From Bryobacterales bacterium (GTDB lineage: Bacteria > Acidobacteriota > Terriglobia > Bryobacterales > UBA6623), in contig OY729427.2 in NCBI GenBank assembly GCA_963422375.2, positions 864,001 to 928,000 on the forward strand: a stretch of DNA of 64,000 bases. The letters run 5' to 3'. Below are positions 1 through 64,000 of this stretch, one piece after another. The notes below the pieces were generated by a model. That model saw nothing but the letters and a program-made list of their open reading frames with translations. It was not told the origin of the DNA and ran no database searches. Made by a program: the position numbers and the translations under genes. Positions within the stretch are counted from its first letter, which is position 1. The number at the start of each line of letters is the position of its first letter.

Positions 1-218
1 TCGGCGCACTCCTAGCTGCCCCAAGACATTCTTGGCCGTCTGTTCGATAGTGGTACTACGTCTTGTTCTTCAAAGCCTCGCATACGCTAGACTATAGGAC
101 GAAGCAGACGCTCGATAGAGGTGAAATTTAAGTCAAATCTAACGCAGTGCTATCATCCTAGTTCGATTCGCGACAATCTCTGAATTGACACAAAGATCAA
201 GGTGTTGGATTCATGTTT

Positions 219-481
219 CTAGCCGTGGAAAAAGCGAATGGAGAGGTCCTCAAAGTTTTCCGTTTCTCGTACTAAATGGATCAGAATTCTGTTTCTGAGA
301 TTATCTTCTTCTAGGACAACTCTAAGGGGATTTTCAGCCTTCGTAGACTGGAATAATCTTGCTATTGTCAGAACTTCATTTCGACGATAATCCATCTCTA
401 TCAGATTGCCACTAAGAATATAAACATGCTTCAGATCGCAGGGAAACAGCGTCTCTAAAACGATTAAATCGTGATTCAATA
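219..481 (-). pseudogene. Low-GC gene remnant interrupted by IS1595; probable 5' part at 1896-1957
   Basis: AT-rich segment; removing the IS joins an AGGA-ATG start at 1957 (MTPEEYRSRAEQ...) to this segment, but the joined frame stops after 43 codons; no family recognised. Confidence 0.35.
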
Positions 482-1887
482 GGGAATTATATATCTGAGT
501 GACTAGGCAACTTATTTGGCAAATCATCAATCCATAATTTAATTTGATATTTCTTCCGGATATCTGTTGAAAGTCTGTGGAGTTTCTTGATAGAATGGTT
601 CCAATATAGGAGGTCGTCATTGAAGAATGAGAAGCAGAAAGATCCCGGGAATTGGTTTCGTAAAGGCATCACGTTGATTGAAGTGATCGCCATGTTCCCC
701 GATGACGAATCCGCGGAAAAGTGGTTCGCCTCCGTGCGCTGGCCGGACGGTCCGGCATGCCCCCGCTGCCGCGGCTCCAGCGTGCAGTCCGGCGCGGCCC
801 ACCCTTCGATGCCGTACCGTTGCCGCGGTTGCGGCAAGCGCTTTTCCGTGCGCGCCGGCAGCGTGACGGCCGACGCCAAGCTCTGCTACCGCGTCCGGGC
901 CGTGGCCCTGTTCCTGCTGACCACCGGCCTCAAGGGCGTCTCCAGCATGAAGCTGCACCGCGACCCGGGCATCAGCCGGAAGTCGGCCCGGCACCTGGCG
1001 CACCGCATCCGCGCGTGCCGGGAGCGGGACCGGGACCTGTTCGTCGGCCCGGTGGAAGTGGACGAGACGTACGTCGGCGGCAAGGAGCGCAACAAGCACG
1101 AGAGCAAGAAGGCCCGCGCCGGGCGCGGGACCGTCGGCAAGACCCCCGTGGCGGGCGCGCGGGACCGCGCCACGAACGAAGCGGCCGCCCGGCCGCTGCC
1201 GGGCACGACCGAGGGCGACCTGCAGGGCTTCGCGCGCGGCCGGGTCGCGCCGGGCGCGCAGGTCCGCTCCGACGAGGCGGCGGCCTGCGCCGGCATGGAG
1301 GAGTTCTCGCACGAAGCCGTCAGGCACTCCGGCGGCGAGTACGTGCGCGGGACAGCGCATGCGAACGGCATCGAGTCGTTCCGGTCCCTGTTCAAGCGCG
1401 GCCTCTACGGAACCTATCACCGGATGAGCGTCCGTCATTCGGGCCGCTACCTCACGGAGTTCGCGGGACGGCGCAACGCCCGCAACTGCGACACGGCGGA
1501 ACGGATGCGGCGCATGGCGCGGGGCCCGGTCGGCCGGACGCTGACCTACCGGCAACTGGTCGGCAAGGCCGCGGTCGCGGCCCGAGCACGACCTAGCCGG
1601 TCCGCTGCGGCCTCTCTTCACGCTCGGTGCGAAGGGCGATCCGGATCCGGAATCCCGCGCCGCGACCGGTGTCCAGCCCGGACAATTCCTACCGGCAGCC
1701 GCCTTGGAAGGGGAGCCTCTCCAGTCCGTGCGCCGCGAAATCCGCTGGCCGCCGCGATTCAGATACGAACCGACCCTTCGGTACCCACCTCGGCCGCACA
1801 CCAATGACCCGAGCAAGACGGCGATGTCCCCAATCAGGGCAGTTCTAGCCGGACATGGCGTCGCCGGCACTCAGATATATAATTCCC
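482..1887 (+). mobile_element. IS1595-family insertion sequence with complete boundaries
   Basis: 20-bp perfect terminal inverted repeats GGGAATTATATATCTGAGTG (482-501) / CACTCAGATATATAATTCCC (1868-1887); identical 8-bp flanks ATTCAATA at 474-481 and 1888-1895 (target-site duplication); encloses a DDE transposase ORF. Confidence 0.95.
620..1807 (+). CDS. IS1595-family transposase, probably inactivated by missense changes and read-through; start uncertain
   Basis: Zn ribbon CPRC...CRGC, VEVDETYVGG, SDE, HxNGIESF, RYLxEF and LTYRQL motifs; several normally conserved W/L/Y positions read R/P/C; ORF runs about 80 codons past the usual LTY end. Confidence 0.9.
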   Translation: MKNEKQKDPGNWFRKGITLIEVIAMFPDDESAEKWFASVRWPDGPACPRCRGSSVQSGAAHPSMPYRCRGCGKRFSVRAGSVTADAKLCYRVRAVALFLLTTGLKGVSSMKLHRDPGISRKSARHLAHRIRACRERDRDLFVGPVEVDETYVGGKERNKHESKKARAGRGTVGKTPVAGARDRATNEAAARPLPGTTEGDLQGFARGRVAPGAQVRSDEAAACAGMEEFSHEAVRHSGGEYVRGTAHANGIESFRSLFKRGLYGTYHRMSVRHSGRYLTEFAGRRNARNCDTAERMRRMARGPVGRTLTYRQLVGKAAVAARARPSRSAAASLHARCEGRSGSGIPRRDRCPARTIPTGSRLGRGASPVRAPRNPLAAAIQIRTDPSVPTSAAHQ

Positions 1888-2118
1888 ATTCAATAACCCG
1901 TTGAAGACTGATCCTCCCCGCCTGCTCCGCGCGAGAACGATACTCTTCAGGAGTCATTCCTGTTAGGCTCGGCTCCGCCACCCACGGATTCATCGGAATC
2001 GCTTAGCGGCCTACAGAGGACTCGAGTCACAAGATCGAGTCCTTTAGGCATCGATTCCCAAGCCGCAAGGCCATGTCCGAGTAACCTGCAGGCGTCGTAG
2101 CATCGCCTCCTCGCCGCA

Positions 2119-3300
2119 CTAGTTCGGCCCTACCACCGACACGAAGCTGACGCAGCGACCCGGAGCACCTCCGAGGTTGTGCGTCAGGCCCAAGCTGGGC
2201 GAGGGCACCTGCCGTTTCCCGGCCTCCCCGCGGAACTGCAGCCACATCTCGTACATCATCCGGAGACCGCTGGCCCCGATGGGATGCCCGAAGCTCTTCA
2301 GGCCTCCGTCCGGGTTCACCGGCTGGGCCCCTCCGATCTCGAACCGCCCGTCGAGCGTGTCCCGCCAAGCTTTGCCACGCCGCGAGAACCCCAGATCCTC
2401 CATCAGCACCAGCTCTGTCGGCGTGAAGCAGTCATGCACCTCCGCGAGGGAGATCTCCTCGCGCGGCTCGCGAACGCCTGCCTGCGCGTAGGCGTCCGCG
2501 GCGCTCGCCACCACCTCGGGAAAGGTGGTGTAGTCGTAGTCCTGGCGCTTCGCGCCGTCGGCTGGCCCGGCGATGAACGACAGGGCCTTGACGAGCAGCG
2601 GGGTGTCCGTGTACTTGTGGGCGTCCTCGCTGCGGCACAGGATGGCCGCCGCGGCACCGTCGCTGACCCCCGAGCAGTCGAACACGCCGAGCATGCCCGC
2701 GACCCTAGGCGCGCCCTCGATCTTCTCCGGGGAGACGGCCCGCCGGAACTGGGCCTTCGGGTTCAGCGCCCCGTTCGCGTGGTTCTTGCAGGCGATGCGG
2801 GTCAGCGCCGCACGCAGAGTCTGCCCCTCCAGACCGTACTTCTTCGCGTAGGCGGGAGCGAGCAAGGAGAAGGTCGCCGGCGCGGTCATCGACGACTGCG
2901 TCCCGTCGGTCGGAATCCCCCCTCCGGTCGCGAGACCGGAATAGCCGGAATCCTTCAGCTTCTCCACGCCGATCGCCATCACTAGGTCGTAGGCCCCGCA
3001 GCACACCGCGTAGGCAGCGTTGCGCAAGGCCTCGCTGCCGGTGGCGCAGAAGTTCTCGACGCGGGTGACGGGCCTGTAGCCCGTCTTCAGCGGCTCGGAC
3101 AGCATCAGGCCCGAAAGCCCGCTCGCCAGGGTGCCCATCCAATAGGCGTCGATCACCTCGCGGTCCACGCGGGCCGACGCGCATGCCTCCAGCGCCGCTT
3201 CGACGAGCAAGTCGCTCGCCCCGCGGTCCCAGTGCTCCCCGAAACGCGTGCAACCCATCCCCACGATCGCTACGCGGTCTCGAATTCCCCTGCTGGCCAT
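2119..3300 (-). CDS. Thiolase (acetyl-CoA acetyltransferase, SCP2/PhlC-like subfamily)
   Basis: Start MASRGIRDRVAIVGMG; ENFCATG active-site Cys, SDGAAA, EVHDCF, GHPIGASG, HNLGG. Confidence 0.9.
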   Translation of the reverse strand: MASRGIRDRVAIVGMGCTRFGEHWDRGASDLLVEAALEACASARVDREVIDAYWMGTLASGLSGLMLSEPLKTGYRPVTRVENFCATGSEALRNAAYAVCCGAYDLVMAIGVEKLKDSGYSGLATGGGIPTDGTQSSMTAPATFSLLAPAYAKKYGLEGQTLRAALTRIACKNHANGALNPKAQFRRAVSPEKIEGAPRVAGMLGVFDCSGVSDGAAAAILCRSEDAHKYTDTPLLVKALSFIAGPADGAKRQDYDYTTFPEVVASAADAYAQAGVREPREEISLAEVHDCFTPTELVLMEDLGFSRRGKAWRDTLDGRFEIGGAQPVNPDGGLKSFGHPIGASGLRMMYEMWLQFRGEAGKRQVPSPSLGLTHNLGGAPGRCVSFVSVVGPN

Positions 3301-3326
3301 TGCACCCCCTGCGACCGCGATCAATC

Positions 3327-4715
3327 TTAGCGCCTGGGGCGGGCTTTCCAGAAATAGTTCCGCACGCCGTCCGACGTATAGAGTCGACGGAACGTCATCT
3401 CCAGGGACTGTCCGATTTCCACCGCGCCCGGGTCGACGTCCGCGAGCTCGCACGCGAACCGGCCTCCCTGGTCGAAGTCGACCACCGCGGCGACGACCGG
3501 CTGCTGCAGCGAGTACGCAAGGTGGTCGATCGTGTAGGTCGCGACCTTGGCGGTGGCATCGGCGTAGGGAGCCGGGTCCATCTCGTCGATCGCGGCGCAC
3601 TGCACGCAGACCTGCTGCGGCGGCAGGTTCACCGCGCCGCAGGCCCGGCAACGCGACCCGACGAAAGCGTACTTCCAGCGCTCGGCGCGCCGCATCGGCG
3701 GCGCGGCCGGCCGCGGGGGATCAGGGCGCCGCGGCGGCTCGAACGGCAGGATGCCCCGCCACTTCAAATAGGTCTCGTAAGGCAGGCCCGGCCGCTTGGA
3801 TCCGACCCAGTCGGCTACCCGGCGCGCAGGCCGCGCCCGCCCGATGCGACCGGTGGCTTCGAGCACGAGCGCCTCGGCGCCGTCGGCGGCGCACAGCACG
3901 GCAAGGCGGTCGCCCGGCGAGGCCGCGTCCAGCATGCTCGCCAGCAGGAGACCCGCGTGGGCAGCTCCGGACCGTCCGACGGTGGCCGACAGGTCGTCCG
4001 CGACCTGCCCCGGACCGAGACCCGCCGCCCTAGCAAGCGACGCCACGACCCTAGGATGGGACGTGTCCACGGCCACCCTCGACAAGTCGGACACGCCCAG
4101 TCCAGCCTGCCGCAGGGCCTCGGCAAGCACGGCCTCCAGGGCCGGCACGAGACGCTGCTGGACGAACCGCTCCTCCCAGTGCCGCGCAAATGGCTGCTCC
4201 GGCCCGCGCCACACGTCGAGAATCTCCTCTGTGCGAGAGGCCGCGCCAAGGATTTCGGCACCGGCGTCCGCGCCCTCCCCGATCACGAAGGCGGACGCGG
4301 CGTCGCCCCCAGCGGACTCCCGGGGACCCATCGGAGCGCCGACTACTACGTCGGCCGCGCAGACCAGCAGCGGCCCGGCACCGCTAGCCTGAAACGCGAG
4401 GCCGAGAGCCGCGAGACCGGACCGGCTCGATCCGCCCACGTCGACGGCCCGGATCTCCGGCGGCAGGGCGGTGGCGGCATGCACGGCCGCGGCATTCAGC
4501 TTCTCGGCGTACGGATGCGACGTGGATGCAAACAGCAGCGCCAGAGGCCCGAGGCTAGCGCCTTTGAGAGCCTCTCGAGCCGCCTCGACAGCCAGCGACG
4601 TGGCGTCCTCGTCGTAGCTCGCGACAGCCCGCTCGCCGCGCCCGCGACCGGCCAGCCCACAACGGCTCAACCGGCAGTACGGAACGTACGTCCCGTAACG
4701 CAGCACACCTGGCAC
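3327..4715 (-). CDS. HMG-CoA-synthase-like domain fused to DUF35 (Zn ribbon + OB fold)
   Basis: YGTYVPY, DEDATSLAVEA, GGDAASA in N-terminal domain; C-terminal CRAC...CVQC, TYTIDHL, FRRLY...NYFWKA. Confidence 0.88.
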   Translation of the reverse strand: MPGVLRYGTYVPYCRLSRCGLAGRGRGERAVASYDEDATSLAVEAAREALKGASLGPLALLFASTSHPYAEKLNAAAVHAATALPPEIRAVDVGGSSRSGLAALGLAFQASGAGPLLVCAADVVVGAPMGPRESAGGDAASAFVIGEGADAGAEILGAASRTEEILDVWRGPEQPFARHWEERFVQQRLVPALEAVLAEALRQAGLGVSDLSRVAVDTSHPRVVASLARAAGLGPGQVADDLSATVGRSGAAHAGLLLASMLDAASPGDRLAVLCAADGAEALVLEATGRIGRARPARRVADWVGSKRPGLPYETYLKWRGILPFEPPRRPDPPRPAAPPMRRAERWKYAFVGSRCRACGAVNLPPQQVCVQCAAIDEMDPAPYADATAKVATYTIDHLAYSLQQPVVAAVVDFDQGGRFACELADVDPGAVEIGQSLEMTFRRLYTSDGVRNYFWKARPRR

Positions 4716-4747
4716 GAACGGGGTATTCTCCCATGGACCGCAAGCGC

Positions 4748-5362
4748 CTACCGAGCCAGGAACTCGAAGCTCACGTCACCCACCGTCGCGACCATCCGCC
4801 CCCTCCCGAGCTGCCGGCCCGCGGTCGGGAAGAACAGGGCCCCGTCGGCCGACTCGCCGGGCTGGACGCTGCCGCTGACGAATGTGATGGCCGCAGCGGC
4901 GGCGGAGGCCTTCAGGCCCTTGGGACCGAACGCCAGAGCCGAGAGCCGCCGTTTCTCGTAGCTGTTGTTCGGGCGAATGAACTGGTTGTTGTAGAGGGCC
5001 TTCTCGTAGGCTGTCTGCAGCTTCAGCAGCTCCGACCGGCCGGCGGTGCGGAAAAACTCGCCGATCACGCGCTGCTCGGAGACGGCCCGCACGACCGTGC
5101 CGTCGCTGTATTCGAACGCGAAACTGGACGAGTCCACGTGCCACGGCTGGCGGCTGCCGTTACTCACCGCGACATGCATGACCGCGTAGCGGCTGGTCTT
5201 CAGCGGCATGGGGGCGCACATCAGCGTCAGGCCCTCCCGGGTGAGCACCTGATAGCTCATCCCGTTCGCCTCGAACTCGATGACCTGTGCCCGGGCCGCC
5301 GCGGCGAGCGCCACGAGGGCGGCCGCGAGTACACTCCGCCGCGCTGCTCGCAGGCGTCGCAT
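4748..5362 (-). CDS. Hypothetical exported protein
   Basis: Signal peptide (..LVALAAAARA-Q) followed by a globular-looking sequence; divergent from tex. Confidence 0.75.
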   Translation of the reverse strand: MRRLRAARRSVLAAALVALAAAARAQVIEFEANGMSYQVLTREGLTLMCAPMPLKTSRYAVMHVAVSNGSRQPWHVDSSSFAFEYSDGTVVRAVSEQRVIGEFFRTAGRSELLKLQTAYEKALYNNQFIRPNNSYEKRRLSALAFGPKGLKASAAAAAITFVSGSVQPGESADGALFFPTAGRQLGRGRMVATVGDVSFEFLAR

Positions 5363-5408
5363 GTTTTGCCTTATGATACAGAAAGCGTTCGACGTCTTTG
5401 GTTAGCTA

Positions 5409-8066
5409 ATGAAACCCCTGACAGGGCTTCCCGTGGACTGCTTCGTGCAGGTATCGCAGGAATGCGACATCCCACTCAAGGACCTTCTGGAGCTGGTGCG
5501 GCAGGTCGAGAACGGCACCTCGGTGGCGTTTCTCGCTAGGTACCGGGCAGATTTGTGCGGAGGTTTGGACGAGGAGAGCGTTCACGGAGCCCTGCGACGG
5601 ATCAGGGAGCGCCAAGACCTGATCGACCACCGGATCTCGATGCTGACGACCTTGGGGCAGCGGGGGGTGCTCACGCCCGCGCTCAGAAAGCAGTTGGAAG
5701 AGGCCTCCGACCGACGCGAGCTCAACGACGTCTTCGCGCCCTACCGCGCACGCAAGCGCGACGAGGCCGACGCGGCGATCGAGAACGGCATGGATCCGCT
5801 CGCTCGCGCGCTGTGGGCCCAGCAGGACGGGGTCGACCTCTTGGAAGAGGCGGCCACGCACTTGGCGCCCGAGAGAGGCATCGACGCAGCCGAGACGGCG
5901 CTCGAGGGCGCTTACGCGATCGCCTCGCGCTGGCTGGGGGAGAAGCCCGAGATCCTGCGGGAGCTGCGCAAGCTCTGTCGGCGGGACTGTGAGCTAGTGG
6001 TGTCAACCCTGCCGGTCGCTCGCAACGACCCTCGCTCCCAAGCCTTGGACGGTTTCCGGGCCAAGGTCGCCGAGGTCGACTGGCACAAGCGGCTGTCCAT
6101 CCGGCGAGGCATCCGCACGGGCGTCCTGGAGGCTCGCACGGAGTTCCCGGTCGAGACCGCTGCACGCTATCTCGAGCGGTGCCTGATCGTGGACGAGGAA
6201 TCCAAGTACGCGCCGCACCTCAAGAAGGTCGTCGCCAAGACACTGGAGAACGGCCTCTTGGAGCGAATCAAAGGCGACGTTCTCCGTCAGATCGACGACC
6301 AGGCCGACGCCGAGGCCGTTGGATCGTACTGCAAGGCGCTGCGCGAGGCTCTTCTCGGCCCCGTAGCCCACGGGCTGAACATCATCGGCGTCGAGACGGG
6401 GCGGCCGGGAGGCTGGCGGGCCGCCTTGATAGACGGCGACGGAGCTCTGGTCGACTACGCGATCGTGCGTCAAGACGACTCTCGCGGCGGGTCGGGGCGG
6501 CAAGGCCGCGCCGCGAGGCGAGCGGATCTGCCCGTCGCGGTGCCGCTCCGCACCGGCCCGCCCGTGGGCGCGCCGCCTCCGCTCCCGAGCGCTGCCGACC
6601 AAGAGGCGGCACCGGAACCGGAGCAGCCGGCGAGTCAGCCTGCCGCCAAGGCGGAAGGCAACGAGACCGCCCCAGAGGGAGCGGCGCCAGAGTCGGAACC
6701 CGCGCCGAAGGAAGGGATCCAAGGCGACCCCAAGCCCCCGAAGCGGGCCCCTCGGGCACAGCAGGCCCGGGTCGCAGAGCTCAGCGAGATCCTCACCGCG
6801 CACGACGTCGACCTGATCGTCTTCCCTGCCGGGCCGCGCCATAGGGACACAGAGAGATTCCTCCGCGCGCAAATCCGCGATTCGGGCAAGACAGAGACAG
6901 CTTGGCTTGCGATGCGCGACAAGGGCACTTGGATATTCGCCACGTCGAAAACCGCCAAGCGCGAATTCCCCCGCCTCGACCCAGCGTTTCGCAGCGCGAT
7001 CAGCCTCGCTCGCAGGGTTCAGGATCCCATGGCGGAACTGGTCAAGGCCGACCCAAGGACCGTGGGCATCGGGAACAATCACCACGAAGTGGACGGGGAG
7101 CGGCTGCGCCGGGCCTTGGGCCTATCTATGGAGCGGGCGGTCCATGACGCCGGGGTGGACGTGAACCGCGCGCACTCGGACCTTCTGGCGCTGGTACCGG
7201 GCATCACTCCGAGGCTCGCGCGGCGGGTGGTGGAGCACCGCAGGGAGCACGGGCCGTTCCGGTCACGCGCGAGCCTGCTCGAGGTCGACGGCCTCGGCGA
7301 GCAGGCCTTTGCCCAAGCTGTGGGCTTCCTGCGGGTGTACGGCGGCGACCCGCTAGACGCCACAGGGGCGCATCCCGAATACCATGCACTGCACGAGCAG
7401 CTCGCCGAGACGGCCGGCTGCGACCTTGCAACCCTGCTGGCCGAGCCCGAGCGACTCGACGCGATCAATGCCGAGGAACTCGCGACACAGGAACGGTCGG
7501 TGGTATTCGTGCAGGCGACCATGGAGGAGCTCAAGCCGTCTCGCAGGCGAGTCCGGGGCAAGTTCCAGCTGCCGACACCGGTCGTGCCGCTCCGGCCGGA
7601 CGAAGAGCTGCGCCCGGGGGCCAAGGTGTCCGGCGTCGTAGCCAGCGTGGCCGACTTTGGCGTCTTCATCGACATCGGCGGCGACCAAGACGGGCTGCTG
7701 CACGTCTCGCAGATCGACCGGGACCGTGTGAAGGACTCGAAACCGGACTTCAATGTCGGCGACTCGGTCGAGGTCTACATCAAGGCCTCCGACCGCAACA
7801 GCAGGCGCATCCTGCTCTCGACGTGGGGCCCGCGCGAGCGACCGCCGCGCGACAGGGACCGCGGCGGCCCGCCCTCCCGGTTCGGCGACAGGCCGGGCGA
7901 CGGCCGACGACGACGCGGGGGGCCTGACCGAGGCGACCGTCGCCGACCGTACAGCCGAACATTCGGGCCCGACACCGAGGAGAGCCGGTCGCGGGGCAGC
8001 CAATCCAGGATGAGCTTGGAAGAGAAGCTGGACCGGCTAAAGGACCAGTACCGGACCAAGGTCTAG
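5409..8066 (+). CDS. tex: Tex-like transcription accessory protein (divergent, with low-complexity insert)
   Basis: GTSVAFLARYR, SAISLARRVQDPMAELVK, GVDVN/HhH region, LDATGAHPE, S1 domain (FGVFIDIG..DGLLHVSQ). Confidence 0.88.
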   Translation: MKPLTGLPVDCFVQVSQECDIPLKDLLELVRQVENGTSVAFLARYRADLCGGLDEESVHGALRRIRERQDLIDHRISMLTTLGQRGVLTPALRKQLEEASDRRELNDVFAPYRARKRDEADAAIENGMDPLARALWAQQDGVDLLEEAATHLAPERGIDAAETALEGAYAIASRWLGEKPEILRELRKLCRRDCELVVSTLPVARNDPRSQALDGFRAKVAEVDWHKRLSIRRGIRTGVLEARTEFPVETAARYLERCLIVDEESKYAPHLKKVVAKTLENGLLERIKGDVLRQIDDQADAEAVGSYCKALREALLGPVAHGLNIIGVETGRPGGWRAALIDGDGALVDYAIVRQDDSRGGSGRQGRAARRADLPVAVPLRTGPPVGAPPPLPSAADQEAAPEPEQPASQPAAKAEGNETAPEGAAPESEPAPKEGIQGDPKPPKRAPRAQQARVAELSEILTAHDVDLIVFPAGPRHRDTERFLRAQIRDSGKTETAWLAMRDKGTWIFATSKTAKREFPRLDPAFRSAISLARRVQDPMAELVKADPRTVGIGNNHHEVDGERLRRALGLSMERAVHDAGVDVNRAHSDLLALVPGITPRLARRVVEHRREHGPFRSRASLLEVDGLGEQAFAQAVGFLRVYGGDPLDATGAHPEYHALHEQLAETAGCDLATLLAEPERLDAINAEELATQERSVVFVQATMEELKPSRRRVRGKFQLPTPVVPLRPDEELRPGAKVSGVVASVADFGVFIDIGGDQDGLLHVSQIDRDRVKDSKPDFNVGDSVEVYIKASDRNSRRILLSTWGPRERPPRDRDRGGPPSRFGDRPGDGRRRRGGPDRGDRRRPYSRTFGPDTEESRSRGSQSRMSLEEKLDRLKDQYRTKV

Positions 8067-8068
8067 GC

Positions 8069-8743
8069 GTGGGGCGCGGGCGCGCCGCGGGGGACAGTCC
8101 CGGCTGGTCCTTGGAGCTCGCCGCGAGGGCGTCCGGATTCAGTCGCATTGCGGGCGTAGACGAAGTCGGCCGCGGATGCCTCTTCGGCCCGGTCTTCGCG
8201 GCGGCCGCGGTCTTGGACAGCTCAGCTCCCCTGCCCGGTTTGGACGACAGCAAGCGGCTCGGACCGCGCCAGCGGAGCGAGCTCGACCGGCAGATCCGCG
8301 AGACGGCCGTCGCGTTCGCCGTAGCAGCTGCGGACGCCGCAACGATCGACCTGCTCAACATCTTGCAGGCATCCAAACTGGCGATGCGGCTCGCCGTGGG
8401 CAAGCTCACCCCGGCCCCGGACTTCCTGCTGCTCGACGCCGTGGCCATTGACGTGGCGGTTCCGCAGCGGGCGATCATCCGAGGAGACAGGAAGAGCTGT
8501 TCGATCGCTGCGGCCTCGATCCTCGCGAAGGTCGCCCGGGACCGTTGCATGCTCGCTTGGGATGCCGTCTATCCGCAGTACGGCCTGCGGTCGCACAAGG
8601 GCTATCCAGTGGCAGCGCACCTCGAGGCCATGCGCAAGCACGGCTGCACGCCGCAGCACCGCCGCAGTTTCGCGCCAGTGGCGCGACTTACCAGTGACCT
8701 GCCGCCCATGCTGGCGGCCGGACATCCGCACCCGAGCGACTGA
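8069..8743 (+). CDS. rnhB: Ribonuclease HII
   Basis: GVDEVGRG, DDSK, SIAAASILAKVARD, HKGY, HRRSF. Confidence 0.95.
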   Translation: MGRGRAAGDSPGWSLELAARASGFSRIAGVDEVGRGCLFGPVFAAAAVLDSSAPLPGLDDSKRLGPRQRSELDRQIRETAVAFAVAAADAATIDLLNILQASKLAMRLAVGKLTPAPDFLLLDAVAIDVAVPQRAIIRGDRKSCSIAAASILAKVARDRCMLAWDAVYPQYGLRSHKGYPVAAHLEAMRKHGCTPQHRRSFAPVARLTSDLPPMLAAGHPHPSD

Positions 8744-8906
8744 CGTCGCGTCGAGGGCAGTAGCAGACGACGGAAGCAGGCCCGGGGCGGACGCGCCAAG
8801 GGAGTCACTCTGCCGGGAGCGGACGCATCAACTCGGCCGGGAGCGACCGATCACGGCAGCGATGCTAGCCTCCGCTTGTAGGACGAATCGCATTCCTGCT
8901 AGCCGA

Positions 8907-8967
8907 GGGAATTATATATCTGAGTGCCGATAACGCCATATCCGGCTAGAACTGCTCTGATCGGGGA
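8907..8967 (-). mobile_element. Isolated right end of the IS1595 element
   Basis: About 60 bp matching the reverse complement of about 1828-1887, including the 20-bp TIR, with 6 substitutions; ends 2 bp before the next IS. Confidence 0.9.
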
Positions 8968-8969
8968 GG

Positions 8970-10394
8970 CAGCGGTTCTAAATTTAGCCGTCAAGGGGAT
9001 GCGTGAACGTTGTTTCGGAGGATGGAGGATGAGGTGAATAAGTTGACCGAGAGGTTGCGCTCCCGAGGCCGCCCGCGGGAGCGTCGGACGGCGGGCAGGG
9101 CCGTGGCGCGGCCCGCGTCGCGGGTCCGCGGAGTGCCGAGCCCGCGGCCGGACGCACTCCGGCGGTAGCCGGCTGCGACGGTCGGCCGCCCGCCGGACGC
9201 TGCCGGCACGAAACTGCACGGAGTCCAGGCCCCGGCCGCCCGGCCGCCTGGCAGCCCGGAGGCGCGCGTCCGTCGCGCACCGCCGCCAGCAGCGCCGGCC
9301 GGTCCGGGAAGCGGAGCCAGCGCAGCGCGACCTGCAGCTCCCGGAACAGGGCGCGGCGCGTGACCAGCTGGCGCCGGCACTGCCGCCGCAGCGCGCAGAC
9401 GCACTGCACCACGGCGTGGAGCGCGAAGGCGAACGGGTTCGGCACGGCCGGCACGTTGGCCAGCCCTTCCTTGCCGTGCCCGAAGTTGCGCTTGCAGTTG
9501 CGGCCGTGCCGCGCCAGGCAGTTGAAGCCCTCGTTCTCGATCTTCCAGCGCGCCCGGCCGGCCCGCGCGATCCGCTCCGCGTTGTCCGCGGTGACCGCGA
9601 GACCGGTGAAGAAGCTGTTGGCGCAGGTGCGCTTGCCGTCGCGCTCCACGGCGTACTCGAGCCAAGTGCCCCGCAGGGCGTCGCGGCCCTGGCGCAGGGG
9701 CGCCGCGGCCGTCCGGCGGAAACGGTGCCGCTCGGACCGCTTGCCCTTCCCGCGCCGCGGCAGCCAGCCGGTCGAGCGCACCGCGCCGCTCGCCCGCCGG
9801 CTCTCCGGCACCTCGTGCAAGTGCTTGCGGGATCCGGGCTTGCCTACCCGGATGCAGTCCATGCCGGCCGCCGCGGCGGCCTCGCAGAGCGGCTGGCAGC
9901 AGTACAGGTCGTCGCCCGGCAGGACGGGGCGGCAGGACGGACCACTCGCCGTCCAAAGCCGCGAGCAGGCGCTGGAAGGGCGCGAGCGCGCCCTGCGCGG
10001 CCACGGTTTGCAGGCCCGGCCGGAACAGCGAGCCGCACGCGGCCGGGTCGAGGCGGTCGAGCAAGTTGCGGATCCGGTTGTCGCAGGGGATGCGGCCCAC
10101 GCCGAGCAGGGTCGGGCAGTTGGAGCGGGAGCCGTCCCGCTCTATGCGCCGCTGGAACTGGAGGAACGACTCGCACCGGGGGCAGAAGCAGGCCGGGGCG
10201 CAACCGGCGGCGTCCCTGACCGCGTAGCGCGTGTTGCGACGCGCGCGACGGTCGCGCAGGCCGGCGGCCGTCCCGCGGAAGGCGCTCGGGAGCGAGTCCA
10301 GGACATGGGGCATACATCCTGACTCACGAGATCCGCGAGCGAAAGTCACTCGGACACTCTGGAAATCCCAAGATTCCCGAATTGAGGATCGCTG
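8970..10394 (-). mobile_element. ISNCY-like insertion sequence, copy 1 (internal deletion, transposase pseudogene)
   Basis: Imperfect TIRs CAGCGGTTCTAAATTT / GAATTGAGGATCGCTG; motifs GRARWKIENEGFN, NFGHG, IPCDNxIRNLLD; about 270 bp missing relative to copy 2 near 9938; flanks differ so no TSD. Confidence 0.9.
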
Positions 10395-10850
10395 CCGAAT
10401 GCCCATCCCAGTAGGGCCCCTAAGCGTAGCCCAGATCGACGGGCACCGCCTTGGCGGCAAGGCTCGCCCATGACCTTGGGTGGAGGCGCAACTAGTCGCC
10501 ACTGCCGTTGGCATTACGGTGCGAGCTGCCCGGGTTTCACGCCCATTGGATCCCCGCTCCTCTCAACGGAGAGGCATCGGATGCAGCAGGCCCCGAGGGC
10601 CCCGGCCCGCCGCAAGGCACCGAGCCCCCATCGGGTCGCATCTCGCCTCGGCCACGCTAGGACGATTCTCCGACAGGGCGTCAAGACGCAAGCGACACTC
10701 GCTCAGCAGGGTTGCACGGTAACCAGTCAAGCTGCGAGCCCGGGCCGCTCCCGGTCCGAACGAATCCCCCTTCAGCCATACTGGCGGGTTGGCGCCCGGC
10801 GTGCCTGCCGCCTGCGCGTAAACTGGGACCACGTGAGCATCAGTCCGAAA

Positions 10851-11162
10851 ATGACCCCGGGCCCGTCGCTGGCGGGTTTGATCGCGGCCCGCCCGCGAAT
10901 CGTTCTGAGCCAGGTAATCTACCTTCTATTCTGCATCGAAGTCGGGCTGGTCCTGCTGCTGCTGCCGTGGACCCTGCTGTGGGACAACAACTATTTCTTC
11001 AGCCTGCAACCGCAGCACAGCGAGTTCTGGCTGAGCAACCACCTCCGCGGGGCCATTTCCGGCGTGGGGCTGGTCAACCTGTGGCTGGGCCTTGACGAGG
11101 CTATCACAGTCATTCACCGGAAGCGCGAGCGATCCAAGCTCAATGCGTCATCGCGTAGATGA
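10851..11162 (+). CDS. Small hypothetical membrane protein; start uncertain
   Basis: Two hydrophobic segments (LLFCIEVGLVLLLLPW; GAISGVGLVNLWLGL). Confidence 0.65.
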   Translation: MTPGPSLAGLIAARPRIVLSQVIYLLFCIEVGLVLLLLPWTLLWDNNYFFSLQPQHSEFWLSNHLRGAISGVGLVNLWLGLDEAITVIHRKRERSKLNASSRR

Positions 11163-11967
11163 TGTAGTTGATCGCCAGCCTGTACGACATGGCCGTGAAC
11201 CGCTCGGGGTACTCCGGCCAGTCCGCGTGCTCCCACGCATCTCCGAGATCCATGTTGTGGTTGATCAGGACCATGAGCCGCCCGTCGTCGTCGCGAATCC
11301 CCCGCCAGTACGGCACGCGACCGTCCTTCTCGTAGGGCCTGCCGCTGAACAGCATCTGCACGCCCGGAATCTGCTCGCGACTCTCCATGTCGAACAGCAC
11401 GTGGAATACCTCGCTCTCCGGCGCGATGTCCTCGACGGGTCGGTCCGGGAAGAGCCGCCGCACCCCGCGCATGAAGTTCTCCCACTCTTGGCTTCCGTGA
11501 AAGTCGTCGAACATGATGAAGCCACCTCGCAGGAGGTACTCGCGGATGCGCTCGACTTCCGACTCCGTCAGGTCCCAGTGGCCGGCCTCAACGACGTACA
11601 GGAAAGGGAGGTCGAAGAACTCGGGCTCGTCCGGGTGGATGTAGTATTCGGTCGGCCGGGCGTCGATGGCCGAGAGCCGTCGCAGTCCCTGCAGGAAATG
11701 CCGCTCGGCCGCCGGCGAGTCGATCTGCCACGGCCGCGTGTCCAGCCATTGGTCGGAATAGAGATCCGAATAGGCCATGCGCGCTAGGACGAACTCGGCT
11801 GGCTCTTGCGGATCCGGCGGCTCGGGCAGGCCAAGAGGGGGTGCCGACGGCAACGGAACGTCACGATAGGCAATCTGGCCGAACAGGAGCCCGGCGCAGG
11901 CGAGCAGCAGGCGAAACCCGCCGAATGCGCCGCGCGGACCCGTACCAGACATGCACCGCGCGCTCAA
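11140..11967 (-). CDS. DUF4159 domain exported protein
   Basis: [45 protein letters not shown]; overlaps ahcY stop. Confidence 0.85.
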
Positions 11968-13451
11968 TAGCGGTAGTGCTCCGGCTTGTACGGACCTTCG
12001 ACAGGGATGCCGAGATAGTCCGACTGCTCCGGTGTCAGCTCCGTTAGGTCCACCCCCAGAGCCGGCAAGTGGAGCCGGGCAACCCTCTCGTCGAGGCGCT
12101 TCGGAAGGGTCGCCACCGTGCGCCCGTAGGACTCGGCGCTGCGGTGGAGCTCGATCTGCGCGAGGACCTGGTTGGTGAAGCTGCAGGACATCACGAAACT
12201 GGGATGCCCGGTCGCGTTCCCCAAGTTCAGCAAGCGCCCCTCCGAGAGCACGATCACGGAATGCCCGTCGGGGAAGCGGTACTCGTCCACCTGGGGCTTG
12301 ATGGTCTTGCGGGTCACACCCGGAATCGCGGCGAGGCCGGCCATGTCGATCTCGTTGTCGAAGTGGCCGATGTTCCCCACGACCGCCTGGTGCTTCATCC
12401 GGGCCATGTGGTCAGCGGTGATGACGTGCTTGTTCCCGGTCGCGGTCACGAATATGTCCGCCGTGCCGGAGACGTCGTCGAGCCGACGGACCTCAAAGCC
12501 CTCCATGGCCGCCTGCAGGGCACAGATCGGATCAACCTCTGTGACGATCACCCGGGCACCCTGCCCGCGCACCGACTGCGCGCAACCCTTGCCGACATCG
12601 CCGTACCCGCAGACGACGACCACCTTGCCGCCGATCATGACGTCGGTGCCGCGGTTCAAGCCGTCCAGCAGGGAGTGGCGGCAGCCGTAGAAGTTGTCGA
12701 ACTTCGACTTCGTGACCGAGTCGTTGACGTTGATCGCGGGAAACAGGAGCGACCCGTCTTGCTGGCGCTGGTACAGCCTCCTCACGCCAGTGGTCGTCTC
12801 CTCGGACACGCCGCGAACGCCGGGAGCCAAGTCGCTCCACAGGTTGCCCCCGCGCTCCTGGCGGAGCATGGCCAGCGTCCCGAGAACAATTTCCTCCTCG
12901 CGGGAACCTGCGGTCGCAGGGTCGGGCACCCTGCCAGCCTGCTCGTGCTCGAACCCGAGATGCACCATCAGGGTGGCGTCGCCTCCGTCGTCGAGAATCA
13001 GGTTCGGCCCCTGGCCTCCCGGCCAGAGCAGGGCCTTGGACGTAGCCCACCAGTACTCCTCGAGCGTCTCACCCTTCCACGCGAACACCGGCACTCCCCG
13101 TGGGCGCTCCGGGCTGCCGTCCGGGCCGGCGACGACCGCCGCTGCCGCGTGGTCCTGCGTCGAGAAGATGTTGCAGGACGCCCAGCGCAGGGCGGCGCCG
13201 AGCTGGACAAGCGTCTCGATGAGCACCGCGGTCTGCACCGTCATGTGCAGCGACCCGGTGATGCGGGCGCCTTCGAGCGGACGCATTCCCGCGTACTCGT
13301 CGCGCAGCGCCATGAGACCCGGCATCTCGTGCTCGGCTAGGCGGATTTCGTCGCGGCCGAATTCGGCCAAGGACAGATCTTTGACCTTGAATTCCGCAAG
13401 GCGGGCCGCCCGGTCGGCCGCCGACCGCGGAAACACTTCAGCTAGCGCCAT
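11964..13451 (-). CDS. ahcY: Adenosylhomocysteinase
   Basis: [47 protein letters not shown], terminal HYRY. Confidence 0.98.
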
Positions 13452-13475
13452 CGCACGTCTCCTATCGCCTGCCCG

Positions 13476-14648
<1,173 letters not shown>

Positions 14649-14738
14649 TTCGATTCTCCGATCAGAAAACTGCCGGATTCTGCTGCCCCTTGAGCTAGCG
14701 CGGGCTGCCGGCGGTCCGGAGCGTCCCCGCGTTCGTCG

Positions 14739-15290
14739 CTAGGCCCGGCCGGACTTGATTCCAATCTCCCATTCTTGGGTCCGCGACTGCGTTTTGTCAA
14801 CGCCGCAAAGGGTTTCGACCCGACCCCCCGACCCCGGCCGGCGACGAGCCGCAAAGAAGCCGCGCAAGGCCTCGAGGCACTCCCCCGCGAGCACCCCTTC
14901 CGAGATATCCACCCTGTGATTGAGAAGATCCGAATCCGCGAGCCGGAACTTGCTGCGCACCGCGCCGAAGCGCAAGTCGCGCGCGGCGAACACCAAGCGC
15001 CGGACCCGGGCGGCGACCAGAGCGCCGGCGCACATCGCGCAGGGCTCCAGCGTCGAGTACACCGTCGCCTCGCTTAGCCACCGCTCGCCAAGGCGGCGCG
15101 CCGCCCGCCGCACGGCGACGATCTCCGCGTGTGCGGTAGGGTCGGAGTCGCGGAGCTGGCGGTTCTCGCCGCGGCCCACCACCTCGCCGGCCCGCACCAC
15201 CAAGGCGCCGACGGGCACCTCGCCCGCGCGCTCGGCGCCGAGAGCGAGATCCAAGGCCGCGCGCATGTACCGCTCGTCGTCGGACGGCAC
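14739..15290 (-). CDS. tadA: tRNA adenosine(34) deaminase
   Basis: GEVPVGA, DPTAHAE, TLEPCAMCAGA, LNH; GTG start at 15290 likely. Confidence 0.92.
   Translation of the reverse strand: MPSDDERYMRAALDLALGAERAGEVPVGALVVRAGEVVGRGENRQLRDSDPTAHAEIVAVRRAARRLGERWLSEATVYSTLEPCAMCAGALVAARVRRLVFAARDLRFGAVRSKFRLADSDLLNHRVDISEGVLAGECLEALRGFFAARRRPGSGGRVETLCGVDKTQSRTQEWEIGIKSGRA
14771..14800 (-). promoter_or_regulatory. Putative sigma70 promoter for metK-ahcY
   Basis: Minus strand TTGACA (14800-14795), 18-bp spacer, AAGAAT (14776-14771), about 120 bp upstream of metK. Confidence 0.55.
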
Positions 15291-15291
15291 G

Positions 15292-16275
15292 TCAGTGCCC
15301 GGAGCCGGCGAGACCGAGCCAGTACTCGAGATCGGGGAACACGACCGCCTGCATCTCCGGAGCGTCGACATTCTCCGGCAGCAGCAAGTAGGCCCCGGAG
15401 TCGATGTGGCGCTGCGTCTCCCCGCCCCGCAGGTGCAGGGCCATCTGACGGGTGCTCTCGAACCCCATCTTGAACGGATCCTGGACCACGATCGAGTCGA
15501 TCACGCCGGCGCGCATCTCCCCGACCAGCGTCTCGGAGGCATCGAAGCCCACGATCCGGACCTTGCCGGCGAGCCCGCGCTGCTTCACAGCCTGGACGGT
15601 GCCGTCCACGCTGGACTCGTTGTCGGCGAAGAAACCGGCGAGATCGGGGTGGGCGGTCATGAGGTTCTCGGCCTCGGCCAGCGCCTTGGCGCGATCCGCC
15701 ATGTTGAACTTGACGCCTACGATCTCGATGCCCGGGAACTTCTCCGCGACGGTCTCGACGAAGCCCGCCTCGCGCTTCATGGTAGAGGCGCTGCCGGGCA
15801 TGAAGCCGATCACGCCGACCTTGCCCTTGCCGGCGAGGATCGCGCCCATGCGCTCCGCGGCCATGACACCGCCCTTGTAGTTGTCTGTCACGACGAACGT
15901 AACTATGCGGTCGCTATTGATGGCGGAATCGAAGATCGCGACGGGGATGCCGCTGTCGGCGGCCCGCTCGACGACTGCCACCAGGGCGTCGGCGTCAACC
16001 GGAGCCAGCACGATCCCGTCCACCCGCCTCGTGATGAGGTTCTCGACGATCGCGATCTGGCGCGCCGAGTCGATTTCCATCTGGGGCGCGTTCCAGAGAA
16101 TCTCCAGGTCGAACTCGCGGCCGGCCTTGATCGCCCCCGCGTGAACGGACTGCCAGAAGGTGTGGTTCGTGCCCTTGGGCACGACTCCGACGACCGGCAG
16201 GCCGCTGCCGCCCGCGCATGCCGCCAGCGCCCCGAGGGGCGGGGCCGAGCCGAGGAATTGCCGTCGCGTCAGCAC
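15292..16275 (-). CDS. Sugar ABC-type substrate-binding lipoprotein (RbsB-like)
   Basis: Tat-like TRRQFL and lipobox LAAC; KGTNHTFW, TDNYKGG, VGFD, QDPFKMG. Confidence 0.9.
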   Translation of the reverse strand: MLTRRQFLGSAPPLGALAACAGGSGLPVVGVVPKGTNHTFWQSVHAGAIKAGREFDLEILWNAPQMEIDSARQIAIVENLITRRVDGIVLAPVDADALVAVVERAADSGIPVAIFDSAINSDRIVTFVVTDNYKGGVMAAERMGAILAGKGKVGVIGFMPGSASTMKREAGFVETVAEKFPGIEIVGVKFNMADRAKALAEAENLMTAHPDLAGFFADNESSVDGTVQAVKQRGLAGKVRIVGFDASETLVGEMRAGVIDSIVVQDPFKMGFESTRQMALHLRGGETQRHIDSGAYLLLPENVDAPEMQAVVFPDLEYWLGLAGSGH

Positions 16276-16314
16276 GCCCGCATTATCGCCCAGTCCATCC
16301 GGGCAATCGCTCCG

Positions 16315-16932
16315 TCAGCCGCCCGCGTTGGGTTGCCACAGCGTTTCCGGCTGCCCGGAGCACCGGCAGGCCCAGCGGCTCCACACGAAGAAGGCGTCGG
16401 ACAGCCGGTTCAGGTAGCGCACAGCGAGGTCGCAGGCCGGAGCGGAGCGAGCGAGCGAAACCACCCGGCGCTCGGCCCGCCGGCACACGGCGCGGCACGC
16501 GTGCAGGTCCGCGTTGAGAGCCGAGCCGCCCGGCAGGACGAACGAGCGCAAGGGCTGGAGCTCCCGGTTGGCCGCGTCGATTTCGGCCTCGAGGCACTCC
16601 ACCTGCGCCGGCAGGACGCGGGGCTGGCGCTCGCCGAGGGAGCCGGGGTCCGTGGCGACTTGGGATCCGAGATTGAATAGCTCGTGCTGGATCCGCAGAA
16701 GAGACTGCCCCAAGGGCTCCAAGGCCGGCCAGCGAGCCTGGAGTGCCGCCAAGCTGGCGCGCGCGCGCCCGACGCAGCAGTTGAGTTCGTCGATGGTGCC
16801 GAAGGCCTCGACGCGGGGATCGTCCTTGGCCACCCGCCGACCGTTCGCCAAGCCCGTCTCCCCGGCGTCCCCCGAGCGGGTGTAGACGCGGTTGAGCGCG
16901 ATGCGGGGCTCGCGAAAGGCCGGTGCCGCCAT
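16315..16932 (-). CDS. ATP:cob(I)alamin adenosyltransferase, PduO type
   Basis: VYTRSGDAGET, GTIDELN, FVLPGG, RAVCRRAER, YLNRLSD. Confidence 0.95.
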   Translation of the reverse strand: MAAPAFREPRIALNRVYTRSGDAGETGLANGRRVAKDDPRVEAFGTIDELNCCVGRARASLAALQARWPALEPLGQSLLRIQHELFNLGSQVATDPGSLGERQPRVLPAQVECLEAEIDAANRELQPLRSFVLPGGSALNADLHACRAVCRRAERRVVSLARSAPACDLAVRYLNRLSDAFFVWSRWACRCSGQPETLWQPNAGG

Positions 16933-16974
16933 TTACCTAGATGATACGGCCCGCGGCGGCAGGCCGTGCCGAGG

Positions 16975-17976
16975 TCAGGCCAGCGCTTGCCGGTGGCTTT
17001 CCACGCCGGCCTCGGCCAGCAGATTTCCGGCGGTTCCGTGGAGCGGGTACTCGAGGTTGTACACCACCCGCGCTATGCCCGCGTTAATGATCATCTTGGT
17101 GCAGATCAGGCACGGCGAGCAGATCGAGTACAGGGTGGCCCGGTTGACCGAGATGCCGTGGTAAGCCGCCTGCACGATCGCGTTCTCCTCCGCGTGGCTG
17201 CAAAGGCACTCGTCGAGCCGCGTCCCGCTGTCGGCGAGCTCGTTGCAGCGGGGGCAGCCGCCCTCGTTGCAGTTCGTCACGCCGCGCGGCGTGCCGTTGT
17301 AACCGGTGGAAATGATCCGCCGGTCCTTGACGACCACTGCGGCGACCTTGCGCTTCATGCAGTTGGAGCGAAGGGCCACGATGCCGGCGATCCGCATGAA
17401 GTACTCGTCCCAGCCCGGGCGCGAGGCTCCCATCATCCAGCGCCGGGCGACCTCGGTGACGGCGCCGGCGAGCGCCTCCTTGGTGCCGTCGTTGACGATG
17501 GTCTTATCCGCCTCCGCCCACGTGGCGCGCAGCTGCTGGCTGGCTGCATTCGAGCTCTCCAGCTCGCGCCGTTCCTGGTCTACGAACTCGCGGTACGAGG
17601 AAGGCGCGCGGTCACCGCCCCGCTCGAGCACGCGACGGTACCGCAGCCGGGCCGGAGCGTCGAGATGCAGCAGGCGGAACTCGCCCCACTCGCGCAAGGC
17701 CCGCACTTCGTGCGGCGAGCGGATCGAGTCGACGACGTAGTTCTGATCCGGCCGGAACTTCCGGCCCACGCGCTGGGCGAGCACGGACGGCCCGAAGTCG
17801 GCCCGCAGCCTGTTGCCCTCCGCTATGAGGTTCTCCCGCGTCGGGGAGCGGTCCCCGGCCGCGAGCTCCTCGCGAATCACGTCCGACAGGGAGTGGAACC
17901 GGAAGCCCTTCTTGCGCAGGTGCTCGGCCGCGACCGTCTTGCCCGAACCGTTGGTACCGGTCAGTCCGATAATCAT
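16975..17976 (-). CDS. P-loop kinase-like domain fused to dCMP deaminase
   Basis: MIIGLTGTNGSGKT Walker A, DSIR; C-terminal RPGWDEYF, GYNGTP, HAEENA, PCLIC. Confidence 0.92.
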   Translation of the reverse strand: MIIGLTGTNGSGKTVAAEHLRKKGFRFHSLSDVIREELAAGDRSPTRENLIAEGNRLRADFGPSVLAQRVGRKFRPDQNYVVDSIRSPHEVRALREWGEFRLLHLDAPARLRYRRVLERGGDRAPSSYREFVDQERRELESSNAASQQLRATWAEADKTIVNDGTKEALAGAVTEVARRWMMGASRPGWDEYFMRIAGIVALRSNCMKRKVAAVVVKDRRIISTGYNGTPRGVTNCNEGGCPRCNELADSGTRLDECLCSHAEENAIVQAAYHGISVNRATLYSICSPCLICTKMIINAGIARVVYNLEYPLHGTAGNLLAEAGVESHRQALA

Positions 17977-18298
17977 GGCCGATAGACCACTATCGCAAAG
18001 CACGAGCGCCTGGCCGAAGCGTCCGTTCCGGTCGCGGGCCGGTCCCGTGCCGAGAGCACGGGACTCGGCGGGGCTGGCGGCCCGACCGCCATCTCAATCC
18101 GGGATCCCGCTCCCCGCGCCGCGAGGCTCGAGAAACACCGACGCGACAAGCGCCTCCGAGCGCTGCTGTCATCGACCGTGCCGAGGCTGTAAGATTGAAG
18201 TCAGGCGGAACGTCGGCGATTGCCGAATCGGTCGCCTGCGTGCTTGGAGGCCCCGTGCTGCGCCAGCCCAGCATGAGCAAGACAGGCATGCGTAGACC

Positions 18299-20353
18299 AT
18301 GGACAACTACCTAGCGCTAGCGCCGGTTCTGGGCGCAGTCGGCTTGGCGGGCGCTCTCGTCGGCCTGCTGGCGGTGCGCAGGAACTCACCCGGCAACGCC
18401 CGCATGCAGGGCGTGTCGCGCCTGATCCGGGTTGGCGCGATGGCCTTCCTCCGTCGCGAATACAGCATCCTGGCGATCTTCGTCGCCGCCGTGGCCGGCC
18501 TGATCGCGTGGAAGCTCGGCGCGCCGATGGCGCTGACCTTTGCCGTCGGCGCGCTGTGCTCGATCGCGGCCGGCCTGTGCGGCATGAACGCAGCGACGCT
18601 GGCGAACTCACGCACGAGCGAGGCCGCCCGCACGAGCGGGATCGACGCGGCCCTCACAGTGGCCTTCAGCGGGGGCTCGGTCATGGGCCTCTCCGTGGCA
18701 GGCCTCGGGCTGCTGGGCGTGGGCCTGCTGGCGGTCAGCTTCCCGGATCCGTCGAGCGCCGTCTACCTCAACGGCTTCGCCATGGGGGCGAGCTCGATCG
18801 CGCTGTTCGCGCGCGTCGGCGGGGGCATCTTCACCAAGGCGGCCGACGTCGGCGCCGACCTCGTCGGGAAGGTCGAAGCCGGCATCCCGGAAGACGACCC
18901 GCGCAATCCCGGCGTGATCGCAGACAATGTCGGGGACAACGTCGGGGACGTGGCAGGAATGGGCGCGGACATCTTCGAGTCGTTCGTCGGCTCGATGATC
19001 GCCAGCCTCGCAATCGCGGCAACGCTGCCCGAAGGAGCTCTGGCACAGCTGGCGGGAACACTCGGGGGCGAAGCGCTCCGCTCGTCGCTGATGGCGCTGC
19101 CGCTCGTGCTGTCCTCCGTCGGACTGGTCGCGTCGCTGCTCGGCATCCTGTCGGTGCGCGTGCTGCGGTCGGCCGGGCCCGCGGCCGCGCTGCGGTACTC
19201 GGTGTGGCTGAGTGCCCTGCTATTCCTCGCGGGCGGCTACTTCATCGGCAAGGCCATGGGCGTGGGCGCGGGCGTGTTCGGGGCGGTCGTCTCCGGATGC
19301 CTGGCCGGCGTGGCGATCGGCTACATCACCGAGTACTACACCTCGATGGGCCCGGTTCTCCGCATCGCCGAGGCGTCGCGGATGGGATCGGCCACGAACA
19401 TCATCGAAGGCCTCTCGACCGGCTTCCGCAGCTGCGCGCCGCCAGTGCTGGTGATCTGCGCGGCGATCCACCTCGCCCACGACGCGGCCGGCCTGTACGG
19501 AATCGGGATCGCCGCCGTCGGCATGCTGGCCACCGTCGGCATCACGATGACCGTGGACGCCTACGGCCCGATCGCCGACAACGCCGGAGGCATCTCGGAG
19601 ATGTGCGGCCTGCCCGGCGAAGTACGCTCGATCACCGACCGGCTCGATTCGCTCGGCAACACGACCGCGGCGATGGGGAAGGGCTTCGCCATCGGCTCCG
19701 CGGCCCTGGCGGCCCTGGCGCTGTTCTCGGCCTACACGCAGGCGCTCGACAGCGCCCGGGCGGCCGCCGGGCTGGAACCCATCTCGATCCCGCTCAACGA
19801 CGCGGACGTCGTGATCGGCCTGATGCTGGGAGGGATCCTGCCGTTCCTGATCTCGGCACTCACGATGAAGGCGGTGGGCAGAGCGGCGGGCAAAATCATC
19901 GACGAGATCCGGCGCCAGTTCCGCGAGATCGCCGGCCTCCTCGAGGGCCGCGCCGGCGTCGAGCCGGATGCGGCGCGCTGCGTGGACATCGCGACCGCGG
20001 CCGCGCTCAGGGAAATGATCCTGCCGGGGGTCATCGCGGTGTCGGCACCGGTTCTCGTGGGCGTCGCCCTGGGCCCCGCGGCGCTGGGCGGGACGCTGGC
20101 CGGCGCGACGGTGACCGGAGTCCTGCTGGCCCTGTTCATGGCCAACGCCGGGGGTGCCTGGGACAACGCCAAGAAAGCGATCGAGCAGGGAGCTGTTTCC
20201 GGGGAAAGCAAGGGTTCGGACGGGCACAAGGCGTCGGTGGTGGGCGATACCGTCGGCGACCCGTTCAAGGACACATCCGGGCCGTCAATGAACATACTGA
20301 TCAAGCTGATGTCGATCGTGGCCCTCGTCATCGCCCCGATCATCGCTGTGTAG
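18299..20353 (+). CDS. hppA: Membrane-bound pyrophosphatase, K+-dependent, probably Na+-translocating
   Basis: [45 protein letters not shown] (Ala form, K+-dependent), [10 protein letters not shown]. Confidence 0.95.
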
Positions 20354-20895
20354 GGACGGAATCAACGCCGAAGCGAAGCGTTGCCAAAGCGAGACCGCAC
20401 CGACCGACGGGCCACACGAGAAATCACCGGATCAGGGCAGCGTGAGATTATCACGAGATTCGCAAACCAACTCAACCGCCGTGAAGGGATACGGTGTTTC
20501 CGTCAGCTCCGTCGCGTTGATGTTGGACTATAGCCTGTCCCGACCCCGCTCCGTTTGGCTGGTTTAACATGTCGCACGAATCCGACGGATCGTGAGAATC
20601 GTATGAGACTCCAGAGCCCCCGCCAAGGATCGAGAACGGCTGCTGTGGACGCAGTTGGAGTGTTCGATACCGGATCCAATGGCCCCGGAGATCTGTATTC
20701 TTAGCCGTGACAATGTACTGTGCAAGAGGTCGTCTCCAGTCGATAACACGGGACTCAAGCCTGCGAAAGGGAGACTGAGAGAGTCGAGATTCTGCATCCC
20801 AGGCCTACCGTCGGGAAGACTGGTTTCCGGCAAGTCTGGGATTCTCTCGGGCCCCTTGATGCCGACAATTCTAGTGCAGGGAGACTTCCTTCCGT

Positions 20896-22601
20896 CAGCG
20901 GTTCTAAATTTGGCCGTCAAGGGGGTGCGTGAACGTTGTTTCGGAGGATGAGGTGAATAAGTTGACCGAGAGGTTGCGCTCCTGAGGCCGCCCCGCGGGA
21001 GCGTCGGACGGCGGGCAGGGCCGTGGTGCGGGTCCGCCGAGTGCCGAGCCCGCGGCCGGACGCACTCCGGCGGTAGCCGGCTGCGACGGTCGGCCGCTCG
21101 CCGGACGCTGCCGGCACGAAACTGCGCGGAGTCCAGGCCCCGGCTGCCCGGCCGCCTGGCAGCCCGGAGGCGCGCGTCCGGCGCGCACCGCCGCCAGCAG
21201 CGTCGGCCAGTCCGGGAAACGGAACCAGCGCAGCGCGACCTGCAGCTCCCGGAACAGGGCGCGGCGCGTGACCGGCTGGCGCAGCGCGCAGACGCACTGC
21301 ACCACGGCGTGGAGTGCGAAGGCGAACAGGTTCGGCACGGCCAGCACGTTGGCCAGCCCTTCCTTGCCGTGCCCGAAGTTGCGCTTGAAGTTGCGGCCGT
21401 GCCGCGCCAGGCAGTTGAAGCCCTCGTTCTCGATCTTCCAGCGCGCCCGGCCGGCGCGCGCGATCCGCTCCGCGTTGTCCGCGGTGACCGCGAGACCGGT
21501 GAAGAAGCTGCTGGCGTAGGTGCGCTTGCCGTCGCGCTCCACGGCGTACTCGAGCCAAGTGCCCTGCAGGGCGTCGCGGCCCTGGCGCAGGGGCACCGCG
21601 GCCGTCCGGCGGAAACGGTGCCGCTCGGACCGCTTGCCCTTCCCGCGCCGCGGCAGCCAGCCGGTCGAGCGCACCGCGCCGCTCGCCCGCCGGCTCTCCG
21701 GCACCTCGTACAATCCCTTGCGGGATCCGGGCTTGCCTACCCGGATGCAGTCCATGCCGGCCGCCGCGGCGGCCTCGCAGACCGGCTGGCAGCAGTACAG
21801 GGCGTCGCCCGGCAGGACGGGGCGGCAGGCCTGCAGCCAGGCGCCGTCAGCGGCGAGCCAGCGCTTGGCGGCGTTGCGCTCGCAGTCCCGCTTGCGCTCG
21901 TCCTCGCTCGTGTCGGCGCGGGTCGCGGCCGCGGCCTGCAGCGGGCGCACGAACTCGGGCATCAGCGGCAGGACGGTGGCGTGGCCGTCGGCCACCGCGG
22001 TGGCCGCGACCATGGCGTGGAAGTGATGCGGCCGGCGCTCGCTGCCGACGCGCCGCACCGAGCACTGCGGGCCATGCACCCTGTCGGAGCGGTGGAACCG
22101 GACGCCGTCCGGCGCCGCCGGCAGGCGCTCGTCGAGGCGCTGGAAGGGCTCGAGCGCGCCCGGCGCGGCCACGGTTGCGAGGCACCGCCGGAAGAGCGGG
22201 TCGAACGCGGCCGGGTCGAGGTCGTCGAGCAAGTTGCGGATCCGGTTGTCGCAGGGGATGCGGCCCACGCCGCACAGGGTCCGGCAGTTGGAGCGGGAGC
22301 CGTCCCGCTCCATGCGCCGCTGGAACGCGAGCAACGACTCGCACCGGGTGCAGAAGCAGGCCGGGGCGCACCAGGGCGCAACCGGCGGCGTCGCTGACCT
22401 CGTAGCGCTTGTTGCTGCGACCGTCGCGCCGGTCGGGCCGGCCGGCGGCCGTCTCGCGGAAGGCGCTCAGCGGCGAGTCCAGGACATGGGGCATACACCT
22501 TAGCTCACAAATTCCGCAAGGAAAAGTCAAGTGCCAGACTGCCTTCGACACCTTTCTCAGACACTCTGGAAATCCCAAAATGCCCAAATTGAGAATCGCT
22601 G
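20896..22601 (-). mobile_element. ISNCY-like insertion sequence, copy 2 with complete boundaries
   Basis: TIRs CAGCGGTTCTAAATTTGG / CCAAATTGAGAATCGCTG; 9-bp TSD TCCTTCCGT at 20887-20895 and 22602-22610; homologous to 8970-10394. Confidence 0.95.
20904..22494 (-). pseudogene. ISNCY-like DDE transposase, frameshifted
   Basis: ATG at 22494 (MPHVLDS...); 10-bp tandem duplication near 22362-22381 breaks the frame; DCERNAAKRW, GDALYC, RWKIENEGFN, NFGHG. Confidence 0.88.
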
Positions 22602-23335
22602 TCCTTCCGTTCCTTTTCACGGCAGTTTCGAGGTATCGCTGGCCCGCTCGAGGGCCAAGTGGGCGTCGATCCGGAGGCGGACCGCTGCGTGGACATCGGG
22701 ACTTCAGTCGCTCTCAGGGGAATAATACCGTCGCGAGTTGAATTCGTGTCGGCTCCGGCTCTCGCGCGGACTTCAACTCATTCTGGCGGCCGGGCAGGCA
22801 GGTGACAAGCGAGAGCGCGCGACGATCGCAGGCGTACCGCCAGCTAAGAGGACTCGGACTTGCGGAACCTGGCCCCGCCGTCGGCAAGGAGAGGCACCCT
22901 TGGCTTTCCGGAATGTCCGAGGGCAGCGCCCGCGAAGCTCCCCGGGATCGCTTTCCATTCGCCACCGATCGTCTGGAACCGACACGAAACCAGTAGTTGC
23001 AATCTCCGGCCTCGTAACCGTCAAGGCCTCCCAGCGAGGTGGCGGGCCCTGCTCCGGACGAGCCGAGCGCACGGACGGGGTGGCTGCGATAGCCGGCGAC
23101 GAATCCGGGTCCGCGGGCCCACGCCGTTGCCGCCCTAGAATCTTACGAGTCGCTTTCCGCTCGGCTGCGGCATTGGAAGCCCGCTCCGGCGTGATTCATT
23201 CCCGGCCATCAATGGTCGCGGCCGGCGAGGCGGCCGACCGCTCGAGCCTCCGCTCGACGCCAGGCTCCGCGTAGGCGCGCGATGCAGGCCAGATGCAGGC
23301 CAAGCGCGCCGCCTGCTCTGGTAGATTGGGAAGGG

Positions 23336-24235
23336 ATGTCTTCGGGAGCAGCAAACCCAGCAGGCCGTCCCGTCAAAGCAGATGCTCTCGGAACCGCCGG
23401 GCGCGTCGCGCCCCACCCCATCACTCTCGACGGAGCGGCGACGCTGCACCAGATGTTCCGCATGAAGTGGGCTGCGTGGCGCGCCGTCGACCCGGCCGAG
23501 CGCGACGCCATCATCACCGAAGCCGTCTCGGCACTGGGCGCGATGGAAAGGGACGGACCCGGAAGCTCGGCGCTGTTCTCCATGCTGGGCCACAAGGGCG
23601 ACCTGCTGGCGCTGCACTTCCGACCGGATTTCGAGCAGCTGGGTCGCGCCGAGCTGGCGGTCTCCGGCCTACGCCTGCACGAGTTTCTGGAGCCCACCTC
23701 CTCATACGTCTCCGTGGTCGAGCTGGGCTTGTACGATTCGTCGGTCAAGCTCTACAGGGACCTCGCGGCCGAGGGGCTCGAGCAGGACAGCCCCGCGTGG
23801 GCCGAGCGAGTGCGCCTCCGGGCGGGCGAGCAGGCAGCGGCCATGGCGCCGCGCCTGAATCCGCCGATGCCCCCGCACAAGTACCTTTGCTTCTACCCCA
23901 TGGACAAACGCCGCGGCGAGCGCGAGAACTGGTACAGCGAGCCTATCGGCGCACGCGCCGCCATGATGCGGGAGCACGGCATGATCGGCCGCCGGTACGC
24001 GGGACGGGTCAAGCAGATCATATCCGGCTCCATAGGCTTCGACGACTGGGAATGGGGCGTGGACCTATTCGCTAACGACCCGCTGGTCTTCAAGCAGCTG
24101 ATTTACGAGATGCGCTTCGACAAGGCCAGCGCGGTCTTCGCGCTCTTCGGACCGTTCTACCTCAGCATCCGCCTCAGGGCCTCCGAACTCGGCAGCTGGC
24201 TCGGGGCCGCCGACCCCGCCTTCGGGGCCGGCTGA
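23336..24235 (+). CDS. chdC: Coproheme decarboxylase (HemQ/ChdC, chlorite dismutase superfamily)
   Basis: GHKGDL, SYVSVVELG, FYPMDKRR, HGMIGRRYAG, GFDDWEWGVDLF, YEMRFD. Confidence 0.88.
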   Translation: MSSGAANPAGRPVKADALGTAGRVAPHPITLDGAATLHQMFRMKWAAWRAVDPAERDAIITEAVSALGAMERDGPGSSALFSMLGHKGDLLALHFRPDFEQLGRAELAVSGLRLHEFLEPTSSYVSVVELGLYDSSVKLYRDLAAEGLEQDSPAWAERVRLRAGEQAAAMAPRLNPPMPPHKYLCFYPMDKRRGERENWYSEPIGARAAMMREHGMIGRRYAGRVKQIISGSIGFDDWEWGVDLFANDPLVFKQLIYEMRFDKASAVFALFGPFYLSIRLRASELGSWLGAADPAFGAG

Positions 24236-24316
24236 CTTCACGCGCCGCACCGAGGTCTGCCGAGATTCGACTTGGCCGAACCAGTGCTGGTACGATTCAT
24301 GCGACGGGTATCCGCT

Positions 24317-25117
24317 ATGCCTTCGTCCCGCAAGCGAGCTGGCCCAGGACCATTGGCACTCGCGGCGGCTGCCTGCGCCCTGCTGGCGGCGAGCTCCCGC
24401 GGCGCCGAGTTCAAGCTCGCCTTCACCGGCTCGGGATCGAGCCCGGCCTTGCAAGGCGTCCGTCTGGGGATCGACGAGTCCAACCTCCAGGGAGAGTTCC
24501 TCGGAGTGCGGCTCTCGCTTGTCGAGTCGGAGGGCACCTCGGTCCCGAGCGACGCTGTAGCCGTCTTCGCGGACCGGCCCGGCGAGATCCCCGAAGTGGC
24601 GTCTGCGGCCTCCTCCCGAGCCGTCTTCAATCTCAGCGACGACTCCGACGACCTCCGGTCCGCGTGCCTGGAGAACGCCCTTCACGTGATACCCAGCGCG
24701 CAGATGAAGGCCGACGCGGTGCGGCAGTGGCTGCAGCGCAGCCCGGAAGCCACGGTCACCGCTGCCGCCTGGCACGGCGACGCGGTGAAATTCGCCGCCC
24801 GGGATCTGAACAAGCGCTATAAGCGGCGCGCCGGAACCGCCATGGGCCCTTTGGCATGGGCCGGGTGGTTCGCGGCGCGCGCGGTAGGCGACACGCTGAT
24901 GCGCGAGCCGGGGGCAGACGCCGAGAGGCTGCTGCGCCTGCTCAAGAAAGCCGAGGGCCTGGACGGGCAGAAGGGCGACGCCCAGAGCTTCCGGGCGAGT
25001 GGCCAGCTGCGCCAGCCGCTGGTGCTAGTGGGCTCGTCCGGCGCGCTGCTCGGCGAGGCGCCGGTGCGCAGCGCGGCCGGCGGCTTGGACAGCCTGGGAA
25101 AACTACCCTGCGAGTGA
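24317..25117 (+). CDS. Periplasmic binding-protein-like protein resembling those of PQQ-ADH-associated operons; start uncertain
   Basis: GVRLGIDESNLQGEFLG, DDLRSAC...HVIPS, WH...A.DLNKRY, AWAGW, DGQKG..SFR..GQLRQP. Confidence 0.7.
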   Translation: MPSSRKRAGPGPLALAAAACALLAASSRGAEFKLAFTGSGSSPALQGVRLGIDESNLQGEFLGVRLSLVESEGTSVPSDAVAVFADRPGEIPEVASAASSRAVFNLSDDSDDLRSACLENALHVIPSAQMKADAVRQWLQRSPEATVTAAAWHGDAVKFAARDLNKRYKRRAGTAMGPLAWAGWFAARAVGDTLMREPGADAERLLRLLKKAEGLDGQKGDAQSFRASGQLRQPLVLVGSSGALLGEAPVRSAAGGLDSLGKLPCE

Positions 25118-25121
25118 CGCG

Positions 25122-26084
25122 ATGCTTCGATCGGCCCCGGCGATCCTCCTGCTCTCCTGCCTGTCTCTGCTGAGCGGCGAGCCGACATACCGGCTTTTCG
25201 TGAGCAACGAGGCAGGCGATTCCGTGACGGTTATCGACAGCCGCAGCGGCGAGGTCGAACGGACCGTGGAAGTGGGCGGACGCCCGCGGGGCATTGGCTT
25301 CAGCCCGGACCGCTCGAAGGTCTACGTCGCGCTAGGCGACGAGAATGCGATAGGCGTAGTCGACGCCAAGAGCCTGCGGCTGGAGCGCAAGATTCCGGCC
25401 GGGTCGGATCCGGAAGCGTTCGCTGTGCATCCCAACGGCACGATCTACCTGTCGAACGAGGACGACGGGCTAGCGACCGCGCTGGACCCCCTGTCCGGGA
25501 AGATCCTGGCCGAGATCAAGGTAGGGCTCGAGCCCGAGGGCGTCGGCGTCAGCCCCGACGGCAAGCACGTGCTGGTGACTAGCGAGTCCTCCAACATGGT
25601 GCATGTCATCTCCCAAGAGGACCACAAGCTGGTGGCGAACGTGCTGGTGGGAGCCCGGCCGCGGGAGGTGGCCTTCAGCCCCGACGGCAAGTATTTCTGG
25701 GTGACATCCGAGGTAGCCGGCCAGGTCTCAAAGGTTGATCGGTCCTCGCATCGCGTGGCGGCAGTCAACCGCAGGCTCCGGCGCGAGGTGAACCCCCGGG
25801 TCAAGCCGAAGGGAATCCTGCTGAGCCCCGGCGGCGACCGCCTCTACGTGTCGCTCGGGCGCGGCAACGCGGTCGCCGTGCTGGATCCGGACACGCTCGA
25901 GTTGCAGGGCAGCGTGGGGGTCGGGGTCCGCGCCTGGGGCCTGGCCCTGTCGCGCGACGGGTCGCGCCTCTATACGGCCAACGGCCCGGACGCCACGGTG
26001 TCGGTGGTCGACACGGGAACGCTGGCCGAGATCGCGACGATCCCGACCGGTCCGATGCCGTGGGGCATCGCGCTGGATGACTAG
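25122..26084 (+). CDS. YVTN-type beta-propeller (PQQ-catabolism-associated-like)
   Basis: Signal peptide; repeated VG.xP.G..xSPDG blades (GRPRGI, SDPEAF, LEPEGV, ARPRE). Confidence 0.85.
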   Translation: MLRSAPAILLLSCLSLLSGEPTYRLFVSNEAGDSVTVIDSRSGEVERTVEVGGRPRGIGFSPDRSKVYVALGDENAIGVVDAKSLRLERKIPAGSDPEAFAVHPNGTIYLSNEDDGLATALDPLSGKILAEIKVGLEPEGVGVSPDGKHVLVTSESSNMVHVISQEDHKLVANVLVGARPREVAFSPDGKYFWVTSEVAGQVSKVDRSSHRVAAVNRRLRREVNPRVKPKGILLSPGGDRLYVSLGRGNAVAVLDPDTLELQGSVGVGVRAWGLALSRDGSRLYTANGPDATVSVVDTGTLAEIATIPTGPMPWGIALDD

Positions 26085-27018
26085 CGGAACGCTCCGGTCG
26101 CTGGCCGCTCTGTGCCTCGCCGGCGCTCTCCAGCCGGCGCCGGCCGCGCGCGATCTCGAAGCGATCGGCTGGAAGCTGTTCTTCGATCCCCTGCTGTCGG
26201 CCCCGCGCAACACGTCCTGCGGCACCTGCCACGTCCCCGAGCACGGCTTCGAGTCGGGTGTCGCGCTGGGCAAGGGGGCCTACGACGACGTGTTGCCGCG
26301 CAACGCGCCGACAGTGGTCAACCTGGCGACAGCCGAATACTTCTTCTGGGACGGGCGGGCCGAGTCGCTCGAGGACCAAGCCAAGGGACCGATCCAGAAC
26401 CCCATCGAGATGAACCTGTCTCTCGAAGAAGCCGTACGGCGCGTGCGCGCCGACCCGCCGTACGCCCGGGCCTTCGCCCGGGCCGGCGTGGAGGACGTAA
26501 CGATCGACGCGATCACCCGGGCGATCGCAGCCTTCGAGAGGAGCCTGGAGACGGGCCCGACGCTGTACGACAAGTGGCTGGAGGGGGACCGGTCCGTCTT
26601 CGGCGACGCGCAGGAGCGCGGCCGGTTGATCTTCTTCACTCGCGGCCAGTGCGCCACCTGCCACTTCGGGCCCAACCACACCGACGGAATGTTCCACAAC
26701 ATCGGCACCGGAACGGCGGCAGACCCGGGCCGGTCGGCGGTCAGCAAGGACGATTACGACCTAGGAGCGTTCAAGACGCCCTCCCTGCGCAATTGGAAGG
26801 GTCGCGAGCCCTTCATGCACGACGGCCGCTTCGCGACGCTCGACGAGGTCCTGGACTTCTACAACGAGCCTAAGACCGGCGCGATCGGCGAGACCGAGCT
26901 CGACCCGCTGGGGCTGACCGAACAGGAGCACGCCGACCTCATGGCATTCCTTGAGACCCTGAACGGCTCGTGGCCCGACCTCGGCCCGTACGAAGCGGCT
27001 TGGAACGCGCTGCAGTAG
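26077..27018 (+). CDS. Diheme cytochrome c peroxidase / MauG-family protein
   Basis: LFFDPLLS, CGTCH, RNAPT, FFWDGRA, NPIEM, CATCH, FKTPSLRN, PFMHDG. Confidence 0.9.
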   Translation: MTSGTLRSLAALCLAGALQPAPAARDLEAIGWKLFFDPLLSAPRNTSCGTCHVPEHGFESGVALGKGAYDDVLPRNAPTVVNLATAEYFFWDGRAESLEDQAKGPIQNPIEMNLSLEEAVRRVRADPPYARAFARAGVEDVTIDAITRAIAAFERSLETGPTLYDKWLEGDRSVFGDAQERGRLIFFTRGQCATCHFGPNHTDGMFHNIGTGTAADPGRSAVSKDDYDLGAFKTPSLRNWKGREPFMHDGRFATLDEVLDFYNEPKTGAIGETELDPLGLTEQEHADLMAFLETLNGSWPDLGPYEAAWNALQ

Positions 27019-27049
27019 GCTGCTCCCCTCCCCCGCCCCGCAACCAGCC

Positions 27050-28297
27050 GTGACGCTGCTTCCCGACGAACCCAGGTGGCGCCGCTGGATCGCCCTGGCG
27101 GCATTCGGCGCGACCGCGGCGAATCTCGCGTCCATCGCCGCCGCGCATGCCATCCTCGCCGTCGGGCTGGCCTTGCTGCTGCTGCGCCCTGCCAGGGTTC
27201 GCTTCCCGCCGGCCGCTTGGCCGCTCGCGGCGCTGGCGGCGTGGACGCTGGCAGCCGCCGCCGTTTCCGAAGACCCGGCCGCGGCGCTGCCCCAGATCAA
27301 GAAGTTCTTCGTCTTCGCGATCCTGCCATTGGCCTACACGGCGTTCCGCTCGGCCGACGCCTGCCGACGCGCGGCCGAGTCGTGGTACGTCGTCACGCTC
27401 GGCGCCTGCTGCGTCGCGACGGCGCAGTTCGCGGCCGCGACGCTGCGCGCCGGCACCCTGGACAGCGAGTTCTACAGGCTCTACGTGGACGACCGCGTGA
27501 CCGGGTTCTACAGCCACTGGATGACCTTCAGCCAGGCCTCCGTGCTGGTCCTGCTCACCCTGGCCTGCTACCTCGCGTTCGGGGAGCGGCGCAAGGGAGC
27601 CGCGATCTGGGCCGCGGTCGGCGGCTTGCTGGCGGCGGCCCTCCTGCTCAGCTTCACGCGGAGCGCCTGGCTGGCCCTCGTAGCCGGCGGGATCTACCTG
27701 CTGGCAGTCAAGAGGCCGCGGCTGCTCCTAGCCATTCCGGTCGCGCTGGCCGCCATCTACCTGGCCGCTCCGGAAGCCGTGCAGCAGCGCGTCCGGTCGA
27801 TCCGGCCCGGCGCCAATCAAGCGCGCATCGTGATGTGGCGGACCGGGCTGAACATGATTTGGGACCGTCCATTGGCGGGCGTGGGACCGGAGCGGGCCGG
27901 ACCGCTCTTCTCCGAGTACCAGCCCGAGGACGTGGGGGAGCTGCCGCCGGGATTCTACGGGCACCTGCACAACGTTTTCGTCCACTACGCGGCCGAGCGA
28001 GGGATCCCGGCGGCGCTGATCGTGCTGTGGCTGTTCGCACAGGTGCTGCTCGACATGCGCCGCGGCCTGCGAGCGCTGCCCGACCGGCCGGACGACCGCC
28101 GGTTCCTGCTGCACGCCGGCGTCTGCGGCACCCTCGCGGTCGCCATCCTGAGCTGCTTCGACGTGTCCCTTGGAGACAGCGAGGTGCTGGCCGCGTACCT
28201 CGCGATCACGGCCATCGCCTACCGGGGAATGCCTGGCGCGAACGAGGCCCGGCCGCCCGGCGGGGCGGCCGGGAACAGCGGCGGCCCTGTGCCATGA
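27050..28297 (+). CDS. O-antigen ligase (Wzy_C) family membrane protein
   Basis: Multiple TM helices; SFTRSAW, RIVMWR, GVG, HLHN..VHYAAERG. Confidence 0.85.
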   Translation: MTLLPDEPRWRRWIALAAFGATAANLASIAAAHAILAVGLALLLLRPARVRFPPAAWPLAALAAWTLAAAAVSEDPAAALPQIKKFFVFAILPLAYTAFRSADACRRAAESWYVVTLGACCVATAQFAAATLRAGTLDSEFYRLYVDDRVTGFYSHWMTFSQASVLVLLTLACYLAFGERRKGAAIWAAVGGLLAAALLLSFTRSAWLALVAGGIYLLAVKRPRLLLAIPVALAAIYLAAPEAVQQRVRSIRPGANQARIVMWRTGLNMIWDRPLAGVGPERAGPLFSEYQPEDVGELPPGFYGHLHNVFVHYAAERGIPAALIVLWLFAQVLLDMRRGLRALPDRPDDRRFLLHAGVCGTLAVAILSCFDVSLGDSEVLAAYLAITAIAYRGMPGANEARPPGGAAGNSGGPVP

Positions 28298-28313
28298 TGG
28301 ACTGCTGGTTCGC

Positions 28314-29792
28314 ATGCAGTTCTCTCTCTCGGACGCCCCCCTTGAAGGCCTGGCAGCCGACGCGGCCATCGGATTCGTCTACGAAGGCGACGGCGGGCAG
28401 GTGCCCGGACTCGCTTACTGGAACGCCCTCTCCGGCGGGCTGGCCGGGGAGATGGCCGCGCGAGGCGAGTTCCGGGGAGGCTACGAGTCCGCGGCCGTGA
28501 TCCACCGGCCGGCCGGCATGCGCGCCGGGCGGCTGCTGCTAGCCGGCCTGGGACGGCCCGAGAAGATCGCGGCGTGGCGGTGGCGCGATGCCGCGGCCAG
28601 CGCCTGGCGGCAGCTGCGCACCACGGGTGCGCAGAGCCTAGCGGCGCTGATCCCGTACGGAGCGGCGGCCGACGAAGGGCTGCGGGCCGTCGTCGAGGGC
28701 ATCGCGCTGGCAGACTACGAGCCAGATCTTCACAAGACCTCCAACCGGAAGGAATCGTCCTTGGAGCGCGTGACGGTGACAGCGCCCGGGGCGACCCAAG
28801 CGGCCCTGGAGCGGGCCGTGTCGACGTCGCTGGGGCAGAACCGAGCCCGCGAGCTGGCGAACGAGCCGGGGAACCTGCTGCCGCCGAGGGAGCTCGCCGA
28901 CCGGGCCTTGGCGCTGGCGCGGGATTGCGGCCTGGCATGCGAAGTGCTCGACCGCGACGCGATGCGGGACCTCGGAATGGGAGCCTTGCTGGGCGTGGCC
29001 CAAGGCAGCGCTCGCGAGCCCGTAATGCTCCTGATCCGCTACCGGCCCGACGGCTCCGAGGCGCGTGGCGGGGCGCACCTCGGGCTGGTCGGGAAGGCGG
29101 TGACGTTCGACACCGGCGGGATCTCCCTGAAGCCTGCCGCCGACATGCACCTGATGAAGCACGACATGGCCGGCGGCGCGGCCATGATCGGCGCGATGCT
29201 GGCCATCGCCGCGGTCCGCCCGCGCATACCCGTCACGGCCGTGATCCCATCCGTGGAGAACATGCCGGGAGGCATGGCGCAGCGCCCGGGGGATATCGTC
29301 ACGACGATGGCCGGCAAGACGGTCGAGGTGCTGAACACGGACGCCGAGGGGCGCCTGATCCTCGCCGACGCGCTGGCGTACGCCAAGTCCCAGGGCTGCA
29401 CGCACCTAGTCGACGCCGCGACACTGACGGGCGCGATCGTGGTAGCGCTGGGTACCGACTACACGGGGCTGTTCGGCAACGACGATGCGTGGACGGAGCG
29501 GGTGCTGCAGGCGTCGCGAATCGCGGGCGAGAAGATGTGGCCCATGCCCCTGGGCGAAGAGTTCTCCAAGCTGCTCGAGAGCACGGTCGCGGACGTGGCG
29601 AACATCGGACCGCGCTGGGGCGGAGCGGTCACTGCGGCGGCCTTCCTCGAGCACTTCGCGGGCGACACGCCGTGGGTGCATCTCGACATCGCCGGCACCG
29701 CCTGGCACGAGAAGAAGCGCCCGCGCGCCCCGGTCGGGGCGACGGGCGTCGGCGTGCCGACGCTCGTGGAGCTCGCGCTGGGTCTCGAGTGA
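28314..29792 (+). CDS. pepA: Leucyl aminopeptidase (M17)
   Basis: GKAVTFDTGG, MKHDMAG, NTDAEGRL, ATLTGA, HLDIAGT. Confidence 0.95.
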   Translation: MQFSLSDAPLEGLAADAAIGFVYEGDGGQVPGLAYWNALSGGLAGEMAARGEFRGGYESAAVIHRPAGMRAGRLLLAGLGRPEKIAAWRWRDAAASAWRQLRTTGAQSLAALIPYGAAADEGLRAVVEGIALADYEPDLHKTSNRKESSLERVTVTAPGATQAALERAVSTSLGQNRARELANEPGNLLPPRELADRALALARDCGLACEVLDRDAMRDLGMGALLGVAQGSAREPVMLLIRYRPDGSEARGGAHLGLVGKAVTFDTGGISLKPAADMHLMKHDMAGGAAMIGAMLAIAAVRPRIPVTAVIPSVENMPGGMAQRPGDIVTTMAGKTVEVLNTDAEGRLILADALAYAKSQGCTHLVDAATLTGAIVVALGTDYTGLFGNDDAWTERVLQASRIAGEKMWPMPLGEEFSKLLESTVADVANIGPRWGGAVTAAAFLEHFAGDTPWVHLDIAGTAWHEKKRPRAPVGATGVGVPTLVELALGLE

Positions 29793-29800
29793 TCCCCGGC

Positions 29801-30415
29801 CTAGTGGATCGTCGAGGCCCCTTCCATCCCCATGGGCCCGGCGGTGACATTGCGGTTGACGTGCCGGTCGAGGTTGATGACGTAGGTTTCGGGCGCGTTC
29901 AGCAGCTGCGGTGAGTGCGTCGCGGCGACGATGCGGAAGTTCCTGGAGTCCACGAGCTCCTTGAGCATCTTGAGGATGCGCCGCTGGTTCGACTGGGAGA
30001 GCGCCATCTCGGGCTCGTCCAGCAGCAGGACGGAGCCGTCGGGCAGCTGCGGGAAGGTCTCGCGGAAGAGCGAAAGCATCACCTGGCCGTGGCTGGCCGT
30101 CTCCAGGAATTCCCGCATGCCCGATTCTCCGTCATAGAGCGAGGGGTTGGTGCGCGGGTTGTGCTGCTCGGCATCGAACAGCAGCACCTTGCCCAGCTCC
30201 ACGTCGCGCCGGTCCAGCCGGTAGGCGTAGTTGTCGGCCCGCTCGTCCCTCAGGGCGTAGTGGATCGAGTGCAGGAGCGTGGACTTCCCGGATCCGTTCT
30301 CGCCTTCCAGCATGATCAGCGGGTGGGACAGGTCCACGATCATCGGCATGTGGAAATTGAGGTTCATGAAGACCGGATGGCTGAGGATCTTGAGGAACAT
30401 GCCTTCGACCAGCAT
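29801..30415 (-). CDS. Stand-alone ABC-type ATPase
   Basis: GENGSGKS Walker A, SHGQ signature, LLDEPE Walker B, ATHS H-loop. Confidence 0.85.
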   Translation of the reverse strand: MLVEGMFLKILSHPVFMNLNFHMPMIVDLSHPLIMLEGENGSGKSTLLHSIHYALRDERADNYAYRLDRRDVELGKVLLFDAEQHNPRTNPSLYDGESGMREFLETASHGQVMLSLFRETFPQLPDGSVLLLDEPEMALSQSNQRRILKMLKELVDSRNFRIVAATHSPQLLNAPETYVINLDRHVNRNVTAGPMGMEGASTIH

Positions 30416-30520
30416 AGCTTGCAGGCTCTCCGGGCCGGCACCTGCCCGGGGCAGGGCCGCAGTAAGATTGAGGGGACGCGCGGGTGCGAACGGCGGGAAC
30501 GCCGCCCCGCGCCCGGCTCC

Positions 30521-31321
30521 ATGCCAACCGGATGCAATATCGAGGTCCTCGGGTCGGGGACCAGCGTGGGCGTGCCGACGATAGGATGCGGCTGCCGGGT
30601 ATGCACTTCGCCGGATCCCCGCGACCGGCGCCTGCGTCCGTCGGTCCTGGTCCGCTTCGAGTCGGACGGGACCGAGCGGAACGTGGTCGTGGACACGTCC
30701 CCCGACTTCCGCCAGCAGGCCCTCGCCGCCGCGTTCAGGCGCTTGGACGCCATCCTGTTCACACACGACCACGCGGATCACATCATGGGCCTCGACGACG
30801 TGCGCCCGTTCAACTACAGGCGCGCGGATCGCATCCCCGTGTACGCATCGCAGGGGACGATGCGGTCCCTGCTGCGCGTGTTTCCGTACGGTTTCGCCGG
30901 CGAGGGGTCGCATCCGGGCGGCGTTCCGCGTCTCGAGGGCCGCTCCGTCGTGGGGGATCAGCCGATCGACGTGCATGGCATGCGTTTCCAGCCCTTCGGG
31001 GTCCATCACGGCCCCAAGCGCATTCTGGGCTTCCGCTTCGGCCGGGCGGCCTACGTCACCGACCAGACCGGCTTCCCGTCCGAGTCCCTGCCGTGGCTCG
31101 AGGGCTTGGACGTGCTGTTCCTCGGGGCGCTGCGCCACGAGCCCCATCCGATGCACTCCACGGTGCGGGAGGCGCTCGACTGGGTCGAGCGGCTCCAGCC
31201 GGAACGGGCGTTCTTCACCCATATCTGCCACGACCTGCCGCACAAGGAGACGAGCCGCGCTCTGCCGGACGGCGTGGCCCTCGCCTACGACGGCTTGCGG
31301 ATCGCCGTGAAGAACAGCTGA
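30521..31321 (+). CDS. MBL-fold metallo-hydrolase (PhnP/YycJ-like)
   Basis: LGSGTSVGVPTIGCGCRVC, DTSPDFRQQ, THDHADHIMGLDD, THICH. Confidence 0.92.
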   Translation: MPTGCNIEVLGSGTSVGVPTIGCGCRVCTSPDPRDRRLRPSVLVRFESDGTERNVVVDTSPDFRQQALAAAFRRLDAILFTHDHADHIMGLDDVRPFNYRRADRIPVYASQGTMRSLLRVFPYGFAGEGSHPGGVPRLEGRSVVGDQPIDVHGMRFQPFGVHHGPKRILGFRFGRAAYVTDQTGFPSESLPWLEGLDVLFLGALRHEPHPMHSTVREALDWVERLQPERAFFTHICHDLPHKETSRALPDGVALAYDGLRIAVKNS

Positions 31322-31329
31322 GACCCGGA

Positions 31330-32313
31330 ATGGAAGGACACCGGCATGGCCGCGGGGCGGCTCCGGGCAGCGGCGGGCGCGCCTCTGTGACGATCGGAAA
31401 CTTCGACGGCGTCCACCTAGGGCACCGGGCGATCCTGCGGGCCGCCGCCGCCGCGGCGCGCCGGCGCCGCATCGACTCGGTGGCGGTCACATTCGATCCC
31501 CACCCGCTGCAGGTCGTCGCTCCCGGGCATGCTCCGCCGTCGCTCACGGGCATCGGGCACCGGGCGGAACTCATTCGCGAGCAGGGCATTGACCGAGTGG
31601 AGGTCCTGCCATTCACCGAGCGGATGGCGAGGCTGTCGCCGGGGGAGTTCGCCGAGAGCGTGCTGGCCGCCCGGCTCGGGGCCGCCCATGTGGTCGTCGG
31701 GCCCGACTTCCGATTCGGGAGGGGCCAGTCAGGCGACGCATCGGTCCTGCGCACGCTCGGAGGCAGGCTGGGCTTCGACCTCGCGGTCGCCGGCACCGTT
31801 GTAGTCGACGGCGAGCCCGTGAGCAGCACGAGGGTTCGCGCGCTGGTGCGGCAAGGGCTCGTAGAGCGGGCGCGCGCCCTGCTGGGACGCGACTTCTGCC
31901 TGCGGGGGCCGATCGTCCGAGGCGCCGGCATCGGATCGCGGAAGACCGTCCCGACGCTGAATCTAGCCCCGGAGAGCCAAGTGCTGCCGGCGGACGGCGT
32001 CTATATCACGGCCTCGCTCCCGGACTTTCGGGGCAACTGCCGACCGTCGATCACGAACGTGGGCATGCGCCCAACGTTCGGCGGCCGCCGCCGCACCGTC
32101 GAGACGTACCTGCTGGGCGTTGTGGGAGACGAGCCCCCGGAAGCGATAGAATTAAGGTTCCTGCGAAAGATTCGGGACGAGCGCAAGTTCCCGTCGGCCG
32201 AGACGCTGAGGGAGCAGATCCGCGCCGACATCGAAGTCGCCGAGCGCTTCTTCCGGGATTCGGGCGCACTGTCCCAAGACGGCCCCGAACCGCAGGCTAG
32301 AGAGGATTCATGA
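31330..32313 (+). CDS. ribF: Bifunctional riboflavin kinase / FAD synthetase
   Basis: IGNFDGVHLGH, TFDPHP, VSSTRVR, PTLN, GVY, NVGMRPTF, IRDERKF. Confidence 0.95.
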   Translation: MEGHRHGRGAAPGSGGRASVTIGNFDGVHLGHRAILRAAAAAARRRRIDSVAVTFDPHPLQVVAPGHAPPSLTGIGHRAELIREQGIDRVEVLPFTERMARLSPGEFAESVLAARLGAAHVVVGPDFRFGRGQSGDASVLRTLGGRLGFDLAVAGTVVVDGEPVSSTRVRALVRQGLVERARALLGRDFCLRGPIVRGAGIGSRKTVPTLNLAPESQVLPADGVYITASLPDFRGNCRPSITNVGMRPTFGGRRRTVETYLLGVVGDEPPEAIELRFLRKIRDERKFPSAETLREQIRADIEVAERFFRDSGALSQDGPEPQAREDS

Positions 32314-33338
32314 GGATTCGATACTCCGTCGCCAAGCGCGAGCACATGCAAGCCCTGTCCACGGACGACGGGATCATCGCCGCGGCCGCCATGGACCAGC
32401 GGGGGTCGCTGAAGAAGGCGATCGGCAAGGGCAAGGGCATCCCTGCGAGCGACGTCACCCACGAGATGATGTCCGAGTTCAAGCTGAGCGTGTCGAAGGT
32501 GCTGACCCCGCACGCGAGCGCCATCCTGCTGGATCCGATCTGGGGCATCCCGGCAGCGAGGGCGCGGGCCGCGCGCACGGGCCTGCTCATGTCGTACGAG
32601 AAGAGCGGCTACGACAACACGCAGCCGGGCCGCATGGCCGACCTGATCCCGAATCTCTCCGTGGATCGGATTACCGAGATGGGCGCCAACGCCATCAAGG
32701 TCCTGCTCTACTACACGCCGTTCGAGAAGCCGGCGATCAACGATGTCAAGCACGCGCTCATCGAGAGGATCGGTGCGGAGTGCGCCGCATTCGGCGTGCC
32801 GTTCTTCCTCGAATTCGTCGGATACGATCCGGACGGTGGCGACGAAAAGGGCTTCAAGTTCGCCAAGCGCAAGCCCGAGGTCGTCGCGGCGAGCATGCGC
32901 GAGTTCTCGAAGCGGCAGTACGGAGTGGACGTGCTGAAAGTCGAGGTGCCGGTGAACATGAAATTCGCGGCCCGCTCGAAGGCGTTCGAGGGCCCGAGGG
33001 CGTACACGAAGGGCGAGGCGATGGACCACTTCCGCGCGGCGGCGGCGGCGGCGGGCCGCCCCTTCATCTACCTCAGCGCCGGCGTGTCCAACGAAGTCTT
33101 CACCGAGTCGCTAGAGTGGGCGGCGGAAGCCGGTGTGAACTTCTCGGGCGTCCTGTGCGGCCGGGCCACCTGGCAGGACGCCATCCCGATCTACTGCGAG
33201 CGGGGCGTTAGCGCGCTCGAGGACTGGCTGGCGGACAAGGGCGTCGAGAACATCGGGCACATCAACCGCTGCCTGGAGCGGGCCACGCCGTGGTTCCGCT
33301 TCTACGGGGCCGACAGCGCCGAGGCCCTCTCGGCATAG
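32310..33338 (+). CDS. lacD: Tagatose-1,6-bisphosphate aldolase (class I, LacD family)
   Basis: AAAMDQRGSL, SAILLDP, YEKSGY, DVLKVEVP, PFIYLSAGV, GVLCGRATW. Confidence 0.88.
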   Translation: MRIRYSVAKREHMQALSTDDGIIAAAAMDQRGSLKKAIGKGKGIPASDVTHEMMSEFKLSVSKVLTPHASAILLDPIWGIPAARARAARTGLLMSYEKSGYDNTQPGRMADLIPNLSVDRITEMGANAIKVLLYYTPFEKPAINDVKHALIERIGAECAAFGVPFFLEFVGYDPDGGDEKGFKFAKRKPEVVAASMREFSKRQYGVDVLKVEVPVNMKFAARSKAFEGPRAYTKGEAMDHFRAAAAAAGRPFIYLSAGVSNEVFTESLEWAAEAGVNFSGVLCGRATWQDAIPIYCERGVSALEDWLADKGVENIGHINRCLERATPWFRFYGADSAEALSA

Positions 33339-33339
33339 G

Positions 33340-34464
33340 CTAGGCCGCGGGCTGCGAGCGACGCAGCCCGCCGAATTCGAGCAAGGCGCGCTCGTCGGCT
33401 GGATCCAGCGAGCCGTCGGGCAGGAGCGGGACGCGCAGCAGCAGGTTGGCGTCCCGCGAGGATGCTTCCCGGAGCGTCGCAAGCAGGTCTTGCGCGTCCG
33501 GCGGGCCCTCGGCGCCCGGCACCCGCAATGGACGGCCAATCTCGAGAGGCCTGCCGCCGGTCTCTATTCGCGTGCCGGTCGCGGCTCCGTCGACGCTGAC
33601 GAAGTCCTCGCCGCCGCTGGCACCGGGCCCGAAGCTCACCAGGCCCGCGGGCCGGGCCTCGCGCAGGACCGCGTAGGTCTGCTCCACGGGGAACAGGTCG
33701 GGCCTGGCACGGTAGCCCGCCAGGGGCTCCAGACGGATTCCGGCGAGCGCGTCGTAGCGATAGGCGATCTCCTGCAGCTGGCCGTGCGCGTACCGGACGT
33801 AGTAGAGGAAGTCCTCGTCGGTCTCGAACCGGTACTCAGGCTGGAGCTCGGCGTAGGCCGGGCGCGCCCCGCGCCAGTCGGTCCACGCCGTCTCGGCGGG
33901 GAAGAAGTAGGGATGACGCCAGTCCGCCGCGTAGGAGTACGACAGGACCAAGCCGATGCCGCTGCGGCTGCACGATTCCGACAGCTCGCCGACCAAGTCC
34001 CGCCCGCTGCTCTCCAAGCTATTGAACTCGGTCTCGACCGTCCGGAAGAGGCAGAACCCGTCGGCATGCCGCGCGGGCAGCCCCACATACTTCATGCCGC
34101 ACTCGACCGCCAGCCCGGCGAGCCGCTCGGCATCGAAGCCGCCGGGGTCGAAGGTCCGGTTCAGCTCGGCGTAGCGAGCGACCGGAATCCGCTCGTCGAA
34201 CTGCACGGACGGCCCGCGGCGCAACTGGGAGTACACTCCGTACTCTAGGAACAGGCCGCACGCGGCAGAGCGGAACCACGCCCGGGCCGCCCCGCTCGGT
34301 TCGGTAGATCGCCCATCCCGGAACGCATCCAGATGGGCCGGGATCTCGGCCTCGGGCGCGGCAACGGGCTCGGTGCAGGCCGCCGAACCGGCGGCAGCGG
34401 CAAGAAACACGCGCCGATGAATGCGTCGGCACGCAGTCTCCCGACGATTCCCAACGGACCTCAC
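33340..34464 (-). CDS. GH29 alpha-L-fucosidase-like lipoprotein with degenerate active site; start uncertain
   Basis: RRVFL Tat-like signal and SAAC lipobox; WF...GLFLEYGVYS, FDP..FDA, GMKY, RHADGFCLF, RDLVGEL, DWRHP, ANLLL. Confidence 0.75.
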   Translation of the reverse strand: MRSVGNRRETACRRIHRRVFLAAAAGSAACTEPVAAPEAEIPAHLDAFRDGRSTEPSGAARAWFRSAACGLFLEYGVYSQLRRGPSVQFDERIPVARYAELNRTFDPGGFDAERLAGLAVECGMKYVGLPARHADGFCLFRTVETEFNSLESSGRDLVGELSESCSRSGIGLVLSYSYAADWRHPYFFPAETAWTDWRGARPAYAELQPEYRFETDEDFLYYVRYAHGQLQEIAYRYDALAGIRLEPLAGYRARPDLFPVEQTYAVLREARPAGLVSFGPGASGGEDFVSVDGAATGTRIETGGRPLEIGRPLRVPGAEGPPDAQDLLATLREASSRDANLLLRVPLLPDGSLDPADERALLEFGGLRRSQPAA

Positions 34465-35063
34465 GGACTGCCTTCGGCGGTCAAGTCGATCAGCGCGCCT
34501 CAAGCCGTAGTTTAGACCGACTCGACCGGAGGGCGCGGCGCTCGGATGCCCCGTCCCTGATACCCAGCGTCGGGACGCGCGACGAGATTCGCCTCGCCGA
34601 ATCCCCCATCTCTCCGTATGTCCAGCCCCGCGCCCTTCCTCCGCCGGCAGACGCGTGCGCTCCGGCGGTTCAGTCGAAGTCCTGGCGCGAACGCGGCACT
34701 CGCGACCTGCGGAAGCATTCGACGTCATCGACCGACGCCTTGGGGAACAAGGGAAGAATTCCCCCAATTGTCGGCACTCTCGCATCCTAGGGAGCACTTC
34801 CTCCAGTCGAGAGAGGCCACATGACGATGCCGCGAGTGCGGGGACTCGCCGACATTACGTACAGCCCAACCCAATGGACGGAGCCTAGGAACGAGCTGAT
34901 TGAAGTGGACGAATGGGTGAGAAAAATCCCAAATGGATGCCGGCGGGGAGGTGCTTCTTCGAATTGATCCGATCTCAATTCCCGGCGGGACCGATCGATA
35001 CCGTGGCACGGGACGGAGGATTGGGCGGACGCCGATGAAGCGTCGGCGTGCTACGATGGCGGC

Positions 35064-36275
35064 ATGTTGCGAGTTGGGAGCGTCGCCATCGCGATTCTGT
35101 CGCTGCTGCCGGCCTGCGGCAACCCGCCGGAACAGCCGAGCGACTCTGCCAGCCCGCGCGTCGCGCGAGTGTTCGAGGCGGCGACCGGCGGATACGCCCA
35201 TTACCGGGTGCCGGCGATCGCGGTCTCGCCCGCCGGAACCGTCATGGTCGTCGTCGAGGCCAGGGCCAGCGAGCGCGGCGACTGGGGCCTGCAGGACATC
35301 CTCATGCGGAGGAGCTCCGACAGGGGCGAGACCTGGGACGCGCCGCGCAAGATCGTCCAGCTGCAAGATCCGCAGCCGCAGAACGAAGCGGCCATCGCCC
35401 AAGGCCTCGCTGCGGAGGGCGTGACGACCTACAACAACATCGTGCCGATCGTGGACCGAGAGGCCGGGACGGTGCATTTCCTGTTCTGCAGCGCGTACGC
35501 TAGGGCCTACTACATGCGCACCGAGGACGACGGCGAGACCTTCAGCCAGCCGGTCGAGATTACCGAGACATTCGAGCGCTTCCGTGACGAATACGACTGG
35601 AAGGTGATCGCGACCGGTCCCGGGCACGGGATCAAGCACTCGAGCGGGCGGCTGATCGTGCCCGTTTGGCTTTCCGACGGCACGGGCGGCCATGCCCACC
35701 GTCCGTCGATCGTCTCGACCGTCTACAGCGACGACGGCGGCGCGAGTTGGGAACGAGGCGATGTCGTCGTGCGGCACCCCGAACTGAAGAATCCTTCGGA
35801 GACGTTGGCTGCGGAGCTCTCGGACGGCTCCGTCATGCTCAACATCCGCAACGAGTCGCCGGAACACCGCCGGTCAGTGACCGTCGGGCCCGACGGCGCG
35901 ACGGGGTGGTCAGCCCTGCGCTTCGACGAGGCCCTGGTCGAGCCGATCTGCATGGGCAGCCTGCTGCGCGTCGGGGAGGCGCTGGTGTTCGCGAATCCCG
36001 ACAGCACCGAGCCGCGCGACCCGGCGAATCCGCTGGGCGGCTGGAAGCGGCAGAACCTGACCGTCAGGCTCAGCGAGGACGACGGGAGGACATGGCCGCA
36101 CAAGCGCGTCATCGAGCCGGGCGTGAGCGGGTACAGCGACCTGGCGGCGAGCGAGGACGGCACGGTCTACTGCGTCTACGAGGACGGCACGCCGAGCAAC
36201 CGGGGCACGCACGTGCAGTACGTCAGTGTCGCGCGCTTCGACCCGGACTGGATCCGGGAGCCGTCAGGCGAATAG
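35064..36275 (+). CDS. Sialidase-family (GH33) lipoprotein
   Basis: Lipobox LPAC, YRVP motif, Asp-boxes SSDRGETW, TEDDGETF, SDDGGASW, SEDDGRTW; GPGHG, SGYS. Confidence 0.9.
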   Translation: MLRVGSVAIAILSLLPACGNPPEQPSDSASPRVARVFEAATGGYAHYRVPAIAVSPAGTVMVVVEARASERGDWGLQDILMRRSSDRGETWDAPRKIVQLQDPQPQNEAAIAQGLAAEGVTTYNNIVPIVDREAGTVHFLFCSAYARAYYMRTEDDGETFSQPVEITETFERFRDEYDWKVIATGPGHGIKHSSGRLIVPVWLSDGTGGHAHRPSIVSTVYSDDGGASWERGDVVVRHPELKNPSETLAAELSDGSVMLNIRNESPEHRRSVTVGPDGATGWSALRFDEALVEPICMGSLLRVGEALVFANPDSTEPRDPANPLGGWKRQNLTVRLSEDDGRTWPHKRVIEPGVSGYSDLAASEDGTVYCVYEDGTPSNRGTHVQYVSVARFDPDWIREPSGE

Positions 36276-36332
36276 CGCAAAGGTCGCGCCGAAGGGCGCA
36301 AGGGCCCCAAGGCGGCGAGCGAGGGCCGGAAC

Positions 36333-37733
36333 TCAGACCGCGTCCCCGGCGGACCGGGCTGCGCGAGTCAGCTCCTCGAGAATCCCGGCGTTGCCGGAAT
36401 CGTCGATCACGTTCACGAACTCTCCCGGATCGTTTTCCAAGTCGAAGAGCTCGCTGCGCTCCCAGCTCAGGTAGTTCAGCTTCCAGCGGTCGGTGCGCAC
36501 CATGAGGATCGGCGGCTTGCCCACGAACCGGTCGTCCGCGGTAAACACCCGGCGACAGAAGTAATACTCCGAATAAGCGAATTCGCGCGCGGCATGGCGG
36601 GTCCCGAGCATGCTAGGCGCGAACGACCGGCCGTCGATTCCCTCGGGCGCAGCGAACCCGCAGAGCTCGGCCAGCGTCGGAAACAGGTCGACCTGCTCCA
36701 CGATGTGGTCGCGCGAGGAGCCGGCGCCGTGCCGCTCCGGCGTGCGCACCACCAAGGGCACGCGGACGGACTGCTCGTACATATTGTGCTTCGTCCACAT
36801 GCGGTGCGCGCCCGCCATCTCGCCGTGGTCGGAGGTATAGACCACCACGGTGTTCCTGTCGAGTCCGAGCTCGCGGAGGGTGTCGAACACGCGCCCGACG
36901 TTGGCATCCATCTGCGAGACGTTCCCGTAGTAGCCGCGGATCGCGTCGTGGAGCTCCTCATCCGTCTGCTGGTACCAGCCGCGCTCCCTCGCGCGGACCA
37001 AGTGACCGTGGAAACCGGTCTCGAGCGCGCGGGAGGAGCGTTCCGGGAGATCGAGCCGGACGCCGGAGTACCGATCCCAGTACCGCCGGTGCGGTACCAG
37101 CGGCGTGTGGGGCATGAAGAACGATGCCCACAGGCAGAAGGGCTGGTCGCGGTGCGCCCGCAGGAAGCGCACTGCCTCCTCGGAGTAGAAGGTGTCCCGG
37201 AACAGGCGCTCGGGCATGGCGGAGGGCCGGCCGGACGTGCCACCGCCCGCGCCTTGGTCCGCACGGAACTCCCGGACCTCCTCCCTAGTGAGTCGGGACT
37301 GGTAGGTTGCCGCGTTCACCCGATGCGCGAAGCCGTGCCGGCGCGATTCGTCGACGAAGTGCATCTTGCCGATCGCCGCCGTCGAGTAGCCGCGATCCGC
37401 GAAGAAATGGGCTACTGTGCGGGCGTCGCTAGGCAGGGGATCGCCGAGCACGCGGGCCCCGTGGCGGCTCGCGTAGCGCCCCGTGATGATCGAACCGCGG
37501 GACGGGACGCAGACCGGGGACTGGCAGTAGGCGCGCTCGAAGCGCACTCCCTCGGAAGCGATCTCGTCGATGTGCGGGGTCAGGGCCTGGTGGTGGCCGT
37601 AGCACCCCGACGCCGCGGCCTGGTGCTGGTCCGAGCAAAGGAACAGGACGTTGGCCTGCTTGGTCCGCGAGAACGCGAAGAACGGGCCGACCGAAGCCGC
37701 GGCCGCGGTGCGAATCGCCTGCCGCCTGTCCAC
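36333..37733 (-). CDS. Sulfatase (Cys-type, Tat-exported)
   Basis: DRRQAI; NVLFLCSDQH, CVPSR, GKMH, PHTP, TSDHGE. Confidence 0.93.
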   Translation of the reverse strand: MDRRQAIRTAAAASVGPFFAFSRTKQANVLFLCSDQHQAAASGCYGHHQALTPHIDEIASEGVRFERAYCQSPVCVPSRGSIITGRYASRHGARVLGDPLPSDARTVAHFFADRGYSTAAIGKMHFVDESRRHGFAHRVNAATYQSRLTREEVREFRADQGAGGGTSGRPSAMPERLFRDTFYSEEAVRFLRAHRDQPFCLWASFFMPHTPLVPHRRYWDRYSGVRLDLPERSSRALETGFHGHLVRARERGWYQQTDEELHDAIRGYYGNVSQMDANVGRVFDTLRELGLDRNTVVVYTSDHGEMAGAHRMWTKHNMYEQSVRVPLVVRTPERHGAGSSRDHIVEQVDLFPTLAELCGFAAPEGIDGRSFAPSMLGTRHAAREFAYSEYYFCRRVFTADDRFVGKPPILMVRTDRWKLNYLSWERSELFDLENDPGEFVNVIDDSGNAGILEELTRAARSAGDAV

Positions 37734-37788
37734 GGAAGCCCAATATACCAGCGAGCGGGCCGGGCCGGCAGGGAGGGAGGCGCCGCGG

Positions 37789-38949
37789 CTAGCGCCGCGC
37801 CCGGGCGAAGCAATAGACTTCGCCGCTGCGCGAGCCTATCACCAAGCGCCCGTCCGCGATCGCGGGCGACGCCACGACTCGCCCGCCTATCGCGAACTTC
37901 CACAGCAACGATCCGTCGCCGTGGTCGAGCGCGTAGAGGTTGCCGTCCATCGAGCCCACCCAGATCACGCCTCCGGCCAGGGCGGGCGAGGAGTCCACGC
38001 GGGAGCGGGTCTCGAACTCCCACTTCAGCTTCCCGGTCGCCTCGTCGATCGCATGCACGCGCTTGTCGCGCCCGCCGATCACGACAAGGCCACCGCTGAC
38101 CACCGGCGAGGAGAAGAACTCGAAGTCGGTCACCGGATGGTCGTAACGCCACGCGACCCGCCCCTCCTTCCAGTCGATGCGGAGGACCTCGTAGCCGAAG
38201 GTGCCCACGTAGGCCGACCCGCCGACGACAGCGGGCGACGCGGCCACGTAGTCCCGCATGTCGATCACCGCGTCCTCCTCCCCGGAGCGGATGTCGATGA
38301 CGCGGAACTGCCCGTCGCAGCCGGTGATGAACGTCCTGCCCCCGACAACCGCCGGGCTGGAGTTCACGCGGTCGTCCGTCTGGTACTTCCAGAGGACCTC
38401 GCCGGTCCTCGGATCGAACGCGTAGAGGTTGCTGTCGTACGATCCCACCAAGACGCTCTCGGCGCTGCAATGAGGCGACGAGAGAATCTCGGCGAACGTC
38501 TGGTAGGTCCACCTCGCCTCCCCGGTCTCGATGTCCACCGCGTGGAAGAAGCCCTCCTCGTCACCGAAGAAGACTGCGCCGGCGACGACGCAGCCCGAGG
38601 CGGGCACGCCGAGATTCGCCTGGTAGACCCACCTAGCCGTGCCCGTCGCGAGATCGACGGCATGGAAGCGCCCGTCCATCTCGCCGAAGTAGACGGTGCC
38701 GTCGACGATGATCGCCGTCGAATCGACCCCGCCCGGGGCCTCGTACACCCACTTGACCTCCAAGGGAGGATCGAAGGCCGAATCCGCGACCGAGTTCCGG
38801 TCGCTGTTACCGAGAAACAGCGGCCAGTCAGCGGAGTCCGACGGAAGAGCGCACAGTGCCGCGAGCGCCGCCGCGGTGGCGAAGCGACCGGCACCGGCCT
38901 GGCAAGTTGCTACAACGACTTGAAATAGCACCGGAGCAGCGCGAGGCAC
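37789..38949 (-). CDS. PQQ-like repeat beta-propeller protein; start uncertain
   Basis: DWPLFLG; repeats of SSP...G.V..GS.DG..YA.D..TG...W. Confidence 0.85.
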   Translation of the reverse strand: MPRAAPVLFQVVVATCQAGAGRFATAAALAALCALPSDSADWPLFLGNSDRNSVADSAFDPPLEVKWVYEAPGGVDSTAIIVDGTVYFGEMDGRFHAVDLATGTARWVYQANLGVPASGCVVAGAVFFGDEEGFFHAVDIETGEARWTYQTFAEILSSPHCSAESVLVGSYDSNLYAFDPRTGEVLWKYQTDDRVNSSPAVVGGRTFITGCDGQFRVIDIRSGEEDAVIDMRDYVAASPAVVGGSAYVGTFGYEVLRIDWKEGRVAWRYDHPVTDFEFFSSPVVSGGLVVIGGRDKRVHAIDEATGKLKWEFETRSRVDSSPALAGGVIWVGSMDGNLYALDHGDGSLLWKFAIGGRVVASPAIADGRLVIGSRSGEVYCFARARR

Positions 38950-38964
38950 CCTGCCTCGCCCTCT

Positions 38965-39927
38965 CTAGAAAGTAGCGATCGGGTTGAACGGGCTGCCGGT
39001 GCCGCCGCCGACCGCCATCGGCGCCGCCGTGACCAGAAACTCCCAGCGCTCTTGGCGGGCAGCCTCCTCCGCCACGTCCTCGAGGTCCAGGTTATCGAAT
39101 ATCGGCATGCCCATGGCGATTATGACCAGCTGGTGGATGGGCTGGCCGACGCCGTCCACCAGCGACGGCGAAACGTCGCTGGCCGCGTCGCTGCCGAGAA
39201 TCGCCGCGTCGCGATCCCTGAGCCACTTCGCGCACGACGCATGCAGGCCGGCCGACTTGGCCGAGACGTCCCACGGGCCGTCGCTGTCGCGCTTGGCCCA
39301 CCGCCCCGTTCGGATCAGGACGATGTCCCCGCCGCGCACCTTCGCCTTCGCCCGCTTCTCCCATGCGTCGAGATCCGCCGGATAGATCGGCGTGCCGGGC
39401 TCCAGCCAGTCGACCCCCTTCAGCCGCGCGATGTCCATCAGGACCGCGCGAGCGAAGATGCCTTCCTTGAAGTTCGTGACCGCCAGCTTGGGCGCGCCCT
39501 CCGCAACCACATCGGCCTGCGGGAAGCCATTGTACATCTTCCCTTCAAACGCCATGTGGCACAGGGAATCCATGTGCGTATGCGCGTATCCGTGATAGCT
39601 CACCCGGTAGTCGTCCGAGACGAACTGGCCGGGGTTGTTCAGCCCTACGTTGAGCATCTTGTGCTTGAACGGGCGGGGATTATCGACGGCGGTCTCCTTC
39701 TCCACGTCGCGAGCGAGCGAGACCGAGATGCCTTTCGTCACGAGTCTCGCCGCCGCCAAGCGGGTCTCTGGGGTGATCAGATTGATCGCGCCGAGCTGGT
39801 CGTCCTCGCCCCAGCGGCCCCAGTTCGAAAGCGATTCCATCCACGCGTCGACATCGGCTTTCGTCATGGAGGGCTGGCCGTACGCGCAAGCCAGCACCAG
39901 CGTCGGCAGCAGAAGCTTCTTCGTCAC
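38965..39927 (-). CDS. Cyclase (kynurenine formamidase-like) family exported protein
   Basis: NWGRWGEDDQLG, HTHMDSLCH, GDIVLIRTG, GTGSPFNP. Confidence 0.9.
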   Translation of the reverse strand: MTKKLLLPTLVLACAYGQPSMTKADVDAWMESLSNWGRWGEDDQLGAINLITPETRLAAARLVTKGISVSLARDVEKETAVDNPRPFKHKMLNVGLNNPGQFVSDDYRVSYHGYAHTHMDSLCHMAFEGKMYNGFPQADVVAEGAPKLAVTNFKEGIFARAVLMDIARLKGVDWLEPGTPIYPADLDAWEKRAKAKVRGGDIVLIRTGRWAKRDSDGPWDVSAKSAGLHASCAKWLRDRDAAILGSDAASDVSPSLVDGVGQPIHQLVIIAMGMPIFDNLDLEDVAEEAARQERWEFLVTAAPMAVGGGTGSPFNPIATF

Positions 39928-39978
39928 GCCAACAGCTTAGCAGGACGCTCGCAACGGCCGTCCCCTCGCGCCCCGGGT

Positions 39979-41757
39979 TCAGCCCGGCTTGCGCATTCCC
40001 CGGCCGAGCGGCCACTGCTCGCGTGCGACGACGCCCGTGCCCTCCTCGATACGCACCAAAGCATTGGCCGGCACGGCCTCGAATTCTTCGGAGGCACCCG
40101 ACGGCCAACGGACTTCCAGATCGGCGGCAATCTCGGGCCCTAGCCCGAAATGCAGGCGGCTGTCGCTGGCGGAGTGGAAGCTGGACTGGCTGAGCACGGC
40201 CCGGGCCTGCGAGCGCCCGCCATAGCGAGCGACGACGGTCGCGCCGACGGCACCCCTGTTCGACTTGGTGCCGACGAGCTTCACCTTCAGCCAGTTGCCC
40301 TTTCCCGACACATCGTTCCTGAGCAGCGACGGCGGCGCGTTGAGGTTCACGACCAGAATATCCACGTCGCCGTCGTTGTCGAAGTCACCGAAGGCGCAGC
40401 CCCGGCTGCAGCGCGCCTCGCCGAGGGCCGGCCCGGCCTCGTCGAAGATCTGCTCGAACCGCCCGTTGCCGAGATTGCGGAACAGGACCCTGGGCGTGGC
40501 GGCGGGGTAGCGGTCGAACTCGCGCGCCACCTGCGGATACACGCTCCCCGTAACGAAGAATATATCGGGGAGACCGTCGTTATCCAGATCCGCGATGCCC
40601 GCGCCCCAGCCGACATAGCGGGTCTCGACGCCGATCCCCGACCGCGAGGTCATGTCGTCGAAATAGCCTGATCCGTCGTTCCGGTACAGTACATGCGTGT
40701 CGTCCGAAAAGTGCGTCTTGAACAGGTCCAGCTGGCCGCTGAGGTCGTAGTCGCCGACGGCGACACCCATGCCGGCCTGCTCGGCACCGTCCTCGCTGAC
40801 GGCGCATCCTCGCTCCAGCGCTTCCTCGGCGAAGGTGCCGTCGCCCCTGTTCCGGTACAGCAGGCTCGGGCTCGAGTCGCCCGCGACAAAGATGTCCTGC
40901 CAGCCGTCTCCGTCGAAGTCAGCGGCAACGGCCGTCAACGCGTAGCTCTCGGTCGGCGAGGCGATTCCCGAGACCTCGCTGACGTCCTCGAAGGTGCCGT
41001 CGCCCTTGTTCCGGTACAGCAAGTTTCGGCCGCGAGGCAGTCCGCGCGGGCCGCACACGACGGGAACGCCCTTCCATACGCACACGGAGGAATCGCCCGG
41101 CAGTGGGACGGATCCGAAATCGAACTCGAGATAGCTGGCGACGAACAGATCCAGATGCCCGTTCCGGTTGCAATCGACGAACGTGCAGCCCGACCCCCAG
41201 CGCACCTCGTCCAAGGCCAGCCCCGCATCCTCGGTCACGTCGGTGAACGTCCCGTTCCCGTTGTTCCGGTACAGCACGTTCCGTCCCCAATAGGTCACGA
41301 ACAGGTCGTCGAATCCGTCGTTGTTGTAGTCCCCAACGCACACGGCGGACGCCCAGCCGCTCCGGACCAAGCCGGCTTCCTCAGTGGCATCCGTGAAGGT
41401 CCCGTCGCGGTTATTCCGGTAGAGGCGGTTCGTGGCACCGTCGGGAACGCCCTCAAGGGTGCGTCCGTTAAGGAGGAAGATGTCGAGCCACCCGTCGTTG
41501 TCGTAGTCGACGAAGGCTGCGCCGCATCCGATGGTCTCGAGGATGTACTTGGGGTTGTCAGCCGAGCCGTATACCGTCGGCCTATCCAAGCCGGCTGCCG
41601 ACGCAACGTCCGTGAGCCTCGCGGCGAAGGGCAATCCCGACGCCCGCGGGCGAGGCTGGGGCCGCACTCCCCGCGAAGCGACGCCCTGCGCCCGGAGGAC
41701 GGCGGGGCCTGCCGGGGCCAGCGACAGGACTTGACGGCGCGTAAGCCTAGCGTCCAT
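39979..41757 (-). CDS. CRTAC1 / ASPIC-UnbV family protein with FG-GAP repeats
   Basis: TRRQVL Tat signal; repeated DYDNDG..D; LYRNxxDGTF; SRGCAFGDFDNDG; LHFGLG. Confidence 0.92.
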   Translation of the reverse strand: MDARLTRRQVLSLAPAGPAVLRAQGVASRGVRPQPRPRASGLPFAARLTDVASAAGLDRPTVYGSADNPKYILETIGCGAAFVDYDNDGWLDIFLLNGRTLEGVPDGATNRLYRNNRDGTFTDATEEAGLVRSGWASAVCVGDYNNDGFDDLFVTYWGRNVLYRNNGNGTFTDVTEDAGLALDEVRWGSGCTFVDCNRNGHLDLFVASYLEFDFGSVPLPGDSSVCVWKGVPVVCGPRGLPRGRNLLYRNKGDGTFEDVSEVSGIASPTESYALTAVAADFDGDGWQDIFVAGDSSPSLLYRNRGDGTFAEEALERGCAVSEDGAEQAGMGVAVGDYDLSGQLDLFKTHFSDDTHVLYRNDGSGYFDDMTSRSGIGVETRYVGWGAGIADLDNDGLPDIFFVTGSVYPQVAREFDRYPAATPRVLFRNLGNGRFEQIFDEAGPALGEARCSRGCAFGDFDNDGDVDILVVNLNAPPSLLRNDVSGKGNWLKVKLVGTKSNRGAVGATVVARYGGRSQARAVLSQSSFHSASDSRLHFGLGPEIAADLEVRWPSGASEEFEAVPANALVRIEEGTGVVAREQWPLGRGMRKPG

Positions 41758-42106
41758 GCGCACACTCTATCAACGCGCGCCGACAGCGGTGACTCACGCT
41801 GACGGCCGTGCGGCAGCCTGCACAAAGTTGCGACCCTCTACACGGATCCTGCCCGGACTTCTTGCGCCGCAGCCGACGGGCATCCCGTGGGCCGACGGAA
41901 ACTCGCCACTCGACGGCCCCTGCAGGTAACGCGACGGTCCCAGCCGGACTGGCCATTTCCCGAACATCGCCGGCTGACCAGCCGACTTGATCGCGCAACT
42001 CCCGGACAGCAGGATTCTACACAGGGCCACTGGCATGCCAACATGAGGAGGTCCCGCGGATGGGCAAAGCGTCTCGTCAATGCATCTCGCACGAAGAGGC
42101 ACGGAA

Positions 42107-42852
42107 ATGGACACCACGCAGAACGAGTACCGCTTCGTCATCGATGCTCTCCGCCCTGACGCCATTTCGATGGCGCGTCTCGCCGAGTACATGGGCGAGT
42201 TGGCGCGTCTGCTCGGCGAGACGCGCCATGTGCATTTCTTGCGCTTGGACGAGGGTAGCGTCGCTCTGGCGCACTGAGTCGACCGCGAGGCCGTGCCGCA
42301 AGTTCTGGCTCGCGTCCAAGGGGTGCGCGAGGGAAAAGCGCCGCGCGGCGCAGTCAAGGCGTACCAAGCCTTGAGCGAGCGACTTAGGGAAGACAACGCA
42401 ACGGCGGGGTGGCACGATTTCGACGGGACGCGCCTCCTCGAATTCAAAGGCGGCGATCATCCTTCCGAATCTCCAATAGGTCCATTCAGCCAAGCGGACA
42501 CGCTGTACGCGACGCTCATTCGCATCGGCGGTCAAGGAGACATAGTACCGGTACACTTGGAGGACCGAGATCGAATCCACCATTGCGAGGCCGGCCGAGA
42601 CCTTGCTCGGAATCTGGCCCGGCACCTGTTCAGCGGAACTCTGCTGATCGACGGCAACGGAACATGGTTGCGCGACAACAAAGGCCAGTGGTTGATGAAG
42701 AAGTCAGGATCACGGCATTCGAGGAACTTGATGACAGCCCGCTGACGGAGGTCGTCGCCAAGCTGGGAAGCGGCAAGGGCACGAAGTGGGAGTTCATCGG
42801 CAACGCACATGAAGCCTTGATGCAGATGCGTCGAGATGAGGAGAGCGACTGA
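42107..42852 (+). pseudogene. Hypothetical protein coupled to a PIN gene; nonsense codon and frameshift
   Basis: MDTTQNEYRFVIDALRPDAISMARLAEYM...; in-frame TGA at 42275-42277 with the frame continuing; frameshift near 42703; final TGA overlaps the next ATG. Confidence 0.75.
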
Positions 42853-43400
42853 TGGCGGTCTTCGACGCGTCAGCGGTCCTATATCTCTTCGATGACGAGG
42901 CAGCTTCTCCGCTGGATCCGACGACTGCATGTCCTGTGACCCAAGCGAAAGAGCGGATCGACTATCCGCTTCAGAGACTCGAGGAGAATGGCGAGACACT
43001 AGTCATCCCAACGCCGACCCTCAGTCAAATCCTCATGATCTCCGATCAGGAAGGGCAAAGCCTGCTCGACGAGATGAAGTCCTATAGCTCATTCAGGGGC
43101 GCGCCATTCGACGAGCGATCTGCAATCGTCCCAGCAGACTTGACCCGCAGGGACAAGGGAGCAAATGATCTTCGCGCTGGCACTTCGGAGACTCGAGCAA
43201 AGCTCAAGTTCGACCGGCAGATCATCGCAATCACGCTCACCCTGAAGGAGTCGACCATCTACTCCGACGACTTGGGCCTTGCCAAAGTCGCCCGTCGATT
43301 GGAGGTTGAGGTGATTCACACCTACCAGCTGCCCTTGCCCCCGTGGCAAGAACCACTATTCCCTCGATTCGCAGGTCAGCAGCCATCTGCAATCGAGTGA
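42852..43400 (+). CDS. PIN-domain protein, possibly degenerate
   Basis: VFDAS, VIPTPTLSQIL (Q at the usual Glu), KFDRQII, IYSDD; lower GC than flanks. Confidence 0.75.
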   Translation: MAVFDASAVLYLFDDEAASPLDPTTACPVTQAKERIDYPLQRLEENGETLVIPTPTLSQILMISDQEGQSLLDEMKSYSSFRGAPFDERSAIVPADLTRRDKGANDLRAGTSETRAKLKFDRQIIAITLTLKESTIYSDDLGLAKVARRLEVEVIHTYQLPLPPWQEPLFPRFAGQQPSAIE

Positions 43401-43585
43401 CGAGCAGGCCAACCGCGCGGGCCCGTCTCGGCCGGCTCGTCACGCGTACCGCTTGCACTGAACCGCTACCCTGCCCCGTCGGAGCCGAGTGGCCAGTAGC
43501 GGGCTCGCGCCGAGCTCCGCCTCACCTCAGGTTTCGCGGTCCGAGTCCGAGGTCACCGCAAGACCGTCGGCCCGAGCGATAGAGT

Positions 43586-44830
43586 GTGAACAGCAGTAGT
43601 CTGACCGCGATGGCGGCGAGTCCCGAGCGGCCTGCCGCGAATCCGGGCCCGACGTGCGAGTCACCAGTGCGCTTTCGAATCCTCAGGGCCCTGTCGGCAC
43701 TCTGCGCAGCATTGGCAGCATTGTCGGCAGCGCAGCCTCAGGCTGCGGACGACGCGCTGGCGCTCGGCGCGAGACTCCAGAGCGAGGGCAAGCTCGAACT
43801 GGCGGCGGAGGCGTACGAAAGGGCGTTGCAGCTCGCCCCGGGGCGGGTCGACGCGATCTCGAACCTAGCGGTCGCACGCCTCGGCCTAGGCCAGCCGGAG
43901 AGAGCCATACAGGGCCTGCGCAGGGCACGAGAGGCGGTGCCGGGCCATTCGGGAGTCGCGTACTATCTGGGCCTGGCCCTGTTTCAGAGCGGGCGGCTCG
44001 CCGAAGCGCGCGAGGAGCTGGCATGGGTGCTCGAAAGACAGCCCTCGAACAATCAAGCGCTGCACCTGTACGGCCTCTGCCTTCTGAAGCTGGGCGAGAT
44101 GTCTCAGGGAATCTCCGTTCTCGAGAAGGTGCTGGCTGCCGCCCCTGCCAACCGCCAGGCCTCCTACACGCTCGGATCGGCCTACATCAAGGCCGGCCGG
44201 GTCGAGCGGGCGGAACAACTTGCAGAGCGGCACCTGGCCGAGGACGAGAGCGCCGAGGCCCAGCTCGTCAGGGGCTCGCTGCACATTGCCAGCAAGGAGT
44301 ACGCGGAGGCGCTGAGGTCCCTCGAGCGGGCCGCGGCCGGCGGCGCCGACCTGCCGACCCTGCGGTCCCAAACCGGCGTCGCGCTGCTCTACGCAGGCCA
44401 ACGAGACCGTGCCGCGCGCGAGTTCGAAGCCGAGCTCGCACGCAATCCCGCCGATTTCAACGCCAACGCCTTGCTCGGCTGGCTCGTGCATCAAGACGGG
44501 GATCCCGATCGAGCGCTCGACCTGCTCGGAACCGCCTACGATCTGAATAGGGACGACACGGGCGTGAAGTACCTGCTCGCTCAGGCGCATAGCGGGAAAG
44601 GCAACTGGCCGGAGGCGCGAGCGCTGCTGGAGCAGGTCGTCGAGGCCCAGCCCGAATTCGCTCCGGCGCATGTGATGCTGGCGCGAGCCTACGCCAAGCT
44701 CCAGCGCACTGACCTCTTCCGCGAGAGACAGCGGATCATCCGAACGCTGAACGCCGCGCAGCAGCAGCGGGACTTGCAGGGAGTGGATCACCTCTACGAG
44801 GGCAGAGTCCTGCCAATGCCCGGCCGGTGA
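43586..44830 (+). CDS. Tetratricopeptide-repeat protein, likely exported; start uncertain
   Basis: Signal-like segment followed by many TPR-pattern repeats; overlaps next gene. Confidence 0.85.
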
Positions 44831-46536
44831 CATTCGCGCTCGCCCGCAACAGCATGAAGCGCGGCCTCGCAGCAATCCGCTCCACCGCCCGGGCAGCTCT
44901 GCTGGCGCTAGCGGCGCTGGGTGCGTCTTACAGCTCAGCGCAGACGGGCGCGATTCGATTCACCCCCGTCCCCCCGAGCGCGTCCGGCATTTCCTGGAGC
45001 CACGCCAACGGGATGTCGGACGCGCGCCACCTGCCGGAGACCGTCGGGGCCGGATGCGCCTTCCTGGACTTCGACGGCGACGGCTGGATGGACGTCTACC
45101 TAGTGAACAGCGGGCCCTCCGATTTCTTCAGGCCCGAGAAGCCGCTTTCGAACGCCCTCTATCGCAACAACCGCGACGGGACCTTCACGGACGTCACGGT
45201 GGCGGCAGGCGTTCCGGGGGGCCAGTTCGGCATGGGCGCGGCGGCGGCGGACTACGACAGAGACGGCCACACCGACCTCTTCCTCACGTCGTACGGGCGC
45301 AACTTGCTCTACCGCAACCGCGGCGACGGCACGTTCGAAGAAGTCGCCCGGGAAGCCGGCCTAGATGCCAAGGGCTGGTTCACCGACGCCGTCTGGTTCG
45401 ACTACGACGGCGACTCGCACGTCGACCTGTTCATCTCGGGCTTCGTCTCCTACAGCCTCGAGGAGTCCAAGTACTGCGGCGACAACGCTGCCGGCAGGCG
45501 GCACTACTGCATTCCCCGGTCGTTCCGGCCAACCAAGTGCCGGCTTTTCCGCAGCAACGGCGACGGGACCTTCACGGACGCGAGTGAGGAGTCGCGCATC
45601 GCGAGCGTAGGCAGCAAGTCCTTCGGCGCCGTAGCGACCGACATCAACCGGGACGGGGCGCTGGACCTGTTCGTCGCGAACGACACGATCCAGAACTTCC
45701 TGTTCGTAAACCAGCGCGACGGCACCTTCTCGGAGGAGGGGCTGCTGCTAGGCGTCGCCTACAGCGACGCCGGCCTGCCCCGGTCGGGCATGGGCGTCGA
45801 CACCGCCGACTACGACGGGGACGGCTGGCAGGACCTATTCGTGGCCAACATCGACCAGGAGATGTTCAGCCTGTACCGAAATCTCGGCGGGGACGACTTC
45901 AGCGACACGTCCCTCGCGGTGCAGCGCGCCACGCGGCTCTCGAGCGGCTGGGGCCTCAAGTTCGCCGATTTCGACAACGACTCGGACCCGGACCTGATCC
46001 TCGCCAACGGCCACCCCGATGACATGATCGGAATGTTCAAGCCCTTGGTGACCTACAGGCAGAGGCTGATCCTGCTGGAGAACACGGGCCAAGACTTCGC
46101 GAACGTCAGCGAGAGCGCGGGAAGCGTTTTCGCGGAAGAGCACTCGTCGCGCGGGCTAGCCGTCGGCGACTACGACAACGACGGCGACACGGACGTGCTC
46201 GTGGCCAACAACGGCGGGGCCCCGCTCCTGCTGCGGAACGACACGGAGCCGGTCAACGCATGGGCAGGCCTGCGTCTAGTCGCGAGGCGGAGCAGCTCCG
46301 CGGCGGTCGGCGCTGTCATCGCGTGGAAGGCAGGGGATGTCGAGCGGACACGGTTTCGGGCCGGGGGCGGCAGCTTCCTCTCGTCTCACGACCCGCGTGT
46401 CATCCTTGGGCTCGGATCCGCGCAGCGCGCCGAATGGATCGAGATCCGCTGGCCTAGCGGCACGGTGGACCGGCTGGAGGCCCCGAGGAGCGGCCGGTAC
46501 GTCACCGTCCGCGAGGGACTTGGAGCCGAGCCGTAG
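44827..46536 (+). CDS. CRTAC1 / ASPIC-UnbV family protein
   Basis: [21 protein letters not shown] repeats, [22 protein letters not shown]. Confidence 0.92.
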
Positions 46537-46588
46537 AGGGGCGAGTCGCGGGCCCGGCAGGCCCGTTGCTGTAATCTGGGAACCTGGC

Positions 46589-47191
46589 ATGTTCGGCGGC
46601 GACGAGCGCAAGAGGCTTGAACAGGAACGCAGGAGCCAGGGCAGGCTTCCGCCCGGCCAGTCGCTGACGCTGAAGTGGCCCGTCCTCCACGCCGGCTCCG
46701 TACCGGCCTTCGATCCGGCGACGTGGACGTTCGCCGTGTCGGGCCTCGTGGAAGATCCGTTCGAGCTGACCTGGGACGAGTTCAAAGCGCTGCCGCGAAC
46801 GCGCGTCAGGGCCGACTTCCACTGCGTGACCACCTGGAGCAAGTTCGACAACGTCTGGGAGGGAGTCTCCGTCCGGACCTTGGTCGGACGCGCCCGGCCC
46901 GCGAAGGAAGCACGCTACGTGATCCAGCATTGCGAGGGCGGCTACGCGACCAACACCCCCCTGGAGGACCTGCTGCGGGACGACGTGCTCCTAGCGGACG
47001 CCCACAGCCCCGAGCCGCTCACTCCCGAACACGGCGCCCCGCTGCGCATGGTGGTGCCGCACCTTTACGCGTGGAAGAGCGCCAAGTGGATCCGCGGGCT
47101 GGAATTCGTCACCGAGGACCGAGCCGGCTTCTGGGAGCAGCGAGGCTACCACATGTACGGCGATCCCAAACGCGAGCAGCGCTTTTCGTAG
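46589..47191 (+). CDS. Sulfite-oxidase-like molybdopterin-binding oxidoreductase
   Basis: RLPPGQ, DFHCVTTWS, EHGAPLR, YAWKSAKW, GFWEQRGYH. Confidence 0.92.
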   Translation: MFGGDERKRLEQERRSQGRLPPGQSLTLKWPVLHAGSVPAFDPATWTFAVSGLVEDPFELTWDEFKALPRTRVRADFHCVTTWSKFDNVWEGVSVRTLVGRARPAKEARYVIQHCEGGYATNTPLEDLLRDDVLLADAHSPEPLTPEHGAPLRMVVPHLYAWKSAKWIRGLEFVTEDRAGFWEQRGYHMYGDPKREQRFS

Positions 47192-47200
47192 GACTGCCGG

Positions 47201-47620
47201 GTGCTGAAGGGATTCCTGGGTCGCCTGGCGGGACGGCGCGAGCCGGAGCCGCCCGCCCTGCGGGGCCGCCCTGCCATCCGGCGCGAGAAGACGTACTCGG
47301 CCGAAAGCGGCTATGTCTACCAGTACACCTACGAAGGCTTCCGGGACGCGACGCGCGACGGCACCCATGGCCGCGACTTCGTGTTCCGCTGCACTTCGGA
47401 CCGGGCCCGCCATTGCTCGCTGGCGGTGTTCGCTCCGGACAGGACGTTCGCCTCGTGGGAGCGGGACTTCGGTCGCGAGCTGAGCGAAGTCGAGCGCTAC
47501 GCGGTCGTCAAGATGCGCCTGTTCGAGATCCTCGACGAATCGGCGCGCATCCGCGCGGACCGCGTGGAGCTGCTGGCGGCGGAGCACGTGCAGCGCCAGG
47601 TCGAGGCGCTCGACCTGTAG
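47201..47620 (+). CDS. Hypothetical protein
   Basis: 139-aa ORF filling the gap between two plus-strand genes; RREKTYSAESGYVYQY segment. Confidence 0.75.
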   Translation: MLKGFLGRLAGRREPEPPALRGRPAIRREKTYSAESGYVYQYTYEGFRDATRDGTHGRDFVFRCTSDRARHCSLAVFAPDRTFASWERDFGRELSEVERYAVVKMRLFEILDESARIRADRVELLAAEHVQRQVEALDL

Positions 47621-47647
47621 AAGGGCCCGCGCACGTACAATGGGCCC

Positions 47648-49372
47648 ATGGGCACACGCGTGGTCTGGCTGGCCGCGGCGCTCGCGGCCGCGAGTTGTAG
47701 CACGGACCGACCGTCGCAGGACGCCGAGTTCGTCGCGCTAGCGGAACGCTACATCGAAGACCTCCTCCGAGAAGCCCCGGAGTTCGCCACCGCGCTCGGC
47801 GACCACCGATACGACGGACGCCTGAACGACTACTCGGCGGAGGCCGTCGCCCGGCGTGCCGACTCGGACCGGCGGTTTCTCGAGGAGCTCGCCGCGATCG
47901 ACCCGTCCGGACTCAGCGACGACAACGCCGTCGACCGGGCCATCCTCGAGAACGAACTCCGCTTCGGTGTCTGGTCTGCCGAGGAGCTGCGGGAGCACGA
48001 GTGGAACCCGAGGCGCTACGGCGTCGGCGACGCGCTTTACGGCCTGCTCGCCCGGGACTTCGCCCCGCTCGAGACCCGGCTCGCCAGCCTCAAGCAGCGG
48101 CTCGAGGCCGTGCCGGCGGCCTTGGAGGAGGCACGCGAGAACCTGGCCAGCCCGCCCGCAATCCACACAGAGACGGCGATCCGGCAAAACGACGGCGCGG
48201 TCGCGCTGATTCGCGACGAGCTCGACGCATTTCTCGACGAGGCGCCCGACATGCGCGAGGAGCTCGAGTCGGCTCGCGCCGCGGCCGTGGCCGCCTTGGA
48301 AGAGTACGGGCGCTGGCTGCGCGACGACCTGCTGCCGCGGTCGGACGGAGACTTCCGGATCGGCGAGAGCAGATACCGCGCCAAGCTGGCGTTCACGCTG
48401 CATTCGGACCTGTCGATGGAGGAGATCCTGGCCCGGGCCGAGGCCCGGCTGGCCGAACTGCAGGACGAGCTGTACGACACCGCCCTGCCCCTGTACCTGG
48501 AAGCCCATCCCGCCGCGAGCGAGTCCGAGCGACGCGACCGGAGCGCGGTCGTACGCGCGGTTCTCGACGATCTGGCCGACTCCCACCCGACGGACATGTC
48601 GATCGTGGAGGATGCCAGGAGCGCGCTCGATGAGGTCACCGCGTTCACGCAGGAGCGCCGCCTGGTGAGCCTGCCCGGCAAGCCGCTGCAGATTATCGTC
48701 ATGCCGGAATTCCGGCGCGGCGTCTCCACGGCGTACTGCGACTCGCCCGGGCCGCTCGAGGAGAACGGGGAGACGTTCTACGCGATCTCGCCCACGCCCG
48801 AGGACTGGACGGACCAGCGCAAGCTGTCGTTCTACCGCGAGTACAACGATTTCATGCTGAGGGATCTGACCGTTCACGAAGCCGTGCCGGGGCACTACCT
48901 CCAGATCGCCCATTCCAACCGGGCGCGCCCGCCGACGCTGGTCCGGGCGGTTTTCAACTCGGGAACGTTCGTAGAGGGCTGGGCCGTCTACGCCGAGCAA
49001 GTGATGGCGGAGCACGGATACGGCGGCCCGCGCTTCAAGATGCAGCAGCTGAAAATGCTGACCCGCGCCGTGATCAACGCGATCCTCGACCAGAAGATCC
49101 ACGCCGGTTCCATGACCGAGCAGGAGGCGATGGACCTGATGCTGCGGGAGGGCTACCAGGAAGATGGCGAAGCGGCGGGCAAGTGGATCCGGGCGCAGCT
49201 GACGTCGGCGCAGCTATCCACGTACTTCGTCGGAATCGCCGAGCACAACGACCTGCGGGACGCGTGGATCGCCAGGAACGGCCTGATCGAAGACTGGCAG
49301 GCGTATCACGACCGCGTGCTCGCGCACGGCTCGCCCCCTCCGAAGTTCGTGAGGCAGCTGCTCGGCCTGTAG
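47648..49372 (+). CDS. DUF885 family lipoprotein
   Basis: Lipobox AASC; ATALGDHRYD, HEAVPGHYLQ, FVEGWAVYAE, QLSTYFVG. Confidence 0.9.
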   Translation: MGTRVVWLAAALAAASCSTDRPSQDAEFVALAERYIEDLLREAPEFATALGDHRYDGRLNDYSAEAVARRADSDRRFLEELAAIDPSGLSDDNAVDRAILENELRFGVWSAEELREHEWNPRRYGVGDALYGLLARDFAPLETRLASLKQRLEAVPAALEEARENLASPPAIHTETAIRQNDGAVALIRDELDAFLDEAPDMREELESARAAAVAALEEYGRWLRDDLLPRSDGDFRIGESRYRAKLAFTLHSDLSMEEILARAEARLAELQDELYDTALPLYLEAHPAASESERRDRSAVVRAVLDDLADSHPTDMSIVEDARSALDEVTAFTQERRLVSLPGKPLQIIVMPEFRRGVSTAYCDSPGPLEENGETFYAISPTPEDWTDQRKLSFYREYNDFMLRDLTVHEAVPGHYLQIAHSNRARPPTLVRAVFNSGTFVEGWAVYAEQVMAEHGYGGPRFKMQQLKMLTRAVINAILDQKIHAGSMTEQEAMDLMLREGYQEDGEAAGKWIRAQLTSAQLSTYFVGIAEHNDLRDAWIARNGLIEDWQAYHDRVLAHGSPPPKFVRQLLGL

Positions 49373-49376
49373 CGGC

Positions 49377-50327
49377 ATGCCAGACCACCGACCTGGCGGC
49401 GCCGCGCCGCGCCGCGCGCCGGGCGGGGTGACCCTCTCGCGCCTCGCACTCGCCGCGGCGCTCGGCCTGCTCGGCGGCGCCTGCTCCGTCAAGAAGTTCG
49501 CGGTGCGGCAGGTGGCCGACGCCCTTGCGTCGGACGGGTCGGTCTACGAGAGGGATTCCGACATCGAACTCGTCGGCGGGGCCCTGCCGTTCAGCCTCAA
49601 GCTGGTCGAGAGCCTGCTCGACGTCACCCCGCGCCACCGGGGCCTGCTGGTCACGGCCGCCAAGGGATTCGCGCTGTACGCGCTCGCGTACGTCGACACG
49701 CCCGGGGAGATCCTGATCGAGGAAGACTTCGAGCGGGGCCGCGAGCTCCGGGTTCGCGCCAAGCGCCTCTACCTGCGTTCCCTCGCCTTCAGCACCGACG
49801 CGCTCGAGAGGGCCTATCCGGGCATCGAGGACCAGTTGCGGAGCAGCCCTCGCGAGGCGGCCGCCCGCGTGAAGAGGAAGGACATCGACCTGCTGTACTG
49901 GGCCGGCGCGGCCTTGGGGCTTTCGATCTCGGCGGACACCACCGACCCGCGCATGCTGCTGCGCCTGGGCGAGGTAGAGGCGCTGCTGGATCGCGCCATG
50001 GAACTGGACGAGGGCTGGGACCGGGGCACGCTGCACGAGTTCCGCCTGAAGCTGGAAGCGGCCCGGCCCGGCGGCGCCAGGCCCGACGTGATCGAGAGCA
50101 GCTTCCGCCGGGCGGCTGAGCTGTCGGACGGGCAGCGCGCGAGCCTGTACGTGGATTACGCAGTAGCCGCCGCCATCCCGTCCCAGAACCGGGAACTGTT
50201 CGGCAAGATGCTGGACCGGGCGCTGGCGATCGACGCGGATGAGTTCGAGCAGTACCGCCTGCTCAACCTGCTCGCCCAACGACGGGCCGTCTGGCTGCGC
50301 TCCCGCACCGACGATCTCTTTTTCTAG
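49377..50327 (+). CDS. TRAP transporter TatT component (TPR lipoprotein)
   Basis: Lipobox LGGAC; D.ELVGGALPFSLKLVESLL, RAKRLY, terminal DDLFF; precedes a DctP gene. Confidence 0.85.
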   Translation: MPDHRPGGAAPRRAPGGVTLSRLALAAALGLLGGACSVKKFAVRQVADALASDGSVYERDSDIELVGGALPFSLKLVESLLDVTPRHRGLLVTAAKGFALYALAYVDTPGEILIEEDFERGRELRVRAKRLYLRSLAFSTDALERAYPGIEDQLRSSPREAAARVKRKDIDLLYWAGAALGLSISADTTDPRMLLRLGEVEALLDRAMELDEGWDRGTLHEFRLKLEAARPGGARPDVIESSFRRAAELSDGQRASLYVDYAVAAAIPSQNRELFGKMLDRALAIDADEFEQYRLLNLLAQRRAVWLRSRTDDLFF

Positions 50328-50428
50328 CGCTGCCGCGCGCGCGGGCGCGACGCATATACTGAAGCTGGAAGTCCCGAACGGGCGCGACGCGGGACAGTCC
50401 GGCGGCCGCGAACGGAGCGAGTGTCGAC

Positions 50429-51451
50429 ATGAGCAGCCTTCGCGTCGCAGTAGCGGCGGCACTCGCGACCGTGCTCGCGGTCGCTGTGGCGGTCGAGACG
50501 GCCCCCGCGCAGCGCCGGCGCGCGAACCGGATCAAGCTGGGGACGGTCGCGCCCAAGAACAGCGTCTACCACGAGGTGCTCCTTCGCATGCGCCAGTCCT
50601 GGCGGGCGATCTCGAACGGAGCCGTCGACCTGCTGATCTACCCGGGCGGAGTGGCCGGCGACGAGATCACCATGCTGCGCAAGATACGCGCGGGCCAGAT
50701 GCAGGGCGCCCTGATCTCCGGCAGCGGGATGTCCTTCCTCGACGACGGCATTAGCGCCCTGCAGGTGCCCTTGATGTACGACTCGCTGGAAGAGTTCGAT
50801 TTCGTGCTCTCCAAGATGGCCCCCGCCTTGGAGCGGCGCCTGCACGGCAAGGGCTACACGGTGGTCGGCTGGGGCGACGCCGGCTGGGCGCGCTTCTTCG
50901 CGGTCGAGCCGTTCCAAACGCCGTCCGACCTGCGCCGGATGAAGCTCTACACGTCGAAGGGCAGCGACGAGATGCTGCACCTGTTCTCGGAGTTCGACCT
51001 GCGCGCGGTGCCGCTCGACCTGACCGAGCTGCAGGCCAATCTCGAGACCGGGCTGGTGGACGTATTCGCCGTGCCGCCCCTAGTCGCCGCCGGCTACCAG
51101 TGGTTCGCGTCAGCGCCGAACATGCTCGATCTCCGGTTCCTGCCTATCATCGGCGCGGTGCTGATCGACAACGAGTCCTGGGAGGCGATTCCCGAGGCGC
51201 AGCGGGATCTGATGCGGGAAGCGGCGGGCGAGGCGACCGACCAGATCCAGATCGCGGTGCGCGACCAGGAAGCGACGGCCATCCAGGAAATGCGGAAGTA
51301 CGGCCTCAACGTGATCGAGCTGGACGAGGCCACCTTGGCGGAGTGGCGGCGGGAAGTCGGCGAGGCGTATCCGCGCCTCCGCGGGCGCTACGCGCCCGCG
51401 GAGGTCATGGACGAAGCCATGGCCTGGAGAGACAGCTTCCGGGCGCGCTAG
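50429..51451 (+). CDS. dctP: TRAP substrate-binding protein DctP/TatP
   Basis: IKLGTVAP, YPGGVAGDE, KIRAGQ, LETGLVD. Confidence 0.88.
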   Translation: MSSLRVAVAAALATVLAVAVAVETAPAQRRRANRIKLGTVAPKNSVYHEVLLRMRQSWRAISNGAVDLLIYPGGVAGDEITMLRKIRAGQMQGALISGSGMSFLDDGISALQVPLMYDSLEEFDFVLSKMAPALERRLHGKGYTVVGWGDAGWARFFAVEPFQTPSDLRRMKLYTSKGSDEMLHLFSEFDLRAVPLDLTELQANLETGLVDVFAVPPLVAAGYQWFASAPNMLDLRFLPIIGAVLIDNESWEAIPEAQRDLMREAAGEATDQIQIAVRDQEATAIQEMRKYGLNVIELDEATLAEWRREVGEAYPRLRGRYAPAEVMDEAMAWRDSFRAR

Positions 51452-51523
51452 CCCGGTCGGCCCGGCTCCCGCCGACGGCGCGCACGAGACGTGGCGAGGG
51501 CCATCGTCTATAATCCCGGGCAA

Positions 51524-52435
51524 ATGCGTGACCTGAACCGTCGCGACCTGCTAGCGCTGACGGCAGCCTCGGCAGCCTCAGCCAAGGCTGCGACAAGACC
51601 TACCCTCTGCCTGTTCACCAAGCACCTTCCGCACCTGGGATACAAGGAGCTGGCCAAGGCCGTGCGGGCCTTCGGCTTCGGCGGGGCGGATCTGACCGCC
51701 CGCCCTCGAGGCCACGTCCTGCCCGAGAACGTCGAACGAGACCTGCCGAAAGCACACGAGGCTCTCGCCAGCGAAGGCGTCGCTCTGCCGATGATCTCGA
51801 CCGGGCTGACCTCCCGCAACGACCCGGCCGCCCGGCCGACTCTGTACACGGCCGCCCGGCTCGGCATCCCGCATTTCAAGCTCGGATACTACCGCTACCG
51901 GAGCCTCGACGACATCGACGCCTATCTCGCCGGCGTCAAGGCCGACGTGGAGGGACTGGCAGCGATCGCCGGCCACGCCGGCATCGCCGGCGGCTTCCAC
52001 AACCATTCGGGCAAGTATGTCGGCAGCGCTCTCTGGGATCACTGGTGGGTGCTTCGCGACACCGACCCGCGCCACGTCGGATTCTACTTCGACCCGTGCC
52101 ACGCTACGATCGAGGGCGGCTCGGCCGGATGGGAGATCGGATTCCACCGCCTCAAGGGCCGTCTCGCGATGGTCGCGTGCAAGGACTTCTACTGGGAACG
52201 GACGCAGGGCGAGTGGAAGGCGCGGATGTGCCCGCTCGGGGAGGGCATGGTCGACTACCCGAAGTTCTTCCGCGCTCTCGCCGCCAGCGGCTTTTCGGGC
52301 CCGATCTCCCTCCATGTGGAGTACAAGATCGAAGCGCCCACCGAGGCGCGGCGAATCGAGCGGGAGATGCTGGCCATCGAGACGGACTTGGGATACCTGA
52401 AGTCGCAGTTCGAGGCCGCCTTCGGGCCGGCGTAG
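51524..52435 (+). CDS. Sugar phosphate isomerase/epimerase (TIM barrel, Tat signal)
   Basis: NRRDLL; LFTKHL, DLTARPRGHV, HNHSG, FDPCH, KDF, GEGMVD, SLHVEY. Confidence 0.88.
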   Translation: MRDLNRRDLLALTAASAASAKAATRPTLCLFTKHLPHLGYKELAKAVRAFGFGGADLTARPRGHVLPENVERDLPKAHEALASEGVALPMISTGLTSRNDPAARPTLYTAARLGIPHFKLGYYRYRSLDDIDAYLAGVKADVEGLAAIAGHAGIAGGFHNHSGKYVGSALWDHWWVLRDTDPRHVGFYFDPCHATIEGGSAGWEIGFHRLKGRLAMVACKDFYWERTQGEWKARMCPLGEGMVDYPKFFRALAASGFSGPISLHVEYKIEAPTEARRIEREMLAIETDLGYLKSQFEAAFGPA

Positions 52436-52524
52436 CCGGACGAAAGGCCGGCCCGGCCGCACGGAGCGCCGGCCAGCGGCCCGGACCTAGCCCGGGACCG
52501 AAGTGCCGGAGCAGCCCGGGCGAC

Positions 52525-52550
52525 GCGGGGCCGTTCGGATCCGGCCCCGC
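52525..52550. terminator. Hairpin between convergent genes
   Basis: 9-bp perfect stem GCGGGGCCG/CGGCCCCGC with 8-nt loop; no U-tract. Confidence 0.4.
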
Positions 52551-52586
52551 TCGAGTTCCGACCGGCCGGGAGGTGCCGCCGCGACC

Positions 52587-55500
52587 CTAGAACTCCAGCC
52601 TGAGCGAGAGCTGGGACACGCGGCCGCCCGTGCCGCGGAGCGTGCTGGAGACCCTGCCGAATCCGCCGCGCCCCCGCCGCTCCTCGGGATTGGCGAACTG
52701 CGGATGGTTGGGGAGGTTGAAGAAATCGGCTCGGAACTGGACGCGCAACCGCTCGCTGAAATCGAACCACTTATGCACCGAGAAGTCGATGTTCGCGAGC
52801 CCCGGCCCGCAGCACAGCGAACTCGGGCTGCTGCCGAATACGCCCGTGCCCGGCGCCTCGAACAGGGCAGTGTCGAAGAACGTGTCGCCCTTGACGTTGC
52901 CGCGCCAGCCCGCCTTCTGGACCGGGTCGCCCAGGATGTTGGGACGCTGGCTCGCCGCGTAAGTGTTGCTGCGATTGGTGTTCTCGATGATGACGAAGGG
53001 CGAGCCGGTGCGGAACTCGCTGATGACGCCGATCCCCCATCCGCCGGCAATGGCGTCAAGCAGGCCTCCGCTGATGTCGAACTTGCGCCCCTTGCCGAAC
53101 GGCAGCTCGTACACCGAGCTGAGCGCCACCCGGTGCCGGATGTCGCTCCCGGAATACCCCCGGTCGAGATGGCGCAGTTCCTTGTGCTGCTCGCGGTTGC
53201 CCACGAACTCAGACAGCTCCGAGCCGGCCTCGACGTCGTCGAGGTACTTGGACCACGTGTAGTTCATGAGCAGGTTAAAACCGCCCGAGTAGCGCTTCTC
53301 GAGCTTCAGGTTCCCGGAGTGGTACACCGAGTTGCCCCAGTCCACGGACCGCTGGACCACGCCGTTGAATGTCGGGAACGGTCGCAGCTGCTGGGATTGC
53401 TTATCCGGCCCGCGTCCGTTGACGAGCGGAATCTGATTCCAGTTCGTATTGGCGCCGCCCAGCCGATGGCCCACGTTCGCGATGTAGGCCACCTCGACGA
53501 GGTAGTTGTTCGGGAGCTGCTGCTGGATGCCGAAGTTCCATTGCTGGGCCATCGCGCTGCGGTGTCCCTGGCGGAAGAACTGGGGCGAGATCTTGGGACG
53601 CTCTCCGAAGCGAACCGAGCCGAATCCGGGCCCGAGGTCCGCCGCCGCCGTGGCCGGCATGCCTTGGGACAGGGAGAACGCACGGGTGATTCCACCGTCC
53701 GGGGAAGTGAAGTTGCCCTGCGTGCTGAATCCCAGGGAGAACGCGTTCGGCACGGCGCCCCGGTACGCCCCGTAGTAGTTGATGCCGTACCCTCCGCGCA
53801 CGACCGTGGCATCGGTGATCCGATAGGCGAGGCCGAAGCGCGGGCCGAGGGCTCCGTAGTAGGTGTCGTGCGAGTACTTGCCGAGACCGTCCCGTCCGAA
53901 GAACGTCACCGTTCCCGGCAGGCCGGAAACCGGATTGGTCGCATGCCAGTCGAAGCCGTTCAGGCGGTTGTTGCGGTCCCACAGGGGCGTGTCCACCTCG
54001 TAGCGGAGACCCAGGTTCAGGGTCAGCTTCGAGGCGACTCGCCAGTCGTCCTGGACGAAGACGCCGAAGTAGTCCGTCCTGCGGTCCAGTATCTCGGCAT
54101 CGTTGATGTCCCCCGAGCTGACGTGCCCGAGGAGCAGCTCGGCCGTGCCGACCCCGGTGGCGCGGTTCCCGAACACGAACTGGCCGCCGGTGCGGTTGTT
54201 CTGGTCGTCGATGTTCCGCGAGTAGCGCCAGTTGAATCCGTACTTGATCTGGTGGGAGCCGCGAATCAGCGTCTGGTTCTGGTTGACCTCGATGGTCCTG
54301 ATCGGAGTCTGGAGCCGCTCCTGGTTCGCGGGAACCAGCGGCGTCAGCCCGTTGACGTTGATTCGGGCGAACGATTCCGGGTTGACCCCTCCGATACCGT
54401 ACTCGCCGTTCTTGCCGGAGTTGCGGGCCGCAGAGCGGTTGATGTGGAGCCGGTCGCCCCAATTGAAGCGAAACTCGTTGATCATCGTCGGCGAGAAGTT
54501 GTGAATCCAGTTAACCGTCGTGTTGTGGTGACGATTCTTCCGAATTCCCGCACGCGGGTCGGCGAAGTCGTGCGGGTAGACCCCCGGGATGTTCTGCGGA
54601 GCCGTCACGTGCATGAACCTGACCGAGACGCGATCCGCCTCGGACACGTTGTGGTCCCACTTGGCGGTGTAGTAGTTCTGGTCCAAGCCGTTCGACGCGT
54701 TGTTGACGTAGTTGTTGGCCGGCTTCGACGCGACGTCCCCGGGCACGTTCGGATCCGGGTACAGCTGGATAAGTTGAGCGGCGATCGGATCGATTCTGCT
54801 TGGCGGAATGACGTTGTTGGGAAACACGCCGCCCGTCGGATCCTTCAGCGACAGCCCGGCGCGCTGGGAGAAATCCCCCGACTTCTCGATGACGTGGGGA
54901 ACATCGTCCCCGGAGTAGGTGACGCCGTCGCGCCGTCGCGCTCCCTCGTAATTGAAGAAGAAAAACGACTTGTTCTTCCTGACCGGCCCGCCCAGCGAGC
55001 CGCCGAAGATGTTGTAGCGCAGCGGCGCCGTCTCCTTGGCGAAGAAGGACCGGGCGTCCATCGCGTTGTTGCGGAAGAACTCGTACACGGCCCCGTGGAA
55101 GTCGTTGGTTCCGCCACGCGTCGTCATCAGGATGAAGCCGCCCCCGGCTCGGCCGAACTCGGCGGAGTAGTTGTTCACTTCTGCCTTGAACTCCTGCAGG
55201 GACTCGGCGGGCGGGTTCAGCCCCAGCTGCTGCGTCCCGATGGCCATGTTCTGGACCACTGAGCCGTCAAGCGTCCACATCTGATTCTGGGAGCGCCCGC
55301 CCGCCATCGAGAACTTCGGGATCTGCTCGCCGCCGTCCTCGGAGCGGAACGAGATATTCCCGAGGAGCCGGACCAGCGAGGCGCTGCGCCGGCTGATCAC
55401 CGGCATGTTGAACACCGTCTCCCGTTCGATGAACTGGCCGACCGAGGACGTAGCCGCTTCGAGCTGCGGCGTCGTAGCCTCGACGGTGATCACCTCGGTG

Positions 55501-55853
55501 AGCTCTCCGATCTCCATCTGGACGTTCACCGTGCGCGTGGTTCCCGTCTCGAGCGCGACCCCGGTTTGGTTCGAGGTCTTGAACCCGTCGACCTCCGCCT
55601 GCAGCGTGTACACGCCCGGCGCTACGTACGGGAACACGTACACCCCGGACTCGTTGCTCTCGGCGGTCGTCGCCACACCCGTGTCGACGTTGCTCAACGT
55701 CATCCTGGCGCCCGGGATGGCTGCGCCGGTCGTGTCGGTCACCGATCCGCCGAGGCGACTCTGGTCCTGAGACCAAGCGGAGATCCCCGCCAATCCGAGA
55801 GCGCAGGCGACAATGCCGAGGCGCCTCGCCGCAACTAGGTATCTGTGTGCCAT
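52587..55853 (-). CDS. TonB-dependent receptor with N-terminal carboxypeptidase-regulatory-like domain
   Basis: GSVTDTTGAAIPGA, EFKAEVNNYSAEFGR, GTNDFHG, QDDWRV..KLTLNLGLRYE, terminal LRLEF. Confidence 0.93.
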   Translation of the reverse strand: MAHRYLVAARRLGIVACALGLAGISAWSQDQSRLGGSVTDTTGAAIPGARMTLSNVDTGVATTAESNESGVYVFPYVAPGVYTLQAEVDGFKTSNQTGVALETGTTRTVNVQMEIGELTEVITVEATTPQLEAATSSVGQFIERETVFNMPVISRRSASLVRLLGNISFRSEDGGEQIPKFSMAGGRSQNQMWTLDGSVVQNMAIGTQQLGLNPPAESLQEFKAEVNNYSAEFGRAGGGFILMTTRGGTNDFHGAVYEFFRNNAMDARSFFAKETAPLRYNIFGGSLGGPVRKNKSFFFFNYEGARRRDGVTYSGDDVPHVIEKSGDFSQRAGLSLKDPTGGVFPNNVIPPSRIDPIAAQLIQLYPDPNVPGDVASKPANNYVNNASNGLDQNYYTAKWDHNVSEADRVSVRFMHVTAPQNIPGVYPHDFADPRAGIRKNRHHNTTVNWIHNFSPTMINEFRFNWGDRLHINRSAARNSGKNGEYGIGGVNPESFARINVNGLTPLVPANQERLQTPIRTIEVNQNQTLIRGSHQIKYGFNWRYSRNIDDQNNRTGGQFVFGNRATGVGTAELLLGHVSSGDINDAEILDRRTDYFGVFVQDDWRVASKLTLNLGLRYEVDTPLWDRNNRLNGFDWHATNPVSGLPGTVTFFGRDGLGKYSHDTYYGALGPRFGLAYRITDATVVRGGYGINYYGAYRGAVPNAFSLGFSTQGNFTSPDGGITRAFSLSQGMPATAAADLGPGFGSVRFGERPKISPQFFRQGHRSAMAQQWNFGIQQQLPNNYLVEVAYIANVGHRLGGANTNWNQIPLVNGRGPDKQSQQLRPFPTFNGVVQRSVDWGNSVYHSGNLKLEKRYSGGFNLLMNYTWSKYLDDVEAGSELSEFVGNREQHKELRHLDRGYSGSDIRHRVALSSVYELPFGKGRKFDISGGLLDAIAGGWGIGVISEFRTGSPFVIIENTNRSNTYAASQRPNILGDPVQKAGWRGNVKGDTFFDTALFEAPGTGVFGSSPSSLCCGPGLANIDFSVHKWFDFSERLRVQFRADFFNLPNHPQFANPEERRGRGGFGRVSSTLRGTGGRVSQLSLRLEF

Positions 55854-56181
55854 GTAATGCCCTTCCACGAATCGCGATTGCCGGGCAACCCCTCGCCCGG
55901 GAAACGCGCAACTTACATTCTAGACGACTCGTAACGCCTGAAGCCTTCCCGCGGGAACGCTCCGCCATGCGCCGCTCGGCCGACGGCTTCAGGCAGACCT
56001 GAGCGGCACCGTCAATCCCAGCATCCAGCCGCCCCGGCGCTCGCGGCGGAACGCCCGGACCGCCGCAAGCGGCCAAGGGACGCGCCGACCCGCGGCCTGC
56101 GGGCATCCACCCGAGCCGACCGAGACCGCTCCGCGGGCGGCGGGCAGCCCGGCGCAGCGCGGGACCGAGACCGAGAGGCCC

Positions 56182-59100
56182 TCAGGAATCCAAGGTGAAC
56201 CTCTCGGGATGCATCGAGGAGTCGCCCCGCACCAGAATGTTGGCGCCGACGGTCGCCTCCAAGTCCTCGAGGTGCGAGTTGCCCTTGCTCTTGAGGGACT
56301 TCGCGACCTCGGGATGGACCCGTAGTGTCAACTCTCGCGAGTCCCCGCCGCCCGGACTGTTCCGGCGCGCGGCGATGCGGTCCGCCGCGGAGAAGATCTC
56401 CGACAGCACGGTGGCCGACGACTTCACGCTGCCGGCGCCGCTGCAGGCCGGGCAGGGGATGCACAGGGCCCGCTCCAGGGACTGCCTCATCGCCTTCCGC
56501 GTGATGACCACCAGCCCGAAGTCGTTGAACGGCAGCAGCCTGCTCGGGGAACTCATCTTCTTCAGCGCTTCCTGGAGCACTTGATGCACGCTCTGGCGGT
56601 TCTTGCGGTCTTCCATGTCAATGAAGTCGATCACGATGATCCCGCCGAGGTCGCGCAGCCGCACCTGCCGCACGATCTCTTCGGCGGCCTCGAGGTTCGT
56701 CTTCAGCACCGTGTCCTCGAGCCTGTTGGACTTGCCGACGTACTTGCCCGTGTTCACGTCGATCGCGACCAGCGCCTCGGTCTGATTGATCACGATGTAC
56801 CCGCCGGACGGCAGCCGGACCTTGGGATTGAGCGCGTCCTCTAGGCTCTTGGAGATCCCGAACTGGTCGTACATGGGCTGCGGGCGGGTATAGAGCTTGA
56901 CACGCCCCGCCATCTCGGGCTGGAATCGATGCGCGAATCGCATGATGCGCTCGAACTCGTCCTCGGAGTCGACCCACACGGTCTTGTAGCTCTGGCCGAG
57001 GTTGTCCCGGAGCACGCGCTCGACGATGCCGAGGTCGCTGTGCAGCTTGGCTGGGGCCCTGCGCTTCGAGGCCTTCCCCTGGAGATCCTCCCAGAGCTTC
57101 TGCAGGAATTTCAGGTCGGCCACCAGGTCCTGCTCGCTGACGTTGCGGGCGGCGCTGCGGACCACGAACCCTCCGGGCTTGCCGTCGGAATGCGCGTCGA
57201 CAATCTTTCGTAGGCGGATCCGCTCCGACTCGGGCTGGATCTTGCGAGAGACGCCGTGGTGCTTGGCGGTGGTCATGTAGACCATGTAGCGCCCGGGCAG
57301 CGAGACGTGCGCGGTGACCCGCGCGCCCTTGGCCCCGACGGGCTCCTTGTTGACCTGGACGATCACCTCCTGCCCGCTCTTGAGCAGGTCGTCGATGTTG
57401 GCTTGGGGGCCCGGTTGCTTGTCCCGCTGCGGGGCGCCGGCGCGCCGGCCTCCCAAGCTCCGGGTGCCCGTCTTGCGCCGTCCTTCTTGGGGGCGCTTCG
57501 GGTGGGCCGCCTTCGCGTCGACCTTCGCCTTCTTGACGGGCGCTTCCCTCGGCAGCCCGGGTATGGGCCGCACGTCCGCCCGGGGGCTCGTCTTCCGGCG
57601 CGCCCCGCCCTTGGGTGCATCCGCCGGCCGTCGCGGCTCGCGGGCGGTCGGCGGCTCCGGCCGCGGAGCGCTCTCGCTGCCTCGCCCTACCTTGCTCTTC
57701 AGCCAGTTGACCAGATCGATCCGCAGCTCGGCGACCGCCGAGGGCGCCTCGACGGAGGCGCTGCGCCTAGGAGGTTCCGGAGACGCCGCGAGGGAGTCGC
57801 CGGAATCGGGACCCTCGGACGGATCCGGCGCGGCGGCCGGCTCGCTCGCCGGAATCGCTCCAGCTCCCTCGTCCCGCACCGCTGCAGGCCCAGAGGCGCC
57901 GTCTGCCGTTCCGGCTGCGGGCGTGTCGCTCTCGCCCGCCGGACCTTCCGAGGCGCCCGCCGGCTCCGGAACGCCGTCCCCGCGTTCGCCTGCCGGCTTG
58001 CTCGCGCCGTACCTCGCGATCGACTCGCCCGGCAGGACCTGGCCTGCTAACTCTTCCGCGACCGCTTTGGACGCGCCGTCGTCGGTCCGGCCGACCGCCT
58101 CGCCAGCCGCCGGCGCCTCGGCACCGCCCGTCTGGTGGGGCGACTCGTCGCGAGCAGGTCCGGCTGCCGCGACGTCCCCGGCCGCAGCGGCTTCGGATTC
58201 CCGCGGCTCCGCCGCGACGCGGGCATCGGCCCGGTAGCGGGCGGCACGCTCCCGGAGGCCTTCCCAGGGCCCTCGCAAGAAGGCGATTCTCGAGCGGATC
58301 GACTCTAGGTCGGCCACCAGCTCCTCCTCGCCGATTCCGCGAGCTCCGGACAGCGCTTCGAAGCCGCCGACCACGCCTTGGGCGTGGCTGTCGACGATCT
58401 TCTTGAGCCGCTTCCGCTCCGATTCGCGCTGAATCCTGCGCGAGCAGCTGTTCTTCTTCGCGGACGCTCGGTAGAGGAGATAGCGGGCCCCCAGCCTCAA
58501 GTCGGCCAGGGCGGGATCCTGCGCCCCGGGGGCGGGACCGGACCCGGCCGGAGCCTCGCCCTCTTCCCCTGCTCCAGCGGCGGAGTATGGCACGGCGGCT
58601 TCCGTCCCGCCCTCGGGCCCGTAGCGCGCTGCGTGCTGCTGAAACTCCTCGCAGAGGCCGCGCAGGAATTCCATCTCGGAAACAAGGTCCCCCTCGGCCA
58701 CGCCCGCGGCGGAGTTCAGCACCTCGAAGCCCCCGTCCTTGCCGCCCGCGTGGAGATCGACCAGTCTCTTCAGTCGCTTCCGCTCCGCCGTGGGCTGAAT
58801 GGACTTGGTGACTCCGTTGAAGGAAGCGTTCGTTCGGTAGGTCGCGAAGCGGCCGACCACGATGAGATTGGCGGACACCACACCCGGCCCGGAATCGTCC
58901 GACGCGCCGTGGGAGGCGGGAGCGTCGGCTTGCTCGCCCGCTCTCCCTCGAGCGGTGTCCGCAGGCGCGACGCGACCGAGATCGTCGGTCGGGCTCCGCT
59001 TGGGGTGGGCGTCGGCTGGAGCCGCGGCTTCTTCGGCGGCGGCCACAGCTCCCGGGCGGTCGCGGCTGTGGTCCTGGCCGGGGGCCGCGTCGCGATACTT

Positions 59101-59625
59101 GGCGATCGACTCGCCCGGGATCACGTCGAAGCGCCCGTCATCGTCGCCGTCCGCCTCGGAGGGCTCCGGGTCGTCCGCGCCGAACCCCTCGCGCCCGGCC
59201 GCGTCGGCCGGGCGTCGCCGCCGCCGACGACCGCGGGCCTGGCCGGGAAGATCGTCCGCGCCGCGGGCCGCTTCCTCCGCCTGCCGCTCGTCCTCGCCCG
59301 GCTCGGACGGCTCGTCGGCGCTCGCGGCCACTTGGAGGGACTGGGCCAGTTCCGCCTCGATGGGACCGGCGTCCAGGTCGCCGTCGTCCCCGGCGGCGGG
59401 GTCGAGCACGTCCGTCACGTACAGGAACGCGTCGCGTGCCAGCCCTAGGTTGACGAACGCGGACTGCATTCCCGGCAGGACGCGCGTCACGCGGCCCTTG
59501 AAGATGCTTCCGACGAGAGCCCTCCGCTCTCTGTGCTCTACGCAGATCTCGACGAGGCGATCATCCTGCAAGATCGCCACAGTCGTCTCGATCGGATTCG
59601 ATGAGATGACCAGTTCTTGGGACAT
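56182..59625 (-). CDS. rne: Rne/Rng family ribonuclease with a very large insertion in the S1 domain
   Basis: VGSIFKGRVTRVLPGMQSAFV, VQVNKEP..KGAR, TEALVAIDVNTG, TNLEAA, LRDLGGIIVIDFIDM, CPAC Zn link. Confidence 0.93.
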   Translation of the reverse strand: MSQELVISSNPIETTVAILQDDRLVEICVEHRERRALVGSIFKGRVTRVLPGMQSAFVNLGLARDAFLYVTDVLDPAAGDDGDLDAGPIEAELAQSLQVAASADEPSEPGEDERQAEEAARGADDLPGQARGRRRRRRPADAAGREGFGADDPEPSEADGDDDGRFDVIPGESIAKYRDAAPGQDHSRDRPGAVAAAEEAAAPADAHPKRSPTDDLGRVAPADTARGRAGEQADAPASHGASDDSGPGVVSANLIVVGRFATYRTNASFNGVTKSIQPTAERKRLKRLVDLHAGGKDGGFEVLNSAAGVAEGDLVSEMEFLRGLCEEFQQHAARYGPEGGTEAAVPYSAAGAGEEGEAPAGSGPAPGAQDPALADLRLGARYLLYRASAKKNSCSRRIQRESERKRLKKIVDSHAQGVVGGFEALSGARGIGEEELVADLESIRSRIAFLRGPWEGLRERAARYRADARVAAEPRESEAAAAGDVAAAGPARDESPHQTGGAEAPAAGEAVGRTDDGASKAVAEELAGQVLPGESIARYGASKPAGERGDGVPEPAGASEGPAGESDTPAAGTADGASGPAAVRDEGAGAIPASEPAAAPDPSEGPDSGDSLAASPEPPRRSASVEAPSAVAELRIDLVNWLKSKVGRGSESAPRPEPPTAREPRRPADAPKGGARRKTSPRADVRPIPGLPREAPVKKAKVDAKAAHPKRPQEGRRKTGTRSLGGRRAGAPQRDKQPGPQANIDDLLKSGQEVIVQVNKEPVGAKGARVTAHVSLPGRYMVYMTTAKHHGVSRKIQPESERIRLRKIVDAHSDGKPGGFVVRSAARNVSEQDLVADLKFLQKLWEDLQGKASKRRAPAKLHSDLGIVERVLRDNLGQSYKTVWVDSEDEFERIMRFAHRFQPEMAGRVKLYTRPQPMYDQFGISKSLEDALNPKVRLPSGGYIVINQTEALVAIDVNTGKYVGKSNRLEDTVLKTNLEAAEEIVRQVRLRDLGGIIVIDFIDMEDRKNRQSVHQVLQEALKKMSSPSRLLPFNDFGLVVITRKAMRQSLERALCIPCPACSGAGSVKSSATVLSEIFSAADRIAARRNSPGGGDSRELTLRVHPEVAKSLKSKGNSHLEDLEATVGANILVRGDSSMHPERFTLDS

Positions 59626-59915
59626 GGGATTGTCCGGGGAAGCTCGGCTCCGTGCCGTGCGCCGCTTCGAATGTCGTCGGGAATCTACAGTTCATGCTCC
59701 TCCCATTCGGACGAACCGGCTTGACTGCTGCCTCGCGACCGTTCGGGGCCGGCCCGGAAGCGCCGTGTTTCCCGGCAGCGAGCGGAGCGCCTAGCGGGGC
59801 TGGCACGCTCGAGCAGGCCGGGGCGCAACCGGAGACCGGGCCCTCGGGTCGAGTACTTCCTTGCTACCCTTTCTTTCTTGGAGCCAGCGACGCTGCCTGC
59901 ACCGGCGATTGAAGT

Positions 59916-61025
59916 TCAGTTCACGAAGCGGCGGAGCCGCACGTTGTTGACCAAGCCAAGCATCACCAGGCAAGTCAGCAAGTTGGATCCGCCGTAACTC
60001 ATCAGAGGCAACGGCAGGCCGGTGACCGGCAGCTTGTTGGCCACCATCCCGACGTTGACCAGAATGTGAAACAGCAGCAGGGCCGCCACGCACATGGCGA
60101 TGATCGATCCTTCGGCGTCCGCGGCCGACTGGCCGGTCTGCACGATCCGCATTAGCAGCAGGTAGTACAGGGCCAGCAGCAGCGTGATGCCGAAGAAGCC
60201 GCGCTCCTCGGCGAACGCCGCGAATATGAAGTCGGTGTGCGGTGTCGGCAGGAATCGCAGCTGCGTCTGCGACCCCTGCACGAAGCCCTGGCCCCAGATG
60301 CCGCCCGCCCCGACCGCGATCTTCGACTGCAGGATCTGGTACCCGAGGCTGCGGGGCGATTCCTCCGGATCGAGGAAGCCCGTGATGCGGGCCTTCTGGT
60401 ACGGCTTGAGCATGGACCACCCGATCGGCACCAGCAAGACGGCGACCAAGCCGACTATAACGAAGTGCTTCTGGGGAATCGAGGTCAGGTACAGCCCCAT
60501 CGCGAGGATCGGCACGGTGCTCAGCGCGGTGCTCAGGTCCGGCTGAAGCACCACGACCCCGAACGGCGCGAAGAACAGCACTGCGATGACCGCGTAGTCG
60601 AAGAAGCCCGACATCTTGGTCGAGAGCTTGGCGCAGTACTTCGCTACCACCAAGATTAGCACCACCTTCATGAACTCGGACACCTGCACCGAGAACCCGA
60701 ACGGTGTCGGGAGCCAGCGGCGGGCGCCGTTGATGGGATCCGTGAAGGCGAGCACTGCCAGCAGGGCCAGCAAGCCGGCCAGCCACAGGACGGGCGAGGC
60801 CCAGACGCTGAAATGGTAGTCGACCGAGGACGCGAACCAGAACAGCCCGGCGCCGATCGCCAGCCACATGAGATGGTCCGTGTGAACGCCTTGGAACTTG
60901 GTGTTCAGGGTGGCGCTGTAGACTTGGACCACGCCGACGACGCAGATCAGGAAGACCAGCCCCGCCATGATCCAGTCGAAATCGCGGAAGAAGTTTCCGC
61001 CCGAGGCCGCCGAGCGCACGGTCAC
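59916..61025 (-). CDS. rodA: Rod shape-determining protein RodA
   Basis: NGARRW, QVSEFMK, QPDL, GYQILQS, PHTDFIF, TGLPLPLMSYGGS. Confidence 0.95.
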   Translation of the reverse strand: MTVRSAASGGNFFRDFDWIMAGLVFLICVVGVVQVYSATLNTKFQGVHTDHLMWLAIGAGLFWFASSVDYHFSVWASPVLWLAGLLALLAVLAFTDPINGARRWLPTPFGFSVQVSEFMKVVLILVVAKYCAKLSTKMSGFFDYAVIAVLFFAPFGVVVLQPDLSTALSTVPILAMGLYLTSIPQKHFVIVGLVAVLLVPIGWSMLKPYQKARITGFLDPEESPRSLGYQILQSKIAVGAGGIWGQGFVQGSQTQLRFLPTPHTDFIFAAFAEERGFFGITLLLALYYLLLMRIVQTGQSAADAEGSIIAMCVAALLLFHILVNVGMVANKLPVTGLPLPLMSYGGSNLLTCLVMLGLVNNVRLRRFVN

Positions 61026-62869
61026 ATCCTCCCGGGACCAAGGCGCGCGAGCGTCCCCTCGGGCGCGGCGCGACTGCTGGAGGAACGGTTGAGCAGCCAG
61101 ACTTGGAGGATGTCCCGCGCGACGGCCGCGGAGTAGTAGCTGTGCTTGCCGTTCTCCAGCAGTACCGCCACGACGATCTCCGGGCTGCTGCACGGGGCGA
61201 AGCCGGCGAACCAGGCATCGTCCTCGAAATCCTCGCGCCCGGCCCGCAGGCGCAGGTCGTTCGACACGCGCTGGGAGGTGCCGGTCTTGCCGCACACCTC
61301 CACGCCCGACAGGCGCGCCTGCCGGCCCGTGCCCGCGCCGTTGACCACGTCCGACATCGCGCCTCGAAGGGCCGCCATGTGATCGTCGCTCACGGGCCAC
61401 CTGCGCGGCGGCTCCGGGCGGCTCCCGGGCTCGACCAAGGCTCGCTGCTGGTGGGAGACTAGATGCGGCCGGTGCCAGACACCGCCGACCGCCAGGCCGG
61501 CGATCGCCTGGGCCGCCTGAACGGGCGTGATCGACATCGCGCCCTGGCCGATGGAAACGACGACGGTCTCGCCGGGGTGCCACGGCTGCAATGTGTGGCG
61601 CACCTTCCAGCGGACCGAGGGCACGAGCCCAGTCACTTCGTCGGGCAAGTCCACGCCCGTGCGGCTCCCCAGGCCGGCGATGCGCGCGTACTCGGAGAGG
61701 GTGTCGATCCCGAGGCGGTGGCCCAGCTGGTAGAAGTACACGTCGCAGGAGAGGGCGATCGCTTGGCGCAGACGCACCGTGCCGTGGCCGCCGCGCTTGT
61801 GGCAGCGGAAGTATCTTCCGCCGAAGCGCATACCGCCGGGGCAATGCGCCGTGAAGTCCGGTCCCGCCACGCCGGCCTCCAGACCGGCCAGGCCGTGGAT
61901 GGGCTTGAAGACCGAGCCCATGGCGTAGGTGCCTTGGATGGCGCGGTTGAGCATGGGCGTCCGCGGGTCGCGGTTGAGATCGACCCACTCGTCGCGCGCG
62001 AACCCGGTGACGAACTTGTTAGGATCGAAGACCGGGGCGCTCGCCATCGCTAGGATCTCGCCGTTGCGTGGGTCGAGGGCGACGACGGCCCCCTTGCGCC
62101 CCTCCAGACCCAGTTCCGCGACGGCCTGCAGGTCGAGGTCGATCGTGAGATGCAGGTTGCGGCCGGGCACGGGCTCCATGCGGCCGACCGTGGCCAGTTC
62201 CCGGCCCATGCTGTCGACGAGGAACTGCAGGCTGCCGTCCTGCCCCGTCAGCCAGTGGTCGTACTGCCGCTCGATGCCGCTCTTGCCGATCTCGGCGCCG
62301 AAATCGCGCAGCAGGTACTCCCGTAGGTTGAGATCGCTCTTGCTCGCCTCGCCCACGTAGCCCATCGCGTGGACCCCGACAGCATCCTCGGGGTACTGTC
62401 TGCGCATGATCTCGACCAAGGCGATCTCCTGGAACTCGCTGCGGTGGGCCGCCAGGAAGGCGAGGTCGGCGGGATCCAGGTTCTCCTTCAGGACGATATG
62501 CTCGGACTTGCCGTACTCGGAAGCGTCCGCGAGACGCCCGCGAACGAATTCCTCCTCGAGTCCCAGCCCCATCGCGATTCTCGGCAGGGCGGCGTCCGAG
62601 GTGGCGGCCGGGTCGATCATGGCCGAGAGCGCGATCCGGCTCTGGGCGAGCACGCGCCCGTACCGGTCGAGGAGGTTTCCCCGGGCGGCCGGGATAGGCA
62701 GCGTCTTGATCCTGTTCTCCTCCGCCCGCCGGCGGTAGTACTCGTTGTTGGCTACCTGGATCTCCCAGAAGGCGAGCAGGAGGAGCACGAAGACCGCCGA
62801 GGCGACGATCTGGAAATGCATCACGCGGGACGTGAGCAGCTTCCCCCACATCTTCGGCGCCCACGTCAT
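61022..62869 (-). CDS. mrdA: Penicillin-binding protein 2
   Basis: ARGNLLDR, GKSGIE, GSVFK (SxxK), SCD, KTGT. Confidence 0.95.
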   Translation of the reverse strand: MTWAPKMWGKLLTSRVMHFQIVASAVFVLLLLAFWEIQVANNEYYRRRAEENRIKTLPIPAARGNLLDRYGRVLAQSRIALSAMIDPAATSDAALPRIAMGLGLEEEFVRGRLADASEYGKSEHIVLKENLDPADLAFLAAHRSEFQEIALVEIMRRQYPEDAVGVHAMGYVGEASKSDLNLREYLLRDFGAEIGKSGIERQYDHWLTGQDGSLQFLVDSMGRELATVGRMEPVPGRNLHLTIDLDLQAVAELGLEGRKGAVVALDPRNGEILAMASAPVFDPNKFVTGFARDEWVDLNRDPRTPMLNRAIQGTYAMGSVFKPIHGLAGLEAGVAGPDFTAHCPGGMRFGGRYFRCHKRGGHGTVRLRQAIALSCDVYFYQLGHRLGIDTLSEYARIAGLGSRTGVDLPDEVTGLVPSVRWKVRHTLQPWHPGETVVVSIGQGAMSITPVQAAQAIAGLAVGGVWHRPHLVSHQQRALVEPGSRPEPPRRWPVSDDHMAALRGAMSDVVNGAGTGRQARLSGVEVCGKTGTSQRVSNDLRLRAGREDFEDDAWFAGFAPCSSPEIVVAVLLENGKHSYYSAAVARDILQVWLLNRSSSSRAAPEGTLARLGPGRM

Positions 62870-63396
62870 CGGCGCCCCACCAAGCTGTCGAACAACGGAT
62901 AGGTCAACAGGGCCAGGCCCGTGTGCAGGAACGCCAGAGCGCACCACAGGCCGAGCTCGAACGGCACATCCCGCCCGATCAGGTGCGCATTCACCACGTA
63001 CAGCAGGATCTCGTGCGTCACGTAGGCCGCGGCCACGACCGCGGCCAGCACGTACGCCAGTTTGACCTTGATATGCTGCCGCGCCAGAGCGGACATGTAG
63101 CCGAGCACGGTATAGGCGAGGCCGAAGGGGCCGACCGGCCCCTGCACCAAGCCGTCGTGCGCCCAGCCCAGAGCCAGCCCCAAGACCATCGAAGGGACGG
63201 CCGCGTGGCTCAGGAGCATGAAGTAAACCCCCACCAGCAGCGGCAGGTTGAGCACGGCGGCGAACGGCAGCAGCATCGGCAGGAACATCTGTAGCGCGAG
63301 CGACGCGACAAGCAGCGCCACGGCGGGCGCAACCGACACGGAGCGCGGATGACCGTAGTCGGCCTTGCCGGCGCGGGCCGCGAAGACGCCGATCAC
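62866..63396 (-). CDS. mreD: Rod shape-determining protein MreD
   Basis: Hydrophobic protein between mreC and mrdA; GWAHD..GP.G motif. Confidence 0.8.
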   Translation of the reverse strand: MIGVFAARAGKADYGHPRSVSVAPAVALLVASLALQMFLPMLLPFAAVLNLPLLVGVYFMLLSHAAVPSMVLGLALGWAHDGLVQGPVGPFGLAYTVLGYMSALARQHIKVKLAYVLAAVVAAAYVTHEILLYVVNAHLIGRDVPFELGLWCALAFLHTGLALLTYPLFDSLVGRR

Positions 63397-64000
63397 CGGC
63401 CTGCCTCGAGTGAGTTCCCCGCGGGAGCGTCGGCCACGCGCAGCGGGTCGATGGCCGCGCTGAAGTCGGGGGGCCCGGAGTAGGTCAAAGTGCCGACCCG
63501 GCGGCCCTGCGCATCAACGGACCGGCGATAGGCCAGCTTGATCCGGTCAGCTTCCGTCGGCAGCGAAATGACCGGCGGATGGCCGGGGCCGTCGGCCCAG
63601 CGAGCGGAACTGTGAGCTAGGGTTTGTCGCACGCCGTCCGGGAGGAGATCCTGGTCGCTCTTGAGGACGACAAGCACCTGCTCGAGGCGCCCCAGCTTGG
63701 CGAACGGACGAACCTGGATCGTCTGGATCTCGACGCCCTTGTCCACGGCCGTAACGTGGCCGACCGGCAGGCCGCGCGGGAAGACGCCGTCCAGGCCCGA
63801 CGTGTAGACGAACTCGCCCGGCACAACGCGCACGTGCGGCCCGATGTAGTCGACCCGGCAGGTCGGGCGGCTCGTGCCCCGGAGGACTCCCGGCTGGCCG
63901 CTGCGCCCAAGCAGGACGCCGGCGCCGGCCTCAGTGTCGCTGATGAGCAGGACCATGCTAGATCCGCCATGCACGGCCTTGACCATGCCCACGACCCCTT
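63393..64000 (-). CDS. mreC: Rod shape-determining protein MreC (5' end outside window)
   Basis: VLLISD, VYTSGLDGVFPRGLPVG, RLEQVLV; synteny with mreD-mrdA-rodA. Confidence 0.9.
   Translation of the reverse strand, partial: GVVGMVKAVHGGSSMVLLISDTEAGAGVLLGRSGQPGVLRGTSRPTCRVDYIGPHVRVVPGEFVYTSGLDGVFPRGLPVGHVTAVDKGVEIQTIQVRPFAKLGRLEQVLVVLKSDQDLLPDGVRQTLAHSSARWADGPGHPPVISLPTEADRIKLAYRRSVDAQGRRVGTLTYSGPPDFSAAIDPLRVADAPAGNSLEAGR

Follow-up and report, generated by a model that had tools for sequence, protein, structure and literature searches.

Shared missense alleles in an IS1595 family of a Bryobacterales genome are consistent with GC-favouring, motif-dependent gene conversion between copies

In fungal RIP, repeats gain directional, context-dependent damage. 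For bacteria, the existence of GC-biased gene conversion (gBGC) and the enzyme responsible for it form an open question behind high genomic GC. Bacterial gBGC has been inferred from the GC content of genes that recombine between strains (Lassalle et al. 2015, PMC4450053). Gene conversion is also described among dead insertion sequence (IS) copies of Wolbachia wBm, which are highly similar and carry stops and frameshifts (Cordaux 2009, via PMC3196728 and PMC3205602). In paralogs of Mycobacterium tuberculosis, mostly PE/PPE/ESX genes with 7 events in IS genes, T>C changes are enriched and C>T changes depleted, and the median conversion tract is 101 bp (PMC13061034). As for directional repair, Vsr of E. 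coli and Neisseria corrects T:G to C:G within a motif (PMC2715241, PMC6116569), and MutY takes A out of G:A (PMC12606429). In the literature, covered mostly as openly accessible main texts, we found no account of conversion between IS copies in bacteria that is GC-biased and depends on a motif. The copies described here resemble the case of Lassalle et al., as set out in the parts of that paper covered, in that recombination-associated repair would favour GC and can fix deleterious changes; unlike in that case, the evidence is the way allele frequencies are distributed across paralogous IS copies within a single genome, with a neutral control class and a motif.

The analysed stretch, referred to as the window, comprises 64,000 nucleotides of a Bryobacterales bacterium (contig OY729427.2, positions 864,001 to 928,000), whose genome (G000) has 6.0 Mb in 3 contigs and 67% GC. 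A complete IS1595 copy spans positions 482-1887 of the window. It is bounded by 22-bp terminal inverted repeats, the left one (482..503, plus strand) common to 88 other paired copies and the right one at 1866..1887 (minus strand), and it is flanked by an exact 8-bp target-site duplication (474..481 and 1888..1895, plus strand). The left repeat has one private C to A change, at 502. The missense-damaged transposase gene (620..1585, plus strand) is supported by Pfam domains and homolog columns; its start codon in the subfamily of the window copy (subfamily A) is TTG. Pfam search placed Zn_ribbon_IS1595 (PF12760) at aa 27-73 and the ISXO2-like DDE domain DDE_Tnp_IS1595 (PF12762) at aa 143-286, both above the cut-off. 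By its inverted repeats, 8-bp duplication, zinc ribbon and DDE domain, the element is a member of IS1595. It is likely no longer active. What we take to be the three acidic motif residues are retained in the window copy and in 78 of 89 copies, and no intact transposase with identical recent copies was found among the 89, the best of which holds 13 of 15 key residues.

The original prediction, made from the sequence alone, read several conserved transposase residues as altered by single A:T→G:C changes, and each named residue change indeed corresponds to one such substitution. The CGG codons at 896, 989 and 1382 (W93R, W124R and W255R) stand where homolog loci encode W in 157/158, 157/158 and 154/156 cases. 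The same holds for L116P (codon 965, CCG; L in 142/158 loci), M83T (866, ACG; M in 140/158), Y223C (1286, TGC; Y in 152/155), T248A (1361, GCG; T in 141/156) and L274S (1439, TCG; L in 146/155). The suspected loss of the stop codon was also borne out by the ORF end and by copy counts, with TGA at 1583 in 47 of 89 copies and CGA in 37 of 89, including the window copy, where the frame reads through to 1807 (1583..1807, plus strand). We took polarity from 158 distinct homolog loci of other genomes or metagenomes, among which the closest named ones were Bryobacterales MAGs, and treated a homolog-conserved residue as ancestral. Since the ancestral A/T allele persists in sister copies at every named site, this polarity now rests on sequence comparison. 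Further changes in the window copy are Q120R (978), Q295R (1503), V188A and V205A; at homolog-polarised sites, 15 of its changes run toward GC and 2 toward AT, a load that ties for the highest among the 84 copies.

A GC-rich centre and AT-rich ends had been noted along with these changes; the pattern is present, but it is mainly ancestral. The AT-rich left end and gene start (504..700, plus strand; GC 0.33-0.46) are subfamily-specific with little exchange between subfamilies, and AT-richness at the right end is mild (GC 0.55). In 20 loci of the closest homologous genes, the upstream 150 bp likewise have a GC of 0.39-0.48, so the AT-rich left end is ancestral. Gene GC is 0.713 in the window copy and 0.61-0.71 in those homologs, and because 15 GC-ward changes in ~960 bp add less than 2 points of GC, the GC-rich middle is mostly old.

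In the host genome, ends of the window element's family number 114 on the left and 124 on the right, and 89 copies could be paired from them. After exclusion of 4 divergent copies and one duplicate, 84 copies were used for frequency counts, and three subfamilies were distinguished (B, 51 copies; C, 22; A, 11, including the window copy). Nearest sister copies differ by at least 1.3% (range 1.3-10%), one double-counted pair aside. As in wBm, non-functional copies share damage by conversion; unlike the highly similar wBm copies with their stops and frameshifts, as the cited accounts summarise them, these diverged copies have mostly open frames and GC-directional damage. The target duplication is exact in 43 of 88 paired copies. 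In 33 of 88 it is mismatched at no fewer than 3 of 8 bases, with no reciprocal partners for these copies, and adjacent deletions, nesting or lost partners are possible causes.

The copies are recombinant mosaics formed by non-reciprocal exchange, that is, by gene conversion. Fixed differences between subfamilies B and C number 33 in 482-721 versus 2 in 722-1561, 22 C/G polymorphisms segregate within B and most of them in C too, and B copies contain subfamily-A tracts (markers 1030-1484 and 893-943). The four-gamete fraction is ~0.8 beyond 30 bp. Sites 1-3 bp apart are almost fully linked, and by 7-10 bp linkage has dropped to background. Observed r2 in the first four distance bins was 0.33, 0.11, 0.03 and 0.06, compared with 0.24, 0.13, 0.06 and 0.04 for simulated 100-bp tracts among 100 copies and 0.34, 0.07, 0.03 and 0.03 for a 4-bp patch model. 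We therefore rejected tiny conversion patches as a demonstrated feature, because 100-bp tracts fit the linkage decay about equally; this length matches the median tract given for M. tuberculosis in the text covered (PMC13061034). Reciprocal crossovers were rejected as well, since 33 orphan copies gave 0 exact and 2 near target-duplication matches, not above the null. Chromosomal proximity did not predict similarity among the copies of this genome.

The named changes of the window copy occur in 9-75 of 84 sister copies. They lie in a recombining core (850..1585, plus strand) with shared A:T→G:C alleles at 854, 867, 896, 966, 978, 989, 1182, 1233, 1287, 1361, 1382, 1440, 1503 and 1583, the derived allele being present in 9-75 of 74-84 covered copies per site. 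Derived alleles are linked to their neighbours at 1381/1382 and 1440-1444, with 26 of ~30 1382C alleles on 1381C, and this co-travel with adjacent markers indicates single origins. The 6 private alleles of the window copy, by comparison, are all G:C→A:T. We then compared rare alleles (1-2 copies) with common ones, counting polarised nonsynonymous alleles as toward GC : toward AT. In the window family the spectrum was 35:27 for rare and 22:1 for common alleles (p=5e-4); in a second IS1595 family (98 copies, polarised with 106 homologs) it was 35:42 and 32:0, and in a third IS family (53 copies, 102 homologs) 66:54 and 32:1. This third family is exemplified by L193:280-1899 (G000:C1:54779-56398); its transposase has no Pfam hit, and one homolog is labelled ISNCY family.

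Pooled over the three families, the spectrum was 136:123 for rare and 86:2 for common alleles. Since rare alleles are balanced and common ones GC-ward, the bias lies in the spread of alleles and not in their origin. Taken as common over rare, GC-ward alleles stand at 86/136 and AT-ward alleles at 2/123, with GC-neutral alleles intermediate at 20/63, a class that founder differences may inflate. The ~235 neutral copies of the three families act as a population in one chromosome, and this three-class pattern is the one expected of gBGC, as is mutation without strong GC bias, private alleles implying an equilibrium GC of 0.31-0.57. The pattern holds when only columns at least 90% conserved are used (58 GC-ward and 2 AT-ward common alleles). 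By type, T>C was rare in 84 and common in 59 of 456 possible changes, C>T in 104 and 2 of 597, T>G in 74 and 29 of 503, and C>A in 40 and 0 of 813; transversions make up 29 of the 88 common GC-ward alleles. A likelihood fit that omits the GC-neutral class rises to a rough bias B of ~16-24. The estimate including that class had not converged and was discarded, and unpolarised spectra of short repeat families were set aside as uninterpretable. In the window family, private AT-ward alleles fell from 5.3 per 1000 sites at the left end to 2.05 in the core (p=2e-6), with no significant change in GC-ward ones (p=0.31), a contrast that favours a bias tied to recombination. The second IS1595 family differs, both classes of private allele declining centrewards, which means that its contrast between end and core is not specific to GC.

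These spectra bear on a past A:T→G:C mutator episode, in which loaded founders would have been spread by trans-mobilisation and unbiased recombination of old alleles. Several damaging alleles are fixed in subfamily A, which means that damaged copies were multiplied, and old lone relics lean GC-ward, both as such an episode would predict. We nevertheless regard it as distinctly improbable: four old divergent copies have balanced private changes (27/704 A/T sites, 72/1905 G/C sites), the same pattern recurs in three families, mutS and mutL have open frames, and the motif-dependent rise in frequency described below would be left unexplained. The mismatch-repair mutator of the original prediction likewise found no support, as mutS (878-aa frame) and mutL (631-aa frame) are open, with motifs that we take to be intact, and private mutations are balanced or AT-biased.

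The spread of alleles depends on sequence context. T to C alleles have become common at 42 of the 93 sites that match (C/G)T(A/G/T)G and at 17 of the 361 that do not, most strongly in CTGG (20 of 30 sites), and at TC-followed sites it is common in only 3 of 151. Rare T to C alleles show little preference (13/93 motif sites versus 69/361 others). A second context, (C/G)x(A/T), has common A to C and G to C alleles at 41 of 345 sites versus 8 of 963 others; both motifs were defined post hoc. Palindromic methylation-site motifs (CCNGG, GCNGC) were rejected because they do not unify the pattern. For M. tuberculosis paralogs, the text covered describes no motif (PMC13061034), in contrast to the present genome. 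In core genes, synonymous T is rarer in CYGG than in CYGC, with frequencies of 0.071 versus 0.150 in this genome (885 ORFs from half of the non-repeat segments) and 0.144 versus 0.240 in 20 relatives' loci, so the bias probably exists across the genus in a weak form. CTGG is not depleted in non-repeat DNA of this genome or its relatives (maximum-order tetramer odds 1.06).

Such context dependence, TAC to TGC included, would also be expected if motif-targeted mutagenesis, by Vsr acting on replication errors or by a RIP-like adenine deaminase, had rewritten the same sites independently across copies. The same motif footprint at synonymous sites genome-wide counts in its favour, as does the report that overexpressing Vsr is mutagenic in E. 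coli (PMC2715241). We consider this explanation improbable, since rare alleles show little motif preference, derived alleles are linked to adjacent markers (1382C on 1381C), A to C and G to C alleles have spread as well, and 7 of 30 CTGG sites show no change or a change of intermediate class. The three PF00383 matches in the genome resemble TadA, RibD and dCMP deaminase, and none is unusual. The RIP-like adenine deamination originally proposed is not supported, given the same shared, marker-linked alleles, the balanced private ones and the transversions. Compared with fungal RIP, the direction here is opposite, copies have alleles in common instead of acquiring them independently, the changes extend to transversions, and no dedicated enzyme was found. 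Two genes 2 kb apart on the minus strand of the window, at 14985-15284 and 17059-17412, are TadA-like and dCMP-deaminase-like, the latter with a below-cut-off likeness to an anti-phage dCTP deaminase.

Open frames were also found for recA, nth and recT, for one mutY-like and two UDG-family genes, and for an orphan vsr. No nucS was found in this genome (96% complete). The M. tuberculosis authors, in the text covered, suggest reduced NucS repair (PMC13061034). The Vsr protein matches E. coli Vsr at E=1e-29, and vsr is present here and in 30 of 31 genus genomes; G041 is the genome where it was not found. There is no C5-methyltransferase beside vsr in the 3.2-kb locus, and the nearest PF00145 match lies ~123 kb off. 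The genome has 18 PF00145 matches, several broken, and an equal-scoring C5-methyltransferase gene at three places (L186, L187, L188), adjoining a nuclease-like gene in L186. The recT-family recombinase gene, an open frame, lies at L391 (G000:C2:2463719-2464261); RecT-type annealases could aid exchange between diverged copies.

Among the three processes put forward originally, GC-biased conversion fits best, and neither a mutator nor RIP-like mutagenesis was upheld. Our preferred reading, to which we give slightly better than even credence, is that the element is a damaged IS1595 copy whose alleles were spread by copy-to-copy gene conversion with motif-dependent, GC-favouring repair. Two paired copies would form heteroduplex DNA, in which Vsr and MutY would both be expected to favour G:C: the orphan Vsr would probably turn a T:G in (C/G)T(A/G/T)G into C:G, and MutY may remove the A of A:G or A:C mismatches. 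With ~100 copies, each variant would be retested repeatedly, so that a weak genome-wide bias could be amplified family-wide. The outcome would be a family-wide load of W to R, L to P, Q to R and Y to C, while most stop-creating, AT-ward changes would be erased and frames would stay open. The repair resembles that of E. coli and Neisseria Vsr in taking T:G to C:G in a motif; unlike E. coli Vsr as described in the parts covered (PMC2715241, PMC6116569), the motif here, led by CTGG, is (C/G)T(A/G/T)G and not CTWGG, vsr is an orphan, and the transversions need another enzyme. A more specific version, in which orphan Vsr and a second activity favouring C at (C/G)x(A/T) drive one-way heteroduplex resolution and sweep crippling missense alleles through IS families, is a tentative proposal that we hold to be possible but less than probable.

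Against the preferred reading stand the unbiased marker transfer between subfamily A and B+C, the GC lean of lone relics, the post hoc definition of the motif, the orphan state of vsr, and vsr-bearing relatives without such loads. In 60 loci of five relatives, whose families are younger or differently structured, no W to R or L to P loads were found. Diagnostic markers between A and B+C were transferred at 36/720 for GC-adding and 32/722 for GC-removing alleles (p=0.62), under a definition that leaves out sites already spread. With a looser definition, mean frequencies into B+C were 0.195 versus 0.056, so ascertainment affects the outcome.

Lone or two-copy IS relics carry 54 GC-ward and 17 AT-ward changes, a lean that exceeds rare alleles (p=4e-4) and falls below common alleles (p=3e-5), with weak motif enrichment (9/24, p=0.06). 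The expectation that single-copy pseudogenes would show equal bias, named in advance as refuting repeat targeting, was thus only partly realised: the relics lean GC-ward, but more weakly than the common alleles of the families. The bias is therefore not strictly repeat-specific; lone relics may be what remains of former families, or all old neutral DNA may be subject to a host-level bias. Outside this count, the ratio was 7:10 for two semi-isolated relics and 7:9 for a relic in three copies.

The relics, compared with a ratio of 58:86 at homolog loci from other genomes, count in favour of unbiased copy conversion combined with a host-level force, either GC selection or biased inter-strain recombination, that filters changes and is amplified by copy number. 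Balanced mutation with a core GC3 of 0.857 needs some genome-wide fixation bias, and the unbiased subfamily marker transfer also speaks for this explanation. We think it rather unlikely, as the gap between CTGG (20/30) and TC-followed sites (3/151) points to an enzyme and not to selection on GC content. Across 451 conserved columns of an IS-interrupted single-copy gene, 2 changes were GC-ward and 7 were AT-ward, although this gene may be young. L324, a control gene without any deviation in 199 columns, was left out because the IS is apparently upstream of its start, and its broken paralogs (49:77) were set aside because divergence confounds them.

A sequencing or assembly artefact, through miscalls at methylated motifs or collapsed repeats, is highly improbable. 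CTGG/CCGG does resemble known methylation-linked miscall sites, and the runs have no recorded library type. Nine neighbouring core genes, however, have only 2 GC-ward and 8 AT-ward genome-specific changes in 1627 conserved columns, with no W to R or L to P among them. Contigs from runs X1 and X5 (two studies) match both element flanks with no difference, and an X3 contig matches 850-914 exactly, including a private allele at 884; one of these three runs may be the source sample.

If our preferred reading is correct, these families offer a rare view of GC-biased gene conversion within a bacterium, in a system that supplies a testable motif and a candidate enzyme, and IS families can go extinct with no stop codons, their copies still being annotated as intact. 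The Vsr-driven version, if true, would explain mechanistically how gBGC arises in bacteria and provide a self-scaling path to transposon extinction that grows stronger with copy number. Multi-copy repeats occupy ~519 kb (8.7%) of the genome, and a mosaic linkage pattern was seen in most of the long families. In addition, IS1595 copies of the relatives G008 and G015 (L242-L287) share A to C alleles (K to Q, M to L, M to R) in (C/G)A(A/T), ~9 of 13 by eye, a hint that those genomes too undergo the transversion part of the process.

Follow-up and report, generated by a model that had tools for sequence, protein, structure and literature searches.

The window, by which we mean the whole 64,000-nucleotide stretch of DNA that was analyzed, is part of a 6.0 Mb genome in three contigs that has a GC content of 67%, is 96% complete and is rich in repeats, with 18% of its bases having another copy. 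It contains two degenerate copies of the same insertion sequence (IS), here called copy 1 and copy 2, and a copy of a second, unrelated IS. The features discussed below are the following:

482 to 1887, plus strand: copy of an IS1595-family element, from a family of about 136 distinct copies and fragments with the same directional pattern
8970 to 10394, minus strand: copy 1, the same IS as copy 2, 1425 bp, 74% GC
20887 to 20895, plus strand: left target-site duplication of copy 2, 9 bp
20896 to 20913: terminal inverted repeat of 18 nt at the 3' end of copy 2, with 89% complementarity to 22584-22601
20896 to 22601, minus strand: copy 2, a degenerate DDE-type IS, 1706 bp, 73% GC, with its transposase spread across three frames
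21802, minus strand: D228A in the GDDLY motif, an A>C change of the coding strand that is derived in copy 2
22364 to 22373: tandem duplication of 10 bp that shifts the frame and has a mosaic presence in roughly half of the family copies
22584 to 22601: terminal inverted repeat at the 5' end of copy 2
22602 to 22610, plus strand: right target-site duplication of copy 2, 9 bp

Both copies lie where the sequence-only reading had placed them, with a minus-strand transposase and 18-bp terminal inverted repeats. The residue differences that it listed were also recovered, namely VPAVPNPF, NCKR, LRFPDRP and TCAN in copy 1 against VLAVPNLF, NFKR, FRFPDWP and TYAS in copy 2, and conversely LPAAPDG and GDALY in copy 2 against LLAALDG and GDDLY in copy 1. 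The read-through toward the inverted repeat is real, since codons 425 to 540 contain no common stop except at codon 487 in 4 of 47 copies, and the intact relatives are about 450 to 460 amino acids long. Copy 1 lacks about 300 bp internally and has retained its inverted repeats, and no target duplication flanks it. An IS1595-type end fragment is located just ahead of it, at 8906-8950, which together with the missing target duplication suggests nesting or rearrangement.

The family to which copies 1 and 2 belong contains about 65 to 66 degenerate copies and fragments of a 1.7-kb IS, and 109 ends resembling its inverted repeats were identified in the genome. The traits of a DDE-type IS are present, with 18-bp inverted repeats, a 9-bp target duplication and conserved D/D/E residues, of which D126 was found in 50 of 51 relatives and D227 and E352 in all 51. 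The ISNCY assignment made from the sequence could not be confirmed, as an intact relative matched only the IS4 (E=9e-4) and DDE_Tnp_1 models, both below their cut-offs, and none of 40 inspected members of its protein cluster carried a name. The nearest named relatives were records of metagenome-assembled genomes labelled "Bryobacterales bacterium". This family is dead, or almost dead: each of the 39 near-full copies carries 20 to 43 lesions across the 221 conserved codons. In GDDLY, D227 is invariant among the 51 relatives and D228 is variable.

Short-read contigs from two studies showed no differences to the unique DNA in pieces as long as 8.3 kb. The IS itself had many times the flanking depth in these contigs, and both alleles were recovered at the listed IS sites, with the alternative allele also present at the D228A site, while a copy-1 piece matched at single-copy depth. 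An assembly or polishing artefact would be a natural suspicion in repeats, which are hard to assemble, all the more since the short-read contigs end at the IS ends and do not span the element. The identity of the independent contigs in unique DNA and the depths of the two alleles and of the copy-1 piece make it extremely improbable as the source of the differences, and such an artefact would have no reason to prefer G/C at [T]GG, the preferred context described below. It was also noted that the unique DNA of 7500-30400 was identical or one letter off in the listed contigs of runs X1, X5, X7, X8 and X12, which come from five studies, one of them of 2015, under four organism labels, pointing to a nearly clonal strain.

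To polarize the changes, a residue was taken as ancestral when 9 or more of the 10 intact relatives shared it, a rule that 221 of the 293 conserved codons satisfied. Positions 4 nt or less from a gap were masked, and the removal of a segmental duplicate and a tandem fragment left 63 copies. Polarization by the family consensus was dropped, as the consensus is itself full of derived lesions; it is a general caution that the consensus of an IS family is not its ancestor. Two practically identical old copies, at C1:52615 and C2:2735707, likely represent a recent segmental duplication.

Copies 1 and 2 differ by 79 point differences, 60 of which pair an A/T with a G/C base. This excess, on which the sequence-only reading had partly relied, is near chance, given an expectation of 2/3 under uniform changes (p=0.049) and of 3/4 if transitions are mildly favored (p=0.48). 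The other part of the claim, that the damaging allele is the G/C one, was borne out: the 15 differences scored at conserved codons comprised 7 T>C, 4 T>G, 3 C>G and 1 C>T changes, giving 11 A/T>G/C changes against 1 reverse (p=3e-4 given the opportunity), so that outgroup polarization did not yield the comparable counts that had been named as refuting the earlier reading. Independent gains of G/C in each copy, as had been proposed, were mostly not found, since both copies have another 10 derived lesions in common, 9 of which are A/T>G/C, and the alleles segregate in a mosaic fashion across the family. In the TCAN/TYAS motif, Y323C is the derived allele of copy 1 and N325S that of copy 2.

Over the 221 codons and 63 copies, the derived load per opportunity was 0.098 for T>C, 0.018 for T>G, 0.016 for C>T, 0.011 for C>G, 0.0075 for C>A and 0.002 for T>A, and the GC content at second codon positions has risen from 0.475 to about 0.54 in the family. 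The T>C outcomes include CTG to CCG (L>P), CAG to CGG (Q>R), TGG to CGG (W>R) and TAC to TGC (Y>C). Because T>C cannot create a stop codon, the reading frames stay open.

The direction of change depended on whether an allele was shared or private. T>C changes were present in at least 5 copies at 31 sites and as singletons at 37, compared with 3 and 49 sites for C>T (p=1e-6), although the singletons themselves were balanced (37/191 for T>C, 49/237 for C>T). For the IS1595 family, which was scored in 127 of the 136 distinct copies at 111 codons against 24 relatives, T>C reached at least 10% of the copies at 12 sites with 20 singletons and C>T at none with 31 singletons (p=1e-4), the singletons amounting to 20/92 and 31/131, respectively. 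The earlier suggestion that the pattern extends to a second, unrelated IS family thus holds. The equilibrium GC content implied by the private mutations was 0.56 to 0.63 in the first family and 0.48 to 0.53 in IS1595. For a third family, of the DDE_Tnp_1_4 type and with about 25 copies, the search at the chosen cut-off yielded relatives in only 2 of 30 genomes.

A/T>G/C alleles spread, whereas G/C>A/T alleles stay private. Among the close copies of both families the ratio of shared to single changes was 69:25 for A/T>G/C and 9:32 for G/C>A/T (p=4e-8), and with TG sites excluded it was still 29:19 for A/T>G/C (p=3e-4). Unbiased conversion at low mutation rates predicts equal ratios, so the difference between the classes counts in favor of biased conversion. 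G/C>A/T alleles of high frequency were few; they may be mis-polarized and were retained in the counts. GC-neutral changes had a ratio of 17:12, with 17:9 for G>C and 0:3 for A>T, and their sharing did not differ significantly from that of A/T>G/C changes (p=0.16); under textbook GC-biased gene conversion, G>C is neutral, and its frequent sharing counts against that reading.

The spreading alleles had a strong sequence context. The mean frequency of T>C was 0.25 at CTG, 0.24 at GTG, 0.17 at ATG and 0.27 at GTA (n=4), and only 0.008 at TTG, 0.005 at TTC and 0.004 at CTC, so that T>C at high frequency was mostly confined to TG with a peak at [T]GG, while the shared transversions often produced GC at G[N]R. 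Both strands were hit alike (0.093 and 0.105). The private T>C changes were free of context, at 6.1 and 5.4 per 1000 when sites already polymorphic were excluded. C[T]GG sites were bimodal, with 10 of 17 at frequencies of at least 0.5 and 6 of 17 at zero, as would result if new alleles arose slowly and then spread fast. It had been suggested that a motif would indicate a deaminase and its absence GC-biased conversion. There is indeed a strong motif, but it is found only among shared alleles, on both strands and with transversions as well, and it therefore does not separate the two models. Counts of short words over the genome gave no clear CCGG or CTGG signature. In single-copy DNA, GTGCAC had an observed to expected ratio of 0.14 and CCAGG was depleted to 0.66, hinting at restriction or methylation.

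A dedicated system for repeat inactivation, such as a reverse form of RIP or an adenine deaminase that targets IS DNA, would suit an effect that is concentrated in multi-copy elements and at conserved residues, that has a motif, and that is absent from the IS1595 copies sampled in three sister genomes. We consider it very unlikely, since T>G and C>G transversions spread too, which a deaminase cannot make, the two strands show no asymmetry, the alleles are shared and linked instead of forming private clusters with a motif, and stops are not favored, with 20 stop codons in 47 copies.

A more serious alternative is recurrent mutation in specific contexts, in which T>C at [T]GG and G[T]A and N>C at G[N]R would arise 10 to 50 times faster than elsewhere, for example through Vsr acting on T:G errors of replication, and would be redistributed by unbiased conversion. 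The strong motif, with CTG and GTG so far above TTC and CTC, is what this would produce. Against it stand the lack of a motif among the private changes and the failure of G/C>A/T alleles to spread even in comparison with the classes outside TG.

The copies exchange short patches. For 83 sites in 32 close copies of the first family, r2 was 0.14 at distances of up to 10 bp, 0.09 at 11 to 25 bp, 0.064 at 26 to 50 bp and about 0.04 beyond, where from about 50 bp onward it was at the level of shuffled data (0.038 observed, 0.037 shuffled). All four gametes were present in about 0.9 of the distant site pairs, a fraction equal to that under free shuffling. The decay of linkage was repeated in IS1595 and for pairs including TG/CG sites, and genomic distance was only weakly related to the similarity of copies (rho 0.12). 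The exchange would be non-reciprocal, as expected of gene conversion.

These patterns also bear on whether the family descends by serial transposition from a degenerating master copy in a mutator deficient in mismatch repair. The family tree has two divergence classes, and many derived alleles are near fixation within the closer class, as such descent would give. The tree is nevertheless star-like, and even the least damaged copy carries 20 lesions. The four-gamete fraction at the free-shuffle level largely refutes this model, serial descent being unable to give either it or the mosaic 10-bp duplication, and descent from a master copy is accordingly most improbable. A mutator was ruled out in its own right, as the frames of MutS (878 residues) and MutL (631 residues) are full-length.

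Copies of the first family with fewer private mutations were richer in [T]GG changes (0.39 vs 0.26, p=0.008), that is, the more diverged copies have fewer such alleles, which speaks against recurrent mutation; in IS1595 the load did not drop with private divergence (rho 0.14, not significant). When diverged copies were examined for cleaned tracts surrounding derived alleles, the values were 0.86 vs 1.11 (p=0.08) in the first family, and no such tracts were seen in IS1595. In a crude simulation, biased conversion had a log-likelihood of -149.3 compared with -153.6 for hot-spot mutation, which fitted nearly as well when combined with very strong unbiased conversion; biased conversion needed a mutation input of about 4 times the baseline, at the edge of the grid. 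This modest preference of about 4 log units and the cleaned-tract result leave the hot-spot alternative with a substantial minority share of the probability.

The effect depends on being multi-copy. Single-copy controls, taken from 1.6 Mb of two relatives, comprised 420 intact and 17 apparently broken genes, in which the rate of change at [T]GG was 0.035 and 0.053 (14/262), respectively, and that of other T>C changes 0.025 and 0.041; the broken genes are not age-matched to the IS copies and some may be false calls. A version with two outgroups (251 intact and 5 broken genes) agreed. With comparable scoring, the [T]GG load was 0.34 and 0.32 at loci with 20 or more copies, and in low-copy IS relics with 0 to 3 other copies it was 7/53, against 9/201 for other T>C changes. 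The load thus rises with the opportunity for recombination, from broken host genes through low-copy relics to loci with 20 or more copies, the ages of these classes being unmatched. Under recurrent mutation the broken single-copy genes should show the motif, and their [T]GG rate of 0.053 is close to the 0.041 of other T>C changes, while the residual signal in the low-copy relics is in its favor and tells against a simple rule of copy number. A single distant relic had a general excess of A/T>G/C changes (13/152 vs 4/221), which likewise counts against biased conversion.

No excess of T>C or [T]GG changes was observed for IS1595 in the sister genomes G008 (10 and 8 distinct copies), G015 (10) and G046 (16, 6 and 8), and 40 pooled IS1595 loci from four genomes, which are not independent, had 12/561 at [T]GG. 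These copies were chosen among the best-scoring matches and look younger or still under selection, and the result does not imply that the process is unique to the present genome. The sister-genome copies were often mosaic, and in the mosaic of L365-L401 in G046 the shared variants were rich in transversions, unlike those of the present genome.

The open frames of the genome include RecA, MutS, MutL, a MutY-like gene, two uracil glycosylases and one Vsr. The vsr gene is a single open frame of 145 amino acids that scored above the cut-off of the Pfam Vsr model and matched the structures 1cw0 and 1vsr (E=1e-29), and all 4 relatives that were checked have a Vsr too. No methyltransferase was found beside the vsr locus, the 18 methyltransferase matches all being located elsewhere, and private C>T changes were not raised at CCG. 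Among these 18 matches, several of which are broken, those to a C5-methyltransferase at C1:1834233, C2:1339756 and C3:16926 had identical scores, and G003 had no C5-methyltransferase matches. NucS was not found in the present genome, at its 96% completeness, nor in 2 of 4 relatives.

The reading that we prefer, and to which we assign a probability of roughly 0.65, is ectopic gene conversion in short patches between IS copies with context-dependent, GC-biased repair. A mutation would arise in one IS copy, and a heteroduplex of the RecA type would form between copies, in which short-patch repair would settle each mismatch separately toward C:G, most strongly at T:G in [T]GG. The G/C allele would then sweep the IS family, with no selection to halt it. 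The bias would thus act in the heteroduplex, and a mild, context-specific rise in the origin of mutations probably adds to it.

For the T>C part the orphan Vsr, as a T:G endonuclease, is a possible but doubtful candidate enzyme, and MutY could be a putative source of A:G to C:G repair. The motif of the E. coli Vsr is CTWGG. Very-short-patch repair by Vsr converts T:G to C:G in a sequence context and is stimulated by MutL (PMC6116569), and by analogy the present pattern fits such repair at [T]GG, but the gene here has no adjacent methyltransferase, relatives possess a Vsr as well, and the transversions cannot be explained by it. More speculatively, Vsr-like repair at [T]GG and a second activity at G[N]R might together constitute a molecular drive that sweeps damaging G/C alleles, collectively kills high-copy families and may have raised the GC content of the lineage. 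We regard this extension as rather unlikely; if true, bacterial GC-biased conversion would have been measured inside a single genome and its enzyme could be named.

It has long been asked why many bacterial genomes are rich in GC although mutation is biased toward A/T. GC-biased conversion in bacteria was proposed from a recombination-linked preference for G/C that was ascribed to biased repair and that can drive deleterious alleles (Lassalle et al. 2015, PMC4450053). In the parts of that paper drawn on here, the evidence comes from recombination between strains and the GC content of core genes, so that it rests on indirect correlations, and direct tests are called future work. The link between recombination and G/C is common to both cases, but here the exchange involves paralogous IS copies within one genome and the preference is very strong and dependent on context. 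The nearest published observation concerns paralogs of Mycobacterium tuberculosis (preprint PMC13061034), in which intragenomic tracts have a median of 101 bp and paralogous regions are enriched for T>C and depleted of C>T. According to the sections of the preprint drawn on here, the events are mostly in PE/PPE, REP13E12 and ESX loci, with 7 in IS, and are ascribed to reduced NucS repair. Short tracts and T>C enrichment are shared with the present case, whereas in those sections no family-wide damaging sweep is reported, and no NucS was found here.

Conversion between dead IS copies is itself not new. Gene conversion among non-functional IS copies has reportedly been described in Wolbachia by Cordaux in 2009 (cited in PMC3205602), where, going by the title, it maintains the copies; the title names no GC direction, unlike the present case. 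Our literature search, with most subscription journals and supplements outside its scope, found no report of directional conversion or of a sweep through bacterial IS families. Hundreds of dead IS copies form a neutral population inside one genome that can be polarized by intact relatives, and the frequency spectrum, the scale of the tracts and the context can be read from them directly and point to a repair enzyme that can be tested. If biased conversion is the correct reading, they provide a rare single-genome view of a process still debated in bacteria. The shared damage suggests a route to IS extinction.

At every codon position the core genes are richer in GC than their counterparts in two relatives, with a GC3 of 0.88 vs 0.79 and 0.81 in an unrooted comparison, which is in line with recurrent mutation. 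The intact H+-pyrophosphatase gene at 18299-20353 has a GC3 of 0.91, the highest of 30 genomes. The pyrophosphatase gene at L135 of G045 has a GC3 of 0.56, compared with 0.80 to 0.91 in the other 29 genomes of the genus, and provides a natural AT-ward contrast. Adjoining copy 2, at 22614-22775, is a decayed single-copy fragment of a second H+-pyrophosphatase gene with 56% identity to the intact gene and a third-position GC content of 0.61 vs 0.91. The Tex-like gene at 5409-8066 contains one stop relative to its orthologue and changes at 67 of 475 conserved codons, and is possibly decaying.

Follow-up and report, generated by a model that had tools for sequence, protein, structure and literature searches.

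Why would a ribonuclease of the RNase E/G family carry three copies of its 5'-sensor subdomain, and what could the two additional copies do? This question is raised by a minus-strand gene in a 64,000-nucleotide stretch of a Bryobacterales genome (contig OY729427.2, positions 864,001 to 928,000; hereafter the window, in whose numbering all coordinates are given). An earlier note, made from the sequence alone, had reported two degenerate extra copies of the sensor there. The catalytic half of RNase E is highly conserved, and an insert in its S1 domain is the only notable deviation described in the available text of PMC4245959.

The gene (56182..59625, minus strand) is a single open frame of 1147 aa and the final gene of an mreC-mreD-mrdA-rodA-rne run, in which mrdA and rodA were identified by Pfam. 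The two genes upstream that we take to be mreC and mreD were named from their translations. Elsewhere in the window, two adjacent ORFs (49377-51451, plus strand) presumably encode a TRAP-T transporter lipoprotein and a periplasmic binding protein; they are followed by what we take to be a sugar-phosphate isomerase-like ORF and then a TonB-dependent receptor-like ORF (52587-55868, minus strand). The gene at 56182-59625 is the only sensor-bearing gene that we found in this genome. Its whole product matched PF10150 with 348.7 bits (cut-off 25.5), in three stretches, and TIGR00757 with 506.2 bits (cut-off 325.95), which places it in the Rne/Rng family. The NCBIfam equivalog models scored below their cut-offs for both RNase G (NF008689, 499.6 against 594) and RNase E (NF008074, 253.3 against 908).

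The N-terminal RNase H-like segment and the first half of S1 (aa 1-74, 59404..59625, minus strand) align without gaps to four congeners. S1 is then split by a largely low-complexity insert of about 668 aa (57400..59403, minus strand), compared with 251-406 aa across 34 relatives. A canonical 5' sensor of the R169/T170 type (aa 771-855, 57061..57315, minus strand) stands intact between the S1 and RNase H-like parts, with R823/S824 at the positions of E. coli R169/T170; Ser occupies position 170 in 5 of 121 ordinary sensors. The remaining catalytic core and the small domain (56182..57060, minus strand) follow, and the C-terminal scaffold is absent. Counted along the alignment with 2vrt_A, catalytic D956 and D1000 correspond to E. 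coli D303 and D346, and the Zn-link residues C1058/C1061 to C404/C407. Position R373 of the E. coli enzyme, an RNA contact in the available literature, aligns to Pro in this protein. Because the working sensor is intact, activation by 5'-monophosphate through the canonical copy should be normal.

Both extra copies lie within the S1 insert, in the same open frame and on the same strand as the canonical sensor. Copy 1 (aa 251-335, 58621..58875, minus strand) and copy 2 (aa 373-464, 58234..58509, minus strand) are separated in the translation by a 37-aa linker rich in Gly, Ala and Pro (58510..58620, minus strand). Over 84 columns, copy 1 is 43% and copy 2 is 49% identical to the canonical sensor, and the two extras are 48% identical to each other. 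The repeat unit spans approximately E. coli residues 117 to 201; the boundaries of the E. coli sensor are given as 119-214 in the available text of PMC4245959. The alignment places a 7-residue insertion in the long helix of copy 2 (58282-58302, minus strand); as this amounts to two turns, the helical register would be kept. A profile built from the 121 ordinary sensors only scored the extras at 53 and 52 bits (E ~1e-17 in a five-protein search). GC content at codon position 2 was 0.44-0.50 in the extras, like the folded core (0.41), against 0.60-0.76 in the spacers of the insert, where position 1 reached 0.80-0.89.

AlphaFold2 modeled copy 1 with a pLDDT of 92 from a 45-row alignment, with residues 128-130 and 165-168 on strands. 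The best fold match of this model was 4oxp (Z 12.4, rmsd 2.9, 92 aligned residues), followed by RNase W and RNase E and then by RnpA (Z 7.4-7.8). Copy 1 thus models as a sensor fold in a prediction that is led by its alignment, and this alignment-based prediction covers copy 1 only. Single-sequence AlphaFold2 of aa 248-860 gave a pLDDT of 41, with the canonical copy likewise unfolded. A phmmer search of the extras against PDB sequences did not find RNase E at E<=1; at lead level, the ESM Atlas returned three RNase E/G clusters at 0.84-0.87. The two in-frame extra copies claimed by the earlier note were therefore borne out by the single frame, the three PF10150 stretches and the 43-49% identity, and their identity as 5'-sensor subdomains by the profile homology and the match of copy 1 to 4oxp. 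The same note had proposed AlphaFold as a check for three sensor folds, and this check stands for copy 1 and for that copy only.

We considered whether the extras could be an assembly artefact or chimera, as the earlier note had cautioned. The occurrence of the architecture in one genome only would fit an artefact, as would the fact that none of the listed contig pieces spans the whole gene. Against this, DNA identity between the copies is only about 69-71% where BLAST aligns them, and contig pieces from other studies that cover the extras are nearly identical to the window. Ten of the 18 listed runs, from 7 studies, contain the stretch in whole or in part; all sampled words were recovered in four runs covering three samples of one study, and a fraction of 0.93 in a second study. 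No RNA data set is among the listed runs that contain it, which does not bear on expression. Contigs were compared for four runs, one from each of four other studies (X5-X8). In X5, from the second study, one contig covers 56100-58449 with 0 differences, so that the canonical copy and the greater part of copy 2 stand on one piece, and further pieces cover 58608-58758 and 58763-59700. X6, from the third study, covers 58297-58558 with 1 difference and 58557-58825 with 0, and X7, from the fourth, covers 58785-59003 with 0 differences; the listed pieces of X8 leave the extras uncovered. With extra-copy DNA present in contigs of three other studies at 0-1 differences, an assembly artefact is largely refuted and has a vanishingly small probability.

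The architecture is apparently unique among the sequences searched. Within the genus, 29 of 30 other genomes were matched, with a single ordinary sensor per genome, carried in a frame of 758-874 aa; in two of the 29, a second weak match lay in an unrelated frame, and the unmatched genome is 87% complete. In a sensor-profile survey of the phylum, 354 of 401 genomes were matched, and three matches were found in this genome only (G070, G095 and G198, with one match each, were counted in this survey only). Where phylum genomes had two matches, these fell at separate loci in 81 of the 81 re-searched (the tallies imply 82). About 82 of 400 phylum genomes thus have two separate RNase E/G genes, and the 47 of 401 genomes with no profile match cluster in few families (0 of 3 matched in f14 and in f29, for example).

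Beyond the phylum, a search of 1.84 billion representatives gave 8538 profile matches, and this protein headed the best 150 at 285 bits; single-sensor proteins among those 150 peak at 125 bits. Such a search misses multi-sensor proteins whose sensors sum to less than 113 bits or that stand behind one-sensor representatives. Among 8000 candidates sharing words with the protein, 7768 were matched, with the runner-up at 131 bits against 288. For relatives of the extras themselves, the 11 other proteins of 630-2008 aa that matched, at 42-46% across 36-38% of the query, all did so through one ordinary sensor, and none was found among 6449 shorter candidates; elsewhere, candidate relatives of the extras matched at 31-40% at a minimum of four metagenome and two genome loci. 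The survey of Rne proteins for multiple sensors that had been proposed turned up three others with two real sensor stretches among the best 150 of the 8538 matches, all tandem fragments; a fourth protein's second stretch was spurious. As in the present protein, sensor stretches are repeated within one frame in these three (P0013, P0014 and P0015), with two in each, arranged as a tandem repeat of the C-terminal half of S1 and the sensor, but their copies are 79-90% identical with Arg and Thr intact. They are one-member clusters from other phyla on contigs of 1.1-2.4 kb, and probably reflect chimeric assembly or duplication in the very recent past.

Multiple sensors in an RNase E/G were likewise undescribed in the portion of the open PubMed Central and bioRxiv literature that was searched, in agreement with the earlier statement that no such RNase E was known; no second such protein was found among the sequences searched. 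It had also been stated that absence of the extras from close relatives, or lack of constraint there, would refute the claim. The absence was in part found, in that the extras turned up in no relative searched, the nearest of which have canonical sensors 79-80% identical to the gene's own canonical copy; the extras are constrained, as set out below.

What distinguishes the extras from ordinary sensors is the face that forms the phosphate pocket. The residues named as pocket residues are G124, V128, R141, R142, R169 and T170 (bioRxiv 2023.01.13.523895), together with M130 and I139 (PMC8522691), and substitutions R169K and T170V abolish 5'-monophosphate discrimination in E. coli (PMC6202311), each according to the available text of the source. 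In E. coli numbering, copy 1 carries V128T, M130R, I167E, R169L, T170N and W191C, and copy 2 carries G124A, V128L, M130R, I167E and R169L. At G124, V128, M130, R141, R142 and T170, copy 1 reads G, T, R, K, S and N and copy 2 reads A, L, R, R, R and S. The earlier observations that Arg is replaced by Leu in both extras and kept in the canonical copy, and that both gain a Glu two residues before it, were correct: L303/N304 and L425/S426 stand against R823/S824, and E301 and E423 fall at the position of I167. Position 169 is Arg, and position 167 is Ile or Val, in 121 of 121 ordinary sensors. A third shared change, M130R (R264 and R386), had gone unremarked and occurs in none of the 121.

Outside the pocket the extras are better preserved. 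Among non-pocket columns conserved in at least 85% of the 121 sensors, each extra keeps 10 of 14, compared with 1 of 6 pocket columns in copy 1 and 2 of 6 in copy 2 (counting Ser, as in the gene's own canonical copy; Fisher p 0.05 and 0.16, respectively). Helix 1 and its loops are kept best, with 15 of 25 residues in copy 1 and 17 of 25 in copy 2 identical to the canonical sensor. The two helix-1 Arg residues that all 121 sensors share are retained in both extras, which add a Lys there, and their net charges are +1 (copy 1) and +6 (copy 2). Across columns, family conservation does not track identity between the extras (rho -0.05), as expected if the pocket has been lost. With R169L, I167E and M130R, the extras are very likely blind to the 5'-monophosphate end while keeping a basic first helix. 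By strand alternation, positions 130 and 167 would lie side by side and could form a salt bridge; most likely, the new Arg130 and Glu167 pair and seal the pocket.

The extras are under purifying selection (omega about 0.1-0.3 against a background of 0.06). Codon tests on 84 codons with synonymous sites near saturation rejected omega=1 for the extras in a branch model of 10 sequences (2ΔlnL 33); with the tips alone, omega was 0.18 (2ΔlnL 18). A clock model gave 0.24 for the extras against a background of 0.06 (2ΔlnL 16), and pairwise estimates under three frequency models gave best values of 0.1-0.3 (2ΔlnL 12-23). Under each of two neutral models, none of 100 simulations reached the observed statistic. 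Neutral drift to 48% protein identity would leave third-position identity at 76-77% (minimum 67%), against the 49% seen, and the profile scores of the extras exceeded those of 300 of 300 neutral-decay copies of equal identity in all four settings. The dN/dS analysis that the earlier note had suggested thus points to constraint in branch, clock and pairwise models alike. In an unconstrained model, the omega of the extras was indistinguishable from background (p 0.51); a test of position 2 against position 3 was marginal (p 0.044), NG86 gave about 0.5, and in a test for a burst of positive selection, stem omegas of 0.3 to 3 fitted about equally. W191, which all 121 ordinary sensors share, is missing from copy 1, and 14-16 residues of each extra have no precedent among the ordinary sensors; these losses and novelties indicate that decay is under way or that the constraint is loose.

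The extras come out as sisters in a tree built from 38 sensors (support 99/96, with a long-branch warning) and weakly join their own canonical copy (88/62), with branches of 0.47 + 0.9 and 0.67 against 0.13. When each extra was placed without its partner (21 of the 38 rows), it fell within the clade of the genus (100/100), grouping with the canonical copy in a branching order that the tree does not resolve. Four residues are common to both extras and found in 0 of 121 ordinary sensors, which indicates a single ancestor. We suggest that the 5' sensor of an ordinary, intact RNase E/G would have been duplicated within the genus into the tolerant S1 insert, that its pocket face was then rebuilt (R169L, I167E, M130R), and that the rebuilt copy was duplicated again; the order of duplication, pocket change and second duplication is the one we infer. 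The linker between the extras was no more similar to the flanks of the canonical copy than shuffled sequences, and of six comparisons for remnants of duplicated flanks, one outscored most of its shuffles (10 of 300 came up to it) and five did not.

A PGES motif occurs twice in the insert, upstream of the extras (aa 168-177, 59095..59124, minus strand) and downstream of them (aa 530-539, 58009..58038, minus strand). It is present in one copy at 33 of 35 related loci (L002-L036) and absent at 2; among long homologues, 142 of 169 have one copy and 10 of 169 have two or more. Since these ten homologues are also doubled, the second motif lends weak support to the possibility that the extras arose by one large tandem duplication. 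The motif is conserved within an S1 insert that is otherwise unalignable, and looks like a putative, undescribed partner-binding microdomain of acidobacterial RNase E. At least 13 congeners also share a short hydrophobic, Trp-containing and possibly amphipathic segment of the insert (about 57690-57740, minus strand, aa 630-646), which could be a membrane anchor or a docking helix.

What keeps two such modules in an essential enzyme? Readings in which the extras bind protein, as docking sites or decoys, were ranked first, since the described ligands of the sensor outside its pocket are proteins. RebA, described as cyanobacterial, interacts in two-hybrid tests with the sensor subregion on its own and acts as an inhibitor of Anabaena RNase E, with a Kd of 10.3 nM (bioRxiv 2023.03.20.533394); Caulobacter RhlB binds a fragment of S1 and sensor (PMC4245959), both according to the available text. 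We tentatively regard the extras as putative tethered docking modules, with sealed pockets, for sensor-binding proteins, either partners or inhibitors, and consider this quite possible. The extras would then be two folded modules on a flexible tether that do not sense 5'-monophosphate; most likely, their retained basic helix-1 face would bind a protein that also binds the ordinary sensor, and they would serve as additional places for a decay partner (a helicase, for example) to dock, or as a sink for an inhibitor. Conservation of helix 1 could also reflect folding alone. This genome and four congeners have similar sets of RNA-decay genes, with RnpA, RNase J and an RraA-like protein in 5 of 5 and RNase Y above cut-off in 0 of 5, which gives no hint of a special partner. 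More specifically, the extras might be built-in decoys with dead pockets that capture an inhibitor, of host or phage origin, directed against the 5' sensor and so keep the essential nuclease active. We consider this quite unlikely; if true, it would be an integrated decoy in a bacterial housekeeping enzyme and a bait for unknown RNase E inhibitors.

The constraint might instead be that of passenger domains, in which selection keeps folding only and the exposed sheet face has turned polar with no function: half-unfolded copies would be harmful inside an essential protein, and for that reason the folding core would be preserved. A kept core with a lost functional pocket fits this reading, as do an omega about four times background, restriction to a single lineage, the free variation in insert length (251 to 406 aa) and the missing W191 of copy 1. 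Yet an insert that tolerates indels makes clean deletion easy, and both copies persisted until third-position identity had fallen to 49%; moreover, the second duplication was retained, both copies share the same three novel pocket residues though 44 of 84 columns differ, and the helix-1 surface charges are kept in both. We therefore consider mere passengers rather unlikely. It is also unlikely, in our estimate, that the extras are RNA tethers blind to the 5' end, with a basic helix-1 face that would hold the RNA backbone, either concentrating substrate locally or supplying direct-entry cleavage, in place of the RNA-binding sites found in the E. coli C-terminal half. The conserved Arg pair and added Lys of helix 1 would suit such a role, as would the net charge of copy 2 with its retained R141, the resemblance of the fold to RNase P protein and the missing C-terminal scaffold, but copy 1 is at +1 and has lost R141/R142, the degraded face is the known RNA-contacting face, a Z below 8 may reflect a common arrangement, and Arg-rich tracts are already present in the insert.

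The earlier note had suggested that the sensors were repurposed for other RNA ends or caps, and of its options this is the least supported, given that the pocket now has an acidic residue and lacks its Arg. Such a re-tuned pocket, with its Arg moved from 169 to 130 and working with E167, would read 5'-OH, triphosphate, NAD or another cap, or a small ligand. Three never-seen residues at or beside the pocket, shared and kept by both copies, speak for it; the acidic residue disfavours phosphates, and the copies differ at 124 (G/A), 128 (T/L), 141 (K/R), 142 (S/R) and 170 (N/S), which argues against one shared ligand, so that we judge it improbable. Autoinhibition, in which one of the extras would occupy S1 or the core in competition with RNA or the genuine sensor, appears highly improbable. 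The Caulobacter S1 insert protrudes into the RNA-binding cleft in the available text of PMC4245959, so elements borne on an insert can reach it, but the segment that joins sensor to S1 is changed in both extras (the Pro is lost and its neighbours are never seen in ordinary sensors), and about 175 and 280 residues separate the extras from the two S1 halves.

The extras amount to a natural experiment in which the phosphate pocket of the sensor is uncoupled from its remaining surfaces, and any binder of these copies should point to a second function of the ordinary sensor. The 5' sensor has here been excised almost at its structural borders and kept twice under selection with its pocket rewritten, which suggests that it can fold alone. 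The reach of this is lowered by its confinement, among the genomes searched, to one species-level lineage of uncultured Bryobacterales-like Acidobacteriota. Near homologues of the protein carry the names Bryobacteraceae or Bryobacterales, so that its host probably belongs to this acidobacterial order.

Several known systems resemble parts of this protein. It shares the core, the intact sensor, the catalytic Asp residues, the Zn-link and the small domain with RNase E/G proteins (PF10150/TIGR00757), including the N-terminal half of the E. coli enzyme (2vrt), but has two further sensor copies and no C-terminal scaffold. RnpA, a stand-alone RNA-binding domain, may have a fold similar to the copy 1 model (Z 7.4-7.8, rmsd 3.3-3.4 over 78-79 residues) at 13-15% identity, and the genome has its own rnpA. 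In the RebA-RNase E pair of Anabaena and the RhlB-RNase E pair of Caulobacter, the sensor, or S1 and sensor together, serves as a protein-binding surface; as far as the available texts go, spare sensors are undescribed in either system, and each partner binds a single working sensor. Caulobacter crescentus RNase E (4OXP) and plant chloroplast enzymes carry a charged insert, prone to disorder, at the corresponding site of S1 (PMC4245959, available text); inserts described there are about 50-150 aa long and have no duplicated domain, whereas the present one extends to 668 aa and holds two predicted sensor folds.
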